From positions 186,001 through 250,000 of the forward strand of contig NW_027117342.1 of the NCBI RefSeq assembly GCF_038025025.1: a stretch of 64,000 nucleotides of DNA, written 5' to 3'. This stretch comes from Phyllosticta citribraziliensis. Lineage: Eukaryota. The notes under the pieces are model-generated. The model worked only from the letters and a program-made list of their open reading frames with translations. It did not search any database and was not told the DNA's origin. Shown here in pieces: positions 1-64,000 of the stretch. The first letter of the stretch is position 1; every line of letters begins with the position of its first letter. The position numbers and the translations under genes were made by a program.

Positions 1-306
1 ACCTAACTTACTATCACATAGATTCTCCGTTTATTTGAGTTGGCTGAACTGCTATGAGAACGAGACCATGACTTTCCATGTAAGCCCTCGCATTCCCTGT
101 CTGTCCAAAACCACGGGAAGAGGCAGTTGAGTGCAGGCTGATTTTCGTAGCCCTGCACGGCCATGGTCCCGCCACTTTCAGACCCACCTCTGGACACATG
201 TCTCCCGGAGCAAAATTCAAAAAGCGTTTTTACCTGAGCTACTGCTTCCATCCTGCTTGCATCAAGAGCCTTTCTTTCGCTTGTTCCCCTATCCTTGCCG
301 TGAATT

Positions 307-2648
307 ATGGGGTGTTGGTCTGCATTCCTTCATCAAATGCGCACCATCTGGTCGGTGGACTCCCGGGATAGCCATGTCAGCGGACACCAGCCTGAGACGG
401 GCACAAACGCCCCCAAGGACACGCCCATGGATCGTGGAGCTGCTCAGAAGCACAGTAGTCAAGACCTGATCCAGACCCCCAAAAATGTCGACAGCTTGCC
501 CCTTTCCGAGGATACGGAAACCTCAACGCCTGTTTTCACTGATGTTGTGGTAAAGAGAACCGCATCAATCTCGCACTTCTTTCTTCAACTCCTCGCTAAC
601 TTGGGCAGGTTCCTCCAATTGGCACTCATAGAGAATGCGGTCAATGCGGCGAGTTTCGAACTTCCATTAGCGGTCCACTCGAACTTCTCAAGAAATCGGT
701 TGAGAAGGGAGCCTGCCCAACCTGTCCAATTCTTTGGCATTTCCTGGAACAATTCCTTCCATATCATCCTGAGGGCTACACATGGATAAGTCTGATCAGA
801 CCCGCCAATCGTGGCCTTCCTTTAGAAGATGGGAAGGAAGTTTATCCCGGGCAGTCATCAAACGAATGCATGCTGGTCGATGTCCGTCCAAAAGAACTCG
901 AAATGAGGATTCTCTGCTCTGTTGAAGTTTTCACTGTTGCCAACACGCCGAGTCCCTTTCCATGTGTTGGATCAGCTCAGATTTTGCCACAAAATTCGTC
1001 CAGAGATCGTTTGGATCGTGCTAAAGAATGGCTCAACCATTGTCTGAGGATACACGAACGCTGCAGGCGACCTGAGGAGGAGAATTATCCGTTACCTAGA
1101 CGACTGGTTGATGTTTCGGGTCCCAAAGAGGACGGACCAGTGAGACTGATTGAAACATCCAATCATGAAAGACCCTACCTATGCTTGAGCCACTGCTGGG
1201 GTGACCCTGGACGTCATCCTTTGAGAACCCTGGAGGGAGGTCACCCAATTGAGGGCGATGAGACAAACCTTACGGAAGGAAATTTGGACAGCCACATGAA
1301 GGGAATCGCCTTTCATGATCTACCTGGCACCTTCAGAGATGCAGTATCGGTCGTTCGTGCTCTCGGGCAACGCTACCTATGGATCGACTCTCTCTGCATT
1401 ATCCAGGACTCCGGAAAAGATTGGGACCAAGAAGCAAAGAGAATGGCCGACATTTACCAGAACTCGTACCTGACACTAGCCGCAACAAAGTCCATGGATA
1501 GCACCGGCGGTCTCTTCTCAGAACCAGGCGCAGAATACAATGCTCGCGCGTTCAGCGTGAAAGACACAAACCACAACTCTTACAATCTCTACTGCCGGAA
1601 AGCAAGGCCACACTGGTTTGGTCAAACAGACAGGTCAGAATATCAAAGCGCTCCGACACTACTCTCTCGCGCTTGGGTCTACCAAGAACGAGTGCTTTCA
1701 CCTCGAACCTTGCACTTCGGACAAGAAGAGCTCTTGTGGGAATGTCGGGAAGGGTCGACCTGCGAGTGCAGCCTCTGGCCTGTGCCGAACAAACAATGCC
1801 TGAGATTCGATTCAGATTTCAGTCCTGGGATCATGGAAGTTGGTGCCAACTGGCAGACCAAAACTGTGACGAACCGGTGGAGGAGTGCCGTCGAGGAATA
1901 CTCAAGCCTAGACATGACCAAACCGAAAGATCGCCTCCCCGCCATAGCCGGCGTGGCCAAGCAGGTGCAGCTACTTCGCGGCGGCGAACGTTACTATGTC
2001 GGGCTGTGGGAGAAGTCGCTGCTCGAGGATCTTCTCTGGTACGTCCCCGACAGATGGCAAGTAAACCGAACCACCGAGCGCGCCCCAAGTTGGACGTGGG
2101 CCTGCGTGGACAAGGGACCCATCACATTTTACAGCCTGGACGAATTCATGCATGAGCAACCGGACCCGATTGAGAGATTGGCCGAGGTCGTCGAAGTAGA
2201 ACTCGGCGATGGCGATGCATTTCTGGGAGTCCAGGCAGGGTCCATCAAGCTCAACGGCCTTTTATTCGCTGCCACGGTCACGTGCGACGAAGAGGGCGAG
2301 TTCGTTGTCCTACTGGACTCGGACAAGGATGACGACCCGTGGTGGTGGTTCAAGAACCGCAAATTCTTTCCAGACTTCGACTTTTGGTCTTCGGATATAC
2401 CAGAGTCTTCTGGTGGTGCTGTGCTTGAGGAAAACATGTATTGTTTCCTCACGCACATGACCTACCCGTACGATGCTGGACCCAAGTTTTCTTTCTTGGC
2501 TCTTCGGCCCAAGGGAGAAGAAAAGGAAGGAGAGCCGACATTCGAAAGGGTGGGACTCGTCACTACGCTCACTCCCGTGATTGACTGGGATCTTGACGGG
2601 GGGAAACACGGTGCAGATCGGGATCCGCAAACCATCACCATCGTTTGA
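307..2648 (+). CDS. Heterokaryon incompatibility (HET domain) protein; exons 307-549 and 609-2648 (~760 aa)
   Basis: HET motifs LPRRLVDV, YLCLSHCWG, LPGTFRDAV, YLWIDSLCIIQD, MADIYQNSYLTLAA, LLSRAWVYQER. The frame is open upstream of 870 back to 609 (CGQC...KGACPTC) and joins the 307 ORF through a phase-0 intron GTAAAG..GCTAAC..CAG (550-608). Confidence 0.9.
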
Positions 2649-3695
2649 ACACCAGCCACGCTTCTTGAAAGATAGCACATTCACCAATATCACATCTTCA
2701 GCGCCCATCTATCTCATAAATAACTTCCGCCCTTTTTCAGTGTCTCGCTACATCCGCAACACCACGCAAGAATTCATCGCGCCCCAACAGCAAGCCTCGC
2801 GACGCGAATGCCTTATTCGATCACGTCGCCTCCCTCTCACAGAAGACTGGCTCCTTCCATCAACTCACGCCGCCGACACGATCCAGAGGGCTTTCAGGTT
2901 CAAGAGGAGCAGCAGGTACAGGTGTCGCACTGAGGGTAAGGGCAGGGGACAGAGAGCAGTGCAATCTCGACGTCAAGCACTTATGCCTCCTACATTTTAC
3001 AGTCAGTTCACGGTTGCCAATGGGGATCAGAGACAGAGCGCCCTGTACGGCCTGCTCAGCTCTCCTCAGCTTACATCACCCCTCATCGATCTCTCAAAAA
3101 GCATTCCAAACAAACACTTCAAACATCCCTTCTCGTATTTCACCTCCCATCTCCCACCTCCCCAACGTACGACGAGCAAGCGAGCACACCTCAAACCTGC
3201 CCTCGACAGATCACACATGCGGTATGGCGAGATGCACCACCCCGTCGACAGCTAATAGGCTGACTGATTGATCAATTGATTCACCAATACGACTGACTGC
3301 CCAACACTATCCACCAAAGCACTTTTAATCAAACATTTGCTTTTGCTTTTGTTCCCGGCAACGGCGACAAGAACCTCAACGAAGGAAAAAAAAAAAAAAA
3401 GGATGGGATGAGAAGGACACTACACCGGTGTCGTCCGTGGTATTTTGCTTTTTGCCGATGACAGAGCCGCCCGTCTGCCGCGCCATCCACCGCACTTTAC
3501 TGTCCGGTTTCCACTGTCCGCTACTGTCTCGTCTCTCGTCTCGCCTTTCATGCTTCTCTTTTGGTTTTGCGCCTTACTCTCTCTCTCTCTCTCTCGCTCT
3601 CTCGCCTCTTGACACGTCGTCTCTTCCCGTTCGTCTCATCAATCATCAACGTCATCCATCCCACCGGCCCATTGGCCCACGGCAGCTTCAACTCC

Positions 3696-6600
3696 TCAGT
3701 ACTTGACCTCGCAGGGCGTCGTCGAGCCGTCCGACGACTGCATGCTATACGGCGCCTATGACGACAACACGTTAACCAGCCGGACTACGATCCGCGCACC
3801 ACCTCTCCGGCACCACCACTCTCAACAGCAGGACGCGCATCTCGACCAGCAGAAGTAGCTGCTACGGCAATTGCAGCATTTGCATTCGCAGCACGATGCG
3901 CAGCTTTCGACGCCGGCTGCTCCTCCGCCTCCTCGACCCTCCCCGGACGGACCAGACTCACCAAAACCTTTTTCGCATTGCAGATGCGCCAGGCGAGATT
4001 GCGGACGCAGCCGTCGGCGCGCACGACCTCGGGGGCGAACTCGATGCCGAACATCTGCTGGACGGCGTAGACGACGCGGCGGGCAAACTTGCCGTCGCGC
4101 TCGACGAGGGCGCCGAAGCCGTCGGCCACGTCCTCGGGCGCGATCTGCGGGTCGCGGTCGAAGCAGTTGCGCACCACGGGCAGCAGCGCCTGCTCGACGG
4201 CGCCGCGGATCGATGCTGTGTCCGGGTCCAGCTCGGCGTCGTCGGCATCGAAGCGTGCGATGCGGATTTCGAACGGCAGCGAGATGGCCATGACGTTGTG
4301 CTTGCCGTCGTGGTGGTACCGGAATTCGAACACGCCCGTCGTCCACCACAGCTTGTCGCCCGCGAACTCCATTTCGCCGCACAGGCAGTCTTTGGCTTCG
4401 CCATCGGTGCGCGAGGCGCTGCTGACGAGCTGGTCGGACACCAGGATGCCTTGGTCGGCGCGCACCGAGTCGTAGGCGCCGGGCGTCGTGGCGATCCAGC
4501 GGCCTTGCGAGGACACGCGCGTCACCTCACGGGAAGCATTGTCTGAGACCATGTACAGACCGATCCAGTCCTTCTTGCTGTGGTTGAGCGGCGCGGTCCA
4601 CTTGACCTTGATGGGGGCGCCGTATTCGAACAGGAGCGTCTTGAAGCTACCGCTGCGGCGCGCCGGGGCACGAGCAGACTCTCCCTCACGGCCACTGCGG
4701 CGCTCCTGCTCGGCAAGGATCGACGAGGGCGTTCCCTCGACTTGGATGGAGTAGTCCTTGGGGTCGAGGCCGGCGAGGTCAGGCGCCACGCGCGTGATGC
4801 TGATGCGTGCGGGATACGACTTGAAGAGCGCCGTCGTGTCCTTGACAAACGTCTCGACGCCGGCGGCCAGCTTGGGCCGAGCAGCCTCGATGAACTCTTC
4901 GAAAAATTCAGCCGTGTCGCCCAAGACCCTATCCACGTTGCCCTGCCAGTGTCTAATGGGCGAAGGCAGCGAGCGCTTCAACGTCTTGGAGATGCCCGAG
5001 TCCTGCCTCAGGCTCTGACCGTACAGCCTCTGCATGTGGGGAACCTCGACGCACTGAATGTGCAGGAGCTGCAGGATGTGGCTCAGCAGGGCCACGAAGA
5101 AGATGGGCTTGTTCCACGTCAGGACGACGGCGCTCCAAATGCCGGCGAGACCGAGGAAGCGTTCGGGGTTGTTGAGGAAGCGGTAGATGCCACTGTAGTT
5201 TAGCTTGGGCGTCTGATCAAAAAAGAAATCTCCGTAGAACCAGCCAAACTCGCCCAGGGACTCGTAGACGCTGACCGAGGTCCAAATCTGCAACGCCATC
5301 AGCGCGGCTCCCAACACGTGTCTCAGCAGCGCCATTCCATATTCCCAATCGGGCGGCAGCGAGTACATTTTCCACGCGGCGGCAATGAAGCTGGCGTGGC
5401 ACATGGACGTGCTGAGATAGTACAAGCCCTTCCACTGCCTCCAGGCCTCCTCGGTGCTCTCTCCGTACTTGATAAAGTGGCGGGTCCAGCTCTTGCGGTT
5501 CGACTGCATGTTGAGGATGGTGCCGAGGCCGAAATTGTACCAAATGCGCCAGGCGACTGCGTGGGCGATGAAGAGGGCCTGGTAAAAGGGCGTGTTGGGC
5601 GTCAGGAGCGTAAAGGCAACCATGTACAGCTGAAAGAGCACCACCGAGAGATTGGTCAAGCGGTGCAGGTCCATGTTTTGCCATCCGAGCAGCTGGTGCA
5701 CGGGCGAAGGCTGCGCGGCCGAGGCCAACGGGGGAGCACCATTCACGTGACCGGCGTCGAGAAGGGGCGTCTTTGGGCGCGCGGCGTCGGCGTCGCCTGA
5801 AGTTAGCGTGCGCTTCTTCGGCGGCGGCGGCGGGTTGTACGTCTTTTCAATGTGCGGGTTTTCGACGAGGGCGAGGAAGGCGAATTGAGCTGCATGGGCA
5901 ATGATGGAGATGAACAGGACCTTGTAGCTGGCGGCCATGAGCGAGATGCCGTAGAAGCCGGCATAGCCGACCGAGTACATGGGGTGCGGCGCCATTTCGA
6001 AGACGCCGTCAAAGGTCAGCTCCTGGTCGATGAGGTAGAAGAAGTCACCCCAGTACCAGGCAAAGTCCTTGACGACGCGGTGGGCGTCGAGCTTGACCCA
6101 GAGGTTGAAGAGCACGAGGGCCACGCCGGCGGCCCAGCGGGCGAAGCCGACGGGCCAGGTCTCGCCTTCGGGAGGGCCTCCGCACGCGGTTGCAAAGAGG
6201 CAGTAGGAAACAAAGTCGCACATGAGGATCAAGTCAACGAGACGTCTAAAGACCAGCCACGTATTGTACTCTATCGGAGCCTCCTCAAACTTGTAGTCTT
6301 TTGGGATCTTGGTCTCCATCTCCTTTTTGAGCAGCTGGTAGAGGCGCGGGTAAGGGTTCCTGCCAGCATCGGGGTGCTCAAAGATGTGGGACTTTTTGGC
6401 CCAGGTCACCAGCCGCCTGTGCTCCGACTGAATCTGCAACAGATAACCGAGGCCGACATTGTAGCCGGCACGCCAAAAGAGGAAGACTACGGCAAAGGCT
6501 GGGATGCGCCAAGAGCGCGGGAGCAGGTAGTAGGCAAGCATGTGGCCAGCCAGGACGGCCAGGATGAGGGCGTCGGACAAGTTTTTTGGTTGCGTTGGGC

Positions 6601-6934
6601 TGAGCAGCTGGGAGACCATGTCGTCCGTGTGAGGGACGGTGAAGACTGTACATGCATTAGCTACAAGGTGCATTGAGTGTTCACGCGGGCCGGGCGGCGG
6701 GGCGGGCTCCGGGTCGGCGTCGACCTATGGTTGGCATTGGAGTAGCCACGTTCATTCTTAGCAGAGGGGAGTCGACTGACTGGTTCCGTCGGGCGTCCTG
6801 CCATATGTCTTTTTCTCCTTGCCCTCGGCAGCTCCATTCAGTTCCATGACCCTCTCTCTTGCGTCGTCTGCGTCCTGGTTGCCACGGCGCTGGCGCAACT
6901 CTGGCGCAGTCCCGGGAGTCTCGGAGCCAGGCAT
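3696..6934 (-). CDS. CHO2: Phosphatidylethanolamine N-methyltransferase; exons 6934-6781, 6645-3962, 3755-3696
   Basis: [53 protein letters not shown], second PEMT half [11 protein letters not shown], spliced C-terminus KKVL|APYSM. Canonical introns. Confidence 0.95.
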
Positions 6935-7335
6935 GTTGGGCTATGAGTAGGCCAGAGCTGGTGTTGGGCGGTTCGAGAGGACAGGCTCGAGTGGGCGTCG
7001 ACAATGGCAGCGGGAGTTGGCGCGTAGGTAGGATTCGCAGCGTGACGTCGAGTTGGAGTGTCGAGTGGAGCCCAGTTGATGAGCGTGGTTGCAGTTGGCC
7101 GGGAGGAGTGTTTCTGGGAGAGTCGGAGGATTGGCGAAGAGGTTGAGGAGTGGAGAGGAGAGGAGGACGGCGGACGGGGCGGGCGACTTAAGGCATGAGA
7201 TGAGGTGTTGCTAGTGTCGCTCGAGTGGTGCCGTGCCGTGGCATTACTTGCTCGTGTCGTGTCGTGGGGTCCACCCGACTTCCTCCAGGGCAAGCCTGGC
7301 CCGTGCCCCCACTCCAACCGGCACAGGGACTCAAC

Positions 7336-7385
7336 CATCATCCATCAACCATCATCCATCATCCATCAACCATCAACCACCATCT
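7336..7385 (+). repeat. Imperfect 7-nt tandem repeat (CCATCAT/CCATCAA)
   Basis: ccatcatccatcaaccatcatccatcatccatcaaccatcaacc read directly. Confidence 0.7.
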
Positions 7386-8651
7386 CTTGCTCTTCTCTCT
7401 CTCCCTCGCTCAATGCATCCCCGTCGTAACTTTCGAATCAAACCCTTCTTCCCCGCCTCTGCCCCGCGCCTCTCCCGCCCGCCCAAACTAAATCACGCGA
7501 CGTGCCGCCCGCTACCCCGGATTTTTGACGTCGACCGTCTCCAAAAGCCGCCCATGGCGCCCTCGACACCTTGAACAAACAAAGACACGAGAAGAAAAGG
7601 ACAAACAACCTGACGTCCGGCTCATTCAGCAAAGCAAGCTGTCCAGAGCCCCGCATCTCCTTCTGCAGCCGGCCAAGTGGAGAGAAAGCGTCCGTTCGTG
7701 CCGCAGGCCTACCGTAGTAGTGTGGAGCTGCCGTGGGTGAGGTGGGTGCGCTCTTTTCAGGTCCTCCGCAACCAAACCCAAGGTCAGGTTCCCCCCGTCT
7801 GCCGCTCCGCCTCCCTCATGTACCTCTTGCCAAGATGCGCGGCAACATCATGCACGCTCTCTGCCCTCAACAGCCGGCATAAACTGCCAATTCTGCGCCT
7901 CTGCCGCTAGTTCTGCTGCTGCTGCGACATTTATCGACTCTTTTCCCTCGTCCCTCCACGCACAAGTGCCGCCGAAATCATAACCTTGCGCGCTTTGCAG
8001 GGTCCGCAGTCACCGACACCAAAGCATCGCCGTCCCGCGTACGAGAACGAGCAACGAAAAGCGTTGGGAGAGGCCGTCCGTCCGTCCGTCGTCGTTCCGC
8101 CGCACCGACACTGGACGCCCTCCCCCAGCAAAGCTCGGATCGCATCGATCGACTCCAGTCTCCAATAGACTAGGCACCATCTTTTTCTCTTCCGCTTCTC
8201 GCGCATGACCGTCCTATCAAATGTCGCCGGACTGCGGCGCGAAAGGAGCTTACCGGCCTCGAGCCGCCGTTATTACGGAATGCGTTTTGGCAATTGTTGA
8301 CCGTTGGTTTGTCTCGGGCGCGCGCGTGGCCTGCCTGCGGTGCCGGTGACCGTCTTGCATGTGATTTTGTCGGTGCGCGCCAATGACGTACGATCCTACG
8401 TCGAACAGCTTCAGTCTTCCATCGGACTCGACCGCAAAGAAGCCAAAGGAAAACACGTTGAGAAGTCTTTCAGGAATAGTCAATGCTCTCTCATTTCGCT
8501 AACCCCATTCTCTCAACCGTCTCCCCACGCTCTTCCCAACAACAGGACGCCTCAAGCAACACACGCACTCACTCATTACGCCCACATCAATCTCAGTCCG
8601 ACCCGCCCACGACAAGAACGAAAAAATTGACCCCTACCCCTACCCCTCCCC

Positions 8652-10487
8652 CTAGTCCACCCCCTCCATATCCACATCGCCATCGCTGCCGCCCCCAACC
8701 TTGTATTTGGGCTCGTCGACGCTGCCCCATCCGACGCCCTGACGCCCCCTTTTCCTGTTCTCGCCGCCGCCCTCGTCTGCCTCGCTGCTCCCGCTGCCTG
8801 GCCTGTCCTCTGCGCCGTCTAAATCCACGCTCTTAGAATGCGCGTGCCCCTGGTGCCCAGGCCCGCGCCTCTTGCGCGGCTTGCCCTCGTTCTCGCGCAG
8901 CCGGTTCAAGATCAAGTCGACGGCCGCCGCGCTGTAGCGGCGTTTGCCCGCAGCGCCGCCAACGCCGCCACCGCCATTATTGCTGCCGCTGCCCTTTCTT
9001 GCGCCTCGCCCGTTCTCCGAGACAAAGGACGACGCGGACGACGCGCTCGAGTTGAGCGACGAGTTGCGCCGGTGCGGCGGCGTGTACGGCTGGCTCTTTG
9101 TTGCGGCTGCCTTGCTGTCGCCGCGCCCAAAGGGGTACGGCGACGAGGGCGCCTTGAACGGCGTCGCGCGCGGGTCCGGCACGTGTTGTAGGCGAGGAGG
9201 TGGTTCCGCAAAGTGGACGTGAGCCTGCTGGGGATGGTGATGATGATGCGACGACGAGTCTGCTGCGTTTGAACTGCCGCCGCCGCTGCCCGTTGTTGCG
9301 AGGGCGGATTTGGTGGGCATGGTGGCAGTAGCAGCAGTGCCACCGCTTTCGTGCGATGTCTTGCCTGGCACAAACACGCTGGTTCGCGGGCTCAGAGCGG
9401 CGCTCTGCTCGCGCTTGTGGCCGCGTGGAGTCTTCACCACCACAGCCGCCATGGCCTTGCCGCTGCCGCTGCCATCGTCTTTCGGCCCCGTGATGCCCTC
9501 GCCATCGACGGTGCTGACCGTCAACGACGGCCGCCCCAGTTCCCACTTTTCCGGGAACACGCCGGGCGCCACTCTGCCCGTCTCGTCCGTCGACGGCGAC
9601 CCGGACGAGTCTGCGTTTGCTGCGTCGGCCTCCTTGTCTTTTCCTTTGTCGCCGTAGATGTAGTGGTGCGTGCCCATTTCGTCGACGACCTCGATGGGTC
9701 CCGGGCCGCCTGCTGCTGAGTAGGATGAGCGTGCGGCGCGCGAGAATTTCCTGCCGCGCGCGTCCCAGTCGGCCCACTCATAGTCGTAGGCAAGATTGTT
9801 TGCCTGGTGCTGGTGCTGGTGCTGGGACGCGTACGTGTACTGATATGGGTCATTGGATAGTAGGGATGGCGGCAGCGTGGTGTACGGGCCATGCGTGTCG
9901 TTGGCCTGCCAGGTCCACAGGTCGTCGGGCGTCGTGTCCGGGTCGAGGTACGCGCTGGGAGGGATGCCGTGCGGGTAATGCGCATACGGACTGTTGGCGA
10001 CATACGGCGAAGCGTAAAAGTTCGCGGCGTACGCGGTCATGACCGCCGTCGGGTCCGGGTTTAGATAATGGTGATCTCCTGCAGCAGCAGGTCTACTCGG
10101 CGGCATCCAAGTGTTGGTACTGTTAGACGGAGAGATCCAGGGCCCGGCGTCCTTGTCCAGAATGTCGGCTTGCATGCGCAGGATCCGGTCTTGGACCTGG
10201 CGCAGGCTTTCAAAGAGGACCTGCTGCTCGCTCTCGCAGTTGCGCAGCGAGGTGCGGGCACGCCAGCGGGTTTGCTGGAGCTTCTTCTTCTGGGCTCGTG
10301 GAAGACCTGGTGCGGTTTCGTTGTTGCTACTGCTGCTGCTGTCGCCCTCGAGGGTTCTCTTGGAGTTGGTCGTCAAGCTGCGCTCGGCGTCGGAGATTTT
10401 GGTCTGCAGGCCGTCCATGATGATTTGAGTTTTGGAGAGCGAAGAGAGAATGTACTGCCGCTGGTTGTGCAGGTATGGAAGCTCCAT
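8652..10487 (-). CDS. Hypothetical protein (611 aa): N-terminal coiled coil, long disordered region, C-terminal KRRYSAAAVDLILNRL motif
   Basis: Long single-exon ATG ORF with coding-like codon use; no recognised domain. Confidence 0.75.
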   Translation of the reverse strand: MELPYLHNQRQYILSSLSKTQIIMDGLQTKISDAERSLTTNSKRTLEGDSSSSSNNETAPGLPRAQKKKLQQTRWRARTSLRNCESEQQVLFESLRQVQDRILRMQADILDKDAGPWISPSNSTNTWMPPSRPAAAGDHHYLNPDPTAVMTAYAANFYASPYVANSPYAHYPHGIPPSAYLDPDTTPDDLWTWQANDTHGPYTTLPPSLLSNDPYQYTYASQHQHQHQANNLAYDYEWADWDARGRKFSRAARSSYSAAGGPGPIEVVDEMGTHHYIYGDKGKDKEADAANADSSGSPSTDETGRVAPGVFPEKWELGRPSLTVSTVDGEGITGPKDDGSGSGKAMAAVVVKTPRGHKREQSAALSPRTSVFVPGKTSHESGGTAATATMPTKSALATTGSGGGSSNAADSSSHHHHHPQQAHVHFAEPPPRLQHVPDPRATPFKAPSSPYPFGRGDSKAAATKSQPYTPPHRRNSSLNSSASSASSFVSENGRGARKGSGSNNGGGGVGGAAGKRRYSAAAVDLILNRLRENEGKPRKRRGPGHQGHAHSKSVDLDGAEDRPGSGSSEADEGGGENRKRGRQGVGWGSVDEPKYKVGGGSDGDVDMEGVD

Positions 10488-11574
10488 TTTGCTCAGTTAG
10501 TTGTTAAAGAAGACTCGGGCCAGTTGGACGAAGCAACGAAATTCCCAGCTCTTCTTCGACCAGCAACAACCGAGATGTCGTCTTGCGAGAGAAGCAAAGG
10601 GGAAAGGGACGTCGACGAGCAAGTGACATGTCCGGACAACCTATTGCGTGGTATAATACACCAGAGCTACAACAAAGGACGCCGCAGCATGGAGCGAGGT
10701 CGACGACGGCACTGCCTTGTTAGTCTGCAAAGAATGGGTCGAATGGGCCCGAGTTGCCGAGCGAATCGATTTTATCAGGACGCGACGGGCAGCTGAGACT
10801 GAAAACAGGTGCCGGTGGGCTAACCAGAGGGGTCCGTGGTCCATTGTGCCTGTGGCGTTGATAAAGAGCTCTACGCCAAATCCGGAATATGCCAAGCTAT
10901 GTCCAAAAGGCGAAGCCAGGCACACGTGTGACAAAGAACTTGTGGCCAAGCATAAGTCCAAAAGCTGTGAACAGCTCCACGGTGGAAATGAGGTTGCTAG
11001 CGGTTGTTGGATTTGGAAGATGGTGTTGAAGAGGAGGCACCCAACGTGACCTGGTGGCGAGTTGTTGGGCTGTCAAAGCCATCAAATGATACGAGTGCGA
11101 ATTTCAAAGACTCTTCATGGTCCTGAGATCTAATCTGTGGGTTTAGTCGTGCGCTACTAACATCAGCCTCTGTGTTCATGATCAATCTCAATCGGCGTCA
11201 AAGTTCAGTGTGGAGCCGCGAGGCGGGTTGTCGGGATGCGCAGGACCCAGGACGAGTCTCGACTGTTCAAGCCGCACACGATTCAAGCCAGAATGAAATA
11301 ATCAACGAGGCAAGCGTCTGTGAAGCTGATGTTGTCGGTCGGAAGCCGTGGTGTCAGACTCTCAGGTCGACGTCCCTGGGCTGGCTGGACGACCTGGACC
11401 GGACGCCGTGCGGGGCAGCGATGATCGTGGCCCAAGCTCAAGCTGGCGCCGGACAAGTTCCGCGGCGGTGTGGCAGGCGGAAGGACCGGCAGAAAAGTCC
11501 CAGACCCACAGTAGACATCCATCGCGTCGCCAGCGCCTCCCAACAACTGCACCAATTCCAGTGCTTCCGGAACC

Positions 11575-14500
11575 ATGAGCAAACGCGTTGCGGCCACAGT
11601 CGATGGAGAGCCGCAGGCTGAAAAGCGCCAGCCCAAGCGCCCCAAGCTGGACACCCCTAGAGGACCTCCGCCCAAAGCCGAGGAAATTGTTTCTAGCAGA
11701 CAGCTCCAGCAGCTACTCACTTTCCAGCAGGGCGCCAATCAAGAGCTGAGAAATGGTGAGTAGCAGTCCATGTCTACCGTTATGTGCTAATTGTTTCAGG
11801 CATCTTCAGCTTCAAAAAATTCCTCGAATCCATCCTCTACCCCACCGAAGACTCTACCGGCCGGCAAAGAGCCATCCTCAAAGACTTTTTGGACACGCAA
11901 ACACCCCGAATCATAGACAATGACTCTCCATTTCTCTCCAATGTCATGCAAACGTGGAGCTATGCGTCCCAGTCGGACAATGACCAGCTTCTCTCCGCCG
12001 TTGTCGCTGTGCTTGCGCTGCTTCTGAAGACGCTGTCTAGCCACATAGATTTTCGCGAACAGGGCACCCAACTTTGCCGCACAATACTCCAAATCCCACA
12101 GCTCAAGCTGCTGGCGCGCGGTCTCAACGCCCCCAAGCACAAGGAAAGCGTCATCTCGCCGTGTCTTCGGCTCTTGACAGAGATTGTTTGCTTTGACGGC
12201 GGCACTCTCGCAAAACAAGTCTACTCGAAGCGAGACTTGACCTTCGACGCCAAAGTATTGGCTCGCAATCTCGGTCTCTGGAAAGCTTCTGGAAGCCCCG
12301 AAAAGGACAGAAAGCGGCCGTCCGTCCGCACAAATGCCGTCAAATATGTTTTGTCGCATTTGAGGATCCAAGACGAGGGCGTCAAGATTGACATTTTGAA
12401 GCAAGTCATTGTAATCAGAGCGCTGTTCGATCATATCAGAGAAGACTCGCCAGAGGTTGCGTCGGAGATTCTGCAGGTGGTCAAGTCGCACGTCATATCC
12501 GACAGAGAGATACCAAAATCGAGCAAGAGTTTCATGCTCACGGACCGGGCCCTGTCAAACATCGCATCGCTGTACCGGGTGGAACAGAACTCGGAAGAAG
12601 AGGCAAATTCCAAGTCCATTGACATTGTGGCACATCAGTTCCTGCTCCACGTCTGCACTGTGCCAGAGGCTGGTGTAGTGCATCCGTCCTCGGGCTGGTA
12701 TCCGCCGGGCACCGACAAGGACGGCGAGAGGGGCGATCAAGAGGATCTGGACAGCATAGACTTGGGATTGGATTCTCTCGAATGGTACGAGCGATACCGG
12801 GGAAGAGTCGTCATCAGAAACACCACGCTTGCCAACTTTGTCCAAGTGCTTCGACCGTACGCCAACAAGCTCGAGCAAGAGCTACTTCTGGACATCTTCG
12901 AAGCCGTTCCAGAGATTGTGGCAGACTACTTTTTCAAAAAGAACAACTTCACATTCGACCCCAAGCTCACCGCCACCTGGATTGGATACTCGTCATTCCT
13001 CTTCTCCGCCGTCCATTTGCCGACACCCAAACACTTTGGCCGCAAAGATGGCTATGCGAGCGTGCCACCTCCCGCTTCGATTGCGATTGAGAGTATTTTG
13101 CCACAACCTTTGACACAAAAGGTTCTCACAAAGTGTCTGAATCAGAACGCCGACCTCATTACCTTTTTCGTCATTCGTCTGCTCACGGTGGCTTTCCAAA
13201 AGCTGGACAAGACCCTGCAAGAGTTTAGAAAGGCATCTTCCCGGTTCTCTCATTCGCTGTGGGACCAGGCAGCAGAGCGACTCGTCAACGAGTTCCGTCA
13301 ACGCTGCCCCAAGATGAAGGACGTCATCTCTTCATTCCGCAGTATTCCCCACGACCACCTTATACAGCGAGAAGCAGTCACGAGGTTATTGTCCATGTAC
13401 TATGTCTTACTCCCGCAAGTCGCGCTGGATGAAAAGTTTGACATTTCGTTGCCACTAACAAACATGCTCAAGACGCTGGAAGAGGAGGCTGGCTCAGATG
13501 AAGACCGCGAGATTCGGCTTTTGGAGCTGAGCCACCTGGTTCAAATTGCTCGCAACTCTCCCGACATGCGCTGGTGGCAAAAACCAGAGAGCCTGCAGTT
13601 TTCACCCTTTACATCCGTGCTTAAAGTGCTCGTGTCGTCGGGTGACGGAGCTTCATCACAATCCATTGCTCAGCTGCTGGTATCAGTAGTCAGGGACAAC
13701 TCCATTCTTCAGCTCGAATCGCGACCCTCATCTTTCGATGCTCTGGTGGCAAGTCTTCGGCTACCCGAGCAAAAGATTTCGGAAAATGCCGTGTTCAAGT
13801 TCTTGGACGAATGTTTTGGTCGCTTCGTAAGGAAGCCACTCAAATACCAGGATGATCTTGAAGCTCTTGCGGCTGAAAATCTCTCCAACTGCAGTCTGTT
13901 CCTCGCAACCGTGTTGGAGCAGTGGCCCTTTGTCGTCAAAACAAAAGGCGACGACGCAAGATTTGTTGCAGAATGGGCCTCTCGCTTCCTCTCGCTGCTG
14001 AAAAAGGTTGGCGAAGATGGGAAGTTGCTTCAAACGGTGCTTGACGGTCTGCTCAAGGATTCGAAAGGAGAATCGTGGCAGAAAGTCCTCTCCAACGCTC
14101 TCGAGTCTGATTCGGTCGAGGTTATGCCTTTGGCAGAGGATGTGATAGAGCAGGAGGGCGGCGTAGATGTTGTCGCAAATGGAACCGAAGATGTGGGAGT
14201 CTCTCTCGAGCTGCCGCCGGAGGAAGACCAAAATCACCCCGGCCTACACCGGTGGATCCAAAAAGAGGTCGATGAGGCCGTGGACGACGGGAACATTGGC
14301 GACCTCTTGCTGTGTCTCTGCTCAACCCACGTCGCCATTCGCAAGCAGGCTTTGAGCAACGTTCAGAAGCTCATGGCCAAAGTTCAGGTTTGTATTCCTT
14401 TTCACTTAGAAGCAAAGCTGACTCTAGTAGGCATCGACTCACGAGGAAAGCGAACTTCTCTACCTTTTGCTCGGTGAAGTCGTCGAGACTAGCCGACCCG

Positions 14501-15081
14501 TAATCGACAATAAGCCCCTGCCATACATTGCAGGCTCCTTTGCGGCCGATGCAGTTGGGATTATCGCTGATCCAGCACACATCATGTACCCGAAAGTCGC
14601 CGCGTTCTTGACCAAGGGACCTTCGTGGAAGATTCCGCGGTTGCCGTCGTACTGGGCTGAAAAGACGCTTCTCAATCCTCCAGAGGGCGACGACGATGCA
14701 TATTGGCAAGAAGCGAGTTGGCTCCTGAGCTATTTCCTTGAGGGGCTGCGGACGGCGGAGGACATGGAAATTTTCCGCGCTCGCGGGATATTTGAGCGTG
14801 TTTTGGCCCTCTACAGCCAACCAGACGCTAGAAGGGAGACCAAGGAAAAGATCTTGCGATTGTGTTTCCGGGCAGCTGCTGTGGACGGAAGCACAACGCT
14901 CATCACGAGAAGCGGCATCGTGAGCTGGATCAGGATCCACACTGCAGACCCCAAAAGCGACAAGACTGTGCTAAGGCGGCTTTTGGAGCGGCTGTGGGAG
15001 ACGTGCGACCGAGCCAAGGTTTTTGAATGGAGTGGTGGCGGTGTTGAAAAGGAGGTACAAAAGATGTTGGCCGAGCATTGA
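11575..15081 (+). CDS. URB1: Nucleolar pre-ribosomal-associated protein 1 (60S biogenesis); exons 11575-11755, 11800-14387, 14431-15081
   Basis: Npa1 N-terminal region (ISPCLRLLTEIVCFDGG, RPSVRTNAVKY, FDPKLTATWIGYS) and C-terminal DPAHIMYPKV..FL; short GT-AG introns restore the frame. Confidence 0.88.
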
Positions 15082-15535
15082 CGCAGCCAACACAATGGAT
15101 TATCTCTGGTCACCGAGTGGGTCGCTACGTTGGTTCTCCGCGGTCCAATTGCACGCGAACAACAGTTTGCGTCCTGCACGCAAGCAAATCGGGAACCAGG
15201 AGAGCCAATGACGTCGTGACGCGGTGACTGCCAAACACCACGTGGAGTTGTGCAATTCACTTGCATCTTCGAGCGTCGAGTTTCTTCACTAAAACTTTAC
15301 CTCAATATAGCAAATTTTGGAATATACTCCCTCATATTGAGAATCCTCATCTCAAGATTCCTGTAACCTTGACTGCAACCCTGCGAGGACCTCAAGCGAC
15401 AGGTCCGCTCATGGGGGCGCGTCCAATGAGACACGCATCGAGCAGAGCTACAATCGCCATCCCATGCGGCACCACGTGGTTTATTAGGCTTTAAAAAGAT
15501 ACCCCGCATGATCAGGTCTGTCCCAGAGATGCTTC

Positions 15536-16961
15536 ATGAGCAACATCTTCGCCATGGCAATGGAGTTTTCAATCAGCAGTATCTCCTGGAGCCTGAGGCG
15601 GGACTGTGAGCAGTATCAGTGACTCACGCCTCTCTTGCTGACTCGATACAGGCAAGGAGTTCGCTCCACAGCTGGTTCAGCAAGGTGGGTGGAATACATA
15701 CCATCAGTAAAGTAGCTGACTTTTTCTAGTCGAAGCTCTCCACATTGCCTCGCGTGACTTTGAAGACGCGAGCTTCCTCCCCCAACCCGACACGCCGCTG
15801 AGGACGGGCTATGAACTACTCGTTGGCCGCTGCTATGCCAATCTTCAGGAACTCGAGGGCCTCGTCAATTATCGGAGACAGAGTTTGCGGCGCGGCGATG
15901 CAGTCGCGGCAGAAAGCACTGCGGTTCCTCTGCAGAGGCTCATGTCCAAGCTGTTGGAGAATGCGCAGGCATACAGAGGGCTTCAGGAGGCCATCGAGGC
16001 TGCAGCTCGCCCATTAGAGCATCCCGGAGTCGCGAGTCCACCATTGTCGCCACAAGTCCAAGCGACTACTGCCAATATCCCAGTATCGCCTCAGGAATCA
16101 CCTATGCGGCTTCAGCCGTACGCAGAGACGGTCGTGGATAGCGAAGACGAGCCTTTTGAAATAGTTGTCCCCGCCGAGACCGAGCCTACATCACCTGTTT
16201 CGCCTGTCCAAAAGCACGAGGGACCGAATCCAGCCAGGGAGCGTTCGACTGCCTCTCAGCGCAATGCCATTCGCAATGATATGACCAAGACAAGTCAAAA
16301 TTCAACCACCGAGAGGCAGGAGAGATCAGGCCCTCGTGCAACGCGGCGAGATGAGCCTAGGCAGCGTCCTCGGCGAAAAGTGACGAGCGACAGCCAATCC
16401 ACATGGAGTTCTGCAGCAGAGTGCGGCAGTGTCGAAGAGCTGTCCAACGAACCGCCGACCGACCATCGCAGACGCCTAGCTAGGCGGGCAAAGAACAAGG
16501 AAAAGTCGACCCAGGAACTCCACGCAGAGATTCGTCGCGAAGAGGCGGCCCAGCATACCAGATTTCAACAGCCGCTTGACAACTGGCAGCCAGGCCGCTC
16601 ATGGTTCCCGCCGCCAACGGCAACATACTCGCTACCGCAGCAGTTCCAAGCACCGTCGCCGTACCTCGACAGCTCCGCGTTGAACCCAGGCTTCGCCGGC
16701 ATGCCATACCCGTACCAGTACGCAGCACAGTACACGGCATATCCTTTTCGGCCAGGCTACCCGACGGCGGCTGGGTGGCAGAATACTTACCAACAGCATC
16801 CTTACCCTCCACCAGGGTCGCCTGCGCCACCAACGTCTGTGTATAATCCGGCGCCAAACTCGGGAGCGAAAGGGCGGTGTAATTGCGCGAGCAGGCCGGA
16901 GTCCGAGCGGGTGTTTTATGTTGACGAAAAAGGGACCTGTCACGTTTGTTTGCACTGGTAG
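15536..16961 (+). CDS. Hypothetical protein: fungal N-terminal helical (SesA/HeLo-like) region, P/Q/Y-rich linker, C-terminal CxC...CxxC; exons 15536-15605, 15652-15684, 15730-16961
   Basis: Two GT..CTGAC..AG introns join MSNIFAMAMEFSISSISWSLRRDCKEFAPQLVQQVEALHIASRDFED in frame to the 15885 ORF; the domain call is by pattern resemblance only. Confidence 0.65.
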
Positions 16962-17467
16962 AGACAGTTGTTTGTAGAAGCAAAGCGTTGGAGCGACGGG
17001 ATGCCTCAGGCTGCAGCCAATGACTCGAGTGCCAAGGCTTGACATGTTTGCGGGAGCTCCTCCTCTCCCACCGACGCAACCTGAACCCACCACCAAAGCC
17101 GACAACCTCACCAACTCACCTCCCACGGCCTCCCGAAACCCTCGCTCCTCGCTCACCCACAATCCCACACACCTCCCACTCACCACCAATTGCATTTCGC
17201 TGAGGCTCTGTGCCTCCCCCTCGCTCACCGCCCACCGCCCTCCGCAACACCTCGCGACTGCGTGCCACAGCACCTCCCGACTCCCCGTTACCGGCGCACA
17301 GCAAACCCTCATCGACGTTGTTCACATCTTCTGACCTGCCGTCTTCTCTGCTGCCTCAACCCACCGACGTCACTTGTTCCCGAACGCCGTCACATTGTAC
17401 GCTTCTTCGCCTCTCCCAACAAGCTCACATCTCGACGAGCGCCCTCTGTGGGAGCTCGTCCCACGTC

Positions 17468-20049
17468 ATGCCGGTCGAGATTGTCCGCTACACCAAGGAG
17501 CAGCTGCTCCACTTGAAAGATTCGCCTTTGGTGCACAAGCCCGACGGTCTCCCCTCGATTGAACAATGGATGGAGTACGTGGTCCCTCTCGCCTTGCCCG
17601 TGGCACTGACCTGACACGTTTGTAGCGTTCCGCAAGAGCAGCAAACCACGCAGCGCAAAGGCCGCACACAGAGCGGTCGCGGCGACGACCAAACGGCAAG
17701 CCAAGAAAATGGCGCCCAGCGTTCGCTGTTCCCTGGAAAGCACTTGACCAGACACTCTAGCACAGGTGCGTCCTGCCGATTCCCGTCCTGCCGACGAGCT
17801 AACACGTTGCAGCGCCCGAAGACATTGTGCTTGGACCGCCCAAGACTGCCTTTGCGTCGTCGTCGCGCGTCGCCAAGCTGTCCGACCTGAGCGAAAAGGA
17901 CGACGAAGCGACGGCCGAGCGCGTCAACATCCGCGACAAGTTTTTCAAAGAACGCGAGAGCGAGCGCAGCAAGAACGGCACCGTCAACGGCCGCCGCGCG
18001 AATCGCGAAGAAGGTGAGGGTTGGACCAATGTGCGGGGGCGTAGGACGTCGTTTGCAGAAGACGGCGTTGAGCGCCCGCCGCGCATGGGACGCTTCACCC
18101 GCGACGCCGCCGATGGCGAAGAGACGACACCTCGCCGCAAAAAGTTTGAGCAACCATGGGGACGCGACAGTGCTGAAAAGGAGGGCGAAACTTCGCACAA
18201 GAGCTGGCGCGATCGTCGCGACGACCGCTGGACCCGCGGCAACGAGCGCGTCGAAGAAGATCCGGAGTGGATTGATGCAGCGCCGAAGAGAAAGGATGAC
18301 GTTGGCATGGGGCGCTTCGCCCGCACCAAGGGCCCTGAATGGCTCAATGACGACCCCAAGGACGACAAAAAGGTCCACACGCAAGAAGACTTTCAGCGTT
18401 GGAAGGAGAGAATGAAAGCTGGCGCTGCGGTGGCAGAAGATAAGGAAAACACGCCGGAACCCCCGTCGGCCAAGGACACGCCAGTCTCGTCGAAGCCCAT
18501 CACTCCCATGGTCATCGAGGGCAAGGATATGTTTGGCATGTGGGGCGCCGCTGCGGTCAAGCAGTCTGAAGCCCCTTCGACTACCGAAGGGGCGCCTGTG
18601 CCTAAGAACAAGCCGCCGCAAAAGTCGTCCAAGTTTGCCAAGTTGTTCACCCCGCAGGAGGAGCAGATGCCGCCCCAGCCTCCCCCGGTAGAGCAACAGC
18701 AGCCGCCGCCAATGAGCCAGGCCCCAGCCGATTCCAACGAGGACAAGGAGGGATTCCAGCGCATCTTGAACTTGCTGAGCAATTCGAGCATCAGCCAGGG
18801 TCAACAATCCCCTGCACCCAATGGCCGGAGCCAAGGCACACCTGACCGCAATACCATTCACGCGCAGCCACAGCCGACTCGTCACCACATGCTGAGGTCG
18901 CGCGAAGAAAAGGCTGGCTTCATCGAGTCTGTCCTGTCTCGTGGCACGCCAACGGATTTCAAGGGGCCCCAGGGTGCCTTTGGTCCTTTCTCGCCGGCCA
19001 CCGACCCCGGACAGGAGCAGCCAGTCCGTCCGGAGAGCATCCGTTCTGGCGAAGAGCGTCTGGGACCCGCAACTCCCAACAGCAATGGCATGCATCAATT
19101 TGGCATGATGGGAACCCAGGCCCCGCCTCCGCCGGCCCAGCTCTCGCGTGATAGAGAGTTCTTGCTTAACTTGATGACTGGCCCACAGCGCAGCACGCCT
19201 CCTCAGCCCACTCAAGCTCGCCCGCCTCCTCCTCCCGACATGTTTGCTGGTGCGTTCATGGACAAAAAGGTGCCGCCATTCATGGAAAACCCTGTCATGG
19301 GGCCCCCGCAGCCTCCTCGAGGCAATCCTCCTCCCGGTCTATTTGAGGAACGCCAGTTTCCGGAAAATGACGTTCGCTATCAACCCCAGCCGCCTCGTCG
19401 GATGCCTGAGAACCCCGAAATCGAAAATGCCATGCGCCGTGCCAGTCGCTTCAACCTACCTATCCACCTCGATGACCCCGCAATTGCCCACATCCAGCGT
19501 CGCAACACAGCCGACGGCGGTATGCCCAGGAACCAGCCTCACAACATGGGCATTCCGCAACAGCCGCCACCTGACCAGCTGTGGACTATGAAGCCGCCTG
19601 GTCTGCAGCAGCCTCAAGAGCGACCTCCCGCATCCATGGCTCCTCCTCCTGGCTTCCCTGCTCCCAACGCCAATCCCCAGATTCGCGGACCTCCTGGCTT
19701 TGTTCCCGGCCCTGCCAACATGGGCTTACCGCCGCCATTCAGCGCTGGCAACACTCCTCTCGGCCACCCCGGCATGCAAGTGCAGCGCGGTCCCGGCCCG
19801 GCAGCCATGTTCCCTGGCCAGGGTCCGCCGCCTGGTTACTTTGCGCCTCCACCTCCTGGTCCGCCTCCTGGATTTGGCCCCGGTCCCGGTCCCATGGGTC
19901 TTGGTATGGGAGGTCCTCAAGGACAAGATATGATGGGCATGCGCGCGGGCGGCCCGCCTCCGGGCATGGCGCGCCCGCCAAACGGCTTTGACATGTTTGA
20001 TCGGTCTCTTGGACGCGGTCAGGGCAAGGGCGGCTCGTACCGCCTCTAA
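17468..20049 (+). CDS. eIF4E-binding protein of the Eap1/4E-T type; exons 17468-17574, 17626-17765, 17813-20049
   Basis: N-terminal YxxxxLphi motif (RYTKEQLLHLKDSPLVHKPDGLP), EEDPEW, HTQEDFQRWKERMK, SSKFAKLF, Pro/Gly-rich tail with PPG-phi repeats. Confidence 0.75.
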
Positions 20050-21580
20050 AACGGGGTCGACGTTTCATTTCCATTTGCCGGCCGGCTTGCTGCTAGCCAG
20101 CGAGATACGACCTGATCAGATGAATCATCTGTTGCTGTTCTTGAGTAGTTTTCTGGTCATGCATGCACACGTTTCTGACACGACACGTCATGGCATTAGG
20201 ATGATGGGGTGGGGTGGGTCTTTGCCGCCACCGAGTGCTACAGGATTAACTGGGGGGACAAGGCATCATCATCAGCGGTCATGGATTTCGGCCTGTTTTT
20301 GCGTCTTGTTCGTCCGTCTGCCCCTTCTTTACGAAGCCTTAATCATCATCATTATCTTCATCATCATCTTGCCCAGGCCTCTTTCTTGCACTTTTTTTCC
20401 TTCCTTCTTCAACTCCTTTCATCTGTCTGGGTACTCGAGCGAGGGAGTGAATGGTTGATTGGTGGGCAGGTCGGTGGGAGGGCGGGCTAGTGGGTGCGTG
20501 GGTTGAAAATGGCGGGCAGTGCCTCTTTTTGTGTTTTTTTCCCTCTTACGGAGCGTTGACCATGGTTCAACTTTTCCCCCTTCTTCTTCTTCTTCTTCTC
20601 CGCCTGCGTAGCGTTTCAACCCATTTCTCTCCGCCCTCCGACCTTTTCTTTTTCTCCTTTTTTCCAACTGCAGGGCGGGAGGCCTCGGCTGGTCTGGTCT
20701 GGGCTGGTCTGGGCTGGCATCTGGATTTTTTGATGACTGAGTGACACTTGACTCTTGTTTCTTTCTCTTTCTCGAAGAAAATCTTCTCTGTTGCAACTCT
20801 TCTGCGTGTAATGTACGCGTGGTGTGGTATGGTTTGGTCTCTCCTCCTTGACTCCCGCCTCCTCTTGACCCCTCCCACCCTCAAAAAAAATCTCCTCTTT
20901 CGCTGCTGCTTTCTGTCATTGGTTTCTCCTTTTTTTCTTTCTTGCTTTTGGTATGCCAGGATGGCGAAATGGCTCGTTGGCATGCATAGCAGCTAGACTG
21001 CGTCTTGTCGAAATTGCCTGCCTGCCTGTCTGCCTCCCCCTCTGTCTACTGCTGCCCTAGTCTGGCCGCTCGTCTCTTTTGTTTTTTCCCAATTTTTACC
21101 CTTTCCCTTCGTGTGCATTACTATTTTCTGCATCCCCGCTTTCTCCTCTTCTCTCTCGCTGGCGCGTCAGTCCATCTGTCTGTTTTTCTATCTGCGTGGG
21201 TGGGCTGGGAAGTTTTCTGCGCGTGTATGTGTCCGCGTCAGGAGAGGGGGCAAAAAGAATATCTGGTCTGGTCTAGTCTGTTCCGGTCTGGTCTGTCCGT
21301 CTGCCTGCTCCGCGCCGTGCTCTGCTGTGGTACGCCGCGCGCTGTGAGGTACGCTCGTCTGCTGCTTCTAGATGCTCCCTCATTGCACACATCAACCGAC
21401 TCTTCGCTTCGCTCGGTCGTTTTAAGTATTACTTTTGTCGCTTGTTGGAGATTCTTTGACTGACTGCAGGAGGTAGACGGATATGATGGACCGGTGGACG
21501 GATGGACGAAGTGGCAGACGGACAGATAGTCAGAGGGATGAGTAGGCCGTTACAATCAGTCGGAAGGGGACTTGGAGACG

Positions 21581-21603
21581 TGCTTGCTTGCTTGCTTGCT
21601 TGC
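21581..21603 (+). repeat. (TGCT)n microsatellite
   Basis: tgcttgcttgcttgcttgcttgc. Confidence 0.8.
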
Positions 21604-22466
21604 ATCATTCACGCAACGACAGAGCCATACCAGCTTCTCTTTCTCCTTCTCTTCTCTTTCGAGTAGACGAAGCGGGAGGCCAGCGACAGCGGCAGTGTGC
21701 TGTCGAATTGCGTGGTCTAGCTAGCTGTATGCATGCCGGAAGATGACAGGCTGGTAGGGTGGTAGGATGGGACGAGACGAGTGGAGGCGGGGGGCGAGGG
21801 GCGAAGAGACAATTGGGGTTGGATTGAGTGGGAAAAGGTCGGTCATGCCGCGCGCTTGCCGTGTACCTACCTATGTATACAGGCAGGAAGGCCATGAATG
21901 AATGGGTGAAATGACAAAAGTTAGCCAGGTGGATGAAACGACAGGGTGTTTTGCAACCGTCGGTGCAGTTTGCATATTCACATCCACACGCAACGACTTT
22001 TCAGGAGACCAGAGCAGACGCCAGACGACATCAGAAACGGATATCAAAGGAAGGCCGAAAAGGAAAGGAAACAGCAATTGGAAAAGTTCAATTTTCATTC
22101 TCTTTCTTCTCTCGTCTCTTTTCTTTCCATCTAGCGCTCTAAAACGTACGAACCAACCAACCGACCGACTGACCGAACAATCAATCCAAAACTATCATCA
22201 AGCTACCACGACGACGACGACTACTGCTCCTCCGCCTTGTTTATGTGTACAATTACGCACTCCCAGCCATCAACCAATGCTTTCTTTCGCTTTCAACAGA
22301 AGAGAGGACGACGACGCTGATATGCCCGCTTGCTGACGACGACGACGACTACGGCTTCTACTGAGCACAAGGGACGAGGGACGGGGGGGGACGAAAAATA
22401 GGCCATCAACTAATCAATCAGCCGCCCGCCCGACGGGCAGGCCAGTCCACGAAAAAGGGGGGTTTC

Positions 22467-24667
22467 TTAAAAGTTCATGAGATCTGCGACGAGCAAGGTG
22501 ATCAGTAAAGAGGCCAAACAAGCAGGGAAGGGAGGGAGATAAGACGACGTACCTCTTCCAAACAGCGCCCTCTTGGACCAATCCATGGCCAGCAAGATGC
22601 GGGTGCGCAAACTGACGCTCTGCGCGAAATAGACGCTGCGCCACAAGTAGACGGCGAGCAGGCCGCCCGAGAAGTTCAAGCCGTTGATGTCGAAAACGGC
22701 CGCGTTGCCAATGTAGGCGAGGGAGCCGAGGTGTCGGTACTCGAACGCGCGGTACACGGCCTCGTCGAGGTCGCCGTAGTCGACGTGATTCAGCGCCAGC
22801 CCGGGCGCCGCCCGCGCAATGGCGTTGAACTTGCGCGCCAGGTACTGGCCCTGCTGGTGCGCGCGCTGCGCCGTCGCCGGCAGCGACGTGAGCTTCGAGT
22901 CGATCTGCCGCAGCAGCTCGTGCAGCTCGCCAAAGTCGAGCGTCCCGCTGCGGTCCTTGTCGTACTCTGCGAACAACCGGTCCAGGCGCCGCAGGTGGTC
23001 CGCTGCTTGCGGGAAGCGTGCCTTTACCCGCTTGGCGACTTGCCGCCAGTCGGAGAAGGAGATTTGCATGTCCTCGGGGCTCTTGCCCTTTTCCCAGGCC
23101 AGCGTGCGGAGGAAAGTGACGATGTGGTCGGAGACGTTGTTTTGCACTGTGCCGGCGTCACCAATGCAGTAGACGTCGCCCATCGGCGCGCCGACCAGGC
23201 GGAGGTGAGCGTCAGTCTCGAGGGCGTGCTTGTTGTGCTGTCCGTCTAGCTTCTTTGCGAGCTTCTTGCAGAATTCCGTTTGAGCGACACCGGTCGACCA
23301 CAGACAAAAGCCCATTGGGAGTTCTTTAATGACCAAGTTTCCTTGATCGTCCTTTTGGGTGAATAGAATCTTGTCCGACTGGACCTCTTTTACCCTCGAG
23401 TTTGTGAGAACGTCGACTTGGTCTTTTGCGAATCGGGCCTGCTTCTGTCAGTATGTTGGTGCGGAAGCTTTCAAATCCAACCCACCTCTGCATATCTCGA
23501 GAGCGCCTCGTCGTACGTGTTCAAAATGTGACCTCTGCTCTGGATGACGTGGACCGAGATTTCAGAGCGCAGAATCTTGGGGAAGAAACAGGTGAGGTCC
23601 TCGTTGAGCATATCGTACAGTTCGGCGGCGAATTCGACGCCGGTAGGACCGCCACCACAAATGACAAAGGACAACAGGCGGCGGCGCTCCTCATCGCTGG
23701 TGGTGGGCAAGACTGCCGTCTCCAAATTCCGAATCACCGAGTTTCTGATCAGGCGGGCATCTGTAATGTCCTTCAAGAAATGGCAGTGCTCCAGACCAGT
23801 GACACCATGAGGGTTCGTAACGGATCCAACACCGACGACGAGTTTGTCATACGGAAGGTAGAAGCTGTGGTCTTTTCCGTCGGGGCCGGTACCCGTAATC
23901 TCGACGAGCTTTTCCGAGAACTCTACATCTTGAGCCTTGCCCTTGATGAAATGTCCATTCTTGCTCGCGATGATGCGGCGGACAGGCTCAACCAGCGAGC
24001 GGAGTTCCAGAGTGCCGACGGTGGCGGAAGGAAGCATAGGGGTGAAGAGAAAGTAGTTGGAGGGCGAGACAATGGTGATGTGGTAGTCATCCGGGTTGAG
24101 GCCTTTGAGCAGTGCTATGCTCCCCCACCCTGTGCCCAAAATGACCAGCTTCGGTTTGTGTTTGGACTCCTTTTTCTCTTCGCTGTCATCGTCATCGACC
24201 AAGTGTTCAGCGATAGGAAGGTTCTTGGGTCCTCCGCGACGGGGGTTCAATGCGAGCTCCGATACCTCGAGGTCCTCCAGGAAAGGCCCTTCCTTGTAGG
24301 TGGTTGCGTCATAAATGAAGAATCCCACGACGAGACCGGCAGAGACGACGGTAAAGATTCCAACCCAAGCAGCAGTCTTGTATATGATTCTCAGGGAAGC
24401 GGGCAACTTGGCGCCCGGTTTTGCGGTCGAGTCGGTGGTTATGGGATTGCTGAAGAAGTTGGGCACCTTGTTCCTGCCGGTGATGGTCGGTCGTGCGACG
24501 GAGGAGAGGACTTGGGGAGCTCGGCGGGAGCCATTGGGAGCCTTGTCCGAGGCGCAGCGCACGCTTTGGAAGGTCGAAGAGGTTGGAGACGGCCTGGCGG
24601 CGATTCCAGGAGGTTTCAGACAGGTGGGAGCCCTCGTGCGCGCTTTGAGAGCTTGCAAGCGCAGCAT
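22467..24667 (-). CDS. Mitochondrial alternative (type II) NAD(P)H dehydrogenase with EF-hand (NDE1/64 kDa type); exons 24667-23486, 23438-22553, 22483-22467
   Basis: Basic presequence, TM helix, LVILGTGWG, NYFLFTPMLPS, ICGGGPTGVEFAAEL, EF-hand DKDRSGTLDFGEL, LPATAQRAHQQG, YLWRSVY. Confidence 0.92.
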
Positions 24668-25257
24668 CTCGAAGCTGTGGGTGGTAGCAAGAGCCGGGGC
24701 GGTGCGGGCGGCCAGGAGTGAAAAAGTGGCCCAATTGCACGGGATTGTAGGTAGCTAGAGCATAGGGCGGGAGGAGGAGGATGTGGGAGGGTGTGGATAG
24801 TGGTGGTGTTTTTCGAGTCGAGCACAGAGGTCTACTGGGATTGGATGTCGGGCTCGGGGTGACGTACCCGCGCGCAAGGAGCTCCGACGCCCGAAATCGG
24901 CATCGGCTCGGTCCTCTCACTGGCTGTCGGCCCCAATATTTATCAATCCGGATCTCAAATTTTATCTGATCCGCTTCCTCTTGGGAAGACGGGCCACTGC
25001 TACGCCTCCTGATTGTCCACTGCTGAGGAACCCCCGATACTGGCATTGGAGGGACCTTGACAAACAGGAGCATTCGTTACGTGGCGACATTCAAAATGTT
25101 CCGAGAGGGACACCTCCACATGTATCGACGAGGGATTCTCCGATTTATTCCCGCCGGTGATGCTTGAGGCATATTTTTTCAGGTTCCTTTCGAGAGGGAC
25201 ATTATTCGGCTGCTGACTTCTCTTGCTCGTGAAGCGGCATGTTCCTTTCCTGGGACC

Positions 25258-25998
25258 TCACACCCCCTGCCGAGCCTGGACACCTTGATACCTCTCAAAT
25301 CGACACCATCTTTCGGCCACTGCTCTCGCCGAGACGGTCCGCCCAGCCCAGCCTCTGCTTCCGACGCCGAAGCTCTTGGTCGTGACGTTCAGGATGGAGA
25401 GCTGCTCGGACCAAGGGTCTCGAGGCTCGGAAGACTCGTGTTCACCACTTGCTTCTGCGTCTTGCGGCAGTCTCTCTGCAGATTCGTGACGACACTGTTC
25501 CATCGTCGTGTCTGGTGGAGCCGGACATTCCGAAATCACGAGCTTCTGTCCACATCTGGCAGCCGCCTCGACTGCTATCGCAAGTGTTCGACTGATCCCT
25601 TGTGCTGAAAATGAGGTCGTTTCTCTGTGCAGAGCTAGCATATTCAGAATGCATAGCATCGGTTCCCTTGTACCACCAGATACCTCGCAGGCGTGGTTTG
25701 CCCTGTACACGGCGAGGTGGGCACGCAGAGCTTCTAGACTTGGACAAAACGCCAGACGAACGGTCAGAGTAGACTTGAGGAGATGCAGCGTTGGGGTGAC
25801 TAGCGGGTGCTTCCTGGCATGTCCATCTTGGTCGACCTGAAGCGATGATGCGCCAAGGGCACGCACAAGTTGATGCTCGAAAAGGTCGCGGGAAGAGCAG
25901 ACAATCAGGGTCGTGGGCGCCGAGTGGGTGGCGGTCAAGTGCTGGAGCAGGTCTGTCATGCTCAGGCCGTGGAGAACGATTGGGCAGCTGGAATGCAT
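25258..25998 (-). CDS. Conserved-looking fungal hypothetical protein (246 aa)
   Basis: Single-exon ATG ORF with alpha/beta pattern (TTLIVCSSR, VRLAFCPSLEALRAHL, SAQGISRTLAIAVEAA, WAGRTV..RW). Confidence 0.7.
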   Translation of the reverse strand: MHSSCPIVLHGLSMTDLLQHLTATHSAPTTLIVCSSRDLFEHQLVRALGASSLQVDQDGHARKHPLVTPTLHLLKSTLTVRLAFCPSLEALRAHLAVYRANHACEVSGGTREPMLCILNMLALHRETTSFSAQGISRTLAIAVEAAARCGQKLVISECPAPPDTTMEQCRHESAERLPQDAEASGEHESSEPRDPWSEQLSILNVTTKSFGVGSRGWAGRTVSARAVAERWCRFERYQGVQARQGV

Positions 25999-26355
25999 GC
26001 TCTGATTTGTGGATGGTGCAGGTGGTGGGCGCGTGAGTAGTTCAAGGCCACCGAGAGGGTTTGAGTTTCCAAAGCGACATGGAGGTGGCTTGGGCTACCG
26101 TTTTGTAGTTGTTGCCGTCAGCGGAGAGTCGAGGACCGTCGTTCATCAGCTCTGGAATGCTCCTTGGGGTGGCCCGACATGCTCTCGATTCTCGGATTGA
26201 GCGAGGAAGATGTTGTAGCGATTGGCGGGGCTCCGCGAAAGACGCCGCTTGCCCGTGCACCCGCCCACTCACCTGCACCACATGCACCGCCAACACCATC
26301 ATCGTCACCTCCGCCTCACTCTCGCCCTCGCAACGGCAGGGCCCCAGCCAGCAAC

Positions 26356-28972
26356 ATGGAGTCCATTTCCAGGATATCGGCCATGCTCGAAACGGGTGCG
26401 CCCTCTCCATCCTCGTGCCGCATGTCTGCCACGGGCCTCTTCTTATTTGTCCCACAGCTCGAGACCTGACCCTCGAAGCCGCACGCGACGCCAGCGCTGC
26501 TCGCAAGACCTCGTCCCGTCCCATACCCGCCCAGCAGCTGAAGCGTCTGCTGGATTCTCGCCATGAGCGCGAGGTGCTGGAAGGCCTCCGCCGCATCATT
26601 GCCGTACGACACCTCACCGACCCGTCTACACAGAGCTGATACATGTCCAACGCTAGATGGCATACCGCAACCAACCCACGCTCCCATTCTTCAGCGCCGT
26701 CATCAAAAACATTGCATCGCCGTCCCTCGAAATCAAGAAGCTCGTCTACATTTACCTCTTGCTCCATGCCGAATCCGAGCCCGACACCGCCCTTCTCTCA
26801 ATCAACACCATCCAAAAATCCCTGGCAGACTCGAATCCCCAGGTGCGGGCACTGGCCATGCGCGTCATGTCTGGCATTCGCGTGCCCGTCATCAGCCAAA
26901 TTGTTTCTCTGGGCATCAAGCGCGGAACCGGAGACATGAGCCCGTATGTGCGCAAAGCCGCAGCTTTGGCCATACCAAAGTGCTACAGTCTAGACCCAAA
27001 CACAATGCCGCAGCTGGTGGACTATCTCTCTATACTCTTGGGGGACAAGCAATACTACGTTGCTGGCGCAGCCGTGGCTGCCTTTTTGGAAATTTGCCCC
27101 GAGAGGATAGATCTCATTCACCCTCACTACCGGAGTCTAATACGAAAGCTGGTGGACATGGACGAGTGGGGTCAATTGGCTACGCTACGGCTCATGACTA
27201 CCTACGCCCGCAAATGCTTCCCTCGGCGAACACGCCGTGTCAAGAGACCCGGTGTCACCAAAAACGGCACTGCCAAACCAACCAAGGGCTTCTACGACGA
27301 ATCGAGCGAAGAGTCGGGAGACGAAGACACGGCCGACCCCTCGTCCTTTGAAGAAGTCGTCGTGCTCGACCCAGACCTCGAGTACCTGTTGAAATCGCTG
27401 ACTCCGCTGCTCCAATCGCGGAATTCCGCCGTTGTCGTCGCCGTAGCTCGCTGCTATCTTCACCTAGGCACCCCCGCTTACCTCGACCTCGCCATTGGCC
27501 CTCTGATTTCCCTTCTCCGCTCCTCTCCCGATGTCGAGCTGATAGCACTACACAATGTCGTGCGCGTGTGCATGGCGCGCCCCGAGGCCTTTGTAAGATA
27601 TAGCTCGCACTTCCTCCTCCGTAGCACCGACTCGCCGCAAATCTGGCGCCTGAAGCTCGAGATCCTCACCTTGATATTTCCACACAGCCCTCACCACCTG
27701 CAAAGCCTCATCTTGGCTGAGCTGGCGCACTTCACCGGCGGCCACGACGCAGGTCTGGTCCGCGAGGCCGTCCGCGCCATCGGCCGCTGCGCGCAGCGGA
27801 GTTCAGACCAGCGCGTCGCGGCACGCTGCATGCGGCTGCTGCTCTCGCAAATCTCGAGCCCCGATGCGCGACTGGTGGCGGAGGCGCTCGAAGTGGTGCG
27901 GCACCTGATCCAGCGGGACCCCGAGTCGCACCGGGGCACGGTGGTGCGGCTGGCCAAAAACCTGGACACAGCAACGAGCCCGGCGGCGCGCGCCAGCATC
28001 ATCTGGCTGGTGGGCGAATTTGCGTCGGTCGACCCGAGCAACAACATTGCGGCCGACGTGCTGCGCATCCTGGCCAAGGGCTACGCGGGCGAGGCCGAGG
28101 AGAGCAAGCTGCAGATCCTGCTGCTGGCCGCAAAGGTGTACCTGCAACATCTGCTGCTCGACCCGCCGCCCAAACCAGAGGCCTCGCCAGACAAGGACGC
28201 CGCTGCCAGTCCGAGTCTGCTGCTTCCCGGCGACGAGGGCGGCTTTGGCGAGTTCAACGATGCCAGCATTGTGGAGGCTAAAGAGACGCCCGCCGCGGCC
28301 CCGCCCCACCCCATCCCCGTCCTCTACAACTACATCCTCCTCCTCACGCGGTACGACACGTCGTACGACCTGCGCGACCGGGCGCGCGTGTACCGGGCGC
28401 TGCTTGCGGTCCCGTCGGCCACGGACCTGGCATCGCTGCTGCTGCTGGCGCCCAAGCCCGTCCCGCACGCGCCGTCGCCGTCCGAGAGCCGCGCCGCGTA
28501 CACGCTCGGCAACGCCAGCCTGGTGATTGGCGACGAGGGCGGCGTCGTCGGCACGGGGCTGCGCGGCGGCGACGACGTGCTGCCCGAGTGGGTGCGCGCG
28601 GGCGACGAGCCCGACCCCACGCTGCGGGACGAGGCGGGCGTTGCGCGCGAGTACGCGTACGTTGCGACCAAGGAGCGCGTCGTCCCGGCGGGCGAGCAGC
28701 TGGACCGCGCCGCGAAGGAGAGCGGGTTTGGCGTCGGTGGAATCGGTGCGGGCGGTGGTGTGGACCAGCTCAATGGCGCCAAGGAAAAGACGTTGGACGA
28801 CTGGTTGGCTGAAGACGAAGACGCAGATGGAGATGACGACGAGGAAAGCGAGGAGACTGAGAGTGAGGAGACGGATGAAGACGAAGAGACAGATGAGGAA
28901 GAGGAAGAAGAGGAGGAAACGGAGAGCGAGGATGACGATGCGGGAGAGGGCCAGCGGTTGGTCAGGGGGTGA
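26356..28972 (+). CDS. APL6: AP-3 adaptor complex beta subunit; exons 26356-26395, 26458-26603, 26657-28972
   Basis: MESISRISAMLETARDLT, IKKLVYIYLL, LLSINTIQKSL, MSPYVRKAAALAIPKCY, DMDEWGQ, RYDTSYDLRDRAR, acidic tail. Confidence 0.93.
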
Positions 28973-29678
28973 GGGAGGAAGAGTAAGCGTGTGGACTGTA
29001 CTATACCAAAGCACGGCAAACGAATCGAATCGAATGCTTGATGCAAGTAATAATATGCGCTGCGCCCTGAACCACCTCCTCCGTCCTTACCTACCGTAGT
29101 GTACTCAACCATACTCGACCACAAAACGGACTTCGCTTGGATTGTTGACTTCTTGACTCGTCACATGCAACCAAGGCAATGACCGCCGCGCTGGCAGCCC
29201 GCCCGCCTTGCCGCGGCCGCCGTCTTATGAAGGAGATGTAGAAAAAGAGAGTTGATTTATAGAGACGAGACGTGCGACTGACTGACTGACTGACGAAGAG
29301 CAAGACCGCCAAGTGGCAGAGAGATGAGAGGGGAAGGAGACGTAGTCGATGACGACGAAGATGATAATCGACGATGAAGATTGATTGAGTCGACTGGCTG
29401 ACTGTTTTGACTGTAGACTTGACTTTTGTTGTTGAGACTGTGACGTTTAGGCGATTAGAAGACTGGTGATGCGGACGGACAGATAGATGGATAGATGCAC
29501 AGAAATGGAAATGTCAACGCGCAATATTAGAGCAGTGGACTACGTGCTTTTATCTTGGGTCAAATGGCAAATGTAATACAAGCAAGTAAGCAAGCAAGCA
29601 AGCGAGGTAGACGCATGGATAAAGGTGCTGAATAGATATCGACAAGCAAGCAAAAGACTTATTCACCGAACAACGGAT

Positions 29679-29708
29679 GAGACGAGACGAGACGAGACGA
29701 GATGAGAC
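29679..29708 (+). repeat. (GAGAC)n microsatellite
   Basis: gagacgagacgagacgagacgagatgagac. Confidence 0.75.
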
Positions 29709-30220
29709 AGGATTAGGTAGGTAGGATATGTAGTCTAGAAAGCCCTCTCTTCTCTTCTCTTGTTCTTCTAATCTTTTCTTCTTTTTCTGTTCGGCAGCGG
29801 CAGCGGCAGTGGCAGCGACGGCGGCAGAGCAAGGCAAAGTGAGATTAAGCAAAGCAAATCACAGGGACAGGGCTTCTCTTCTCTTTTCGTGCTGTTTCGC
29901 CTCGGCTGGCTGGCTGACCGGCTGACTCGTTGTCGAACAAAGGGGAAACGGCGGACTGAGTGCGAGAGATAGGGATGAGGAGGACTAGGAGGACTTGACG
30001 GAAGACAAGGGAAATAGAGAGTTCAGACAGAGACGACGACGGACTCGAAGACGTCGCGAGAGAGGGAGAGAGACAGAGAAGGAGGAAAAAGACTTTGTAA
30101 ACAGAGGAAAAAAGGAAAAAAGGCCACCCAGGAAGACCGACAGACAACGCCCACCCCTTTTATTTTGACCCGCGAGCGAAAGCAAAAGATAGGACAACCC
30201 GACGCCAGTTCTTTCATAGG

Positions 30221-30227
<7 letters not shown>

Positions 30228-30259
<32 letters not shown>
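30228..30259 (+). repeat. (GA)n microsatellite
   Basis: Uninterrupted gagaga run of about 30 nt. Confidence 0.9.
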
Positions 30260-30265
<6 letters not shown>

Positions 30266-30855
30266 AAAATGAAGACTTTTGGAGGAGGAAGACGGGCGAG
30301 GCAAATGCGAAACCACACCGAAACAAGCTCGCCCACGCGGAACAGCATGTGAGACATAAAGTCTAGCCGACCACCATTAGCGCATTATCCGCCGCTTGCA
30401 GACGAGAAACGTCGCTGCGGAGCGACGGGACGAGACAGTGGTGGTGGTGGGTGGAGGGCGGCGGCTGAAGGGGCAAACGACACGATATCCAAACAGTTTT
30501 TGACAGCCAAAATACAACGCAAACGCCGTTCGCTAATGCAAGTAGAAAGGGAGTTACAGCTGCTCTTTCCTCGACCGGTTGGCAGACTGTTGTGCTCGTC
30601 GGGATGGCGTTTTGGAACCTGAGCGCCGTGGATGAGCTGTTGTGGGCTCGAGAGGATATTTGCGAACTGACCTGGAAGCCGGCAGAGCCACCAGCACTTT
30701 GGGGTGCGACTGAGCTTGTGCTCTACTTGAGATGGAGACCCACTCAGAGCAGACAAAGTAGACGGGAGTCGCCTACGGTTGCCGGCGGAGGCGACTCCTG
30801 GCCAATTGAATCGATTCGGGCTTCCGTTTTTTCTCGAGCAAGCTCCTCATCATCG

Positions 30856-33034
30856 CTACCGTCGACTTCATTCCAAGTCAGCACAAGAACACAACAGATC
30901 CAATGTCAACCTACCCATAAGCAGCAGCAACGCGCGGCTGCCGTCGCTTGATCCGCGGCGTGTAGTCATCTTCTTGCCGTTGCTTCGGATCAACCGGTTC
31001 AGTCTCATCGTAGCTCCTCTTCCGACCAGCCCCACTCTCTGATCTCTTGAGAGTCGGGTGACTTGGATGGGAGGTATTCGGATTGAAAGGGTCGCTCTCG
31101 TCCATGTGAAAGTCGGAGCCGGCTGCCGTACGTTGACTCGAGTCGGACGGCGCTGGACTGCGGCGTCCACCAAACCCGTTCGTCGCCGAGGTGCGTCGCG
31201 AGTTCCACGGATCATACGAAGGAGAGCGTTCAGGTTTGGGAGGCGGTGGTGGAGCTGGCGGTGAGAAATTAGGGTTGTGGCGAGGCGGTCCGCTTTGAGG
31301 CAAGCTCCCTTGACTGTGTGGCGGACTGCTCTGGCTTGGACGGCTATGAGGGGCGTCATGTCCGTTGCGGAAAGACGGTGGTCCGGGCGGCGGTGGAGGC
31401 GGTGGTTGCTTGGAATCGCTAAAATGCCTCTGCGAATCCCGGCGCCCTCCAGACTTGCGTCTGTCGGATTTTTGATCGTTTGAGAAAGAGGGCGGCAGGA
31501 AATGATTCTCGGGAAGAGGAGCGTTGGAGATTGGTTTGGGAGAGCCGGTCACGCCGAGAGCCGCAAGAAGTTGCTCTTGAGCGTCATCTCTTGTAGGAGC
31601 TGGCGAGGGTGATCGAGAGGGACTTTTCTTGGGCGTTTTCGGTGCACCATCTTGCTCAGTAGAGAGCGCCCGCTCCAGATTGTCCATAACATTCCAGTCG
31701 GGTTCCTTCTTTATCTCAACGTAATCATCTGGTAGCTCCTCGACTTTGGGCCCTTGAATCTCATCCTCGGTAAGGTCCGGACGGTCACGATTTGCAATGA
31801 CGTTTTCCACGGCAATCAAGTCCGACTTGGCAGTGAACTCGTAGAATATCGAGTCATGCTTGGCAGTGTCCCACTCTTCGGTCTGTCGGATGCTTAGGAA
31901 AGCCTCGTGAGCGTTTTCGGGGCCAAAATAAATCGAGACCGATTCGGCGTTGCCAATGGCCTGAGCTTCGTCAAGGCCCGTCCAGGTCAGAGCATCGTCG
32001 AATTTCGAGGGCAAAGCACGCGATATCTTGTCTGCAGGATGCCACACTATGACACCCAGGCTATAGTCCTGGTTGACCGGTTCATTGCTTTTAGGCCAGA
32101 GGGCGCCGTCGTAATCCGCTTGGTCCCAATCGTCCACGCCCAAATTTATCGTGTACGTAGCACTCTGGTAAAGTCTTTGGCTTTCTGGAAGGTCTGCGGG
32201 GTCTATGCTCGCGTTCCTGGTCAGGGTACTTCTACGCGACTTTGGTGGCCGAGAGGCTTGGGGCAATGGCCTGTCCCCTGTGGAATTGGCATTGGCAAGC
32301 GGTGCGGAGTTTGGGTCCGGCGGCGGAGGCGGAAAAGAACCTGGTTGGTTTCCTGAAAAAGGCGGAGCTTGCGTCCATCCGTTGGGCGGGTAAGCTGGTT
32401 GAGCGGCGGCAGGGTCCGTTGGGGGATGGTGGCCCTGCGGATATCCGTAGGTGGGTGTTGGTGGTTGATAGGCCTGGTTAGCGTGCCATCCATGCGGGTA
32501 GCTCTGTGGAGGTTGGTAGCCGGGAGACGTCTGGTATCCTTGATAGCCATGCTGGTAGGGCGCAGGCTGATAGCCTTGATGTGGCGGATAGTTTTGCGCA
32601 GGTGGTGGATATGCCTGCGGCGGATACTGACCTTGGGCATAAAGAGGATTGCCTTGGGGATTTTGCGGTGGGCGTTGATAGTTTGGCACAGGATATCGGG
32701 TGACGACAGAGTTGCTTTTTCGCCTGGAAGAGTGCGAATGTGGACTTTGGAAAGGAGATCAGCTGACGAAAGGAAATTGGAGTTGAGAGAACACAACTCG
32801 ATGGACGAGAGAGACGGGCTGAGACGAGGTGGAATGTAATGAAAATCGACCAGGCCAGAAGAAAACCACTTACTTTTGATGGGCCTGGGGAGCTGGCGGA
32901 GGAGCCGGATAAGCCTGTTGTGGATAGGGCTGGGCAAACGGTTGCTGGCCATAGGGTGGTTGTTGCGAGTAGGGCGGTTGTCCGTAGGCTGGCGGCTGGT
33001 ACGAGGCACCAGCCGACGGGCCGCTCCAGGACAT
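30856..33034 (-). CDS. Fungal hypothetical protein with P/Q/Y-rich N-terminus; exons 33034-32874, 32744-30915, 30865-30856
   Basis: Spliced ORF MSWSGPSAGASYQPP...RRKSNSVVTRYP...SLGVIVWHPA...ESVSIYF...QEQLLAALGVTGSPK...PRVAAAYGRR*. Confidence 0.75.
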
Positions 33035-33819
33035 GTTGCGGCGATGACAGTCTGAAGACTGTGAGTTGAGCAAAGGAAAAGGAAAAGACTGATGGACTGA
33101 AAAGATACCGAGGCGGGAAAGTGGTGGCCGACGGCAGATGGGAGACGAGCAGAGGGGGATGGAAGATGAATGGCAGCCCAGCGGTGACGAATTTGACCAA
33201 GGCGCGCGGTGCTACGGCATCACGCAGGCGAGGGGCTCTCTCGTGGACGAGTAACGGCGAGCGCAAAAAGGCAAATGGGGCCAATGGCGTGTCGGCGGCG
33301 GGAAAAGACGAGAAATTGAGAGAGGAAAAAAAGGTTTTGAGGATGCGTGAGTGAGTGAGGGAAAAAAGCAGCTCAAGACGGAAGGACGTGTAGCAGCAGG
33401 GGTCGCTCCACGAGATCCACAGCCGAATGGTGACGGGCGACGGGAGACATATAGGTACCTGATGGATGGAGCGGCGGCCTCGAGCAAAGGCTCAGCAACA
33501 GACGTCGACAATGGGCGACGAAGGCGACGTTGAGAATGAATGGGTCGAGTGAGGTCCCCAAGGTCAAGGTATCCGCCGCGATTCCATTTGATTGGCGGCA
33601 CGTGATGGCAGATTTCCCGGCGACAGCGGAGCGGCCGGCGAGTGGAGCTTCACTTGAACTTGAATCAGCTACCTTACAACAACCATCACACCTTCTCTCT
33701 GTCGTCTTTGTCCTCCTTGTCGCCACCCCGCCATGATGATGAAGATACTGTCCCGCGAAGCCTCATAGTCTCCCTTTACTCGAGCCCGCGCCCCCGGCTC
33801 GCCGCCCCGCACCACCGCC

Positions 33820-34956
33820 ATGCCAGGCCTTCCGGGTACGTGGTTCTGTTCTGTCCTCAACCAAACCAAGCTACGTCGAGCCCTGGCAGACTGACAATGC
33901 CCCGCCATGAGCAGCCACGGTTGACCTCGACGAGTGCATCGCGAGGCTCTACAAAAAGGAGCTGCTCGCCGACTCGGTCATCGAGGCCATCTGCGCCAAA
34001 GCCAAAGAGCTGCTGATGAAGGAGAGCAATGTCGTCCACATTGACGCCCCCGTCACCGTCGTCGGCGACATCCACGGCCAATTCTTCGACATGATTGAGA
34101 TATTCAGGATAGGAGGCTTCTGCCCCGACACAAACTACCTGTTTCTTGGTACGTCGCGTGCGTGTCGGCGTCTGTCTGTCGTGTCTTGTCTACGGACAGC
34201 AGACGTGGTTGAAGAAGGACCTACACACTGACAAGCCCGCCCTCCTCCACAGGCGACTACGTCGACCGCGGTCTCTTCAGCGTCGAGACCATCTCGCTCC
34301 TCGTGTGCCTCAAGCTGCGCTACCCACACCGCGTGCACTTGATCCGCGGCAACCACGAGTCGCGCGGCGTGACGCAGTCGTACGGCTTCTACACCGAGTG
34401 CTCGCGCAAGTACGGCGACGCCAACGTGTGGCACTACTTCACCGACATGTTCGACTTCCTGACGCTGTCGGTCGTCATCAACAACCAAATCTTCTGCGTG
34501 CACGGCGGCCTCAGCCCCTCGATCCACTCGATCGACCAGATCAAAATCATCGACCGCTTCCGCGAGATCCCCCACGAGGGCCCCATGGCCGACCTCGTCT
34601 GGAGCGACCCGGACTCGGAGCGCGACGAGTTCAGCCTCAGCCCCCGCGGCGCCGGCTACACCTTTGGCGCCCAGGTCGTCAAGAAGTTCCTCGAGGTCAA
34701 CGCCATGTCGCACATCCTGCGCGCCCACCAGCTGTGCCAGGAGGGCTACCAGGTCCTGTACGACGACCGCCTCAGCACCGTCTGGAGCGCCCCCAACTAC
34801 TGCTACCGCTGCGGCAACATGGCCAGCGTCCTCGAGGTCAGCGACACGGGCGAGCGCTTCTTCAACGTCTTCGACGCCGCCCCCGAAAACGACTTGCACC
34901 GCGCCGAGCAGCAGCAGCAGCAGGGCAAAGAAGTCCAGACCGAGTATTTCCTCTAG
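33820..34956 (+). CDS. PPG1: PP2A-family Ser/Thr phosphatase catalytic subunit, Ppg1 type; exons 33820-33835, 33915-34148, 34253-34956
   Basis: [30 protein letters not shown]-terminal EYFL. The N-terminus [23 protein letters not shown] is typical of Ppg1. Confidence 0.9.
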
Positions 34957-35454
34957 TAGTTGTGTGGATCGCGTGGCTGATACTACCCGTCGGAGCCCTG
35001 TAGCGTTTGTTCTTTTACTGGCGTTTGGGATGGGCATGATTGCATGAGATATCACGGGCATTGGTGGCGCAGGCGAGACCAGGCTTGCTTGCTCTGGATC
35101 ATGAGGCCATATAGACCCTCGAGGCTTGTCCATAGGATAGCAGGAATGTACGAAAGCTCTATTGCATCGTTTGCGGACAACACGAACAATTCGACGGACC
35201 AAATGTGACATCCTTTTACAATCGAGCTTGGACTCCTCCCACATTTTCACATCATTAAGAACAAAGCGGTTCAAGAGTGGCTAGAATGCCAGAGGGTATC
35301 TTCGATTACTTCTGTCGCCAGCGGAGCCCATGCCCCCTGGATGAGTGATGATATGAGTGTTGCCAGCTTCGCCTCGTATCGTAACCTCAATGAGCTGTGC
35401 CTGCGCCTATTGTTCCCAAACGCCAACGCTACCGTAGATATAAAAAATTCAAAG

Positions 35455-36651
35455 TCAATCCTGCATGGCGTCTGTTTCGCCGTTGCCGTTCATAATGTCA
35501 TCATCGTCGTGCCCTTCTTTGTCCGAGTCGAGGCCCAGAGTCAAGGTGGGTGGGATCTCCTTCCGCGCTTCGCGAGCCTTTTGCTCGGCCCAAGCGCGCA
35601 GCCGCACAAGTTGCTTGATCTTGGCCTCGCGACAAGCACCCTGGCTGGCGAGGATGGACTCATTAACCCTCGCAGCCACGGTTTGCCTAAGCGAGGGGTC
35701 GAGCAACGCAGACAGCGGTGGAGTAAGATTCTCAGGTGGAAATATGAGAAGGGCCATGGTATGTTCCAGGTCTTGCAGGAACTCCTGATTGGTAGGAGCG
35801 CGCGGTGCAAGCTCCGAAGTTGCAAAGTTCAGAGCTGGAGTGATGTCCGCGCCGGTCGACATGCATTTGCGGATGAGCTCGATGAGCTGCATACGAAGCA
35901 AAGCAAAGTGGAGTGCCGGGTCATGATCAAGAATCTGTTCCGACGTTAGCTTGATGCTCCAAGCAACGGCTGGGAATGAAATCAAATGATTGATGTGTGC
36001 TCATACTGAGGACTGAAGTGTGTGGAGTTTATTCATCAACACCCGAAGGTGATTATGAGTGGTGCATGATAACTCGAATAATCATAGCAATAAGGAATGG
36101 GAGGAGCTGGAAGGGAGTTACTGACCTGAGGGTTGAGATCATTGATCTTGTGGATCGCAGTTTCAATGTCCCCAGCATGGATGGCATTCCGAATGTCAAC
36201 CCGTTCTTGGATCGCCTGCGGCTCAGCAGCCGGCGGGATGTTGGCCTCGACAGCAAAGCGCTTCGCAGCCATCGGGTATCCTTCACTAACAAGGTAGTCC
36301 ATGATGACGTTGTTAATGTCCCTGTTCATCGACTGTCAGCGTCGCGTTTCGAAGAGGACAGCGAAAGTGTGTGGGTTCCGCCAGAGTCAGATACAAGTAA
36401 AATTTGGTCTCCACATAGACTTTCGGAGAGATTCCCAACTTGATATAAACACATCATGCGAAGGGACGGCGGGGGAGGTGCAGGGGGCTGGTATGAGGGG
36501 TAGAACGTACGACTTTGCGGGCTTGATCTCGTCGATGCGACGCTCAAACGGGTGCCGACTGGGCGTGGCAGCCGATATGACGGTTGAAGAGCTCTGCGAC
36601 ACTGTTAGAGTTTTGGCGGCGGCGGCGTGCTGCAGGCAAGAAACGTACCAT
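35455..36651 (-). CDS. GID8: GID/CTLH E3 ligase subunit (LisH-CTLH-CRA); exons 36651-36649, 36593-36511, 36321-36126, 35934-35455
   Basis: LisH DINNVIMDYLVSEGY, CTLH IRNAIHAGDIETAI..INDLNPQILD, CRA LHFALLRMQLIELIR, LEHTMALL. Confidence 0.88.
35996..36090 (-). ncRNA. Intronic box C/D snoRNA with two guides (snR40/SNORD32-like 18S guide plus a 25S guide)
   Basis: Minus strand: C AUGAUUA, guide CAUGCACCAC, degenerate D' CAUA, hairpin CACC-UUCG-GGUG, C' UUGAUGA, guide CACUUCAGUCCUCAG, D AUGA, terminal stem UGCU/AGCA; lies inside the 191-nt GID8 intron 3. Confidence 0.72.
36383..36461 (-). ncRNA. Intronic box C/D snoRNA, SNORD79 (U79)-like
   Basis: Minus strand: C AUGAUGU, guide UGGGAAUCUC (complement of LSU GAGAUUCCCA), D' CCGA, C' UGGAGA, D CUGA; lies inside the 189-nt GID8 intron 2. 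Confidence 0.8.
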
Positions 36652-36907
36652 GGTGAGGAGGAGGAGGCTAGTCGCAGCGTTTCTCTCTCTCTATCTCACA
36701 CCGACCAGCGTCATGTCTGCCGTGCCTCGGGAGCACAGGACCGAGACAGAGAGGCAGAAAGATGCGAAATGGCACTGTGCGAGGAGTTGGATGGAGGTGA
36801 TGAAGAAGCGAGAGTGGGAGGAAGGAGGAATGGAATGGATGGAAGCTGAGGTCGAGAAAAGCTCGACGGAAGACGCTCGGACGATCTGGCCGTCCCGAAC
36901 CGAGCCA

Positions 36908-36915
36908 TCACGTGA
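36908..36915. promoter_or_regulatory. Palindromic E-box TCACGTGA in the divergent GID8/URK1 promoter
   Basis: catcacgtgacg read directly; matches the Cbf1-type bHLH consensus. Confidence 0.4.
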
Positions 36916-37043
36916 CGGGCATGAGAGCACCTACCACATCCGACGACCACAATTCCAGGGTCGCGATAACAATTTAGTCATTGGTCGCCTCTGCTCCGCA
37001 GATGGTAAAGACGGCCCTAGCATGCTCGCTAGCCTCCACAACC

Positions 37044-38725
37044 ATGGTACATCTTAAGGACGGCCCTTGACTGCCACGCACCTGTCCTCTCAGCGATAAG
37101 GCACTGACTCTTGCAGGCTTCGATGATGAGCACCGTCCGGAGGGCTCATTACAGTCCGCCATGGGCCAACACAAGCATCATTGGCGTTGCTGGTAGCTCC
37201 GGTTCGGGAAAGACGACCCTGTCCCTGGCGATCGTCGCCGCGCTCAACCTGCCATGGGTCGTCATCTTGTCCATGGTAGGCTTCAACTCGGTCGCACTCA
37301 TGCCGTGCCCACGACCCATAGCGCTAATTCGTCTAGGACTCTTTCTACAAGCCGTTGACACCGGCCCAGTCAGCAAAGGCTTTCAGGAACGAGTACGACT
37401 TCGATGCTCCAGAAGCCATCGACTTTGATCTTTTGCTGGAGAAGCTTCAGGATGTCAAGCAGGGGTGAGTGGCCTCTACGAGCAGCCATTGGCAAGAAAC
37501 TGACAGTCCACAGGAAAAAGGTCGACATTCCTGTCTATTCGTTTGAAAAGCATAACCGTTTGGAAAAGTCGACTACCATTTATTCTCCCCACGTGCTCAT
37601 CTTGGAAGGCATTTTTGCTCTTCATGACAAGCGGATACTTGACATGCTCGATCTCAAGGTTTTCAGCTCACTCAGCTCACTTCTAGTGTCTATTCGTTCC
37701 TGACATGTCTAGATTTTTGCCGACGCCGATGGCGACTTGTGCTTGTCGAGAAGACGTGAGCAATTCTTGCGTATTACTTCGTACTCGAGCTGACAGGGAG
37801 CAGTCGTTCGAGACGTAAAGCACAGAGGTCGAGACATTGAGGGCTGCATCAAGCAATGGTTCTCATTCGTCAAGCCCAACTTCCACCAATTTGTTGCTCC
37901 TCAGCGAGAAGTAGCAGGTACGCCCCAAATCTCAAAACAATGGCACATCTACTCACTTGCACCTTAGATATCATCATCCCTCGCGGCGTTGAGAACAAGG
38001 TCGCCATATCGATGGTCACCGACCGCATACAAAAGATTCTCACCATCAAGTCGCATCAGCACCAGGAAGATCTCAAGAGGCTGGGAAAACTGGCCGAAGA
38101 GACTGCTCTTTCTCCCAACGTCATCGTCATGCCCCAAAAGCCGCAGATTGTGGGAATCCACACGCTCTTGATGAACCCCTTCACCTCGCGCCAGGATTTT
38201 GTCTTTTACTTTGACAGAATTTGTGCGCTGCTCATAGAAGAGTCGCTCCAGTGCATGCGCTTTGATGCCGTCACCGTCACAACACCGCAAGAGACCACAT
38301 ACCAGGGGCTGAAGCCTCACGGCGAGGTCAGCGCGGTGGTCGTCTTGCGCGGCGGAGGCGTGCTCGAAAAGGGATTGAAGCGCGTCATACCGGACTGTCG
38401 GACGGGTAGGGTCTTGATCCAGACCAACTACCGGACTGGCGAGCCCGAATTGCACTACCACGTGCTCCCTCAGGGTATCGAGACGCACGAGCGCGTCCTC
38501 ATCATGGATCCCCAAATGTCAAGCGGCGGAGCAGCTCTAATGGCTGTGAGGGTCTTGGTGGATCATGGCGTTCCCGAGAAGAACATTGTCTTTGTGACTT
38601 ATACTGCTGGAAGGCAAGGCTTGAACAGGCTGATGCAAGTCTTTCCCGATATTAGAGTCGTGGTTGGAAGGCTGGTCAAGGATTATGAGGAGCGTTGGGT
38701 AGAGTTGAGATATCTGGGCTGCTAG
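37044..38725 (+). CDS. URK1: Uridine kinase with C-terminal UPRTase-like domain; exons 37044-37046, 37117-37275, 37337-37464, 37514-37658, 37713-37755, 37804-37917, 37968-38725
   Basis: YSPPW, P-loop IIGVAGSSGSGKT, DSFYK, FDAPEAIDFD, VLILEGI, RGRDIEG, UPRT-like LIQTNYRTGEPELHY. The start codon is somewhat uncertain. Confidence 0.9.
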
Positions 38726-38898
38726 AACACATTCGAATTCTTTTCCCAGGTCTCTCTTTGGTCAAACGTGAAATGCGAACCTTGATCGGAGTCCTCTGAT
38801 TGTAGGAGACTTTCCACATTCGGCCTAGCCACGTGACATCGCCGAGCAACCGTGTCAGCTTTCCGCGATTCTCCTTTACACCAAAACCTCCCACATCC

Positions 38899-40322
38899 AT
38901 GACCATGGACCTGATCAGAAAAGCGCTTGACATCTCAAGCGACCCGCGGTACGCGCGATGGCTGTGTCCGCTGCTGCTCTGCGCCGACGCCGCACTATGC
39001 GGGCTCATCATCTGGAAAATACCGTGTGGGTGCAGCACACAGACGATTTGCGATTCTCGTGCCTCGATTGACCAGCATGGCAGACACCGAAATCGACTGG
39101 AACGCGTACATGGAGCAGGTGGAGCAGTTCATTGACGGCGAGCGCGACTACACCAAGATCAAGGGCGGTACGGGGCCCCTGGTGTACCCGGGGGCCCACG
39201 TGTACGTTTACAGGTTGCTGTATAGCCTCACGGGACAGGGCACGAATATTCTGGCTGCGCAATTGCTGTTTGCGGCGCTCTACGTGGCGGTGCTCGTCGT
39301 GGTCATGGCGTGCTACCGCAAGGCAAAGGTGCGTCGACGAGTCCAAATCACTACAGAGAAAAGCTGACCAGAGCAGGTTCCACCGTACGTTTTTCCCATG
39401 TTGATTCTGTCCAAGCGGCTGCACAGCATTTTCGTTCTGCGCTGCTTCAACGATTGCTTCGCCGTCGGCGCGTTCTTCGTGGCCTTGTACCTCTACCAAA
39501 AGCACCTCTGGACCGCGGGCTCCGTCTTCTATTCGCTCGCCGTCGGCATCAAGATGAGCGCACTTTTGGCGCTGCCAGCGCTGGGGCTGGTCCTCCTCCA
39601 GGGCGTAGGAGTCGACCGCGCGCTGACACAGGCCATGATCATGGTGTATTTGCAGGTACGCACGCCCATCGTTTCACGTTTGTAGCAAGAGAGAGGAGCT
39701 GAGTAGGATTCTGCAGCTAGTGTTTGCGTACCCGTTCATGCAGGCCAACATCAAAGGCTATTTCTCCCGCGCCTTTGAGTTGACCCGCGTCTTTCTCTAC
39801 AAGTGGACCGTCAACTGGCGCTTCGTCTCGGAGGAGACGTTCCTGTCCAAGGAATTCGCCGTTGCACTGCTCGTGGCGCATCTTGCGCTGCTAGTCTTCT
39901 TTGCCGCTAACCGTTGGATCAAGCCCGCGCAGCGCTCCGTCCCGGACACCATCCGCCTTATTCTAAAGGAGCCCGCTGACCAGCGACTTATTTCCCGGCG
40001 CGTCAATCCCCAATTCATCCTGACGACGATGCTCTCTGCCATTGCCATTGGTATGCTCTGCGCCCGGTCCCTGCACTACCAGTTCTACGCTTGGATCGCG
40101 TGGGCGACTCCCTTTTTGCTCTGGCGCGCAGGGTTCCATCCCATCCTCCAGTATGTCATTTGGGGGGCGCAAGAGTGGGCTTGGAATGTGTATCCGAGCA
40201 CCAACGCCAGCTCCATGGCCGTGGTGGCAGTTTTGTTTGTTCAAATCGCTGGCGTGTGGTGGGGGACGAGGACGGACGTGGGCGACAAGGAGGGGCATGC
40301 GGTGCATCCTCACGCAGAGTAG
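38899..40322 (+). CDS. ALG3: Dol-P-Man:Man5GlcNAc2-PP-Dol alpha-1,3-mannosyltransferase; exons 38899-39025, 39084-39328, 39377-39655, 39717-40322
   Basis: [59 protein letters not shown]. Confidence 0.95.
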
Positions 40323-40371
40323 TTGCATGTCCTTTCGACATGCAATGGGCGCCGAATATGACGAGATTGCC

Positions 40372-40832
40372 TCAAGAATCATCCTCCGAGTCCGACGGGG
40401 GCATCTTGCCAACGGTCGAATCCTCGTCGTCGCTATCTTCGGGGTACGCTGATGCCTTTGTGAATTGTGCGGGCCTAAGCTGTCAGCATGGGTTCTCTTT
40501 TGACAGTCGGCGCCGTCTTACCAGTATTTCTGCTTCCTCCAGGCCTTTTCGTCCCTCACGACGTTGACAATCTCGCCGGCAATCTTGTTCTCGCGCTCGG
40601 CCAGAGTGGACTGGTCCAGGACGACAAATGTGCCTCGCTTGACCCAGATTGTCGAGCGGAACTTGGCATTGAGCTCGGCCAGGGCCGTCTTGCCAGAGGG
40701 CAGCTCGACCGTGTACAGATTGTTGCCCTCGGCCTTTGTGACCTTTGCGATGGTCTGGGTGTCGGGGAGCGCGGCGGGCGGAGTGAGCGTCTCCTCCTCG
40801 ACGGCGTGGAGCTGGCGCTTGGGTCGTCCCAT
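40372..40832 (-). CDS. eIF1A-like S1/OB-fold RNA-binding protein (EIF1AD family); exons 40832-40522, 40474-40372
   Basis: IAKVTKAEGNNLYTV, LAELNAKFRSTIWVKRGTFVV, KIAGEI, YW|PAQF, acidic tail. Confidence 0.85.
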
Positions 40833-41571
40833 GTTTCGTGCTGTCGTGGAACGAGAAACGAAGTTGATGTTGTCATCAGGCACCACAGCCGCTGGACTTT
40901 TTCACATGGTGTTTCGTGCACGGACCATGTAGGTACGGCTCTAGCGTCGGGGCGGACCTGAGCTTCCCCACGTCACTCCTTTGTTCCATCAACGCCCGCA
41001 GCTCTTCTTCTCTTCCGGTGCTCGACTGTTGCTTCTGCATGGTGAATGCTCCAGCATCTGTCACGTCAAGTCAGCCATGTCGACTTATCAATTGCATCAC
41101 CGGGAAACGAGTCATCCGTCACACCATTGGCCAGCACCACGACCCGTCCACAATGCCCTCCAATTGACATTCGTATCTAACTCGTCGAGATAGGGATGTC
41201 GGGCGTGCGCTACCATGGGACCATATGCTGGGGTAAGGAGATGCGTCTTGTGGAACCGGTTGGGGAAACAATGCGCCCTTCTGGTTCCGCAATCGGTCAA
41301 TGAGATGCATGCAATGGGCCACCTAAGACCCCATGGACCCAATTACCTAAATGAGGAACCATGCTCTCCCTTTTCAAAAGAGCGGCGTGCTGCTGCCAGC
41401 CTCGTGGGCTAGATCTACGTGCTCTGACACGACGACGTTGCGTTTTACGACTCTCTGTTTCTTTTACACTCTCTACTGAAAGATTGATTCTCGCTGCCAG
41501 TCTACCATTGTCATCTCGTACTTTCAAATACTTTCAATTCCATCATTCACATCACATCTTCTACCGCGGAA

Positions 41572-43155
41572 ATGGCGCACACAATCTCGTCCTTTTTCGA
41601 GATTGAAGAGCCGCCGGGAGACAAACACATCACCGACCCGCCTCGGGCCCGCCAGAAATCAGTCTCGATTCGATCACCCTCGAACCAAGCAGAAGACCAC
41701 CTCGTCTTCGGCGAGACAATCGACGGACGCCGCCATGTGCGTACCGACTCGCAAACGTCCAACATCACGGCGGGCACGGCAACGCCGCACACGCCGAGCG
41801 AGCTGGAGCACAACAGCCGGTCGGCGTCGCCGCTCGACGTGGCCTCGATCGCGCAAACGTTCTGGAACCCGCCGATGAACCGGTGGCGGGTGCTGTGCTG
41901 CTGCCTCGTGTACTTTGGCGACGGGCTCAGCGACTCGGCGCCGGGCGCGCTGATCCCGTACATGGAGAGCGCGGCCGAGTACAACGTGGGCTACGCCATC
42001 ATCTCGCTCATCTTCATCAGCAATGCGGCGGGCTTCATCGCGGCGGCGTTCGTCACCAGCGCCATCAACGAGCGGTACGGCCGCGCGCGCAGCCTCGTAC
42101 TGGCCGAGATCACCATGATTGTCGGCTACGTGATGCTCGTGGCCACGCCGCCGTTCTGGGTCGTCGTGTGCTCCTTCTTCCTGCTGGGCTTTGGCTACGC
42201 CATCGGGCTCGCCCTGAACAACGTCTTCGTCGCCAACCTGGCCAACTCGACCATCATCCTCGGCCTGTGCCACGGCTCGTACAGCCTGGGCGGCACGCTG
42301 GGCCCCATCCTCGCCACCGCCATGGCGTCCCACGGCATCCGCTGGTCGCGGTTCTACTTCATCGCGCTCGGCACCCGCGTCGTGTGCGCCGTCTTCAACG
42401 CGTGGGCGTTTTGGAACTACGAGAAGGAGACGGCGCCGGCGGGCGTGCAGCTGCTGTCGGGCCCGGAGCAGCGCTCTGCCGCCGCCGCCGCCGCCTACAC
42501 AGACTACACATCGCGATCCGCCGCCACCGACGAGCAGCAGCCGCGCGCCCAGCGGCCCGAGTCCAAGCGCTCGCTGCTCAAACTGGCGCTGTCCAACCGC
42601 ACGACGCTCACAGGCGCGCTCTTCATCTTCCTGCACCAAGGCGCCGAAGTATCCATCAGCGGGTGGATCATCTCATTCCTAATCCACTACCGCTCAGGCG
42701 ACCCGTCACAAGTCGGCTACGTAACGGCGGGCTTCTTCGGGGGCATCACACTCGGGCGGCTCCTCCTCGTGCACCTCACGCGCCACGTCGGCGGCGAGCT
42801 GCCCTTCGTGACGGGCCTCTCGCTCGGCGCCATCGCCTTCCAAATCCTCGTGTGGCAGGTGCCGTCGCTGCTGTCCAACTACATCTCCATCGCCGTGCTG
42901 GGCTTCCTGCTCGGGCCCATCTACCCCTGCTCGCAGACCATCATGGTGCGCCTGCTGCCGCCCAAGATCCAGATGAACGCCGTCGGCCTCATCGAGGGCG
43001 CGGGCTCCTCGGGCGGCGCGCTCGCGCCGTTCTTGACGGGCCTGCTGGCGCAGGCGAGGGGGACCTGGGTCGTTAATCCCGTCTGTGTTGCCATGTTTGC
43101 GGGCATGTTGGCGTGTTGGTGGGGGTTGCCGCGGGTGAGGAAGCCGGTGGAGTGA
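41572..43155 (+). CDS. MFS transporter (Bsc6-like)
   Basis: About 12 hydrophobic segments; GLSDSAPGALIPYME, HGSYSLGGTLGP, QGAEVSISGW, GFFGGITLGR, GPIYP. Confidence 0.88.
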   Translation: MAHTISSFFEIEEPPGDKHITDPPRARQKSVSIRSPSNQAEDHLVFGETIDGRRHVRTDSQTSNITAGTATPHTPSELEHNSRSASPLDVASIAQTFWNPPMNRWRVLCCCLVYFGDGLSDSAPGALIPYMESAAEYNVGYAIISLIFISNAAGFIAAAFVTSAINERYGRARSLVLAEITMIVGYVMLVATPPFWVVVCSFFLLGFGYAIGLALNNVFVANLANSTIILGLCHGSYSLGGTLGPILATAMASHGIRWSRFYFIALGTRVVCAVFNAWAFWNYEKETAPAGVQLLSGPEQRSAAAAAAYTDYTSRSAATDEQQPRAQRPESKRSLLKLALSNRTTLTGALFIFLHQGAEVSISGWIISFLIHYRSGDPSQVGYVTAGFFGGITLGRLLLVHLTRHVGGELPFVTGLSLGAIAFQILVWQVPSLLSNYISIAVLGFLLGPIYPCSQTIMVRLLPPKIQMNAVGLIEGAGSSGGALAPFLTGLLAQARGTWVVNPVCVAMFAGMLACWWGLPRVRKPVE

Positions 43156-43858
43156 GACGGAGGGGAGGGAGGGAGATGGAATCTGTCCGTCGGTCAGTCG
43201 GGCTGGCACCTCGGTTACATTCAGATGCTTGGGATGGACGACGACTGCTGCTGCTGAGTGGTGTGGGCAGATAGACTACGTACAACAAGTGAGAATCACG
43301 TCGACGTAGACGAGACGTTTCAGAACACGGTCACAAAATACAGAAAAAAATAAACAAAGCGACATGTCTACTTCCCATCTCAGTCTTGACATCTATATCG
43401 CAAGGCAGGTAGACGGGTCGGCAAGGAGCGCTGGCAGGTTCTACGAAAGAGTAAAGAGGGAAGAAGACAACAGGCGGCGCAGACTAAATTCAAATTCCAT
43501 CCCACCTGATTAGACACAATTTACTAGATTAGTCCACAAAGGTTGACGCAGTAAAAAAAATAAAATAAAGAAAAGGAGCAAAAAAATAAAAGGAATTCGA
43601 GGAAAGGGAAAGCAGCCACCCAGCCAGTCAATTAAGTTGGTCAATCAAGCAGCCAGCCGATCCGGGAACTTTTTCTAATAGCAAGTAGGTAGGTAGGTAG
43701 GTAAGTACCTAACCCATCATCCACCCTCCTATCCTTCCGCCTCCTACCCTTCTTCCATCTTCCACCCCCTCCTGTCCTACCCTTCATAAATCTTCCATCC
43801 GCCCATCCTCCACCCTCCCTTCTTCCTCCTTACAAACACGACAGTACCCCTGCTGCAC

Positions 43859-46800
43859 CTACCAGTCCTTCTTAATGTCAAACGACCACTCAAACTTGAG
43901 GTGCGTCTGGTTGTCGTCGTCGACGAACTTGGACACGGCGTTGTAGTGACCGCGCGTCATCATGCCCGAGGGGGCGACTTCGGGCTCGACTGTCCATGGC
44001 AAGCAGGGTCGCGTTAGCCACCGATCCATTCCTCTACCACGCGCGAAAAGAGGGGGAAGGGAAAGGGAGCCCCCAAGCCCAACGGCAGGGCATGATGGGA
44101 CCAGCAGACTCACACTTCTTCTCATAGATGGGCTTATCCGTCGTGTTGGGCCCGTAGCTGCCAATCATCTCCTGCGTCTTCTGGCTGACGCCCATGCGCT
44201 TGATGACCTGCAGGTACTTGAGGCCCGACAGGATGTGGTGCTGCACCTTGAACGTCACCTTCATGCGGAACTGCGCCCCCTCCTTGATCGTGAACGGCTT
44301 CTCCTTGAGGTGGTCCACGGCGCCCGGCGCAGACAGGTCGATGACGATGTCCGGGCGACCCTCGACCTGGTCGTGTGCGGCGGCTGCTTAGCAAAATGCG
44401 TTTTGGGACGAGTGATGGTGGTGGTGGTGGTGGTGCCGGCTTGCTTACCTCGAGACCCAGTGAGAGGATGATGACTGTGCGAGGGTCGTTGGGGTCGGAG
44501 ATGGTGTTGCCCGAGCCAATGCCCAGGCTCTCCTTCCACTTGCGGAGAGACTCGTCATTCTGATCTACAATCAATCACATTAGCAACTCCTGACGACGAC
44601 CTGCATGTGCTTTGCTGCCTGCGTTGAAGTGAGTGAGAGACAGTCAAAAAGGAATGTCATTGATGGAAAGCTGGCGCGTAGCAAGAGAGCTTTTTAAAGC
44701 AAAAAAGTCACTCCAAACTCCAACGCCAGCAGACCACAAATGACCCCCAAAACTAATTCGCATCGCTCAAATGTGATTTGATTCAGTGCCTGCTGGAAAC
44801 CCTCTTCTGCTTCACTCTGTTGCAAGAGCAGACGAGGGATGACTTTGAGAGACCAAGTCTTGCCTCCTCTCGAGCCAGAGGCAAAAGAATGCAGCGGTAT
44901 TTTGACAGCGTCATTCAATGCTCGACCGCTTCGACTTTCCCCTTCGCATGAGAAGCTCCGAGACTGGGGACTGTCGACGATGTCAAAGTATGTCAAGTAG
45001 CTGTGAACTCCACCGCGATGTCTGGGAAAGTGACGGCTCCTTGACGCTGTCGGCCTGCACATGTTTCTGGGCCAGTCCAGTTGCTTCTGAGCCGGGAATC
45101 TCATCGACTGGTCCGGCCTCGAAACAGTCGTTTTGTTGGCTCGCAAAAAGCAATCGCTGCTGCGCATCCTCGAGTACAGGGAGTATGCAGTCGACAGAAT
45201 GTCGCATCACGTCCAATTCCCGCCGTTTGAGCTCGCCGTATGTCTGACGAAGCTTGTCGGTGTGGTAAACGAACAATTGAGTCAGATGTTGCAATGACAC
45301 GTGTGGCATGCCATCCGAGGAATCCGAGTCGATGGAGCGATTTGAAAGCATTGAAACGACAGGGATTGAATGGGTCTCAAACTGTGGGGGCTCCTTTTCT
45401 GACTTGGACGAACAAGAGTCCCTCCCATTCTGTGGCGATTCAGAGGCCGAAGCATGGGAGTTGCAGCCGAACTTCTTTTGACAGCTGGACGGCTCGTCGT
45501 CCATGGGCGGAAATACAGAAACTCGCAGCGGAGAGCTGTGCTGTGGTGCATGAGACGTCCTCAAAGCATGGCGGCAGCCTTGGTTCGCCTGATATCGATG
45601 CCACGGTCTGTGAAGTGGCGTCGACAGAGTGTGCTCGGAAGAGTAGGACAGTGCTGCCGATTGCCGTTTGGTTGTCCCGCCACCAGTGTTGGAGGAATCA
45701 GGCGCCGGTGGTCTTGTACTCGAGCCATTTCCCCCAGAGGGACCTGGTGGAGGTCCACCAGATGAATCGTCGTGCGGTGGTTGGTAATTGGTCTGATCAA
45801 CCGAGTCGGACGAGTCAGAATCAGAGCTAGAGCTTGAGCCTGACGAGTTTTTACTGGACTCTTCATTGTCGGCACGGCTAGCATCATCTTGGGCCTCTCG
45901 TTGCGCCTCCAGCGGCGACTGGTCATCAACCCGTGATTGTGTCGTCCGTTGGGAAGCTTGAGTATTCTCATGGTCCTCTCTGGGCGCTGCAGTCTCGCCA
46001 GGGTCAGAGGAGCGTCGGAGAACATCGGTCACGGTTTGCGATTCTGTCGAGGGCTTCTTCTTGGACAATTTCCCCCGAAATATTTCAAACGCCTTCCCCA
46101 GGCTGCTCTCTTTGAGCCGCTTGGCCAACTCCTTTCTCCGGGCATTGCGTTCGCATTGAATCCAATCTTGCCGGCGTTTCTTGGCTTCCAAGATTTCCAC
46201 GTGCCGTCTTGAGCGCTCTTTCTGACGTGACTTTCTTATTCCTTGGTCAACCATCTTGAAGAATCGTGAGGACAAACGCCGTTGCTCTTGCCTTTGGCGG
46301 AATGCATTGTAAGAACCAGAAATCGTCGAAACGTGTCTGCCGAATTTGGTATCTGCCAAACGCTGTCTGCGTCGAGCCGCTCGCAGACGGCGCTCTTGCC
46401 TCCTGTTTTGCTTTTCCATGGCTTTGATGGCTCTGCCCCGTTGTCTCTCTCTTTCCAGAGGAAGTCTTTCTCTGGCCTCTTGCAACATCCGCTCTTGTTC
46501 CTCGACAGCGTTGAGCTGAATTTTGATGCGCTCTCGCTTAATCGTGGCCGCCAGTGCAGCTAATCTCTGGTCTAATGTGTTGTTTATGATGATATCGGAA
46601 TCCCTTGAGGCACGAGGATCAAAGCTAAATTCAGCGTCCGAAGGACTGGAAGGGTCATGCTGAGCAGCTGGCTCTGGTGCATGAGAGTTGAGTTGATCCT
46701 TCCGGCGGATTGCCAGAGATCTGAGCATGCGAATTTTCCGGCCATTGGCACTGCTGAGCGCCCTATGTTGAGACCCTTGGCCCTCAGAAGGGTTGGCAGG

Positions 46801-48446
46801 TGCTGTTGGGGTCTCGGCAACATGGTTGATGTCCCCTCTGCCCTCTTCACCAAAGCCGTGCGGCAGTGGCAAGTCGGGTGTGCGGACAGAGAAGATATTG
46901 AGTTTGAGAAGGTGCCCAGATGGAGGTGGAAAGAAGGTTAGCTTGGACGGTTTCTCGGCCTGGCTGGGGTTGGAGAGCCTTGGTCTTTGGTAGACTGGAT
47001 CGCTGCGACGATTTTCCTGGCTCGATTGGGTGCCTCCGCGTCGAATGGCCTCCAAGTCGGTGCTTGAGAGCTGGGGAAACGTATTGGTGTTTGGACGGTC
47101 TGGACGGTCTGGAGCTCTCGTGTTGACACGACGAAGATGGAATGGCCAGTGTCGTCTGGGGTTGAGACTTCTCCCTGTTTGATAGACCGGATCGCTGGGG
47201 TCGGTCTCCTGGCACGACAGGGGGCCTCTACGTCGAATGGCATCAAGGTCGCGTCTCGAGAATTGGGGGAACGCATCGACGGTTGAGGTATTGTGGGCTC
47301 CCGTATCGGCTGGGCGAAGGTCGAATGACCGATGTCCTCTTGGGTGGCGTTGTCGGCGTACCTGATCTGCTCCCTCGCCAGCTGGTTGGTCGGGAACAGG
47401 ACGATGACGCGGTAACCTGAGATGGCGGCGCAAGGAATTGAAGCCCCGGCTATGGTACGGTTGATCCGATACGCCCGAGGCGTTGTCGTGCTGGACTCCA
47501 GTCCGGGGTCTGGCGGAGCGCGATCGGAAAAGGAACGATGGTCGCCAGGAGCGTCGGTGGGGCCTTTGGCGCGAATTGGAACGAGAGCGGCCTGACGATG
47601 GCATTTTACCGCAGCGTTTGATGGGGTACAATGAGGAAATGACTTGTAAAATGGTCCAAAAGACTCAGAGGTCCTTCTGTTCGGCTGTCAAGCTATGGTG
47701 GCTTTTTCTTGATCAAACGAGCGTCACAGCAAGAGGCCGTGGAGGCGGTGGTATTTGATGTGAATACTGAATGTCGATGTCGATAATGACAGTTGGAGAA
47801 ACAGGGTGGCGATGGAATGTTGCTGTCAAGAAGAAGAAGCAGATGAAGATGGAGGAATCGAGCCATGGTGAAAGCGAGCGAGTAGCCACGGTGGATTACA
47901 AGGCGACTTCTCTTTTTGGAGAGGCAGTCATGAGCAGGAGGACCGAGATTGGCGGGCATTTTGGACCCATTGGCTCAGCGAGAAAGCGCATAGGCAGCCA
48001 GTGAGGCCCGTGTGTTTTGGCAGGAGCTCGTCAGGGGTAGCCATATTTTTGGAGGTTGTTGTTTTTCTTTTCTTTTTCGTAGTACCAGGTGCAGTGATGA
48101 GTTGCGGCTCAACGGCATGACGTGCATGTTGGCGGCTGCAGAGAGCGGGCAAGTTGTTTTGGCGGGGCCAGGCACCTCGTGTGGCCGAGGCAAGCTGTCC
48201 CTCGCTCTGGATGACTTGGCATGGCTACATGCACCAGGACGGCCATGTCGGTCGAATGGCACAGCCAAACATGGTGACGAGCAGCGGCAGATGAATTGAT
48301 GCAGGCAAGCAAAGCACATGGACGGCAGAGGGGGATGGGGGAGGCGACTCACCCAGCTGCTGGTACTCGTCGATGGTCTTCTTCTCGCCGACCTTGAAGC
48401 CCTCGGTCTGCTCGGGGGTGAGCTCGTCTTCGTGGCCGTCAACCAT
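43859..48446 (-). CDS. RDI1: Rho GDP-dissociation inhibitor; exons 48446-48353, 44564-44449, 44366-44114, 43989-43859 (intron 1 = 3,788 nt)
   Basis: Exon 1 MVDGHEDELTPEQTEGFKVGEKKTIDEYQQL (phase 1, GTGAGT donor) joins DQNDESLRKWKESLG; also KPFTIKEG, GSYGPN, APSGMMTRGHY, FEWSFDIKKDW. Confidence 0.92.
44604..44622. repeat. Inverted repeat arm near the RDI1 intron 1 branch point; pairs with 48301-48320
   Basis: catgtgctttgctgcctgc versus the reverse complement of 48301-48320, catgtgctttgcttgcctgc. Confidence 0.9.
44983..47604 (-). CDS. Orphan ~873-aa ORF nested on the same strand in RDI1 intron 1 (Arg-rich, coiled coil, Ser-rich)
   Basis: 2.6-kb stop-free frame; first ATG at 47604 (aaaATGcca); charged coiled-coil segment and an internal duplication; no recognised domain. 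Confidence 0.65.
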   Translation of the reverse strand: MPSSGRSRSNSRQRPHRRSWRPSFLFRSRSARPRTGVQHDNASGVSDQPYHSRGFNSLRRHLRLPRHRPVPDQPAGEGADQVRRQRHPRGHRSFDLRPADTGAHNTSTVDAFPQFSRRDLDAIRRRGPLSCQETDPSDPVYQTGRSLNPRRHWPFHLRRVNTRAPDRPDRPNTNTFPQLSSTDLEAIRRGGTQSSQENRRSDPVYQRPRLSNPSQAEKPSKLTFFPPPSGHLLKLNIFSVRTPDLPLPHGFGEEGRGDINHVAETPTAPANPSEGQGSQHRALSSANGRKIRMLRSLAIRRKDQLNSHAPEPAAQHDPSSPSDAEFSFDPRASRDSDIIINNTLDQRLAALAATIKRERIKIQLNAVEEQERMLQEARERLPLERERQRGRAIKAMEKQNRRQERRLRAARRRQRLADTKFGRHVSTISGSYNAFRQRQEQRRLSSRFFKMVDQGIRKSRQKERSRRHVEILEAKKRRQDWIQCERNARRKELAKRLKESSLGKAFEIFRGKLSKKKPSTESQTVTDVLRRSSDPGETAAPREDHENTQASQRTTQSRVDDQSPLEAQREAQDDASRADNEESSKNSSGSSSSSDSDSSDSVDQTNYQPPHDDSSGGPPPGPSGGNGSSTRPPAPDSSNTGGGTTKRQSAALSYSSEHTLSTPLHRPWHRYQANQGCRHALRTSHAPQHSSPLRVSVFPPMDDEPSSCQKKFGCNSHASASESPQNGRDSCSSKSEKEPPQFETHSIPVVSMLSNRSIDSDSSDGMPHVSLQHLTQLFVYHTDKLRQTYGELKRRELDVMRHSVDCILPVLEDAQQRLLFASQQNDCFEAGPVDEIPGSEATGLAQKHVQADSVKEPSLSQTSRWSSQLLDIL
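48301..48320. repeat. Inverted repeat arm 32 nt inside the RDI1 intron 1 donor; pairs with 44604-44622
   Basis: gcaggcaagcaaagcacatg; 19 bp of complementarity with a 1-nt bulge. Confidence 0.9.
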
Positions 48447-48934
48447 GGCTGCGCTGTGGGGTGATGGACGAGTGGGAGTGAGCGAGGGAGTGGGAGGGAT
48501 GGTGTTGTGGTAGAACAGAGTAAGGTACGGTAGGTGTTGTGAGTAGAGGATGGGAGACCCTTTTGGAACACCAGAGTCTCTCTCTCCCCCTCCCCCTCTG
48601 GCCTCTGGCCTGGCTCTGCCTCTGCCTCTGGGCCCCGCCTGGTCTGTGCGGGGCCTCCCCTGGCTGCAGTGACCGCTGACCGCCAAAACACTCGTCAAGC
48701 ACGTGCATGGCCCGATCGGGGTCAGTACAGGTACTCGCGTCGCCATCGCTGATGTGGTCTTGTGGATGCTGGTAACTACTGGACTCGTTGTAAAGCAGTA
48801 AACGGGACTGATTCCAAGTCGACGAGTGCCTGGATGACAGCTCTAGCTCGTACTGTAGCTTACGCCAGACCCGGCCAGCCTCTCTGTCTCCCTGTCGAGA
48901 AGCACCCAAAACCTTCCCGTCGTCCTCAACCCAA

Positions 48935-48985
48935 CTCTCACCCTCTCACCCTCTCACCCTCTCACCATCTCACCATCTCACCATC
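48935..48985 (+). repeat. 8-nt tandem repeat CTCACC(C/A)T in the divergent RDI1/bqt4 promoter
   Basis: ctcaccct x3 followed by ctcaccat x3. Confidence 0.8.
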
Positions 48986-49234
48986 ATGACTGCATCGCTG
49001 CTTCGCTAGCCATACCCACCCACCATCTTCATTCCGAACACTGCTCGTCCAGACCGCATTTTTCAGGGTGCAGGGGTGTAACCGGTCGCGTACCAAGCGT
49101 CCAAGCTCACTTCGCGTCGTGTCGTGCTCTTCTCTCCCGCTCTGCTGTCCCCCCAACCGTCCATTCCACAGCGACATCCACACCGACCGACTGCCTGCTG
49201 CGCACAGCTTCACTCCACCCCCACTGTCAACATC

Positions 49235-50666
49235 ATGGTCCAAACCCGCGTCCTCCCTGACCAGCGGAACCCGCTCATACTGCCCGAGCACACTCCCGCT
49301 CGTACGTTGGCCTCCTGCACGCGTCGCGTCGCCGACCCCGAGCTGACACTGCACAGTCGATATTCTCATCGAGCGACGACGCCTGGGTCAAACAAACCTA
49401 CAGGTCAAGTCCGGCCAGCTCGCCGGCCCTTCCAAGCCAGTCGAAGTGACGGATCTGTTCGACTACGCCCATCTGCGCGTACCCTTGCCCAAGGACCTCA
49501 ATGGTTCTGGCATCTTCAGCTCAAAGGGCTCGGCCTACCCCGAGTCGTACTTTTTGATGGTGAGGTCGCAAATCCGCCGTCCTCGCGCCTCGGTGCTAAT
49601 CCCTCCAAAAAGCGCCGCAGCAGCGATGGCTTCATCAGCGCTACTGGAATGTTCAAGGCCGCCTTTCCTTGGGCGTCGCAGGACGACGAAGAGCAGGAGC
49701 GCGTCTACCACAACACGCTGACGAGCGCCGGCGACGAGGTTGCAGGGAACGTGTGGGTTTCTCCCGAAGACGGTACGTCGCGCCCTACACACAAAGGCTG
49801 CCGGGCCACACTGCTCACTATGCGCGCGTACAGCTCTCAAACTCGCCGACGACTACGCCATGACGGCGTGGATCGTTGCGCTGCTCGATCCGGAGCCGAT
49901 CGAAAAGGGTACCAAGGATAAAGGCTCCCACGAAATCTCAACCCCACCCAAATTCATCGTCGCCGACAAGGCATCGCTCCTCCCCACCGCCACAAACATG
50001 CGTACCCGCTCCATGCGCTCCGCCTCTCCGACCAAGGCCTCACCACGCAAGCTAGCATCGCCACGTAAGCCGCGAACCACGCGCAAGGCAGCCAAGGAGG
50101 CGCGCGAGGGCACCCCCAGCGCGCTGCACCGCTCCGTCGAGAATGAGACGCCCGCGGCATCCGAGTTCGGCGGCGAGTCAGTCAACGGCGAAGCCACGGC
50201 GGCTTCTGAGACGGTGCGCGTCGAGGTGGACGAGACGACGCAAAAGCAGGGCGAAATCGAGACGACGACGACGGCCGTCAAGGTCGACGTGCCGGCAGAG
50301 CACCCGGAGCTGCCGCTGCCCGAGAGGCCAGAGGACATGATTGCGCAGGCGCGGCGCATGGTCGAGGAGGCCAACAAGGCCGACGGCTCAAGCTCGAACA
50401 AGTCGTCGTCGCTGAAGCGCAAGGCCGACGATGCAGACCTCGAGGAGCCCGAGGCCAACGCCATGGAGGTGCAGCCGGTCAAGCGCACCAAGGTGCTCGA
50501 GGAGGAGCTGCGCAAGGAGCGCGTGCGGTCCAAGGCGTTCATGGGGCTGAGCGCCACGCTGGCCATTGGGTGAGTTTTCCCAACATGCATGAAGCAGCGC
50601 ACTTTCCATCATACTAACTTGCGCGTTTCCAGGGCTCTGATTCCTTTCCTGCAAAGTCTGCTCTGA
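49235..50666 (+). CDS. bqt4: APSES/KilA-N domain, tail-anchored inner nuclear membrane protein (Bqt4-like); exons 49235-49301, 49357-49559, 49613-49772, 49834-50569, 50633-50666
   Basis: FDYAHLRVPLP, YFLM|RRSSDGFISATGMFKAAFPWA, AGNVWVSPEDALKLADDY, C-terminal TM segment AFMGLSATLAIGALIPFL. Confidence 0.8.
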
Positions 50667-50856
50667 TCGATGGCAGCTACAGCCACCGGCACCTACAACA
50701 GTAGCTCGATCGAAGAAATTAAATCGCCAAATGACGCCATGTAAGAACAGACAGACAGACGGGGAAGTCGGCAGCGGCAGCGGCAGCGGCTTGCTGGCCC
50801 AATCGTGCGCATCAGGAGGCGCCTTGAGATACCATACCACCGATGACGACTGTTTT

Positions 50857-50890
50857 GACTCGACTCGCTCGACTCGACTCGACTCGACTC
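50857..50890 (+). repeat. (GACTC)n microsatellite
   Basis: gactcgactcgctcgactcgactcgactcgactc. Confidence 0.75.
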
Positions 50891-51885
50891 GATCACTCGA
50901 TCACTCGATTTTTTCCCCCTCTTCTCCTTGTCTCTCCTTTGTTTTCGGGCGCGACCACGGCCGCGTGGTCTGTCGCGGGCGTGGTGTGGTTTGGAAGGCG
51001 CGTGGGCGGGCGGGCGGACGCAGAAGCTGGCTGGATGGCGACTTTGTTGACTGGCGAGAACTGCTCACGCACAGGTGGGAGACATAGAGAGAGAGAGGAT
51101 GCAGAGTGGTTCGCCATCCACACCCGATAGTAACCAGACCCAGAATAAGAAATCCAAACAAACCCACCAACCGCCATCTTTCCTGCATCCCATCCCCATC
51201 CCCATCCCCATTTCTCTTCCTCTTCCTCTATCTCTTTTCTTTATCCATGTAGATACGCACTGAGGTACGTAGGCCAGCCAGCCTGCCACCCTGCCACCCT
51301 GCCCGCCACGCACACACGCACGCACGCGTGGCCGAGCAAGGCAGGACGGCACGACGGCACCGTTGTCCTTTCTTCGGGGGAGAATTGCGTGCCAGCCCGG
51401 AACAACCAAGAGAGGGAATGTTGAAAGTGGAAAGTTTCCAACGCTTTGGCGTCACGCTGTCGTGCCGTGAGGTCAAACCAGACGTCACTATTGTGTGGGG
51501 CGTGCAGTGTAAAGATTGAGGTCAGTCTGACGGACGCGCCTTGACCGGACCCGACTCGACTCAACTCAACTCAACTCAACTCACGCCTCGCCTCGCCATG
51601 CTACCATACCACGCACGGCGAGGCACTGCCAGGAAAGGCCGACAAAGGCGCAGTGTAGAGCAGTACACACAGGCCTCAGTTCATCCCAGCTCAATTTCCC
51701 CCCTCACCCCTTAGTCACCTAGTTGTCTACTTCCATCGGAGAAGAAGCGGGAAGGTAGAAAGCGACACGTGGAGAGCTAGACTACACTCCCTCTCCCCTT
51801 TTTTGTTGCGAGCAACTACCGTCTAGGAGATTGCCCCGCCCTCGCTACTTTGTGGCGCGGGCGCAACATTGCGCAATCAAGACCG

Positions 51886-51917
51886 CTCTCTCTCCCTCTC
51901 TCTCTCTCTTTTTTTTT

Positions 51918-51950
<33 letters not shown>
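51886..51950 (+). repeat. Compound (CT)n / poly-T pyrimidine tract
   Basis: Read directly. Confidence 0.85.
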
Positions 51951-51952
<2 letters not shown>

Positions 51953-53097
51953 AAACGCACGCACCGTCAACGCACGCAATTGGTTACATATACCCCCCAC
52001 ACACCCCTAGATTATCTTCACTGCCCTAACCGCCATTTATCACCTCCGGCAAAAGATATTCTCCATGTCAGGATTATAGAGATTCAAGGCGAACCAGCAG
52101 GGAGGGGGCCTGTAGAGACGTAGGGAGATTCCTACGAGGACTTGGGGGGGGAGGGATGACGGACGTGAGCGCGCTGCCTGCCTGCCTTTTTTGCGCAACG
52201 GAATCAGCGTAATCGTCATCGTCGTCGTCGTCGTCGTTTTAGTGTGTCATTCAGCCGTGCCGTTAGCCGGCTAATCAACTCTAGTCTTGACAACTCTCCC
52301 GTCTGATCCCGTCTCCTCTGACGTGCTACGCTACGCTTCTCTGTGCTACTGTATACTTCTTGAGACGACAAGTGTACTGTGATAGACACCGTAGTGCTGT
52401 GGTGTTTTGTTGAACAAAAGGGAGAATGGAGGGAGATGAAGCGATGCGATGGATATGGTAGAGTCTAGGTCTGTCTGGGTAGGTAGGCCATGGGTGTAAG
52501 ACATGGCCGTGAATAGTCGCGCAGCGCTCAGCGTATCTGCCTACCTACCTCTGGGAGGAGAAGATGGATGGAATGGGATGGGATGGATAAGCAAGCAAGC
52601 AAGCAAGCACTGGAAGGACTGCTGCGGGCGGACGGGCGGACGGACTAGAACGACCTGAAGTACTTGCGTATGTAATGCATATACACGTGGTGGCAGTATA
52701 ATTCATTTGTACTGTACCGTACATACAAACAGCAGCTGTGCAGTGTAAACTTCGCAATCAGCTCGACATTACCATCAGTCTGTCTCATAGTTGGGTCGTT
52801 GTCGTCGTGATACTACATACAAACTGCACACTGTACACTATAAAATACTGCTACTGGGAACGACAGGCATTGGTTGGTTGGTCGGCTGGCTGGCAACAGG
52901 AGGGGAGGAAGTGATTGGACGGACGGACGGACGGCAGGTGAGTGTGGAGTGTGGAGTGTGGAGGGTGGCATCAGGGGACTGACTGGGGGGGCCGCAGCGG
53001 CAGATCTGCAACCGCCACAACGACGCCAATCGACAGCGATAAAACGACGACGTCGTCCCTCCTCGCTGCTCCCTACCTACCCACACGCCCTCTCTCT

Positions 53098-56089
53098 TCA
53101 AATATCGCGGACCACGCGCGCCGTAGCCCAGACATACGGGTAATTGCGCTGATACCAATTGACACTGCCCAACAACGCATCAGTCACTGCTCTCACATCT
53201 CACGCACGCGCTCCTCGTCTCCAAATAGACAGATAAACACTTACAAGCTCCTCCTCCCCGCGATGCGCGGATGCGTCGCCCACGATCCGCCCAGCACGAC
53301 GTTGTGCTTGCCGTCGAAGAAGTCGGCCGTGTAGCCCGGGTACGCGGCGCTGGCCGCGAAGCCCGCGTGCGCCGCCAGCGCCGTGCTGGTCCACTCCCAC
53401 GCCCCGCCCATGTCGCCCTGGCCCGCGAGGCGGTGGCCGCGCGCCGTCACGGCCGTCGGGTGCCAGTGCTTGAAGCCGATGTTGATGCCGTCCGTGTCGT
53501 CGTCGTGGTCGTCGCCGTGGCTCAGGTCGGCGAAGAGGGCGCGGCGCTGCTCGTCGAGGTCGACGTTGGGCTCGGGGGCCAGCGACGCCGGCGCGTGGGC
53601 GTCTCCATTGCTATTGCTATCGCCATTGCTGCAGGAGACGCCGTTGGTGTGGTTCCCGTTGCGGTGGGATGGCGGGGACTCGGCGACGCCGTCGTTGACC
53701 AGGTGGCCGTTGACGGCGGGGATGGTGCACTGGACGGCGTCCTTGAGGGCGGCGCTCTTCTTGACGCGCTCGACGTAGGCGTAGATGCTGCGGGCCTCGT
53801 CGGCCGTGGGGATGCGGCCGTCCATCCAGCGCGCGCAGCCGGCCAGCTCGTCATACGACGCCAGCACCGGCCAGTCGAGGGCGTGGGCGAGCGGGACGGG
53901 CCCAAACACGGTGCGGACGGTGATGCCTTCGTAGTCGGTTAAGGCGCCATTGTTGGGCGCGCGGGGAGAAGAGGTGGACCTGGAGGCTCCCCTGGCCCAC
54001 GAGGCGGGTATCTGGGTTGATGCCGTCTGGTCGAGGTACTTGGCGTAGTCGGCCACGGTGATGGCGCGAGCTTTGGCTTCAAAGGCGCCAACGACGATCC
54101 GGCGGCGCGGCTTCTCATTGTCCCAGCCAAAGAAGCGGCGCGGGCCGGACTCGTTCTCCGGATCGTCAAGGCCCTCGTCGAGCGTCGCCGCGGGGATCTT
54201 GAACCACTGGTTCTCCACGCCGACAGCCCTGCTTCGCGCCTCACGGGCCAGCGCCTCGAAGTCTGGGGCCACGACGCCCGGCGGAGGCCGCGTCCGCGGT
54301 TGGTCACTTTGGACAAGCATGTACAGCAACGTTTCCAAATGCATCATTTCGTGCTCGTACCCCAGCCATAGGCTACGCGCAACCCGCGCGTCGGATTGCG
54401 CCATCCCGCGCCCGTACAGCCCCGCGACCCGCCCCCGAACTCTGCTTTGGTACCTCAAAATCTGCTCCACCGGCGGATACGCCTCGGGAATCTCACTGTG
54501 CGCGTGGCAGAGCTCCGGGTTGTCCACGTCCGGGTCTATGCCCCTCTCAAAGATGCTAGCGAACTGCGCCGCCGGCTCCGTCGCCGCCTCCCGCGTCGAC
54601 CGCGTCAGGTGCATGTCGAGAAACGTCGGAATGTGCCCGAGGTAGAAGATGCACGCGTTGCGCAGCTTGATTGGCTTCTCCAGCAGCCCTTCTTGCGGGA
54701 GCATATTCAGCCCAACCGCGTCCCACGCGGCCCACAGCTGCTTCCAATCGGACAGCGTCGGCGCGGGCTCGGCCGCGTAGTCTTTCGGATGCAGGGAGTA
54801 GAAGACTTGGGGCTTGGACACAAGGTAGAGACCTAGAAAGATTCATCATCAGTCATTCAGACATCGCAATTCCCAGGTATAGATTACGACCACTTAAGGA
54901 GAGAGAGAGTGTGTGTGTGTGCGTGTGCGTGTGTGCGGAAGCAACAAAAGCAAAACAAAACGAGACAAAAAATGGCAACTAGGACGCCCGGCCGAGGGAG
55001 TAAATACCATAGTCTCCTTTTTGGTTCATCCACCGAGCGCCCTGCGCAAGGTTTGCGTCGTCGAACAGTCGCCGAATGTCGCCAGGACTGAACTTGTAAC
55101 TCTCCTCAATGCGTACTTTTTCGCCCGCCTTGATCAGAACGTCGTCCACCACTACATCCTTGAGCGGAACCACAAATGCTTGATGACGACCATTCAAAGA
55201 ATCAAACTCGCCAACAACCTTCCACTCGCCCGGCTTGAAAGCCTGCGTGCCGAGGAGCCTGTTGGCATGCTCGAGCCCATTTAGGTAAAATTGGTGCGTG
55301 ACGCCCTCGCTGTCGTTGTAAGCGCGGTGCACCTTCTTGGGCTCGAGGCAGCTGTCGATTCCGATGAGTAACGTGTCGCCCTCCTGCAGCGAGCCAGCGA
55401 CTGAGCGGAGAAAGCCGGGACACTCCTCTCTCTTGAAATTGCCAATGCTGGATCCCATCCAGAGCACAGTCTTTGGCCTCGACGCGATTTCGGGCCTCTT
55501 TAGCCACTCCAAGCCGTCGTCGTACGTCGCATGGAGCCCAAAGCACTTGACGTGCTTGAAAGACTGGCTCGGCACTTCGGCCAGGGTGCGCTGCAGCTCA
55601 GCCACGTCGAGATCCAGGGCATAGTAGTCGACATCTTTTCCTTGCCTCTCGAGCGCCTGAAGAATGATGTTGACCTTGCGGAGGTTGCTTCACGCCGTCA
55701 GCAATTGCCCAGAAAGCGTGCATGTCATCGTACCCGCTTCCCAACTCAAGGAGAATTGATCCAGGCTGGATCCTGTCAGCAATGCGCTCGGCGTACGTCT
55801 CGAGGACCTCGATTTCGGCATTGGTGAGATAGTAATCCTTCAGGTACGTGATCTTTTCAAACAACCTCAGGCCAACCTCGTCGTAGAGAAGAATCGTGGA
55901 CAGTGTCTTTTCGGTCCCTTCCTTTGCGTGGAGCCCTTTCAAGGCGTCGTCCAAGAGGCAGTTGCCATTGGCGTCCCCACGGATGTTGATAATGTTGGAT
56001 GAACCATTCTTCTGGGGCGAGTCCGCGCGAGCGTCCCCATTGCGAGTCCCACCGCCAGAGCCGTTCTCGAGAAGAATGTCTTGCGCCAT
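53098..56089 (-). CDS. EGT1: Ergothioneine biosynthesis protein 1 (histidine trimethyltransferase fused to sulfoxide synthase); exons 56089-55734, 55687-55008, 54832-53245, 53164-53098
   Basis: EgtD-like LLYDEVGLRLFEKIT..YYLTNAE, LELGSG|NLRK, WMGSSIGNF, AYNDSEGVT; DinB/EgtB-like FYLGHIPTF, FERGIDPDVD, EHEMMHLE; FGE-like FGWDNEKP, GGAWEWT, VNWYQRNYPY. Confidence 0.95.
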
Positions 56090-57802
56090 TGCGAAATAGT
56101 AAACGTCTATTGCGACTATGGCCGTTTGGAGGGTGAGATGTCAAGAGGGAGGAGGTCACGTCACTTGGGGGGGAGGTGACTTGGGGGAAACAGAGACAAG
56201 ACCGGCCTGAAATCAAGACGTCAGTTCGACATGCTCATTGGCGAATCACACGCTATTTCGGAGGGCTTACATGGCACAGCTCCGGGACCCGCCATCGTAA
56301 CCCTGTCAGGCCGTTCGTTTGGGCGCGGTCGTTCCGCGTGAACCTCGTCACCCCTGCGCTTGGTGGTTCCGTCTCCTGCAGGCACCGCTTGGTCATCGTG
56401 ATCCAGGGTCGCCAGGTCGACGAGAGACGTCGTTTGGCCATTTGTCAGCGCGGATGCTGTCAAGCAATCAGGGCATAGAGAGCCTTGGGCTCGAGCTCTC
56501 CATCGGTGCGTACAAAGGCGCCGAGTACGACCACATACAAATCCGGTCCTGCCCTGGAGTGCTAGCTCATTCCGTCGATTCGGCTAGGGCAGAAAAATGC
56601 GCCAGCCAAGGTCCCGCGTCCCAGAAGTCGGGCGTAAACTCTAAAAGGCTTGGAGGCGTGGGAAGTCTCTCATCAGGCAAATTGTAGTCCCACGGCAACT
56701 ACCTCTCGACGGGTTGCAGCGGGAGAGAGGACACTCTCAACAGCGGGGTAGCGGGGTCGTGTTGCCGCATCCTGACGACATCCATTCCTGTTGATCTGAC
56801 AAATGCAAATGACTGTCGAGAGGAAACGCCGAGATTCAAGACGTTTCCGAGCCGCGGGGGGGTTCCGTCAAAGCATCTGACGATTACATCGCCATCATGT
56901 ACAGGGGTCCAGGTCGGTGGAGCCTTGGGCGTTGTTTTCGTCAGAGAGGTCAGAGTGTCGTCGATCATGTGACTTGCAGGTCCCTTTTCTTGTCCCGCCG
57001 ACGGGAAAGAGCCTCATGACGATGAACCGGGGAACAGGTACAAGATAGTCGGCTCGGAGACTTCACAGATCGATTGCGGGAGGAATGGCGCAAGGCGGGA
57101 GTTGAGGTTGGTGGTCAAGAGATAAGAGACGCACGAGCCAGCATCCTCGCCACGTGATCTGCAACTTTATTACGACCTCACGGCTCCTCGACGCCTTATA
57201 ATGTTCAAATCCTACGGTCTGAGCAAGCTCGGTGCTCCGTTGTGGTCATGGGAAACTCACGGCGCCAGGAGCAACATGCTCATCGTTGGAAAGCGTCTCC
57301 CAAATGCAAAGACGGGATGAGAATGGATATAGGATTTGGAAAAAAAGTCAACTCAAACCAAATCTATACTCCTGCCAACCAACAACCATAAGTACAAGAA
57401 TCCCGCCCTAAAACGATCCAAGTAGAAGATTCACAAAAAGCCATTACACTACCAGCATGCACTACTGTAGCTGCAGGGCGCTCTCTCCATGACGTCCATC
57501 AACACAGAAATTACTTCACCGTCCGTTTCCAGTCCATTTGCGAGTGTGGACTAGAGGTATTCTGAGTGACATACTACCGGCAACCACTCGCCCGGCTAAA
57601 AGAGTCGTCCATCCGATGTCCACCCAATCAAGGGAGGCAGTCGTGCTACCACTGTCCCGCTGCCTCTGCAGACATGTAGCCACTCGTGTAAACGCCTTTT
57701 CCCAAAAGGTGAGCATAAAAGGTCATCCAGCCCCGACAGCGCTCGTGGAGCGCAAAAATAGCGAAGCGAACAGAAAAGCAAAATTGCGGAGAGTATCAAA
57801 GT

Positions 57803-60517
57803 CTATATGTCCTTGTCGCGCGGACGCTCTCTGTCGCGCCCGCGATCCGATGTCGTTTTCTCGTCGCTGCTGCTGATTTCGGCGCCGGTCGACTTGGCCT
57901 TGGTGTCCTTTTTCTTTTCGTCTTCGGCCCAGCTCATGCTAGCGGTGCCGTCCCCAAATGAGGAGGATGATGTGTCGTCGTCGCTCGTCTTGTCGTCCTT
58001 CTTGTCGCCCTTCTTGTTGTCCTTGGTGTCGTCTTTGTCATCGCCCTTGGTGTCGTCCTTGGTGTCGTCCTTGGTGTCGTCCTTTTCTTTCGATTCACTT
58101 TCTTCCTCCTTCTCTTCTCTCTCCTTTGATTCCTCCTCCGTGTCAGGACCTGCAGTCTTCTTCGCGCTTCCATCCTTCTTCTCCTCATCCTTAGGCTTGT
58201 CCTCATTCGTTCCCTCTTCCTTGCCCTTTTCCTTCTTCTTATCCGTCTTTTCCCCCTCATCTGGCGGTGGTAACACCTCACCCATATAGCTCTTGCGTCC
58301 CTTCTCAGGCGGCTTCTTCTCCTGTGCCTTTGGCACTCCACCACCCTTCTTCTTATCGTCGCCCAACTCTTCGGCCTCTATCGCATCCTTCTCGCTCTTC
58401 GCCATTCCCTTCTCCCGCTCCCACACCTCTTCGCCTTCGTCTCCAAAGCAGAAAAGATCACGTGCGCTGCCTCCTTCTACTTTGCGCCTCTTGCCTTCTG
58501 GCGGTGGACCGCAGCCTCCGATGGCCTCGCGGAATTTGCGCGTCACCTCTTCAGCCACGGTACGCGCATCCTCAATCAAAACGTCCGTTCCGTTGTGCAG
58601 AAGCAAGGGCAACGCGTTGAGCTCGGGAGGGTCGCCGTCAAAGGGTAGGACCTGGTGCAAGGGCATGCCCCTGGATGCTAGACTGAGCTCGTCATGCAGC
58701 GGCGGTTTGTGTGCGTCCGTGTCGCCTGTCAGGAAGGGGGAAGCATTGCTGCTTTTGCGTTTGGTCTTTGGGGAAGAATCGTCGCCCGCGGCGTCGTCAT
58801 CATCATCATGGCTGTCGGGCGAGGGAAGACTGCCTTCAGGAGGCTGGTAGAGCTCATTGTGCACCGTAACCAAGGCATGGGTAGCTGGATCGATGCCAGG
58901 GTAGTGCAAAAAGTAGTTGCGCGCGCGCATCAGCTCGAGAAAGTATTCCATCCAGCTTGGCTGGCTTTCGTGGACGGTTCGAGGTCGGGGTGTCGGATCT
59001 TTTTGTAGCTCAAAGGCTGCGAGGCGGTTGGCCAGGAAAGAATGGATCTCGCTCCACTTGTCGCCAAAATAAAGCGCCGCATTGGAGTTGGGAGCCACCC
59101 AGGTAAATGGCGTTGGCTCGTCCATGTATTCCTGCACCTGGTATTTTTCGTTCCGCATCGATGACACGAGAGGCGGTTCAAATGCCGTCGTCCCATTCAG
59201 GTGGAACTGCGGGACCTCCAAGCTGATGCCAAGGAAGTGACCTTTGTCGTGTCCCGCATAGGGCGAGTACTTGTACTCGAGGAGATGGAACATCAAGTAC
59301 TGGTAGTATAAGGGAGACAATTCCGTATTCGCGTTGAGAAGCATGACGTGCGCGTCAGCTGGGTCTGTGGGATAAAAAGATTCCAAAAATCGTATCGATA
59401 CTTCTTCCTCGGACAGCCTCTTTCTCGGGATTCGGTGCTTGAGGATAATCTGGTTTACGTGAGGTCGAAGCGCACTGGGCATGGGGTTCGGCGGCCACAC
59501 GACGCGCTCCAAGAATCGCAGCGTTGGGGGGTCGATGTCGGCGGGGAGGTCGATCAGGATCCTTGGCGGTACCAAGCCCGCATAGTCTGCCGCCGTGATT
59601 GATTTGACGAGTCTGACCAGGGATCCGGACGATTTTGGCGGAGCGTGGATGAGAATGTCGACGGTTGGTCGGTGCCACGACTTGAGCGAGCCTGTGTCAA
59701 GTCGCGTCAACCACTCCAAAGTGTCGGCTCTATTCCTTGGGATTTCGATGATTGGGACGTTGTGCTCTCTAGTCTTTTGGGCCATGCCCTTGACAAAGGG
59801 AAGATCTTCGCGTTGCGGGTCGTCTGTGATGACGACTTGGGGGTGCATGAAGTTGTGGATGTGGCCCATGGCTGCTTTGACAGCAGCCTCTGCTCGTCTG
59901 TCCGAACTGAAAAGAACATAGTCTGGGCGCGCGTCGTGCCAGATGACGGCGCATCCCTCCTTGTCGATGCCGTTGACTTCGAGGATGTCGCCGAGCGGAA
60001 CGTCGTTGCGACCCATGACGGCAAAGTGAACAAAGTTGCGGTTCCACTTGGCCATTTCGCAGGCCATGGGCAACAGCGCCGACACGCTCTGCAGATTTGA
60101 CGCGGCGAATAGCGCGTTTCTATTCTTCTCGCGGAGGCCATTGGTGGAGGTGATTTTGTGGAGCGAGTCGGCGAGGTCGAAGAACTTTATTTTTCCGCCA
60201 TAGAAATGGTTTGCTTGAACATTGTCATCGGTATCGGGGTCTCGCGGGGGAGGGCCTTCAGGCGGACTGGCGCGGGTCGGTCTGAAGGAGCTGGCCCACG
60301 AACTGCCGCCGCGAGGCACTGGCGCATCGTCATCGGACGAGGACGAAGCTAGCGCGCGCAAAAGAAAGAGCAGAGACACGGCAGCCAGCACGATGATTGT
60401 TCTTCGTCGGCGGTAGTGTATTGGAATGTGGCGAGCCCACGGACGCTTGGAGCCCGGCTTGTGATCGTCGTCCTTCTTCCCCAGCTCTTCATCGGTCGAA
60501 AAGAGGCGAGACGACAT
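57803..60517 (-). CDS. Type II membrane glycosyltransferase family 2-like protein with a long charged C-terminal tail
   Basis: N-terminal DEELGKKDDDHK, single TM segment, NFVHFAVMGR, WHDARPD, GSLVRLVKS, FLESFYP, LEYKY, APNSNAALYFGDKW. Confidence 0.72.
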   Translation of the reverse strand: MSSRLFSTDEELGKKDDDHKPGSKRPWARHIPIHYRRRRTIIVLAAVSLLFLLRALASSSSDDDAPVPRGGSSWASSFRPTRASPPEGPPPRDPDTDDNVQANHFYGGKIKFFDLADSLHKITSTNGLREKNRNALFAASNLQSVSALLPMACEMAKWNRNFVHFAVMGRNDVPLGDILEVNGIDKEGCAVIWHDARPDYVLFSSDRRAEAAVKAAMGHIHNFMHPQVVITDDPQREDLPFVKGMAQKTREHNVPIIEIPRNRADTLEWLTRLDTGSLKSWHRPTVDILIHAPPKSSGSLVRLVKSITAADYAGLVPPRILIDLPADIDPPTLRFLERVVWPPNPMPSALRPHVNQIILKHRIPRKRLSEEEVSIRFLESFYPTDPADAHVMLLNANTELSPLYYQYLMFHLLEYKYSPYAGHDKGHFLGISLEVPQFHLNGTTAFEPPLVSSMRNEKYQVQEYMDEPTPFTWVAPNSNAALYFGDKWSEIHSFLANRLAAFELQKDPTPRPRTVHESQPSWMEYFLELMRARNYFLHYPGIDPATHALVTVHNELYQPPEGSLPSPDSHDDDDDAAGDDSSPKTKRKSSNASPFLTGDTDAHKPPLHDELSLASRGMPLHQVLPFDGDPPELNALPLLLHNGTDVLIEDARTVAEEVTRKFREAIGGCGPPPEGKRRKVEGGSARDLFCFGDEGEEVWEREKGMAKSEKDAIEAEELGDDKKKGGGVPKAQEKKPPEKGRKSYMGEVLPPPDEGEKTDKKKEKGKEEGTNEDKPKDEEKKDGSAKKTAGPDTEEESKEREEKEEESESKEKDDTKDDTKDDTKGDDKDDTKDNKKGDKKDDKTSDDDTSSSSFGDGTASMSWAEDEKKKDTKAKSTGAEISSSDEKTTSDRGRDRERPRDKDI

Positions 60518-61580
60518 GGCGCAGGGCGAGGGCTGCAACCTGTATTCACCAGCAACCTATCATGTAAGCCGAGAGCGGGCGGACCGAGCTTTAGTGGACG
60601 CAAGTGGTGACCATGGTCTGTCTGAGCGAGTGGAGCGGGTCAACGTGGCCAGAAGCCGAGCGAAGACGGTTTTCGCGAGGCGAGACGTTCGAGGGAGCAG
60701 GGCAGCCAGGGAGCGGATGAGAAGCGCAGAGCGATGGAGAATCGGCTCGGCCAGGTGAGGTGTTTGGAAGCTCTGCCTGAGCTGAGCTCCAGAGGGGCAC
60801 CGAAGCCAGGGCTGGGCGACGCACGCTCTCGGGAGCTCGGCGATGTGCTACCAGGATGTCGAGGGCTGTTGTTTCAACACCGCGCACATCATGTCTCAGC
60901 CTTCTGCACGCCAGACGACGAATCTTGATAACGCCCTTTGTTCGCTGCGGTTGCAAACAACGTCCTCCTCAGACCCCGTAACTCCATCATTCGACATCTT
61001 TCCCATCACATTCACTTCAACCGACTCCATTCTGCGGGACGGGAGAGCATCAACAATGTGGAGAGCGGGACTCCACTGACAACACAGCCGGCGCGCTAGT
61101 CCTTTTTGGACCGTCACCGTGAATTCGACACCTCCAATCCTCAATCAGCATTCGGTCAATCATCATCACCCATTTGGATCCCGCTCTCTATCACAGACCA
61201 CCGTCGGTACGACCCGTCCGTGTGCCGCCCGGGAGCAGCCCAACCAGGTACATAGTCTGTACAGAGACTGGGCATCGCAGCTGAAGAGCCCATTCCACGT
61301 CACCATGCCACGTTGCCAGTAATGGTTCTGTATACCAAGAAGCTGAAAGCTCCAGTCGACCACGGTATCTCTGTGGTGAAACCAAGTCGTGAACCAACAG
61401 GACGTCTACCTCTTCTTCTGCAACCCCAATGCTCTACAAAAGCCCTCGAGATTTGAGAAAGCGCCAGTACGCCAAATGCCTGCAATCATCCTTCCCACAG
61501 CCGCTCATGAGGCAAGACTTTTGCTACTGCCCCTCGTGCCCCTCGTGAAAACAAAGCTCTTCCATCATATCAACATCTCT

Positions 61581-63187
61581 CTACGGCCTCCACGGCCCGC
61601 CAGCCTGTCCTAGGCTAGCCTCGACCACCTTTTCCCTGCAGTCTCCCACCTTCTGGGCCTCAAACAAGATGGCCTTTTGAATTTCTTGGAACAGCTGCGC
61701 CAGCTCCCTGAGCCTGGTCTCCCTCGCACTGACTCCGTCGACATTGCCTCGCGCCATCGACTCCTGCAGCTGCTGCATCGTCGTTGATTCCACCGTCCTC
61801 AGGTGCTGCTCGATTTCCATGAGCAGCCGCGCCTGCGTCTCCAGCGTCTTGTCCAGGTCCTTTGCTTGTGCGGTGAAATAGGCCACGAGGTCCGTGTTGC
61901 CATCGTCGTCGTCGGATAAGGCGTCGCTCTTGGCCTTGGTCGGTTGCTGTACCGGGTTCCACATCGACCCAGAGTAGTGGTACTGCGCGGGAAGTTTGAG
62001 GTTCTCAATCACGCGGAAGGCTATGCGCGCATTCTCGGCGTCCGTCTTGAAAGTCTCCTTGAGCGACGCGATTGCTTGGCTGTCGTTGTCCAATGCCGCT
62101 TCGACAGCCTCGACCTTGGTGTTGACGAATTCCACGTCACTAGGCAAGTATGAGAGGCTCTCCTTGATCCGTCCGTCGATGAATGCTGCGCACTTGTCGT
62201 GCGCCTGGATCTGATCCTGGATGAATTGGTCGTACTTTTCGATTTCCTTTTGGAGGTCGTCGTGGAGATCGGAGAAACGCGTCGAACCGCGGATATTGCT
62301 GAGATCTATGCGAACACCGGGCACCGTTTGCTGGTTCGTAGAGGCACCTCCGAGCAGGCCGCCGCTAAAACCTGTCGTGGATGAATTCGCTCCAGCAGCT
62401 CCGGCACCGAAAAGACCACCGGGAAGGCCTGTCGTGGATTGGTTTGTAGGAGCAGATTGGCCGCCGAGACCCCCGAACAAGCCACCGCCGGTCTGATTTG
62501 TGCCACCACCGCCGGCTCCAAACAGTCCCTGTGGTTGATTGTTCATGGCACCGCCGAAAGCGCTCTGCTGTGGTTGGGAGGTGTTGTTGGTGGAGGAGCC
62601 GAAGAGAGAGGGTTTGTTTTGGGTTGCGCTGCTGCCGCTGTAGAATATATTAACGAGGATTCCCTTTTGTCATCATGCAGGGGCTCAACGTACAACAAAG
62701 AAGGCGCCGAAGGTTGGCTTGCTTGCGCATTGCCAAACAGCCCCCCGCCTTGCTGTTGTTGTGGCTGCGACGAGGTGGTTGTACCGCCTCCGAACAGTCC
62801 ACCACCAGGAGCACTCGTAGCCGTACTCGACCCGAAAAGCCCGCCACCCGTCGTCGTTGCTGCTTGTCCTCCGCCAAAGAGACCTCCCCCGGGAGCACTG
62901 GTAGCCGTGTTTGACCCAAAGAGACTGCTCCCAGATGTGTTTGTCTGCGCGGGCTTGTTTTGTCCAAACAGGCCCCCGCCAGAAGTGTTTGCTCCAGAGC
63001 CGAAGAGCCCTCCGCCCTGCGCAGATGTTCCGCCAAGGCCTGTGCTCTGCGGCTGGCTAGTATTGTTGCCGCTGAAAAAGAGCCGTGTCAGCGGAATCCA
63101 ACAGGTGAAGCAAGGGACTGCTCACAAGAGCCCTCCTCCAGTGTTTATGGTCAAGCCGCCGGACTTGCCAAGTCCGCCGAAGGACAT
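61581..63187 (-). CDS. NUP49: GLFG nucleoporin Nup49; exons 63187-63126, 63071-62694, 62637-61581
   Basis: Many GGLFG/SLFG repeats, then VPGVRIDLSNIRGSTRFSDLHDDLQKEIE and a coiled coil (NLKLPAQY). Confidence 0.85.
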
Positions 63188-63523
63188 GATTGCGGCGTGA
63201 TAATTCGAGGAGGTGCGGAAAGTCGGAGAGGGATCGAGTGTGGCACAAATGGGACTGTTGGCGAGTGAGGCGTTGGCGAGGAGTGTCGAGGCAGAGGTTG
63301 GTGCGGTTGGTGAATGTTTTGGCGGTATGAGGTCGCGTCGCGAAAAGCAGAGCTCCAGTCCTAGCTCCGCTGCGCTAGCACCAACCAACCAACCACAACT
63401 CTACCTGCGCACCTCAGCTCTTCGTCACCACATTCGAATCTTGCCAAAAGCGACGTTGCACTCGTTCCTTGAATACTCTCGGCTTCTTGCATTGCTTCTG
63501 ATATCTCCGAACGTTTCGCGACC

Positions 63524-64000
63524 ATGGAGGAAGACGACGATTTCTACGGCGACGACTCGACCCCAGTCACGAAGAAGGATGAGGAGCCCACCAATGGTGA
63601 AGACGAGAACAAGGATGAAAAGATGGATGAATCGCTAGAAGAAGGAGAGGAAGAGGAAGACAGCGACGATTCGGTGCGTCAAGGGCCTGGATTGTCCCAA
63701 GTTGCGCTTCGCTGACCTTGCACCTCAGGACATTGAAATTATCACCGAAAGCAAAGATGCGCCAGCACCAGAGCTATCGTACGTCTTTGAGGCAACCCTT
63801 TGGGCCGGCTGGTAGCTGACGAGACGCAGAAGAGGAGCCAGTTTCAACCAGCCGTTCAACAAATCCGAGCCGACGCGCACCGCATCCGCCGACCCTTCCA
63901 AAGCACAAGGCAGCGCTCACGCAGCGCCGAGCAGCGGCGCCAACAAGAGCAGCGCCCCCGGCGCACCGCAAAAGCCCGGGTCGGCCTACCCAGAAGTACG
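63524..64000 (+). CDS. FIP1: Pre-mRNA polyadenylation factor Fip1, 5' part only; exons 63524-63673, 63729-63778, 63830->64000
   Basis: Acidic N-terminus MEEDDDFYG...EEEDSDDS|DIEIITE resembles fungal Fip1; the diagnostic Fip1 motif lies beyond the window. Confidence 0.6.

What the first reader, a model, noticed from the sequence alone, without database searches (positions are those of the whole stretch)
44565..48352. RDI1 intron 1 is 3.8 kb and hosts an intact ~873-codon gene on the same strand
Seen: RDI1 exon 1 (31 codons + 1 nt, GTGAGT donor at 48352) resumes in frame only at 44564 (GCTAAT..TAG|AT, giving ..QQL-DQNDESL..). The intron is 3,788 nt, while other introns reconstructed here are about 40-210 nt. 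It contains a stop-free 2.6-kb ORF (47604-44983) with no recognisable domain. Known: nested genes are uncommon in compact fungal genomes and usually antisense to the host. Inference: splicing (RhoGDI) may compete with intronic polyadenylation or an internal promoter (orphan protein), so one locus could switch between a polarity regulator and an unknown basic coiled-coil protein, possibly by developmental stage.
Basis: partly seen in the sequence, partly recalled or inferred. Interest (0 to 1): 0.9.

Follow-up and report, generated by a model that had tools for sequence, protein, structure and literature searches.

The report
Orphan gene nested inside RhoGDI intron
The first intron of the RhoGDI gene of this Phyllosticta-like fungus really is 3.8 kb long and is spliced out, and inside it, on the same strand, sits a fast-evolving gene found only in this genus, an arrangement that public gene models of the genus get wrong.

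Summary
RDI1 (RhoGDI, minus strand) has a 94-nt first coding exon (48446-48353). It resumes at 44564 after a 3,788-nt GT..AG intron, giving a 197-aa protein. Spliced contigs in three public runs from two organisms carry exactly this junction, at exon-level depth.

The intron holds an 873-codon same-strand ORF (47604-44983). The longest open stretch in 500 shuffles was 299 codons. The ORF is kept open and alignable end to end in congeners at 90, 72 and 47% identity. It sits next to RDI1 in four named Phyllosticta species and is fused to RDI1 in a model of a fifth. A profile search of 1.84 billion cluster representatives found only one further relative. It has no Pfam, PDB or Atlas match. The model is about 70% disordered, with a basic helical hairpin.

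Of 9 named public Phyllosticta RDI1 models, 0 match the RNA-supported form; they are truncated or chimeric.

The proposed switch is not shown. Intron-interior RNA is at most about 6% of exon depth, and its origin (own promoter or unspliced host RNA) is unresolved. This is a well-supported host/nested pair, unusual for a compact ascomycete genome but a known kind of arrangement.

The parts
48353..48446 (-). RDI1 (RhoGDI) coding exon 1, 31 codons + 1 nt; start codon at 48446
   Evidence: Its translation matches the N-termini of outgroup RhoGDIs P0006, P0009, P0129 and P0136. The contig junction to 44564 is in X1, X2 and X3.
44565..48352 (-). RDI1 intron 1, 3,788 nt, GTGAGT...CTAAT(44583-44579)...TAG
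   Evidence: table 5: the joint 44564->48353 skips 3788 in 3 of the 4 runs laid.
44983..47604 (-). Nested single-exon ORF, 873 codons + TGA; genus-restricted orphan protein
   Evidence: M1 and P2 are invariant in 6 of 6 aligned homologues.
47605..48352 (-). 748 nt between the RDI1 donor and the nested ATG; presumed promoter and 5'UTR of the nested gene (inferred, not shown)
   Evidence: One search shows pyrimidine-rich tracts. The contigs X1 rec5, X2 rec13 and X3 rec16 run from here 29-30 nt into exon 1 (table 8).
44565..44982 (-). 418 nt between the nested stop codon and the RDI1 acceptor; presumed 3'UTR and terminator of the nested gene (inferred)
   Evidence: The intron contigs of X1, X2 and X3 end at 44747, 44639 and 44606 (table 8).
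46986..47285 (-). Internal tandem duplication in the ORF (108-nt units at 46986-47093 and 47178-47285, 72% identical), which gives the twice-repeated FPQ.S..DL.AIRR.G..S.QE...SDP.YQ motif
   Evidence: family D1. One search shows both copies conserved in the homologues.
46063..46617 (-). Residues 330-514: two long, very basic helices (330-418 and 432-514), the only high-confidence part of the model
   Evidence: block pLDDT mostly 70-95. (13-18 K+R per 50 residues). This is also the best conserved stretch with the distant relative P0124 (45% identity).
45127..45294 (-). Residues 771-826: conserved C-terminal helix (TYGELKRRE.D..H.VDC.LP.LED invariant)
   Evidence: invariant columns; pLDDT about 70; conserved in the P. 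capitalensis model P0142.
44449..44564 (-). RDI1 exon 2
   Evidence: X3 record 15, X1 record 4.
44114..44366 (-). RDI1 exon 3 (Rho_GDI domain)
43859..43989 (-). RDI1 exon 4 with stop TAG 43861-43859
   Evidence: joint 43989->44114 in X1, X2 and X3.
44565..44660 (-). Stretch that the public 190-aa model P0004 reads as a false first exon (ATG 44660) plus a 23-nt 'intron' (44587-44565)
   Evidence: The N-terminus of P0004 equals the translation of 44660-44589, read directly.

Best explanation
This is a host/nested gene pair.

Host gene. The host is the conserved RhoGDI gene RDI1. Its short first coding exon lies 3.8 kb upstream of the rest. The primary transcript runs through the whole nested gene, and the 3,788-nt intron is removed efficiently with consensus-like signals (shown).

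Nested gene. The intron houses a single-exon, same-strand gene. Its product is a 98-kDa, very basic, mostly disordered protein with a central basic helical hairpin and a conserved C-terminal helix. I take it to be a young, fast-evolving gene restricted to Phyllosticta and its closest kin. It is kept as coding sequence by selection (shown: open frame and block conservation in at least 5 species).

Expression (inferred). It is most likely expressed at a low level from its own promoter in the 748 nt upstream of its ATG. Its start codon and N-terminus are conserved, whereas the sequence just upstream is not kept in frame between species. From its composition I infer that the protein acts in the nucleus or on nucleic acid.

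Consequence. Because the host polymerase must pass the nested gene's 3' end, the nested terminator must be weak or bypassed. Some mutual interference is expected but is not shown.

Public annotation. Gene models fail here because predictors do not allow one 3.8-kb intron around another gene.
For: Junction:
- Contigs of X1, X2 and X3 join 48353 to 44564, at 21069, 456.8 and 1930 depth. Of the joints listed (2 more were not shown), no other reaches this acceptor.
- The resulting N-terminus matches the outgroup RhoGDIs P0006, P0009, P0129 and P0136 across the junction.

Coding status of the ORF:
- 893 open codons against at most 299 in 500 shuffles.
- Full-length homologues of 862, 835 and 823 aa at 90, 72 and 47% identity, with invariant blocks.
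- A 483-aa distant relative at E 2e-35.
- The P. capitalensis model P0142 matches residues 623-854 at E 2e-24.

Conserved position:
- Protein accessions of the nested gene and of the RDI1 model are consecutive in P. citrichinensis, P. paracitricarpa, P. citricarpa and two P. citriasiana assemblies, and the longest-contig lengths agree for P. citrichinensis and both P. citriasiana assemblies.
- The chimeric models P0128, P0138 and P0142 join nested-ORF sequence to RDI1 exons.
- X3 record 16 spans exon 1 to 44606 in organism B.

Transcribed interior:
- X1 record 5 (44747-48381, depth 1019) and X3 record 16 (depth 44) cover the ORF.
- The 124-nt intron 3 has no depth in any of the three runs: the bin values equal exon depth x 67/191 (my arithmetic).

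Independent start: M1 and P2 are invariant in 6 of 6 homologues. The linker upstream of the ATG in P0138 is in a different frame from the window's.

Not a mobile element or RNA host: no flanking repeats, no Pfam, no Rfam match at E<=0.1.
Against: No read-level data. Contigs cannot show a TSS, a poly(A) site or the strand, and the RNA label of the runs is a guess by the tool. I take them as RNA only because they hold spliced joints.

In all three runs the intron contigs run 29-30 nt into exon 1. Some interior RNA therefore comes from the host promoter unspliced, and all of it could.

Interior depth is only 0-6% of exon depth.

Constraint between the two closest forms looks weak. Of the 22 changed codons that one search listed for X3 inside the ORF, 15 are non-synonymous and 7 synonymous. 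That is roughly pN/pS 0.6-0.7 by a 3:1 site rule, from 40 of 508 table rows only.

Codon-position GC is flat at 0.60/0.52/0.56, against a GC3 of 0.89 for RDI1. Other long ORFs of the window also have GC3 of 0.54-0.61.

There is no evidence that the protein exists. The exact 873-aa sequence is not in the 15-billion-protein collection.
Confidence: 0.7

Rival explanations
1. Regulatory switch. Transcription or polyadenylation of the nested gene competes with intron-1 splicing. The locus then gives either RhoGDI or the orphan protein, and activity of the nested gene lowers RDI1 output by transcriptional interference or intronic termination, perhaps in particular developmental stages.
For: The same-strand nesting makes interference physically possible. 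In mouse H13/Mcts2, active nested-gene transcription drives intronic polyadenylation of the host (PMC13309782, abstract).

The intron contigs join exon 1 in 3 of 3 runs, but none of those listed reaches exon 2: they end 183, 75 and 42 nt before the acceptor, while spliced contigs join across (table 8). This would fit 3' ends inside the intron, as a weak hint only.
Against: The spliced form dominates in all three runs and the interior is at most about 6% of exon depth. No two conditions were compared. The contig ends lie at three different places, and the tool warns that holes prove nothing. RDI1 is a conserved single-copy regulator that would be costly to shut off.
Confidence: 0.15
2. The ORF is not an independent gene. 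It is a giant alternative cassette exon of RDI1, or part of a fusion isoform, as in the public 1,065-aa model P0138 (exon 1 + ORF + exons 2-4).
For: P0138 exists as a deposited model. In the window, AG sites at 47664 and 47643 and a GT at 45008 are in the right phase, so such a product would be in frame.
Against: No contig joint from 48353 to about 47650, or from about 45008 to 44564, is listed in any run. X1 record 5 runs unbroken through both sites (2 joints were not shown, and rare forms are dropped from contigs).

The donor would be GTTCAC, far from the GTGAGT used at the real donors. The linker is not conserved in frame between species, while conservation starts exactly at M1. An insert of about 880 residues would split the N-terminal arm from the Ig-like domain of RhoGDI.
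Confidence: 0.05
3. The ORF is a relic or a non-translated frame, and the interior RNA is only unspliced host pre-mRNA of a highly expressed gene.
For: Low interior depth, continuity of the contigs with exon 1, a high share of non-synonymous changes between the closest pair, flat codon-position GC and a mostly disordered model.
Against: A 2.6-kb frame stays open in the window and in full-length homologues of 781 to 862 aa. These include ones only 47% identical, whose indels all keep the frame. The N-terminus, hairpin and C-terminal helix are invariant blocks. Shuffles reach at most 299 codons.
Confidence: 0.08
4. Assembly error, or a recent mobile-element insertion, separates exon 1 from exon 2.
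For: None beyond the unusual intron length.
Against: X1 record 5 matches 44747-48381 with 0 differences. X3 record 16 spans the same interval in another organism. X7 has depth at 44642 and 44699, near the acceptor.

The same gene order is implied in four other named species. There are no terminal direct or inverted repeats at the intron ends and no transposase-like domain.
Confidence: 0.02

Closest known systems
Same-strand, single-exon nested genes in Drosophila melanogaster introns (Lee and Chang 2013, PMC3814207; passages read)
   Same: The gene lies wholly inside one intron of an including gene. It is on the same strand and has a single exon (72.5% of same-strand nested fly genes do). It evolves fast, and the host is conserved and broadly needed.
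   Different: The fly genome has many long introns and about 10% of its genes are nested. Here the host is in a compact ascomycete genome, where the other RDI1 introns are 82 and 124 nt. The nested gene has no detectable parent gene, whereas many young fly nested genes are duplicates.
Mouse H13/Mcts2 host/nested pair (PMC13309782; abstract read)
   Same: A nested protein-coding gene lies in a host intron. Its activity could force premature termination of the host.
   Different: There, interference and intronic polyadenylation were shown by experiment and are controlled by imprinting and DNA methylation. Here nothing of the kind is shown and the spliced host form dominates.
Taxonomically restricted (orphan, possibly de novo) genes
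   Same: No family match; found only in one genus plus one unnamed relative among 1.84 billion representatives; disordered, low-complexity, internally duplicated, with weak codon bias and fast change.
   Different: De novo origin is not shown: no outgroup genome could be examined for a non-coding precursor. At 873 codons it is much longer than de novo genes usually are (recalled, not from a call).
Intron-hosted snoRNA or other RNA genes
   Same: A functional unit carried in a host intron on the same strand.
   Different: No Rfam family matched at E<=0.1 in 43400-49100. The conserved unit here is a long open reading frame.

Membership tests
RhoGDI (Pfam PF02115), host gene | Rho_GDI domain above the curated cut-off | tested here: met
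   Exon 3 alone scores 85.4 bits against a cut-off of 26.5, E 5.2e-24. It is 100% identical to the same part of P0004 and 87% to that of B. dothidea RhoGDI.
RhoGDI (Pfam PF02115), host gene | Full-length architecture: N-terminal regulatory arm followed by the Ig-like domain, about 197-200 aa | tested here: met
   The spliced model is 197 aa. Exon 1 plus the start of exon 2 reads like the N-termini of P0006, P0009, P0129 and P0136 (198-199 aa). I compared these by eye, not with an alignment tool.
Host/nested gene pair (gene within an intron) | The nested coding sequence lies wholly inside one intron that is really removed from the host mRNA | tested here: met
   Joint 44564->48353 in X1, X2 and X3. 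The ORF 47604-44983 lies inside it.
Host/nested gene pair (gene within an intron) | The nested unit is a real gene under selection | tested here: met
   The frame is open in at least 5 species down to 47% identity, with invariant blocks. Formal dN/dS was not computable because no coding DNA of relatives was at hand. A partial count gave 15 non-synonymous to 7 synonymous codons.
Host/nested gene pair (gene within an intron) | The nested gene has its own promoter and 3' end | tested here: inconclusive
   Contigs cover the interior, but they also run into exon 1 and cannot show starts or ends.
Alternative cassette exon or fusion isoform of RDI1 | Spliced junctions from exon 1 into the ORF and from the ORF into exon 2 | tested here: not met
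   No such joint is listed in the 4 runs laid (2 joints not shown). Phase-compatible sites exist, but the donor is poor.
Transposable element or other mobile insertion | Terminal repeats or target duplication, and a transposase, RT or endonuclease domain | tested here: not met
   No repeat pair brackets the intron or the ORF. There were 0 Pfam families at E<=1.
De novo gene | A homologous non-coding sequence at the syntenic site in outgroups | not testable with these tools
   No eukaryotic genome collection is held. The metagenome scan found no locus.

The most novel reading that the evidence does not exclude
The nested gene is a working part of RDI1 control. Its promoter fires under particular conditions, such as sporulation or host colonisation. 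By occupying the intron with polymerases and a terminator, it cuts RhoGDI output, so a genus-specific orphan gene has become a transcriptional valve on a universal polarity regulator. A bolder variant is that the in-frame exon1-ORF-exon2 product seen in one public model is really made as a rare giant RhoGDI isoform.
Probability: 0.1. Interest if true: 0.7.

Novelty: new member of a known kind. Interest (0 to 1): 0.4.

Why it matters
Three points.

1. It corrects a systematic error. Of the 9 named public Phyllosticta RhoGDI models I saw, 0 give the RNA-supported 197-aa protein. Eight lack the conserved N-terminal arm and three are chimeras with the nested gene. The arm is the part of RhoGDI that contacts the GTPase switch regions (recalled, not from a call). 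Comparative or functional work on these models would be misled.

2. It is a clean case of a same-strand protein-coding gene nested in a spliceosomal intron of a compact filamentous ascomycete, conserved across a genus. Three literature searches found no paper on nuclear nested genes in filamentous fungi. That is no proof that none exists.

3. It offers a small system for asking how a host polymerase passes a same-strand gene's terminator, and how an orphan gene lives or arises inside an intron.

Tried and rejected
Searches and fetches that gave nothing:
- Whole genome: none is held for this window. Synteny and intron length in outgroups could therefore not be read from DNA.
- The look-up of sequencing runs listed no holder on record as RNA. 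I took X1-X3 as RNA only because they hold spliced joints.
- Metagenome scan with the ORF alignment: 553 pattern matches, none confirmed.
- ESM Atlas: no usable hit.
- PDB sequence search with the alignment: 0 hits at E<=0.01.
- Rfam: 0 matches.
- Earlier notes of this scan: nothing on this genome or sequence. The 8 word hits were unrelated.
- Kumar 2009 (PMC2747821) is not held. I know it only as reference 51 of PMC4363200.
- The Zymoseptoria re-annotation preprint has no mention of nested genes.

Results set aside:
- P0125 (Theobroma, E 5e-8, 7 repeated stretches) is a repeat-driven chance hit.
- I ran no fold search. The model's only confident parts are long helices, which match coiled coils of every kind.
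- GC3 as a sign of foreign or non-coding origin: rejected, because other long ORFs in the window have a similar GC3.

Parts without cover: X1 has no depth at 44642 and 44699, and X2 has none in 46074-46264. The intron contigs stop at 44747, 44639 and 44606. These are different places and the tool warns that holes prove nothing, so I use this only as a weak hint under the switch rival.

P0002 (835 aa) and the RDI1 fragment P0137 (169 aa, uninterrupted across the exon 2/3 and 3/4 joins) both report a longest contig of 4,050 nt. This could mean one RNA contig that keeps the intron interior but lacks introns 2 and 3. I could not fetch the contig, so this stays a guess.

Full report
What is there.

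On the minus strand, an ATG at 48446 opens 31 codons plus one base. These end at a GTGAGT donor whose first base is 48352. The frame resumes at 44564, behind a CTAAT motif (44583-44579) and a TAG acceptor. With two further small introns of 82 and 124 nt, the four exons give 594 nt and a 197-aa product without a stop. Exon 3 alone matches Pfam Rho_GDI at E 5e-24. It contains an 873-codon ORF on the same strand (47604-44983) with no Pfam family at E<=1. The open stretch of 893 codons compares with a maximum of 299 in 500 shuffles of the intron.

Is the long intron used?

I laid four public runs on 43400-49100 (the one call allowed). The tool only guesses that they are RNA. X1, X2 and X3 hold contigs that skip the RDI1 introns, so they contain spliced RNA. 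The joint 44564->48353 (skips 3788; GT..AG on the gene strand) is present in X1 and X2 (organism A) and X3 (organism B), at depths 21069, 456.8 and 1930. In X2 and X3 that is the depth of the contig carrying exons 2-4. Among the joints listed (2 were not shown), none other reaches the exon-2 acceptor, so no nearer first exon is in use.

The junction also restores the conserved RhoGDI N-terminus. The outgroup proteins P0006 (Botryosphaeria dothidea, 199 aa), P0009 (Saccharata proteae, 198), P0129 (Diplodia seriata, 199) and P0136 (Aplosporella prunicola, 198) read ...EYQQL-DQNDESL... (P0136...DANDESL...) across exactly this point (compared by eye).

An assembly error is excluded. X1 record 5 matches 44747-48381 without a difference. 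X3 record 16 spans 44606-48382 in another organism. X7 has depth at 44642 and 44699, near the acceptor.

Is the ORF a gene?

The word-indexed search found three relatives:
- P0001, Phyllosticta citrichinensis, 862 aa
- P0002, unnamed, 835 aa
- P0003, P. paracitricarpa, 823 aa

They align from M1 to the C-terminal region at 90, 72 and 47% identity. Invariant blocks are the N-terminus, a twice-repeated motif, a basic helical region, an acidic serine tract, PPHDDS..GP.PGPSGG, and a C-terminal helix. Cluster members add P. citricarpa (823 aa) and P. citriasiana (823 and 781 aa). A P. capitalensis model, P0142, matches residues 623-854 at E 2e-24.

A profile search of 1.84 billion cluster representatives found only one further true relative, the unnamed 483-aa P0124 (E 2e-35; 45% identity over the helical region). 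It also returned one spurious plant repeat protein.

A frame of 2.6 kb that stays open through this much change, with all indels in threes, is coding sequence under selection. The selection is uneven, though. One search listed 22 changed codons for X3 inside the ORF (40 of 508 table rows were shown). Of these, 15 are non-synonymous and 7 synonymous. That is roughly pN/pS 0.6-0.7 by a 3:1 site rule of my own.

Codon-position GC is flat (0.60/0.52/0.56), against a GC3 of 0.89 for RDI1. Other long ORFs in the window share a low GC3, so this is not diagnostic.

Is the nesting conserved?

Protein accessions of the nested gene and of the RDI1 model are consecutive in five assemblies:
- P. citrichinensis: ...117 and ...118
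- P. paracitricarpa: ...202 and ...201
- P. citricarpa: ...232 and ...231
- P. citriasiana, two assemblies: ...042 and ...043, ...779 and ...778

The longest-contig lengths agree for P. citrichinensis and both P. citriasiana assemblies. I take consecutive numbers to mean neighbouring genes, which is an inference from how records are numbered. Three deposited chimeric models physically join nested-ORF sequence to RDI1 exons 2-4 (P0128, P0142, P0138). The ORF therefore lies upstream of exon 2 on the same strand in those species too.

Public models.

I saw 9 distinct named Phyllosticta RDI1 models:
- P0004: 190 aa
- P0005: 180 aa
- P0127: 173 aa
- P0131: 173 aa
- P0132: 170 aa
- P0135: 93 aa
- P0128: 321 aa
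- P0142: 646 aa
- P0138: 1,065 aa

None equals the RNA-supported 197-aa form, and 8 lack exon 1. P0004 starts at an ATG at 44660 inside the intron and needs a 23-nt 'intron'. P0138 has exon 1 but reads the whole nested ORF as an internal exon.

A likely cause is a maximum intron length in the predictors. I recall a default of 3 kb in one common fungal pipeline, and did not check this.

Several Botryosphaeriaceae models (P0007, P0130) also lose homology at this same boundary. An intron therefore probably sits at this position there too. Its length is unknown to me.

The protein.

- 98 kDa, pI 10.3, with 13% each of Ser and Arg.
- AlphaFold2 on six sequences gives a mean pLDDT of 45.8, with 622 of 873 residues below 50. 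There are two long helices, 330-418 and 432-514 (block pLDDT mostly 70-95), and a helix at 771-826 (about 70).
- A 108-nt unit is duplicated 192 nt apart, 72% identical.
- No PDB sequence relative and no Atlas neighbour.
- The arginine- and serine-rich N-terminus, the basic hairpin and the acidic serine tract suggest a nuclear or nucleic-acid-bound protein. That is inference from composition only.

Expression of the nested gene.

Contigs cover the interior. X1 record 5 covers 44747-48381 at depth 1019, against 16,220-21,646 for the exon contigs. X3 record 16 is at 44, against 1930. X2 has patchy cover at 0-25, against 457. That is 0-6% of host exon depth.

The 124-nt intron 3 shows no depth at all in the three runs, since the bin values equal exon depth x 67/191 (my arithmetic). 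Short unspliced branches may simply be dropped when contigs are built, so this comparison is weak.

In 3 of 3 runs the intron contig runs 29-30 nt into exon 1. Some unspliced host RNA is therefore present.

None of the listed contigs reaches exon 2. They end 183, 75 and 42 nt short of it, at three different places. By the tool's own warning this is at best a weak hint of 3' ends inside the intron.

I cannot decide whether the nested gene has its own promoter. The conserved ATG and N-terminus favour an independent start (M1 and P2 invariant in 6 of 6). So does the fact that the linker upstream of the ATG is in different frames in P0138 and in the window.

The fusion reading.

In the window, AG sites at 47664 and 47643 and a GT at 45008 are in the right phase. 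An exon1-ORF-exon2 product would then be in frame, as in P0138. The donor would be GTTCAC, no such joint is listed, and X1 record 5 is unbroken through both sites. I rate this reading as unlikely.

Comparison with what is known.

Nested genes are well described in flies and mammals. In Drosophila, 71% lie on the opposite strand. Same-strand ones are mostly single-exon, which has been read as selection against mis-splicing (PMC3814207, passages). The present gene fits that rule.

The mouse H13/Mcts2 pair shows that an active nested gene can force intronic polyadenylation of its host (PMC13309782, abstract).

The CodingQuarry paper on fungal gene prediction calls opposite-strand nested genes rare (PMC4363200, passages). 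Three searches brought no paper on nuclear nested genes in filamentous fungi.

Verdict.

The structural interpretation is supported and the switch is unproven. This is a new and well-documented example of a known kind of arrangement. It has practical value for annotation and some value as a model for same-strand nesting and orphan-gene evolution in fungi.

Noticed in passing
window 43400-43989 and beyond (to about 42505): X2 record 8 (1,884 nt) joins RDI1 exons 3-4 and the 3' flank, and runs about 895 nt past 43400. That reaches into the convergent 527-aa transporter-like ORF 41572-43155 (+). The 3' ends of the two convergent genes therefore probably overlap, or their transcripts were merged in assembly.
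   Followed up: no
window 48935-48982: About six head-to-tail copies of an 8-nt unit (CTCTCACC on the + strand) lie roughly 500 nt upstream of the RDI1 start codon. Organisms B and E differ by indels around here.
   Followed up: no
window 44406-44443 (RDI1 intron 2): A (CCA)n-type microsatellite lies in the 82-nt intron 2. The read tool skipped it as a repeat.
   Followed up: no
window 17491-19338 (-) and 17803-20046 (+): Two long open stretches of 616 and 748 codons overlap on opposite strands, with similar codon-position GC. At most one is likely to be coding.
   Followed up: no
proteins P0007, P0130, P0134 (Neofusicoccum, Macrophomina, Diplodia): Public RhoGDI models of other Botryosphaeriaceae also lose the conserved N-terminus at or near the exon 1/2 boundary (P0134 slightly later). 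The first exon may be commonly missed in this order, whatever the intron length there.
   Followed up: partly
window 48225-48746 (-): An in-frame ATG lies 100 codons upstream of the RDI1 start (48746). Outgroup N-termini align with the start at 48446, so the upstream ATG is probably in the promoter or 5' leader.
   Followed up: no

Follow-up and report, generated by a model that had tools for sequence, protein, structure and literature searches.

The RhoGDI gene and its first intron

The window, i.e. the whole stretch of DNA that was analyzed (64 kb), carries on its minus strand a four-exon housekeeping gene that is, as judged from its matches, the RhoGDI gene of a Phyllosticta-type fungus. 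Proteins retrieved with exon 1 are named Rho GDP-dissociation inhibitor by their sources, and one of the matches has a precomputed PF02115 domain. Furthermore, the loci retrieved by means of RhoGDI exon 1 match exons 3 and 4 at 72-88% nucleotide identity, and the 31 amino acids of exon 1 are 100% identical to exon 1 of a P. capitalensis gene model. The 35-aa exon 2 piece, searched alone, gave no Pfam match. In the annotations of both P. citriasiana and P. capitalensis, exon 1 of RhoGDI appears as a separate mini-gene. The first intron contains a long open reading frame on the same strand as the host gene and, close to its two ends, the arms of a predicted stem. The features, in the order of transcription, are the following:

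48353..48446, minus strand: coding portion of RhoGDI exon 1 (31 codons and 1 further nt; start codon ATG, 48446-48444)
44565..48352, minus strand: RhoGDI intron 1 (3788 nt; donor GUGAGU, acceptor UAG)
48301..48320, minus strand: 5' arm of the predicted stem (intron positions 33-52; 20 nt, of which one U is bulged)
44983..47604, minus strand: nested ORF P0001, 873 aa, stop codon included (from the ORF list and translation)
44604..44622, minus strand: 3' arm of the predicted stem (19 nt; intron positions 3731-3749)
44579..44584, minus strand: putative branch-site motif GCUAAU (read from the sequence; intron positions 3769-3774)
44449..44564, minus strand: RhoGDI exon 2 (from contig pieces and joints)
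44367..44448, minus strand: RhoGDI intron 2 (82 nt; GT ambiguous by 2 nt)
44114..44366, minus strand: RhoGDI exon 3 (from sequence and RNA contigs)
43990..44113, minus strand: RhoGDI intron 3 (124 nt; joint 43989->44114 in X1 and X6)
43859..43989, minus strand: RhoGDI exon 4 with stop codon (from translation and sequence)

That the giant intron exists and is spliced at canonical GT..AG ends follows from RNA-derived contigs of two organisms and two studies (X1 and X6), which join exons 1 and 2 at exactly the predicted positions. In this joint (44564->48353), 3788 nt with the ends CT..AC on the plus strand are left out; it was found at a depth of 21069 in X1 and 1930 in X6, where its shorter side measured 29 and 30 letters, respectively. 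An intron of this size with these splice signals had been proposed in the initial annotation, and the exact joint bears it out. None of the runs listed as containing the sequence is registered as RNA. X1 and X6 were counted as RNA-derived solely on the strength of three canonical splice joints in their contigs, and X7 was left out (8/30 bins covered, low depth). By contig depth, which is a poor measure, the spliced contigs had about 20-40 times the word depth of the intron body (21069 vs. 1019 and 1930 vs. 44). Position 48353 is an end or a joint of RNA contigs at exon 1, and RNA contig pieces 44295-44364 and 44447-44533, on either side of intron 2, occur on one record. The presumed branch A of intron 1, assigned from its motif, is position 44580, 15 nt upstream of the acceptor; the GCUAAU around it is similar to the motifs of introns 2 and 3 (GCUAAG and GCUAAC).

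In filamentous fungi, introns are recognized across the intron and are typically under about 100 nt long, and a well-spliced intron of 3.8 kb with a complete same-strand gene inside is thereby an extreme test of the short-intron rule. An intron at the codon of RhoGDI intron 1 was present in all of the 48 metagenome fungal loci that had both exons, with lengths of 52-659 nt.

The nested ORF has full-length homologues at 90, 72 and 47% identity, and is covered by RNA-derived contigs. In the sequences compared, it is confined to those of Phyllosticta type, among which it is conserved. Among 1.84 billion representatives, a profile search found no more than 4 proteins with E up to 0.001, and the three that were looked up carried no family name. 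No family, transposases included, was matched in Pfam at E up to 0.1, the ESM Atlas gave no usable match, and a metagenome scan with the nested-protein alignment produced 553 pattern matches, none of which was confirmed. A nested-like ORF (L004) was dropped as a candidate homologue, as its profile probability of 0.3% showed no homology.

The intron body with its nested ORF was also found in another organism (C), where 3671 bases of a 3831-nt contig could be aligned with 247 differing and 120 gap letters, as well as in X4 contigs. As read from these contigs, the arrangement is therefore old. One of the X4 contigs diverges right after the donor hexamer and has no arm in the next 30 letters. Over the age of the arrangement, a 19-bp complement under no selection would be expected to decay.

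Complementary arms near the intron ends

On the minus-strand transcript, the two arms form a predicted duplex of 19 bp with a single bulged U at intron position 46, which confirms to the base the pairing described in the initial annotation. The 5' arm starts 32 nt past the first intron base (donor G, 48352), as had been claimed, and 26 nt after GUGAGU. The 3' arm ends 19 nt upstream of GCUAAU (44584-44579; about 20 nt had been claimed), 23 nt from the presumed branch A, and, again as claimed, 39 nt from exon 2 (start 44564). Pairing of the arms would loop out 3678 nt, including the whole nested ORF, and leave 32 + 39 = 71 unpaired intron nucleotides outside the helix, in agreement with the earlier figures of about 3.68 kb and about 70 nt. 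No ORF long enough for a homologue search runs across the 3' arm.

The 13-nt perfect core of the arm pair was recovered independently by a repeat search. In the 64 kb window, this 13-mer occurs at the two arms only, against 0.09 occurrences expected in the window, and a count of at least two was reached in 0 of 100 shuffles. A search for tandem repeats found none at either arm, so that the concern of a simple repeat could be set aside, and Rfam gave 0 matches in 43800-48800 at E up to 1.

As a control for chance, the 100 nt at either end of a 3788-nt span were compared with each other in 8602 placements across the window, using a local-alignment score. A score of at least 14 was obtained in 11 of these placements, ten of them with a score of 16, and all eleven were the arm pair itself. 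The arm pair was noticed post hoc in 64 kb, and 22 inverted pairs of at least 12 nt occur within the 5-kb region, both of which speak for a chance match. Such a match is nevertheless highly improbable: the arms score 16 where no other placement of the same geometry reaches even 14, the 13-mer core is found twice against the 0.09 expected, and a distant congener, P. citriasiana, has retained the 5' arm (see below).

The arm duplex has an energy of -33.0 kcal/mol. Duplex folding of the intron ends, which the initial annotation had suggested as a check, was carried out over 100 nt at each end. The energy (-51.3 kcal/mol) was equally low in 7 of 1000 mononucleotide shuffles and in 1283 of 3000 natural placements; it was not discriminating, and was therefore rejected as a test and replaced by the local-alignment score, in which the arms rank at the top of the 8602 placements.

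In the folding model, the helix is thermodynamically dominant in intron 1. The minimum free energy structure of the full 3788-nt intron (-1234.2 kcal/mol) includes exactly the 19 arm pairs, and the 5' 100 nt of the intron have no better complementary partner elsewhere within it. The ensemble energy is -1300.10 when constrained to the helix vs. -1300.59 when unconstrained, i.e. the complete helix has P = 0.46. This is an equilibrium value, which takes no account of co-transcriptional kinetics, of bound proteins or of the 3.7 kb lying between the syntheses of the arms. Local folding at each arm gives no gain in stability over shuffled sequence (z = -0.09 and -0.43), and weak alternative pairing with exon sequence occurs for both arms in the local minimum free energy folds.

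When exon 1 of P. citriasiana P0005 is read on into the intron (tblastn, E = 5.8e-23), the 5' arm is found at the same offset between diverged flanks. At least 1/18 bases must have changed in the arm, compared with at least 11/33 in the linker before it and 6/6 just after. In the frame of exon 1, the arm reads HVLCLP here and HMLCLP in P. citriasiana, where arm position 4 has changed from G to A and the last two bases have been split off by a 4-codon insertion. The G-to-A change may equally be a broken pair. The comparison covers the 5' arm only, which is, by this alignment, a conserved island in one distant congener. Among the 38 distinct introns of the 48 metagenome loci, the arm motif had no real match, the best being 8/20 for the 5' arm and 10/20 for the 3' arm, and the idea of the 5' arm as an ancient element of RhoGDI intron 1 was rejected on this result. 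'HVL' or 'CL' is read at a similar offset in several other fungi.

A candidate RNA bridge and competing explanations

We consider that the arms probably constitute an RNA bridge of the zipper type in RhoGDI intron 1, and the interpretation given in the initial annotation is supported in part. The polymerase would pass the nested gene and make the 3' arm, which would then pair with the 5' arm. The resulting 19-bp helix would loop out 3678 nt, with the entire same-strand nested gene, and the donor would then be separated from the branch site by about 51-55 linker nucleotides, which is near an intron size normal for this fungus (82 and 124 nt in the other two introns of RhoGDI). In this reading, the helix would form in vivo and would be what makes splicing of the giant intron efficient.

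The arms could also be a footprint, lacking any present function, of the entry of the nested gene into a short intron, left, for example, as TIRs of a DNA element or as an inverted duplication from break repair. Such an origin would suit the fact that the inserted gene lies entirely between the arms, that the intron without the inter-arm part measures 71-91 nt, and that the intron position is ancient and usually holds a short intron (48/48 metagenome loci, 52-659 nt). The lack of an arm motif in the 38 distinct metagenome introns also fits, and the arms therefore arose with or after the insertion. Against a footprint, the arm flanks, GACGACGACCTG and GACGGCAGAGGG, have no direct repeat and hence no target-site duplication, there are no further copies of the arms in the 64 kb window, and the nested ORF matches neither a transposase nor anything else in Pfam at E up to 0.1. 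These are the hallmarks of a dispersed transposon TIR, the reading that the initial annotation had named as fatal to its proposal, and as none of them was seen in the data covered, a TIR DNA transposon is an unlikely identity for the arms. Neither is there inverted similarity past the arms, since the inner score of 30 was equaled in 110/300 shuffles and the outer score of 20 in 98/300. A functionless footprint would furthermore have to account for a complement still intact in an old arrangement, and for the much stronger conservation of the 5' arm relative to its flanks in P. citriasiana. We therefore regard it as unlikely, even though a footprint can hold for the origin of the arms and coexist with a present function in RNA.

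Just as doubtful is the idea that the arms are two inverted copies of a protein-binding site, in DNA or RNA, which controls the nested gene or RhoGDI. Each arm has a CANNTG-type box, the arms surround the whole nested transcription unit, and the conserved island in P. citriasiana indicates constraint but not its cause. A binding site would, however, not need 19 matched bases, and the exact reverse complementarity together with the spacing to donor and branch site suits an RNA helix better. Contigs of four runs had no strand-changing joints at the arms, i.e. no sign of a DNA inversion, although this is a weak argument.

Known stems, inverted repeats and nested genes

The zipper-type bridge has its closest counterparts in Saccharomyces cerevisiae, where zipper stems are described for RPS17B, RPL7B and others (PMC12350175). 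By the definition in that paper, the 19-bp stem at intron positions 33-52 and 3731-3749 has the helix of a zipper stem. Spliceosome modelling set the limits there, with minima of 10 and 20 nt and a total of 42-85 nt, to which values of 32, 19-23 and 51-55 nt correspond here, with the branch site taken from its motif; the 32-nt donor spacing and the total of 51-55 nt fit. The definition also asks for a helix supported by probing in vivo, at a helix confidence of 70% or more, and for an effect on splicing, whereas the helix here is a predicted one with P = 0.46. The zipper of RPL7B is described as necessary for efficient splicing (PMC12311795), while according to PMC12350175 some zipper stems fail to promote splicing and RPL28 zipper variants reduced the fraction of retained intron. 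One difference is that of scale, as the long introns of yeast are stated to be mostly 400-500 nt (PMC12350175), whereas the stem here spans 3678 nt. Moreover, the loop here holds a complete same-strand protein-coding gene, and the host of the predicted stem is a filamentous Dothideomycete.

Secondary structure at intron ends has likewise been proposed for teleost introns with complementary (AC)n/(GT)n end repeats, the correct splicing of which is said to need it (PMC4691745). As described there, these arms are dinucleotide repeats of a genome-wide class, in contrast to the unique 19-mer at one locus found here. In fungi, inverted repeats are also predicted to join the intron ends in the symmetrical (stw)introns of Hypoxylaceae and the introner-like elements of Capnodiales, which, according to PMC8469720, have repeats of 45-55 nt at the very termini, form multi-copy families and occur at novel positions. 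The arms of RhoGDI intron 1 are instead 19 nt long, are set back by 32 and 39 nt from the ends and have no further copy in the window, and the intron position is common to 48/48 metagenome fungal loci with both exons. An identity with these elements was rejected on the grounds of arm length, placement, the shared intron position and the lack of extended similarity.

Complete genes inside host introns, as in RhoGDI intron 1, are described for Drosophila and mammals, together with questions of transcriptional interference (PMC3814207, PMC5174743 and PMC11694760). The introns of animal hosts differ in being long and in being handled through exon definition. For filamentous fungi, a partial coverage of the literature yielded no paper on a same-strand nested gene in a stem-closed giant intron.

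If the helix enables splicing, the zipper-stem principle would extend from the few hundred nucleotides of budding yeast to kilobases, and to another class of fungi. The two 19-mers would in that case offer a mutable handle on how the spliceosome measures intron length, and the same handle for the tolerance of nested genes and for the co-regulation of host and nested gene.

Lastly, a more speculative and rather improbable extension of the zipper-type bridge is that the stem decides between nested ORF RNA and RhoGDI mRNA, as a two-gene switch on one strand. A transcript from the RhoGDI promoter that stops at a nested poly(A) site, upstream of the 3' arm, would give an unspliced nested-ORF RNA. 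If the polymerase were to read about 130 nt further, the 3' arm would zip to the 5' arm and RhoGDI mRNA would be spliced. Were this true, the 19-bp helix would govern how much of each of two proteins a single transcription unit yields, and it would show how a spliceosome working by intron definition tolerates a gene-sized intron.

Geometry and predicted folding of the inverted repeat

An inverted repeat had been proposed to close the giant first intron of the Rho GDP-dissociation inhibitor (RhoGDI) gene, and this observation was confirmed, with 19 base pairs and one bulged U matching the window sequence base for base. The gene and the open reading frame nested within it are arranged as follows.

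Within the window, minus strand: RhoGDI gene
48446-48353, minus strand: coding part of exon 1, followed by a GUGAGU donor at 48352
47604-44983, same strand as RhoGDI: nested ORF of 873 codons (protein P0001), inside intron 1
From 44564, minus strand: exon 2, preceded by a UAG acceptor
82 nt, minus strand: intron 2
Between introns 2 and 3, minus strand: exon 3
124 nt, minus strand: intron 3
Ending with the stop codon at 43859, minus strand: exon 4

Intron 1 is 3788 nt long. The 5' arm of the repeat occupies intron positions 33-52 (48320-48301) and the 3' arm positions 3731-3749 (44622-44604), the latter ending 19 nt before a GCUAAU motif and 39 nt before exon 2. A helix between the arms encloses a loop of 3678 nt, with 71 intron nt remaining outside, in line with the loop of about 3.68 kb and the remainder of about 70 nt given in the initial annotation. 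Intron 2 contains a (GTG)8 microsatellite (44412-44435), where the read alignment passed over reads.

The fold check suggested for the intron ends was carried out on the whole intron (3788 nt), and exactly the 19 predicted pairs appear in its minimum free energy structure (-1234.2 kcal/mol). The ensemble free energy was -1300.59 kcal/mol when unconstrained and -1300.10 kcal/mol with the 19 pairs imposed, from which the complete helix is predicted to have an equilibrium probability of 0.46, all folding results being equilibrium calculations on naked RNA. Folds of the 300-nt surroundings of the arms do not exceed shuffles in stability (z = -0.09 and -0.43), and the only competing partners that they provide, in exon sequence, are weak.

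Splicing of the intron and the nested gene

Contigs of four public sequencing runs were aligned to 43800-48700. In two runs from two studies, X1 (organism A) and X6 (organism C), contigs join 44564 to 48353 and skip 3788 nt, with joint ends CT..AC on the plus strand, which read GT..AG in the sense of the gene; both runs likewise contain the joints for introns 2 and 3. The shorter side of the intron 1 joint measures 29 and 30 letters, slightly below the 31-letter rule of the alignment, but this is the maximum that a contig of a 31-mer graph can extend beyond a branch, and the match is exact at the canonical boundary in both organisms. The giant intron is thus real and spliced. None of the matching runs in the run search was recorded as RNA, and X1 and X6 were treated as RNA-derived solely because of their three splice joints. 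The word depth of spliced contigs was 21069 (X1) and 1930 (X6), against 1019 and 44, respectively, for intron-body contigs; although contig depth is a poor measure, the direction is clear, i.e. the majority of the RNA is spliced.

Pfam gave no family for the nested protein P0001 (E up to 0.1), and the ESM Atlas no usable match. A word-seeded search gave three relatives in total, in P. citrichinensis (89% by BLASTP, 90% in the alignment), in a Logan contig (70% and 72%) and in P. paracitricarpa (47% in a full-length alignment). All four proteins begin with MPxS.RSRSNS, and many alignment columns are invariant along their full length. With a threshold of E up to 0.001, a profile search against 1.84 billion representatives returned just four proteins, and the query alignment already contained two of them. 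The family is therefore fast-evolving, confined to Phyllosticta-type sequences and maintained as a long ORF, and P0001 looks like a real gene. The profile matched, across about 40 residues, a protein from a Theobroma cacao assembly (P0123, E = 5e-8), which could reflect low-complexity similarity or fungal sequence within the plant assembly.

Age of the arrangement and conservation of the 5' arm

A 3831-nt contig of X6 runs from exon 1 (48382) via the nested ORF to 44606; 247 of its letters differ and 120 are gap letters. In X4 (organism B) the intron body occurs in two or three diverged versions, one of which spans the ORF start and the 5' arm into exon 1. The X4 versions of the locus (43800-48700) comprise two with about 6% and 15% other letters and a low-depth one with several deletions near 48037-48303, which suggests a run of mixed species or haplotypes.

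Exon 1 is annotated alone as a "gene" in P. citriasiana (P0005, 73 aa) and P. capitalensis (P0006, 98 aa), as would be expected from a pipeline if exon 2 were kilobases distant. P0005 is exon 1 read through into the intron. At the identical offset it has HMLCLP against HVLCLP in the window, preceded by 11 residues with 3/11 identity, and diverges once more past the arm, with a four-residue insertion. The minimum base changes, lower bounds as third codon positions are invisible, are 1/18 in the arm, 11/33 in the preceding linker and 6/6 in the two following codons; the only change in the arm that is certain replaces G with A at its position 4. No ORF of sufficient length crosses the 3' arm. P0006 has the same exon 1 as the window (48353-48446) followed by an unrelated 67-aa tail to which nothing in the window corresponds. 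This could be an erroneous gene model, or in P. capitalensis exon 1 could be joined by splicing to an exon that lies within the intron.

Because several unrelated fungi appeared to read "HVL" or "CL" near the same offset, 80 metagenome loci were retrieved with RhoGDI exon 1. Both exons were found in 48 and exon 1 only in ten, while exon 1 was unrecognised in 22. The intron lies at the same codon in all 48 two-exon loci, with lengths of 52-659 nt, many of them 140-365 nt. The 5' arm was rejected as an ancient intron 1 element, the best scores among 38 distinct introns being 8/20 for this arm and 10 for the 3' arm. The intron position is therefore old and the intron as a rule short to medium; the arms and the nested protein family were found in the Phyllosticta lineage only. 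Intron 1 of the metagenome loci is frequently long by fungal standards, and one locus (L052) apparently lacks it. Another locus, L004 (1-1440), carries the RhoGDI exon 1 of another fungus (93% amino acid identity) with a canonical donor, followed by at least 1354 nt that lack exon 2 and include an ORF on the same strand, which is at least 320 aa long (481-1440) and still open where the contig stops. Comparison of this ORF with the nested protein of Phyllosticta showed no homology (hhalign probability 0.3%), and L004 may come from another lineage in which this intron holds an ORF the size of a gene.

A candidate RNA bridge and its alternatives

In our judgement, held with some confidence, the arms are best explained as a zipper-type RNA bridge, whose pairing would allow a spliceosome that works by intron definition to excise 3.8 kb of intron with a gene on the same strand inside it. 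Chance complementarity is very improbable: the two arms are the only copies of the 13-nt perfect core in 64 kb (expected count 0.09), and none of 100 shuffles had two or more. Moving a 3788-nt frame across the window (8602 placements) and scoring the best local complement between its first and last 100 nt gave scores of at least 14 in 11 placements, ten of which reach 16, and all eleven hold the arm pair. The arm duplex has an energy of -33.0 kcal/mol; duplex energy over the 100-nt intron ends, a cruder statistic, did not discriminate and was abandoned. Nor are the arms simple repeats, a possibility against which the initial annotation had cautioned, and an Rfam search of the arm region gave no family at E up to 1.

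Reading the arms as transposon ends fails all tests that could be run. There is no target-site duplication and no further copy within 64 kb, P0001 is no transposase by any such test, and the inverted similarity ends at the arm borders (an inner score of 30 was matched by 110 of 300 shuffles, an outer score of 20 by 98 of 300). An origin as an insertion footprint that was later selected is compatible with all observations. That the arms are two conserved boxes with a non-pairing role is unlikely, as is a relic without function.

The closest known system to the proposed bridge is the yeast zipper stem, which is defined from spliceosome modelling with a total linker of 42-85 nt, and is frequent in long introns, weakly conserved in sequence and not invariably splicing-promoting (PMC12350175). 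Here the linkers measure 32 nt on the donor side and, on the other side, 19 nt up to GCUAAU or 23 nt up to the putative branch A, giving 51-55 nt overall. Symmetrical (stw)introns and introner-like elements of fungi also fold their ends together, but these have terminal, multi-copy repeats of 45-55 nt at new intron positions, none of which applies to RhoGDI intron 1 (PMC8469720). A literature search of partial coverage yielded no description of a stem-bridged giant intron with a same-strand nested gene in filamentous fungi.

In a bolder reading, the stem would choose between polyadenylation of the nested-gene RNA and splicing into RhoGDI mRNA. Contigs cannot reveal RNA ends; 44620-44790 could be the poly(A) site of the nested gene. 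As one hint for such a switch we count the end of the X1 intron-body contig at 44747, about 236 nt past the nested stop and upstream of the 3' arm, together with a fall in summed word depth, from 1019 to 230 within the bin 44620-44783, ahead of that arm.
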